DNA from: Candidatus Thorarchaeota archaeon
Lineage (GTDB): Archaea; Asgardarchaeota; Heimdallarchaeia; Hodarchaeales; Hodarchaeaceae
Direction of reading: 5' to 3'
DNA: 6,798 bases
Assembly (NCBI GenBank): GCA_048882505.1
Contig: JBHLRO010000055.1
Span: 1-6,798 of the forward strand
The first letter of the stretch is position 1, and every line of letters begins with the position of its first letter. A program made the translations under genes and the position numbers. This document shows, piece after piece, positions 1-6,798 of the stretch. The notes beneath the pieces were generated by a model. The model was not told where the DNA came from. It made no database searches and saw nothing but the letters and a program-made list of their open reading frames with translations.

Positions 1-173
1 AGGCGTTTCAGGACAACCACCAAGTTTTCGACCTGTTCTTTACTGAGGTTTCCCCCGAAGACACTATATTGAAATCGTTCAAGACCAAAATCCTCTAGGA
101 CGCCAATGATCTTCGTACGAAGACGAGTATGGTCTTGTGGGACGTCATAAACCACGATTTGTTTGTAGTCCAC
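1..173 (-). CDS. cas2: CRISPR-associated endoribonuclease Cas2 (5' part; truncated by window edge)
   Basis: Not in the ORF track; translated by hand from GTG at 173: (M)DYKQIVVYDVPQDHTRLRTKIIGVLEDFGLERFQYSVFGGNLSKEQVENLVVVLKR... It has the Cas2 hallmarks VVYD (catalytic Asp) and R-x-Q-Y-S-V-F. It starts 7 nt after the cas1 stop, with a GGTGA Shine-Dalgarno-like element at 185-181. Confidence 0.95.
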   Translation of the reverse strand, partial: MDYKQIVVYDVPQDHTRLRTKIIGVLEDFGLERFQYSVFGGNLSKEQVENLVVVLKR

Positions 174-180
174 GAACTCG

Positions 181-1227
181 TCACCAGGAATAATGGAATG
201 GAGAGTAGGAGGAGGTTCTCCCCAGGAGGTAATGGATCACTTTCCGAGCTTGCAGAAGGATGATCTGGTCAAGACGATACTGTTTACCATCGAATTGAAG
301 TCGGGTTTCGAAACGTTCATCTAGTTTGGTAAAGAGTTTACTCTTCCCTAACTTGCTCAGAAGATGTTTACCATTATCTACGGTAAAATCATCGGTGATA
401 TTGAATTGCCTGGAAATCGCGAGATCAAAGACCGCTCTGTCGACGATAGGTTGACGAAATTCCTCGGCCAGATCGATAGCGAGGGAGGGGCGGCCTGAAC
501 GGTCCACATGGAGGTAACCCCCGTAAGGATCGAGTCCGGTAGCAACAGCTTGGATGAGGGTTCGAGAGTTGAGGATGACGTATCCGTAGCTGAGGGCGGC
601 GTTAAGGGGGTCACGAGGTGGGTGTTTTTGGCGTCCTTGGAATTCAAATTTGGGGTCGAGCATAGAAACGATCGCCTGATAATAGAGATGGGTGCCTTGT
701 CCTTCAATGCCCATCAAGTTGGTTCGGACGGTTTCCAGATCTCCGTCTATCTCGGTGGCGCGTTGGGCGAGGAGTCGTATCTCGGTAGCCGCCTCTGTGA
801 GGGATTGGGCAACTGCGGGATTTGAAGTGGTACGATTTTTTGCGTAAGAAAGGAGGAGGTTGGCCTTGGTTTGGAGGGGGCCGTGGACAAATGCCTTGGC
901 AAGGGTGACCCCACGGAGATCGGTAAACGCGACGAATTGCTCGCGTCGAGTCCGAACCGTGCCATGAGCATGGAATGGGTGGGTGATCCCAACCACCTTG
1001 TGTCTGTCCAAGATGACAATGGGGATGCAGTGAGAGAGTAACAGAACCCGTGCGGGATTGGTAATGTGGACATGGGATTCACACACTACCCCCGTAAGAT
1101 TAATTACTGGGATTTTTTGGGTTGTTTTGACTTCGTTACCTTCTTCGTCGTATTTGCTCTGAACCACAAGGGTTCGGGAGGACTTACTTACTGAGATGCC
1201 GTACGAGAGTAACATAAGAGTGGACAT
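181..1227 (-). CDS. cas1: CRISPR-associated endonuclease/integrase Cas1
   Basis: Cas1 motifs: LMGIEG (E190 in ORF-track numbering), FQGRQKHPPRDPLNAALSYGY, GLDPYGGYLH (H255) and PSLAIDLAEEFRQPIVDR (D267/E270); the catalytic set looks intact. The start is placed at ATG 1227 (MSTLMLL..., 348 aa) rather than 1272. GGTGAGG (1243-1237) precedes it, and this start removes the overlap with the upstream gene. Confidence 0.97.
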   Translation of the reverse strand: MSTLMLLSYGISVSKSSRTLVVQSKYDEEGNEVKTTQKIPVINLTGVVCESHVHITNPARVLLLSHCIPIVILDRHKVVGITHPFHAHGTVRTRREQFVAFTDLRGVTLAKAFVHGPLQTKANLLLSYAKNRTTSNPAVAQSLTEAATEIRLLAQRATEIDGDLETVRTNLMGIEGQGTHLYYQAIVSMLDPKFEFQGRQKHPPRDPLNAALSYGYVILNSRTLIQAVATGLDPYGGYLHVDRSGRPSLAIDLAEEFRQPIVDRAVFDLAISRQFNITDDFTVDNGKHLLSKLGKSKLFTKLDERFETRLQFDGKQYRLDQIILLQARKVIHYLLGRTSSYSPFHYSW

Positions 1228-1231
1228 GGGC

Positions 1232-2170
1232 TCATTCCTCACCTTGGTAATATACTCGGCCCTGGAGGTCACGTAAATTGATCCAAAAAGTCTGTGACGA
1301 TGACTTCAGGAGCACCAATTCGCCTCGCGCTAGCATGACCTCGCCTGCAACTACCATGGGATAACGTGTAATTGGACAATTCATGAGAGGGATTTTTTCA
1401 GAGAATTGGGGAGCGAGGATGTCCCAATAGTCCTGTGTTAGTATAACGTGATCCAACAGAACGAGTTCAGGAAACACTTTGTGGATGTGTAAACCGATGT
1501 CTTGAAAATTAAAGACGGAAGGGGCAGAATGAGGGGCATGTATGAGGGCCTGAAGCTTGTCTTCGAAGCCCATTATTGTGGAAACCTTGAAATGGCGAGC
1601 CAATTCTTGCTCCAATTGCTGGGCCCAAGCGAGGGAGAGTGGTGTCAATCCCTCGAACACCAGGACTTCATCAAAGCCTTGGTCCATGATTCGTGACAAG
1701 TAACCTTGGGGAGCATCGCCCAAATATCTTCGGGTGATACCTACTTTGGAGTATATTCCAAGACGTCCCCAATAAATCACATATTCCGCTTGGCAGTACC
1801 GTTGGCAGAATGACTCGTCTCCGCATTGCGGGTGGTCGTGTGGATCACATGGTGTACCAAAGGGGTGGCCTGCCTGGGTGAAGAGACAACTTAATTGCAA
1901 ATTAAAAGGTTCTCCTTGGCAGGAGGTACACCATCCCGTCCAGTTGGTCTCCTCAGAGGGCGTAAGGCAAGTGGTACAATAGCGCTGTTCAGAGAACAAG
2001 AAGTGTCTATACCCAAAAAAGGGGGTAAACCACAGTGTTTCATCTCGTTTGATGCGAAGATATGGGATTAGTAACCCATTCCAATAATGGTATTGGAACC
2101 CAGTCATAACCCATGGTCCACACCACTGGGAGGTCACGAATGGTAAAATTTTCTCGCTTTCCACGAACAT
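1232..2170 (-). CDS. DUF2797-family protein; Cys-rich putative metal-binding N-half plus GIY-YIG-like putative nuclease core
   Basis: 312 aa. It has CxxC (65/68), CxxC (81/84) and further Cys at 95, 108, 116, 122 and 126. These are followed by YVIY...KVGITR...SRIMDQG...LEQEL and a C-terminal GEVMLARGELVLL...NLRDLQGR. This matches my recollection of the DUF2797 signature (VYLA...KVGxTR...RWxDQGA...E; GxLxGxKGxYL...NxRxxxG). GGGAGAG lies just upstream of ATG 2170; M22 (2107) is an alternative start. Confidence 0.8.
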   Translation of the reverse strand: MFVESEKILPFVTSQWCGPWVMTGFQYHYWNGLLIPYLRIKRDETLWFTPFFGYRHFLFSEQRYCTTCLTPSEETNWTGWCTSCQGEPFNLQLSCLFTQAGHPFGTPCDPHDHPQCGDESFCQRYCQAEYVIYWGRLGIYSKVGITRRYLGDAPQGYLSRIMDQGFDEVLVFEGLTPLSLAWAQQLEQELARHFKVSTIMGFEDKLQALIHAPHSAPSVFNFQDIGLHIHKVFPELVLLDHVILTQDYWDILAPQFSEKIPLMNCPITRYPMVVAGEVMLARGELVLLKSSSQTFWINLRDLQGRVYYQGEE

Positions 2171-2257
2171 ATTTGTAGCTCTCCCTGATAGATTGGGCGA
2201 TATTGACTACTGTCGGTTTAGTTCAAGCAATAAAAATATTTAATAATGTTACGGTAT

Positions 2258-2280
2258 TATATTTCCGAAATTGAAATATA
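2258..2280. repeat. Perfect 8-bp inverted repeat TATATTTC-N7-GAAATATA, candidate operator or hairpin upstream of the cas operon
   Basis: Read directly: tatatttc (2258-2265), cgaaatt, gaaatata (2273-2280). It lies in the AT-rich region about 90-110 nt upstream of the DUF2797 start. Confidence 0.45.
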
Positions 2281-2433
2281 TCGTTGACCATTTCTCCTAA
2301 CACGAATTCTTGAATGACTCCTCAACCGGCCTTTAAATTAACTATCAAGACAATATTTACCTGAAAAACGGAAACCAAGCAAGATTTAGATCTTATACCC
2401 TAAAAAATGATTTAGTTGAAGAGTAACTACAAT

Positions 2434-2604
2434 TCAAATTCGTAAAAGCCAATACCCAGTGATCGCGAAGAGTACCAAAACGATGACGGTACCTTTTGTA
2501 AGCAATTGGAACACTACTTCTATGTTTAAAGTGCAGTTTAGCCAATAAGTGCTATTTACAGAAAATGCCGCTTGAAGGAGTATCAGACTGGAGGCCTGAA
2601 TCAT
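2434..2604 (-). CDS. Possible small membrane protein (one C-terminal hydrophobic helix)
   Basis: The ORF track gives 2434..2694 (86 aa). The C-terminus VVFQLLTKGTVIVLVLFAITGYWLLRI is hydrophobic. The N-terminal 30 codons cross a GC-rich hairpin region, so ATG 2604 (56 aa) seems the more plausible start. No family recognised. Confidence 0.3.
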   Translation of the reverse strand: MIQASSLILLQAAFSVNSTYWLNCTLNIEVVFQLLTKGTVIVLVLFAITGYWLLRI

Positions 2605-2689
2605 GTCGGGTTGCCCGCCAGGCTGGCCTAAAAGGCAAAAAGTAGGAGAATGACGCTCCCACCCTACGGATTCTAGTTCGGTATTTATG

Positions 2690-2705
2690 AACAAAAGTTT
2701 ATAAG
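2690..2705 (+). promoter_or_regulatory. Archaeal promoter (A-rich BRE + TATA box TTTATAAG) for the RHH/protease module, probably near-leaderless
   Basis: AACAAAAG is followed by TTTATAAG (2698-2705), ending 28 nt before ATG 2734. No Shine-Dalgarno is visible before 2734. Confidence 0.6.
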
Positions 2706-2733
2706 GTCTTTCGTACTGGTAAATTAGATTCTC

Positions 2734-3123
2734 ATGGTTATAGTAAAAGGAACCATTCCCGAGGAGCTAGATCAAAAGTTTCGAAAAATGGTTGCCAAAC
2801 GATATGGATTACGAAAGGGAGCCATTTCAAGCGCTCTTGAGGAAGCTGTAAGGGATTGGGTCGAGAATATTTATCGATCCAAATCTCATCAGCAACTTAG
2901 GACTGGTAACAGTTTTAGGGATGAACTTATTGACAAATATCCAAATAAATACGTTATAATTGACGAAAAAGAAGTCTTGACTGTTGCTGATTCTGTCGTC
3001 GAAGCCACTCAAGAAGTCCGAAGAAAATATCCTGAAAGGGACAAATTTACATTAATTCATGCCGTTCCAAAGACGTATTCTAGAAGACAATTAGGATGGC
3101 GGATACGGAGAAGAAACCAATGA
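2734..3123 (+). CDS. Ribbon-helix-helix (CopG/MetJ-like) DNA-binding domain fused to a DUF5678-like domain
   Basis: The N-terminus MVIVKGTIPEELDQKFRKMVAKRYGLRKGAISSALEEAVRDWVE has the strand-helix-helix pattern of archaeal RHH proteins. The C-half LIDKYPNKYVIIDEKEVLTVADSVVEATQEVRRKYPE resembles DUF5678 (kYxgkyVai...vv..g.s..e). Confidence 0.7.
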   Translation: MVIVKGTIPEELDQKFRKMVAKRYGLRKGAISSALEEAVRDWVENIYRSKSHQQLRTGNSFRDELIDKYPNKYVIIDEKEVLTVADSVVEATQEVRRKYPERDKFTLIHAVPKTYSRRQLGWRIRRRNQ

Positions 3124-3533
3124 TCTGTTGGGAGTTTACTCCTTCCGAATATAGAACTCCACTCTATCAGATGGAGTTAGGTTTATTTGTCACAGCGAAG
3201 GGTGAATGGGTCTCTCCCGCAATACCATTTATCGTGGATACAGGATTTGATGGGGATATTCTTCTGGAAGAAGCCATTTTCGAATCTCTAGGCTTTTCAA
3301 GGTTTGAAGAAGATTCAAAAGACTGGGATTTAGGAGAAACAATTGATGGGGATCATTTAATCTTACGAGCAAGTCATACTGTCGTACAATTAGAGAAAAT
3401 AGAGTTTAAAGTTAGAATCGAAACTTTTCCTGATAATCAGGAGAATCTTGTCGGGAGGGGATTGTTAAACCAAATGATTTCGCAAATCAACGGATTTAAT
3501 AAGGAGTTCTGTTGTTCAACGACGCAACAGTAA
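3120..3533 (+). CDS. Retropepsin-like clan AA aspartic protease (AF_0612-like single-domain type)
   Basis: Catalytic motif FIVDTGFDG and C-terminal LVGRGLLN (the retropepsin hydrophobic-G-R motif). The start is placed at ATG 3120, which overlaps the upstream TGA as ATGA (137 aa); the ORF track starts at 3096. Confidence 0.85.
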   Translation: MICWEFTPSEYRTPLYQMELGLFVTAKGEWVSPAIPFIVDTGFDGDILLEEAIFESLGFSRFEEDSKDWDLGETIDGDHLILRASHTVVQLEKIEFKVRIETFPDNQENLVGRGLLNQMISQINGFNKEFCCSTTQQ

Positions 3534-3602
3534 AAAGTTTAGCTTTCAAAGAGGTTTCTTCTGTTATAGTATTAAATTGATGGCCATTAATCCTTGATTG
3601 AC

Positions 3603-3610
3603 ATTATAAG
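3603..3610 (+). promoter_or_regulatory. Candidate TATA box (ATTATAAG) upstream of bax1-xpb
   Basis: It shares the TTATAAG heptamer with the promoter at 2699-2705 and sits in the intergenic region about 165 nt before the bax1 ATG. A second AT-rich candidate (TATATTTA, 3757-3764) would suit a start at ATG 3796. Confidence 0.3.
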
Positions 3611-3774
3611 CTTCCGCAAAACCGTGTTGGGAGGGCACGATCAATCCGAGGAATTTTCAGACCTGGATTTTAGAGAACGCTGGCCTGGGATGGGGCAATT
3701 CATCTCGAATTAGTGGTTTACCTCCTAGATGATTTCACTCGATATGTTTTCAGAAATATATTTATTTCGGATCT

Positions 3775-5502
3775 ATGGTCGTTACGGTAGATGCTATGGT
3801 TCACATCAGGCAAATCCCATTAGTACGTGACCCGCAGAGTAAAAAGTATCGCCCGAGGTTTCTAACCTCTGGGGACGAAACGCGGTTGGCTTATTGCATT
3901 GCCGATTTTGAATCCCGAATCCAAGCAGGCGAAAAAGATCTTGAAAAAGAAATCGTTCTTGACAATTTTGATGATTGGAAGCTGGGAATGTGCATTTATG
4001 AGGTTCTTTCGAAGTGGTATCCTTACACTCGTCCTACGGGAGACCAACTGGGGATTATGAGCCAAAATCGATTGAAGCTGTGGGAAGTGGTCAATACCAA
4101 TTATAATGGAGCAATTTTGGATCAACAGGAACGGAAAGCGGTGTTTGCCCAGGCCCAGGCATTAAATGAAGCGAAACAAAATAATACAAGCTCAAATATT
4201 AATACTTTCTTCTTCGGGGACTATTTCTACCTCCGTAGACGCATTGTACCAGCAACGACTCCCCAACCTAGAGACTTGTGTAACGGGGTTAATCTACTCA
4301 TCATTAAGACGCTTTTTCGATATGCACAGCAAGTTAAGATTCTTATCCCAAAGGAGGTACCCTCACCATTAAGTTCCAAGCAGGTGAAAACCCTGTTCTA
4401 TTTATCAAAACGTTTTGGGGTTTTTTCGAGCATCAAGAAACTTAATGGCGGTGGGTTGGTTGTAGAAATCACGGGTCCGGTCGAACTGATTGGCCGAAAA
4501 GAGAAGTACGGGAGAAAGATCCACTGGCTCTTCGAACAGCTCCTCAAGTCATGGAAATTTAGCCAGGATGACTGGACGATAACGATTCAAGTGATATGGG
4601 GAAAAGGGATCCGTTTAATCCATTTTCGAATTTCCCATATTATTTCGACACTCGTCAGCGGAAATGATCCAGGAGAGGCTGCACGCGGGATGGATTTTGA
4701 TTCAAACCTGGAGAAACAATTCTATGACATCCTTACCAGCATTTCCCCCTGGGAAATCGAACGTGAGCCCATGATTATCTTGGAGGATGAGATTTTCCTT
4801 CCAGATTTCGCGTTAAGATATCGTAACCTTCCACCCATTTACCTTGAAGTGGCAGGATTCTGGACCGAAGATTATAAAACGAAAAAAATCGACAAATTGA
4901 CAAAATTGGCCCAATCCTCTCTGAACCTTATTGTAATTGCGGATACCAATTTGGAATTCTCGAAGGAATCGTTTCCTTTTCCCATTCTTGAATATGCCCG
5001 ATCGAAGCTCCGTCCGATTCGAAATTATCTATCGCGATTACTGCAACAAACCTATCTTGAGCCATATCATGCCAAACGTATTAGAGAAATCTGGAAGACG
5101 TTCCCTGGTGAAATTGAGGCATGCCTTCAGAAATCTGAATTTGGTGGAGTCATAGCAAGAATGGATCTAGTGAGCAGGCTCGGTCTTGCTGACGTGGAGA
5201 AGATTCACGACTTATTTACGGCCGATCGCACTCGTTCTTACCTTTCAAAACGGAACTGGCAATATATTTCCTTGGTTGGATTAATAAAAACGGAATTGCT
5301 CACATTCTGGAGCCAAAAAATTCGGATACGCTTTCAGAATCGATCCCGCCTGAAAATAGACGTGATTAGGCAGTGTTTCCCTTCGGACCTTCCGAAAGGG
5401 ATGATTCCCCCGATCCTTGAACATTTAGGATATAAGATAAAAATGATCGATCTTGCTACCCAATATGTGGTCAACACACCAGCTCGGAAACGCACGGGCT
5501 AA
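3775..5502 (+). CDS. bax1: Bax1 / DUF790-family PD-(D/E)XK structure-specific endonuclease (XPB partner)
   Basis: Nuclease signature FDSNLEKQF (4696-4722)...WEIEREP...FLPDF (PDF at 4801)...YLEVAGFWTEDYKTKKIDKL, plus the central YGRKIHWLF motif and an N-terminal YRPRF motif typical of DUF790. It is directly adjacent to an XPB-like helicase. The start could be M8 (3796). Confidence 0.9.
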   Translation: MVVTVDAMVHIRQIPLVRDPQSKKYRPRFLTSGDETRLAYCIADFESRIQAGEKDLEKEIVLDNFDDWKLGMCIYEVLSKWYPYTRPTGDQLGIMSQNRLKLWEVVNTNYNGAILDQQERKAVFAQAQALNEAKQNNTSSNINTFFFGDYFYLRRRIVPATTPQPRDLCNGVNLLIIKTLFRYAQQVKILIPKEVPSPLSSKQVKTLFYLSKRFGVFSSIKKLNGGGLVVEITGPVELIGRKEKYGRKIHWLFEQLLKSWKFSQDDWTITIQVIWGKGIRLIHFRISHIISTLVSGNDPGEAARGMDFDSNLEKQFYDILTSISPWEIEREPMIILEDEIFLPDFALRYRNLPPIYLEVAGFWTEDYKTKKIDKLTKLAQSSLNLIVIADTNLEFSKESFPFPILEYARSKLRPIRNYLSRLLQQTYLEPYHAKRIREIWKTFPGEIEACLQKSEFGGVIARMDLVSRLGLADVEKIHDLFTADRTRSYLSKRNWQYISLVGLIKTELLTFWSQKIRIRFQNRSRLKIDVIRQCFPSDLPKGMIPPILEHLGYKIKMIDLATQYVVNTPARKRTG

Positions 5503-6798
5503 ATGAGAGGTGGTGCTCTCATAGGACGGAAAACTTTCAATCGTGGTAAGTCTCAGGAATCACCCGTATTAATAGGCTTTCGCGGGGACGATCTCGTTCT
5601 ATCGAATCTATCCAAGGTACCTCCCGATATGAGAGGACTTCCCCACACATCTGAGCGGGATTTTTTCCGTTTTCTCCCATGCGATTTTTCGATTATACTT
5701 CAGCGGCTAAAGCAGGCTGGATATGACGTAGAGCTCGGGTTTTTCTGTGATTTCGCGTTGACTTTCCCTTTAACACCAACTTTTCGGCTCCGTAATTACC
5801 AGGAACAGGCAATAAGCCATTGGAAAACCCAAGGAGAGGGCCGAGGAACAGTAATCCTCCCCACAGGGGGAGGAAAGACAATCATTGGGCTGGCCGCAAT
5901 CCATTTGCTGAACGTGAGGACATTAGTGATCGTTCCAACTTTAGACCTTGTAGATCAATGGATTTCCAGATTTACATGGTTTGAAGAGTTTTCCTCGGAT
6001 TCTCGTGCGGATACAATTGGACAATATGGAGGCGGGTCTCAGATTCTTCGTGCATTGACTGTGTCCACATATGAGAGCGCACGCCTCTATTCTAAACGGT
6101 TACGAAACGAATTTGGTCTCTTGATTTTCGATGAAGTCCATCATTTAAGCGGAGAAAGATGGTCAGACATCGCCCGCGCCTATATTGCGCCTTATCGATT
6201 GGGACTGACGGCAACCTTATCAAAACAGGACATAGGATACGAACCAGTTGTTAAGTACGTGGGCCCTATCGTGTTTTCAATGGCTCCCTCCGAGCTAAAG
6301 GAAAGAGGGGCCATTGCATCTTACCAGATTAAGAAGATCCTGGTCGATCTCGACTCCGACCAACAAGCCGAATACGATGGTCAGGTGAAAATTTATCGAA
6401 ATTACATGCGACAAAAAAACTTGTACGGGAAAAAAGGGTACCAGCAACTCTTATACCGCTATCGTGAGCCCAAAGCACGTCAGGCCCTACAAGCACATCG
6501 CCTGGCCCGTAAAATCGCATTCAACGCACCAGGAAAGCTCCAGGCAATACATGACATTTTTCAGAACCATCCTGAAGAAAAAATCCTCCTTTTTTGTGAG
6601 TCTATTCCATTTGTAGAAGAAATCTCCATGCATTTTTTGATTCCCGCAATTTCGTCTAATCTGTCCTCGCAAGAAAGACAGCGAGTCCTAGAATTATTCA
6701 GTCACGGGAAGATTCGAGTTTTAGCAGCGGGAAGAGTCCTCGACGAAGGCTTGGATGTAGCGGATGCATCCATCGGGATAATAATCTCAGGTAGTGCC
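5503..6798 (+). CDS. xpb: XPB/Rad25-type superfamily 2 DNA helicase (truncated by window edge)
   Basis: Not in the ORF track. An open frame of 432 codons runs from ATG 5503 to the edge. It contains a Q motif LRNYQEQA, Walker A LPTGGGKT (5857-5880), Ia VIVPTLDLVDQW, Ib TVSTYESA, Walker B IFDEVHH (DEVH 6130-6141), III RLGLTAT, IV KILLFCE and V VLDEGLDV. It has a short N-terminal DRD-like region and a ThM-like helical insert, as in archaeal XPB. Confidence 0.92.
   Translation, partial: MRGGALIGRKTFNRGKSQESPVLIGFRGDDLVLSNLSKVPPDMRGLPHTSERDFFRFLPCDFSIILQRLKQAGYDVELGFFCDFALTFPLTPTFRLRNYQEQAISHWKTQGEGRGTVILPTGGGKTIIGLAAIHLLNVRTLVIVPTLDLVDQWISRFTWFEEFSSDSRADTIGQYGGGSQILRALTVSTYESARLYSKRLRNEFGLLIFDEVHHLSGERWSDIARAYIAPYRLGLTATLSKQDIGYEPVVKYVGPIVFSMAPSELKERGAIASYQIKKILVDLDSDQQAEYDGQVKIYRNYMRQKNLYGKKGYQQLLYRYREPKARQALQAHRLARKIAFNAPGKLQAIHDIFQNHPEEKILLFCESIPFVEEISMHFLIPAISSNLSSQERQRVLELFSHGKIRVLAAGRVLDEGLDVADASIGIIISGSA

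What the first reader, a model, noticed from the sequence alone, without database searches (positions are those of the whole stretch)
1..2170. Uncharacterised Cys-rich, GIY-YIG-like DUF2797 protein heads a cas1-cas2 adaptation operon: candidate Cas4 substitute
Seen in sequence: the three genes share a strand. Only 4 nt separate the DUF2797 stop (1232) from cas1 ATG (1227), and 7 nt separate cas1 from cas2. The cas1 ribosome-binding site GGTGAGG lies inside the last codons of DUF2797, which suggests co-transcription and translational coupling. The protein has nine clustered Cys (two CxxC pairs) and Y-x-x-Y...K-V-G-I-T...R...E, the pattern of GIY-YIG/T5orf172-like nucleases. Established: Cas4 (Fe-S RecB-like nuclease), DnaQ-like exonucleases, Csn2 and reverse transcriptases are the known Cas1-Cas2 ancillary factors; I do not know DUF2797 as a cas-associated gene. 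Inference: this could be a new metal-cluster nuclease that generates or trims prespacers or selects PAMs.
Basis: partly seen in the sequence, partly recalled or inferred. Interest (0 to 1): 0.8.

Follow-up and report, generated by a model that had tools for sequence, protein, structure and literature searches.

The report
GIY-YIG-like protein heading cas1-cas2-cas4 operons
In many Asgard archaea a divergent DUF2797 protein, with zinc-binding cysteines and a GIY-YIG-type nuclease core, is the first gene of the cas1-cas2-cas4 operon; it is probably an undescribed helper of CRISPR spacer uptake that works alongside Cas4 and does not replace it.

Summary
Window 1232-2170 (-) encodes a 312-aa protein ("X") that lies 4 nt upstream of cas1. 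cas2 starts 7 nt after cas1 and is cut by the contig end. X has nine clustered Cys and the Y133/K142/R160/E187 pattern.

X is a divergent DUF2797 member: Pfam gives 23.1 bits (cut-off 25), and the model matches an AlphaFold DUF2797 cluster at TM 0.80. Its core (residues 127-250) has GIY-YIG topology, and the best solved-structure matches are Slx1, HIGLE, I-TevI and UvrC (Z 4.1-5.6).

The cas linkage recurs. In 400 Asgard genomes, all 40 assessable X genes sit beside a cas1 homologue, across 13 families. All nine metagenomic relatives I looked up head the same operon. X tracks one Cas1 lineage, next to type I-B effectors and long CRISPR arrays. Canonical DUF2797 paralogues form a separate, non-cas clade.

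"Cas4 substitute" fails: cas4 follows cas2 wherever DNA extends far enough, including in a same-genus relative. The gene order matches Sulfolobus csa1-cas1-cas2-cas4, so X most likely acts as a second prespacer-processing nuclease. This role is inferred.

One lineage carries a longer X homologue without the catalytic residues. I found no paper or Cas/defence profile covering the family; one relevant paper could not be read.

The parts
1232..2170 (-). Gene X: 312-aa cas1-linked DUF2797-family protein (stop codon included), first gene of the adaptation operon
   Evidence: ORF and translation. Pfam DUF2797 at 23.1 bits, below the cut-off. AF2 model with pLDDT 88.8. Homologues head cas1-cas2-cas4 operons.
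1979..2113 (-). X residues 20-64: N-terminal four-stranded beta domain
   Evidence: Strands 20-30, 33-42, 45-50 and 53-64 in the model. This region is also kept in the long f20 homologues.
1793..1978 (-). X residues 65-126: zinc-ribbon-like CxxC...CxxC (C65, C68, C81, C84) plus a second four-Cys cluster (C95, C108, C116, C126; C122 is not conserved)
   Evidence: The first four Cys are invariant and the second four are at least 90% conserved in 34 relatives. Site table. The bound metal was not determined.
1421..1792 (-). X residues 127-250: GIY-YIG-like core in the order beta1(Y133)-beta2(K142,G144)-alpha1(R160,Q164)-beta3-alpha2(E187)
   Evidence: Secondary structure and invariant columns. The best solved-structure matches are Slx1 Z 5.6/5.3, HIGLE 5.2, I-TevI 4.7 and UvrC 4.1. 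AFDB clusters named 'GIY-YIG nuclease family' (E 3e-7) and MUG113 (E 6e-6) also match.
1235..1363 (-). X residues 270-312: C-terminal small beta barrel with invariant G276 and G283 and the N-L..L-G-R motif
   Evidence: Weak resemblance to CarD/Mfd RID-type barrels only.
1237..1243 (-). GGTGAGG Shine-Dalgarno-like motif for cas1, inside the last codons of X
   Evidence: Read directly from the sequence; 9 nt before the ATG at 1227.
181..1227 (-). cas1 (348 aa), with the catalytic residues conserved
   Evidence: PF01867 at 232 bits and TIGR00287 at 224 bits. E175, H240, D252 and E255 are invariant in 27 X-linked Cas1 proteins. It belongs to the X-linked Cas1 lineage.
3..173 (-). cas2, first 57 codons only (cut by the contig end)
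   Evidence: PF09827 at 41 bits. It is 67-71% identical to Cas2 of L002/L003.
2171..2733 (.). AT-rich intergenic region (GC 37-38%) between X and the divergent RHH gene: presumed promoter region. GGGAG lies at 2185-2181, 10 nt before the X ATG, and an A/T-rich TATA-like stretch lies near 2241-2228
   Evidence: There is no CRISPR array here. The promoter assignment is inference only.

Best explanation
X is the founding copy in this window of a distinct, cas1-linked branch of the DUF2797 superfamily. It is an accessory component of a particular lineage of Asgard-archaeal type I-B adaptation modules with the gene order X-cas1-cas2-cas4, often followed by a small winged-helix-like gene. It is co-transcribed and probably translationally coupled with cas1.

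It has four parts: an N-terminal beta domain, a zinc ribbon plus a second four-Cys site, a GIY-YIG-type nuclease core, and a C-terminal beta barrel. It works together with Cas4, not instead of it.

The most likely mechanism is inferred. X docks on the Cas1-Cas2 integrase and acts as a second endonuclease that cuts the prespacer end or flank that Cas4 does not process (the PAM-distal side). This would help set spacer length and orientation, as the second Cas4-family nuclease Csa1 does in the Sulfolobus csa1-cas1-cas2-cas4 operon.

Shown here: linkage, co-inheritance with one Cas1 lineage, fold, and conserved catalytic-type residues. Inferred: catalysis, substrate, physical complex and metal content.
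For: 1. Linkage in genomes. Of 41 full-length homologues in 400 genomes of the phylum, 36 lie directly upstream of cas1 on the same strand. Four lie beside a divergently oriented cas1 homologue, with cas2 and cas4 downstream of X. One lies at a contig end. They come from 13 families and 22 genera.

2. Linkage in metagenomes. All nine metagenomic representatives from the cas-side clade that I looked up head the same operon. For P0019 the contig ends inside cas1.

3. Trees. X-linked Cas1 proteins cluster apart from the Cas1 proteins of canonical cas3-cas4-cas1-cas2 loci, which form a clade with support 100. The shallow groupings of the X tree and the Cas1 tree agree.

4. Genuine CRISPR context. 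The neighbouring effectors are type I-B: Cas8b, Cas7/Csh2 or Cst2, Cas5, Cas3 and Cas6. Arrays with 37-nt repeats follow the operon, about 90 units in L003.

5. Fold. The model has pLDDT 88.8 and GIY-YIG topology. The four best of 48,161 solved chains are GIY-YIG nucleases.

6. Conserved residues. Y133, K142, G144, R160, Q164 and E187 are invariant down to 20-25% identity.

7. Co-folding with Cas1 gave weak support only: score 0.36, best of 3 controls 0.00. That mark was reached by 58 of 80 solved complexes and 2 of 110 mismatched pairs. At 0.60 or under it was reached by only 7 of those 80 and by both mismatches that passed. The runs agree in at least 75% of contacts and the partner pLDDT is at least 78. 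My own alignments were used, so these counts hold only roughly.

8. Precedent. Two nucleases, Cas4 and Csa1, set PAM, the 3' motif, spacer length and orientation in S. islandicus (bioRxiv 10.1101/486738). The csa1-cas1-cas2-cas4 cluster is described in PMC4333418.
Against: 1. There is no biochemical or expression evidence.

2. The GIY-YIG assignment rests on structure prediction with modest Z scores (at most 5.6). A profile-profile comparison with 19 classical GIY-YIG domains was negative (probability 1.3%), and no Pfam nuclease family is hit.

3. The same Tyr/Lys/Arg/Glu set is conserved in the non-cas housekeeping DUF2797 paralogues. The chemistry is therefore ancestral and its substrate is unknown. 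Those paralogues neighbour an RNase E/G-like gene or a radical-SAM gene.

4. In family f20 the cas1-linked homologue is longer (430-566 aa). It keeps the N-terminal domain, zinc ribbon, fold topology and C-terminal barrel, but the four catalytic positions align with hydrophobic or Gly residues. Catalysis is therefore not universally needed for the cas1-linked role.

5. A small Cas1 sub-clade (L096, L099, L100) has cas1-cas2-cas4 or cas1-cas4 without X.

6. In this assembly no cas4, effector genes or array are assembled, so the local system cannot be shown to be complete.
Confidence: 0.6

Rival explanations
1. X is a non-catalytic structural or recruiting subunit of the adaptation complex. It would use its zinc ribbon and beta domains to bind DNA, Cas1-Cas2 or the leader, much as Csn2 or IHF assist integration. 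The GIY-YIG-like core would serve only as a scaffold or ligand-binding module.
For: The long f20 homologues keep the N-terminal domain, zinc ribbon and C-terminal barrel but lose the Tyr/Lys/Arg/Glu set, and they remain directly upstream of cas1 in all 11 assessable loci. There is no sequence-level match to active GIY-YIG families. Co-folding with Cas1 gave weak support only (0.36 against a best control of 0.00, with the caveats given under the best explanation).
Against: Y133, K142, R160, Q164 and E187 are strictly invariant in the short form down to about 20% identity, which is hard to explain without catalysis or specific ligand binding. The f20 operons carry an extra gene with a weak RMMBL hit after cas4 that could supply a lost activity.
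Confidence: 0.2
2. X generates prespacers upstream of Cas1-Cas2. It would be an endonuclease that fragments invading or branched DNA to feed the integrase, playing the role of RecBCD/AddAB or Cas3 products, and would not trim ends on the complex.
For: The best structural matches are structure-specific or nicking GIY-YIG endonucleases: Slx1, HIGLE and UvrC. X sits in a separate operon from the effector genes and cas3.
Against: Tight coupling to cas1 (4-nt gap, SD motif inside X) and co-inheritance with one Cas1 lineage fit a stoichiometric partner better than a free nuclease. There is no helicase or translocase domain. Nothing here separates this reading from the trimming reading.
Confidence: 0.1
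3. X replaces Cas4: a metal-cluster nuclease doing PAM-end processing in a cas4-less module.
For: No cas4 is found in this assembly. X is Cys-rich, as Cas4 is.
Against: The contig ends inside cas2, so the cas4 position is simply not assembled. cas4 follows cas2 in about 30 related operons, including the same-genus relative. No X module with enough downstream DNA lacks cas4.
Confidence: 0.03
4. X is a passenger: a selfish GIY-YIG homing-type gene, or a housekeeping DUF2797 enzyme that merely happens to lie next to cas1.
For: GIY-YIG domains are common in mobile homing endonucleases (general knowledge). Canonical DUF2797 paralogues are housekeeping-like and unrelated to CRISPR.
Against: X has a fixed position and orientation in 36 of 40 loci across 13 families, its tree agrees with the Cas1 tree at shallow levels, and it forms a clade separate from the housekeeping paralogues. 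It is found only beside cas1 homologues.
Confidence: 0.04

Closest known systems
Csa1, the second Cas4-family nuclease of the Sulfolobales type I-A adaptation operon csa1-cas1-cas2-cas4 (also Cas4-2 of Pyrococcus furiosus, recalled from memory)
   Same: Same slot and operon grammar: a Cys-rich predicted nuclease gene directly upstream of cas1, with cas2 and cas4 downstream, sometimes beside a small winged-helix regulator-like gene. In S. islandicus both nucleases are needed to set PAM, the 3' motif, spacer length and orientation (10.1101/486738; PMC4333418).
   Different: The fold and family are unrelated. Csa1 and Cas4 are PD-(D/E)xK/RecB-like, while X is DUF2797 with a GIY-YIG-like core and has no PF01930 or PF12705 hit. 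The host system is Asgard type I-B, not crenarchaeal I-A. The function of X is untested.
Canonical DUF2797 (PF10977) proteins, including the housekeeping Asgard paralogues
   Same: Same overall architecture and the same invariant C4 ribbon, Y, K-x-G, R-x3-Q-G, E and C-terminal G...G motifs. The model matches a DUF2797 AFDB cluster at TM 0.80 and an ESM Atlas DUF2797 cluster at TM 0.70.
   Different: The canonical paralogues score 60-64 bits over the full profile, against 23 bits over half of it for X. They form a separate clade with support 95. They occur in genomes without any cas1 and sit next to an RNase E/G-like or radical-SAM gene. In Flavobacteria the family is linked to a GH3 gene (PMC9425974). 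The C95/C108 cysteines are largely specific to the cas-linked branch.
GIY-YIG nucleases (Slx1, HIGLE, I-TevI catalytic domain, UvrC N-terminal domain)
   Same: Same beta-beta-alpha-beta-alpha core, with Tyr on beta1, Arg on alpha1 and Glu on alpha2. These are the top structural matches at Z 4.1-5.6. Slx1 also combines the nuclease with a zinc-binding domain. From memory, Hpy188I has Lys in place of the second Tyr, as X does.
   Different: There is no detectable sequence relationship. The second Tyr is Lys, as in the T5orf172/MUG113-like branch. X has extra N- and C-terminal beta domains and eight Cys. Activity is unknown.
Cas4 (PF01930), the Fe-S PD-(D/E)xK adaptation nuclease
   Same: A Cys-rich accessory factor encoded in the adaptation operon.
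   Different: It co-occurs with X in the same operons and has a different fold and family. X is not a Cas4 and does not replace it.

Membership tests
DUF2797 (Pfam PF10977) | Score at or above Pfam's gathering cut-off (25 bits) over the profile | tested here: not met
   P0001 scores 23.1 bits, E 7.6e-5, over profile positions 6-108 of 227 only. However, 33 of 34 aligned relatives hit the family at E <= 0.01, and precomputed hits exist for P0004 and P0005.
DUF2797 (Pfam PF10977) | Shared fold and architecture with bona fide members | tested here: met
   Foldseek against AFDB clusters: a DUF2797 protein at E 5e-24, TM 0.80/0.84 over residues 3-305, plus eight further DUF2797 clusters. ESM Atlas DUF2797 cluster at TM 0.70.
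DUF2797 (Pfam PF10977) | Conserved motifs shared with canonical members (C4 ribbon; Y; K-x-G; R-x3-Q-G; E; C-terminal G...G) | tested here: met
   All are present in 23 cas-linked and 8 canonical Asgard sequences.
GIY-YIG nuclease superfamily | beta-beta-alpha-beta-alpha core fold | tested here: met
   Model elements E130-137, E140-147, H157-164, E168-174 and H180-194. Of 48,161 chains, ranks 1-4 and 6 are GIY-YIG nucleases: Slx1 Z 5.6 (rmsd 3.8, 85 aligned residues), Slx1 5.3, HIGLE 5.2, I-TevI 4.7, UvrC 4.1. The Z values are modest.
GIY-YIG nuclease superfamily | Catalytic residues: Tyr of 'GIY' on beta1, Tyr (or Lys) of 'YIG' on beta2, Arg on alpha1, metal-binding Glu on alpha2 | tested here: inconclusive
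   Y133, K142, R160 and E187 are invariant and lie on the expected elements. Residue-by-residue superposition on a solved nuclease could not be done because the tools give no coordinates. The conserved Asn of classical members was not identified.
GIY-YIG nuclease superfamily | Sequence-profile similarity to PF01541, T5orf172 or MUG113 | tested here: not met
   There is no such Pfam hit at E <= 0.1 for P0001 or at E <= 0.01 for 34 relatives. hhalign against 19 Asgard GIY-YIG domains gave probability 1.3%. Only structure-level matches exist, to AFDB clusters named GIY-YIG (E 3e-7) and MUG113 (E 6e-6).
GIY-YIG nuclease superfamily | Metal-dependent nuclease activity | not testable with these tools
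   Needs biochemistry.
Cas4 / Csa1 (PF01930, PD-(D/E)xK with Fe-S cluster) | PD-(D/E)xK fold and a Cas_Cas4 profile match | tested here: not met
   There is no PF01930 or PF12705 hit in X or its relatives, while the true Cas4 proteins of the same operons score well. The fold is different.
Cas (CRISPR-associated) accessory gene, in the operational sense | Recurrent, lineage-spanning genomic association with core cas genes and CRISPR arrays, with low occurrence elsewhere | tested here: met
   All 40 assessable genome copies and all nine metagenomic representatives looked up lie beside cas1. Arrays and type I-B effectors are adjacent. The cas-side clade is separate from the non-cas paralogues.
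Cas (CRISPR-associated) accessory gene, in the operational sense | Demonstrated effect on adaptation | not testable with these tools
   Needs an acquisition assay.

The most novel reading that the evidence does not exclude
X founds a new Cas protein family: a zinc/cysteine-rich GIY-YIG endonuclease that is an integral subunit of an Asgard type I-B Cas1-Cas2-Cas4 adaptation complex. It would process the PAM-distal prespacer end and so set spacer length and orientation. This would be a non-homologous replacement of the second Cas4-type nuclease (Csa1/Cas4-2) and the first GIY-YIG enzyme implicated in CRISPR adaptation. In one lineage it would have decayed into a pseudo-nuclease scaffold.
Probability: 0.4. 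Interest if true: 0.72.

Novelty: new variant of a known kind. Interest (0 to 1): 0.62.

Why it matters
How the non-PAM end of a prespacer is processed in Cas4-containing systems is only partly understood. Known helpers are Cas4 paralogues or host exonucleases. A GIY-YIG-type protein tied to one Cas1 lineage across many Asgard families would add a new enzyme class to the adaptation toolkit. It also gives a defined four-gene cassette (X-cas1-cas2-cas4) that can be reconstituted in vitro or in a heterologous host.

The finding gives the first functional context for one branch of the uncharacterised DUF2797 family. The pair of a catalytically intact short form and a residue-depleted long form is a natural experiment on whether the nuclease chemistry or the scaffold matters.

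The family is rare (59 clusters at 50% identity among 1.8 billion representatives). Every member I could place is Asgard, and the named ones are Heimdallarchaeota. The practical impact is therefore that of a specialist finding.

Tried and rejected
- Foldseek of the whole model against the PDB found nothing at E <= 0.001. The multidomain model needed the exhaustive aligner.
- A profile search of PDB sequences returned only zinc-ribbon noise such as RecR and S14, with E >= 0.07.
- hhalign of the family against 19 classical GIY-YIG domains gave probability 1.3%. Only the Glu helix aligned, and not significantly.
- PADLOC-DB, which includes Cas1 and other defence profiles, gave no hit for short or long X.
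- NCBIfam gave no hit for X.
- Searches of the own genome for the missing parts found no Cas4, no Cas7/DevR/RAMP, no match to I-B effectors of relatives and no CRISPR array. Only a Cas6 fragment was found, at the edge of contig C60. The assembly is 94.6% complete in 83 contigs, so this is non-assembly and not absence.
- There is no array or meaningful repeat in the window.
- Literature: no paper links DUF2797 or PF10977 to CRISPR, and searches combining GIY-YIG with cas1/cas4 or Asgard were irrelevant. The CRISPRicity preprint mentions neither GIY nor Zn-ribbon. The most relevant paper (Makarova et al. 2020, CRISPR J, on Asgard CRISPR systems; PMC7307682) is not held. From memory, its abstract mentions 'additional nucleases', so prior mention of this gene cannot be excluded.
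- I considered whether the neighbouring Bax1-XPB pair is functionally tied to the operon. I rejected this because it is not seen next to X in other loci.


Full report
**1. What is in the window.**
The window is a whole 6,798-bp contig, C55 of a 4.3-Mb assembly in 83 contigs that is 94.6% complete. Three genes lie head to tail on the minus strand.
- X runs from ATG 2170 to TGA 1234-1232 (312 aa).
- cas1 runs from ATG 1227 to TGA 183-181 (348 aa).
- cas2 starts at GTG 173 and runs off the contig at base 3.
- Cas1 and Cas2 are unambiguous: PF01867 at 232 bits and PF09827 at 41 bits.
- Upstream of X is a 560-bp AT-rich spacer and a divergently transcribed gene, so X is the first gene of the operon.
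- The nine clustered Cys and the Y133, K142-V-G, R160, E187 pattern are present.

The organism is an Asgard archaeon. Earlier notes of this scan say so. The genome encodes an ESCRT-II EAP30 protein above the Pfam cut-off, which none of 14 control genomes does. Relatives of X are deposited as Candidatus Heimdallarchaeota.

**2. What X is.**
- *Family.* Pfam gives DUF2797 just below its cut-off: 23.1 against 25 bits, over half of the profile. An exhaustive phmmer search of 1.8 billion representatives finds only 59 relatives. Of 34 aligned relatives, 33 hit DUF2797.
- *Conserved residues.* C65, C68, C81, C84, Y133, K142, G144, R160, Q164, E187, G276 and G283 are invariant. C95, C108, C116 and C126 are at least 90% conserved.
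- *Model.* The AlphaFold2 model is confident (pLDDT 88.8, pTM 0.85). It has four parts: an N-terminal beta domain (residues 20-64), a Cys-rich ribbon region (65-126), a beta-beta-alpha-beta-alpha core (127-250), and a C-terminal beta barrel (270-312). The invariant Tyr lies on beta1, Lys-x-Gly on beta2, Arg-x3-Gln on alpha1 and Glu on alpha2.
- *Structural matches.* The whole model matches AFDB DUF2797 clusters (E 5e-24, TM 0.80), and clusters named GIY-YIG nuclease and MUG113. An exhaustive structural comparison with 48,161 solved chains puts GIY-YIG nucleases at ranks 1-4 and 6: Slx1 Z 5.6 and 5.3, HIGLE 5.2, I-TevI 4.7, UvrC 4.1.
- *Limits.* The Z scores are modest. Foldseek against the PDB, a PDB sequence-profile search and an hhalign against 19 classical GIY-YIG domains (probability 1.3%) were all negative. 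The GIY-YIG assignment therefore holds at the level of fold and motif, not of sequence family.

**3. Is the cas linkage recurrent? Yes.**
- *Genomes.* A profile search of 400 genomes of the phylum returns two tiers. The strong tier has 41 full-length places at E < 1e-40, in 13 families and 22 genera. Crossing them with a Cas1 census of the same genomes and with tblastn on the fetched loci gives this split: 36 directly upstream of cas1 on the same strand; 4 (one genus) in an X-unknown-cas2-cas4 string beside a divergent cas1 homologue; and 1 at a contig end.
- *Metagenomes.* All nine metagenomic representatives from across the cas-side of the family tree show X-cas1(-cas2-cas4).
- *CRISPR context.* The neighbouring effector genes are type I-B: Cas8b/TM1802-Csh1, Cas7/Csh2 or Cst2, Cas5, Cas3 and Cas6. 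Long arrays with 37-nt repeats and 36-39-nt spacers follow the operon in L003 (about 90 units) and L005.
- *Share of Cas1 genes.* About 135 near-full-length Cas1 genes were found, and 40 carry short X.

**4. The non-cas paralogues.**
The weak tier (E 1e-14 to 1e-26) is the canonical DUF2797. It scores 60-64 bits over the full Pfam profile. It is nearly universal in several Asgard families, including genomes with no cas1 at all. Its start overlaps the end of an RNase E/G-like gene in one lineage and of a radical-SAM gene in another.

In a maximum-likelihood tree the eight canonical paralogues form one clade (SH-aLRT 95). All 25 known cas-linked sequences and the phmmer representatives lie on the other side. 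P0053 groups with the canonical side and is not cas-linked. Both branches keep the same Tyr/Lys/Arg/Glu and C4 sets. The chemistry is therefore ancestral, and the cas-linked branch is a recruited paralogue.

**5. Co-inheritance with one Cas1 lineage.**
Cas1 proteins from canonical Asgard I-B loci (cas8-cas7-cas5-cas3-cas4-cas1-cas2; cas4 confirmed) form a separate clade with support 100. They are only 25-30% identical to the window's Cas1. X-linked Cas1 proteins cluster together, with one small X-less sub-clade. Shallow groupings of the X tree and the Cas1 tree coincide. X evolves faster than Cas1: identity to L001, L003, L005 and L007 is 45/71, 37/67, 33/53 and 28/42% for X/Cas1.

**6.
The 'Cas4 substitute' reading fails. 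cas4 (PF01930) follows cas2 in every related operon with enough DNA, about 30 loci. This includes G069/L014, a member of the same genus. In the window the contig stops inside cas2. The assembly also lacks effector genes and arrays, so the local absence is an assembly gap.

The order X-cas1-cas2-cas4 is that of the Sulfolobales csa1-cas1-cas2-cas4 cluster (PMC4333418). Other first readers of this scan raised the same idea on other genomes. In S. islandicus, Cas4 and Csa1 together set PAM, the 3' motif, spacer length and orientation (bioRxiv 10.1101/486738). The best-supported mechanism is therefore that X is a second, non-homologous prespacer-processing nuclease acting with Cas1-Cas2-Cas4.

Co-folding of X with Cas1 gave only weak support: score 0.36, best of three controls 0.00. 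The mark was reached by 58 of 80 solved complexes and 2 of 110 mismatched pairs. At 0.60 or under it was reached by only 7 of those 80 and by both mismatches that passed. The runs agree in at least 75% of contacts and the partner pLDDT is at least 78. My own alignments were used, so the counts hold only roughly.

**7. A complication.**
In family f20 the gene upstream of cas1-cas2-cas4 is a longer homologue of 430-566 aa, found in 11 assessable loci. Profile-profile comparison with the short family gives probability 98.3%. Its model keeps the N-terminal domain, ribbon, beta-beta-alpha-beta-alpha topology and C-terminal barrel, with added helices. However, Y133, K142, R160 and E187 align with Gly/Leu, Ile, Met and Leu. 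These operons carry an extra gene with a weak RMMBL hit after cas4. So either nuclease chemistry is dispensable for the cas1-linked role (the scaffold rival), or it has been handed to another enzyme there.

**8. Novelty.**
- Source databases call these proteins hypothetical or DUF2797.
- PADLOC-DB and NCBIfam have no model that hits them.
- No held paper links DUF2797 or PF10977 to CRISPR.
- The 2020 CRISPR Journal survey of Asgard CRISPR systems could not be read. From memory, its abstract mentions 'additional nucleases', so priority is uncertain.
- First-stage readers of this scan flagged the same operon in at least five other genomes.

I rate this a new variant of a known kind: an adaptation module with an extra accessory nuclease of a new fold class.

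**9. Confidence.**
- X is a genuine, functionally linked component of these adaptation modules: about 0.85.
- X is an active nuclease that processes prespacers: about 0.45-0.5.
- X is a Cas4 substitute: below 0.05.

Noticed in passing
L094:7070-8770 (-), L098:6963-8261 (-), L101, L103-L108, L110: In Asgard family f20 the gene directly upstream of cas1-cas2-cas4 is a longer X homologue (430-566 aa; hhalign probability 98.3% to the short family). It keeps the N-terminal domain, zinc ribbon, core topology and C-terminal barrel, but the four GIY-YIG-type catalytic positions are replaced. It may be a pseudo-nuclease.
   Followed up: partly
L094:3529-4680 (-), L098:3572-4744 (-): In the same f20 operons a 383-390-aa gene with a weak RMMBL hit (metallo-beta-lactamase RNA-specificity domain; E 2e-4 and 4e-3) follows cas4, before cas8b. 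It could be a further nuclease associated with adaptation.
   Followed up: no
L049:1-9300, L051:300-4300, L052: Variant in one genus. X is followed by an unknown 305-946-aa protein (the 946-aa one has a faint Cas1-like segment), then a Cas2 with a C-terminal extension, then Cas4. A diverged cas1 homologue that matches only Pfam positions 43-277 is transcribed divergently. This may be one of the unusual Asgard CRISPR-derived systems.
   Followed up: partly
L001:3181-3618, L003:9526-9939, L005:13042-13419, L112:4098-4457: A conserved small gene (119-145 aa, no Pfam family) follows cas4 in many X operons. A language-model look-alike search points to MarR/winged-helix proteins (score 0.92, a lead only). 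This recalls the Csa3a regulator beside the Sulfolobus adaptation genes. It lies beyond the end of this window.
   Followed up: partly
L055:3659-6024, L057:4038-6012: The housekeeping Asgard DUF2797 paralogue overlaps or abuts the end of an RNase E/G-like gene in one lineage and of a radical-SAM gene in another. These conserved pairings might hint at the ancestral substrate of the family.
   Followed up: no
window 2734-3533 (+): An overlapping gene pair: a 129-aa RHH plus DUF5678 protein (2734-3123) and a 145-aa clan-AA aspartic-protease-like protein (3096-3533; TIGR03698 E 7e-10, below its cut-off). It resembles a toxin-antitoxin-like or regulator-protease module, divergent from the cas operon.
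   Followed up: no
window 3775-6798 (+): Bax1-type nuclease (DUF790, 575 aa, longer than the archaeal Bax1 models) directly followed, with abutting stop and start (5502/5503), by an XPB/Rad25-type helicase that is cut by the contig end. This archaeal repair pair is not found next to X in other loci.
   Followed up: partly
G000 contig C60:1-765 (-): This is the only other CRISPR-related piece in the assembly: a Cas6 fragment at a contig edge, 48% identical to the Cas6 upstream of X in L003. The CRISPR-Cas locus of this MAG is fragmented, and only 2 of the 21 other genomes sampled from its genus have any cas1 match.
   Followed up: partly
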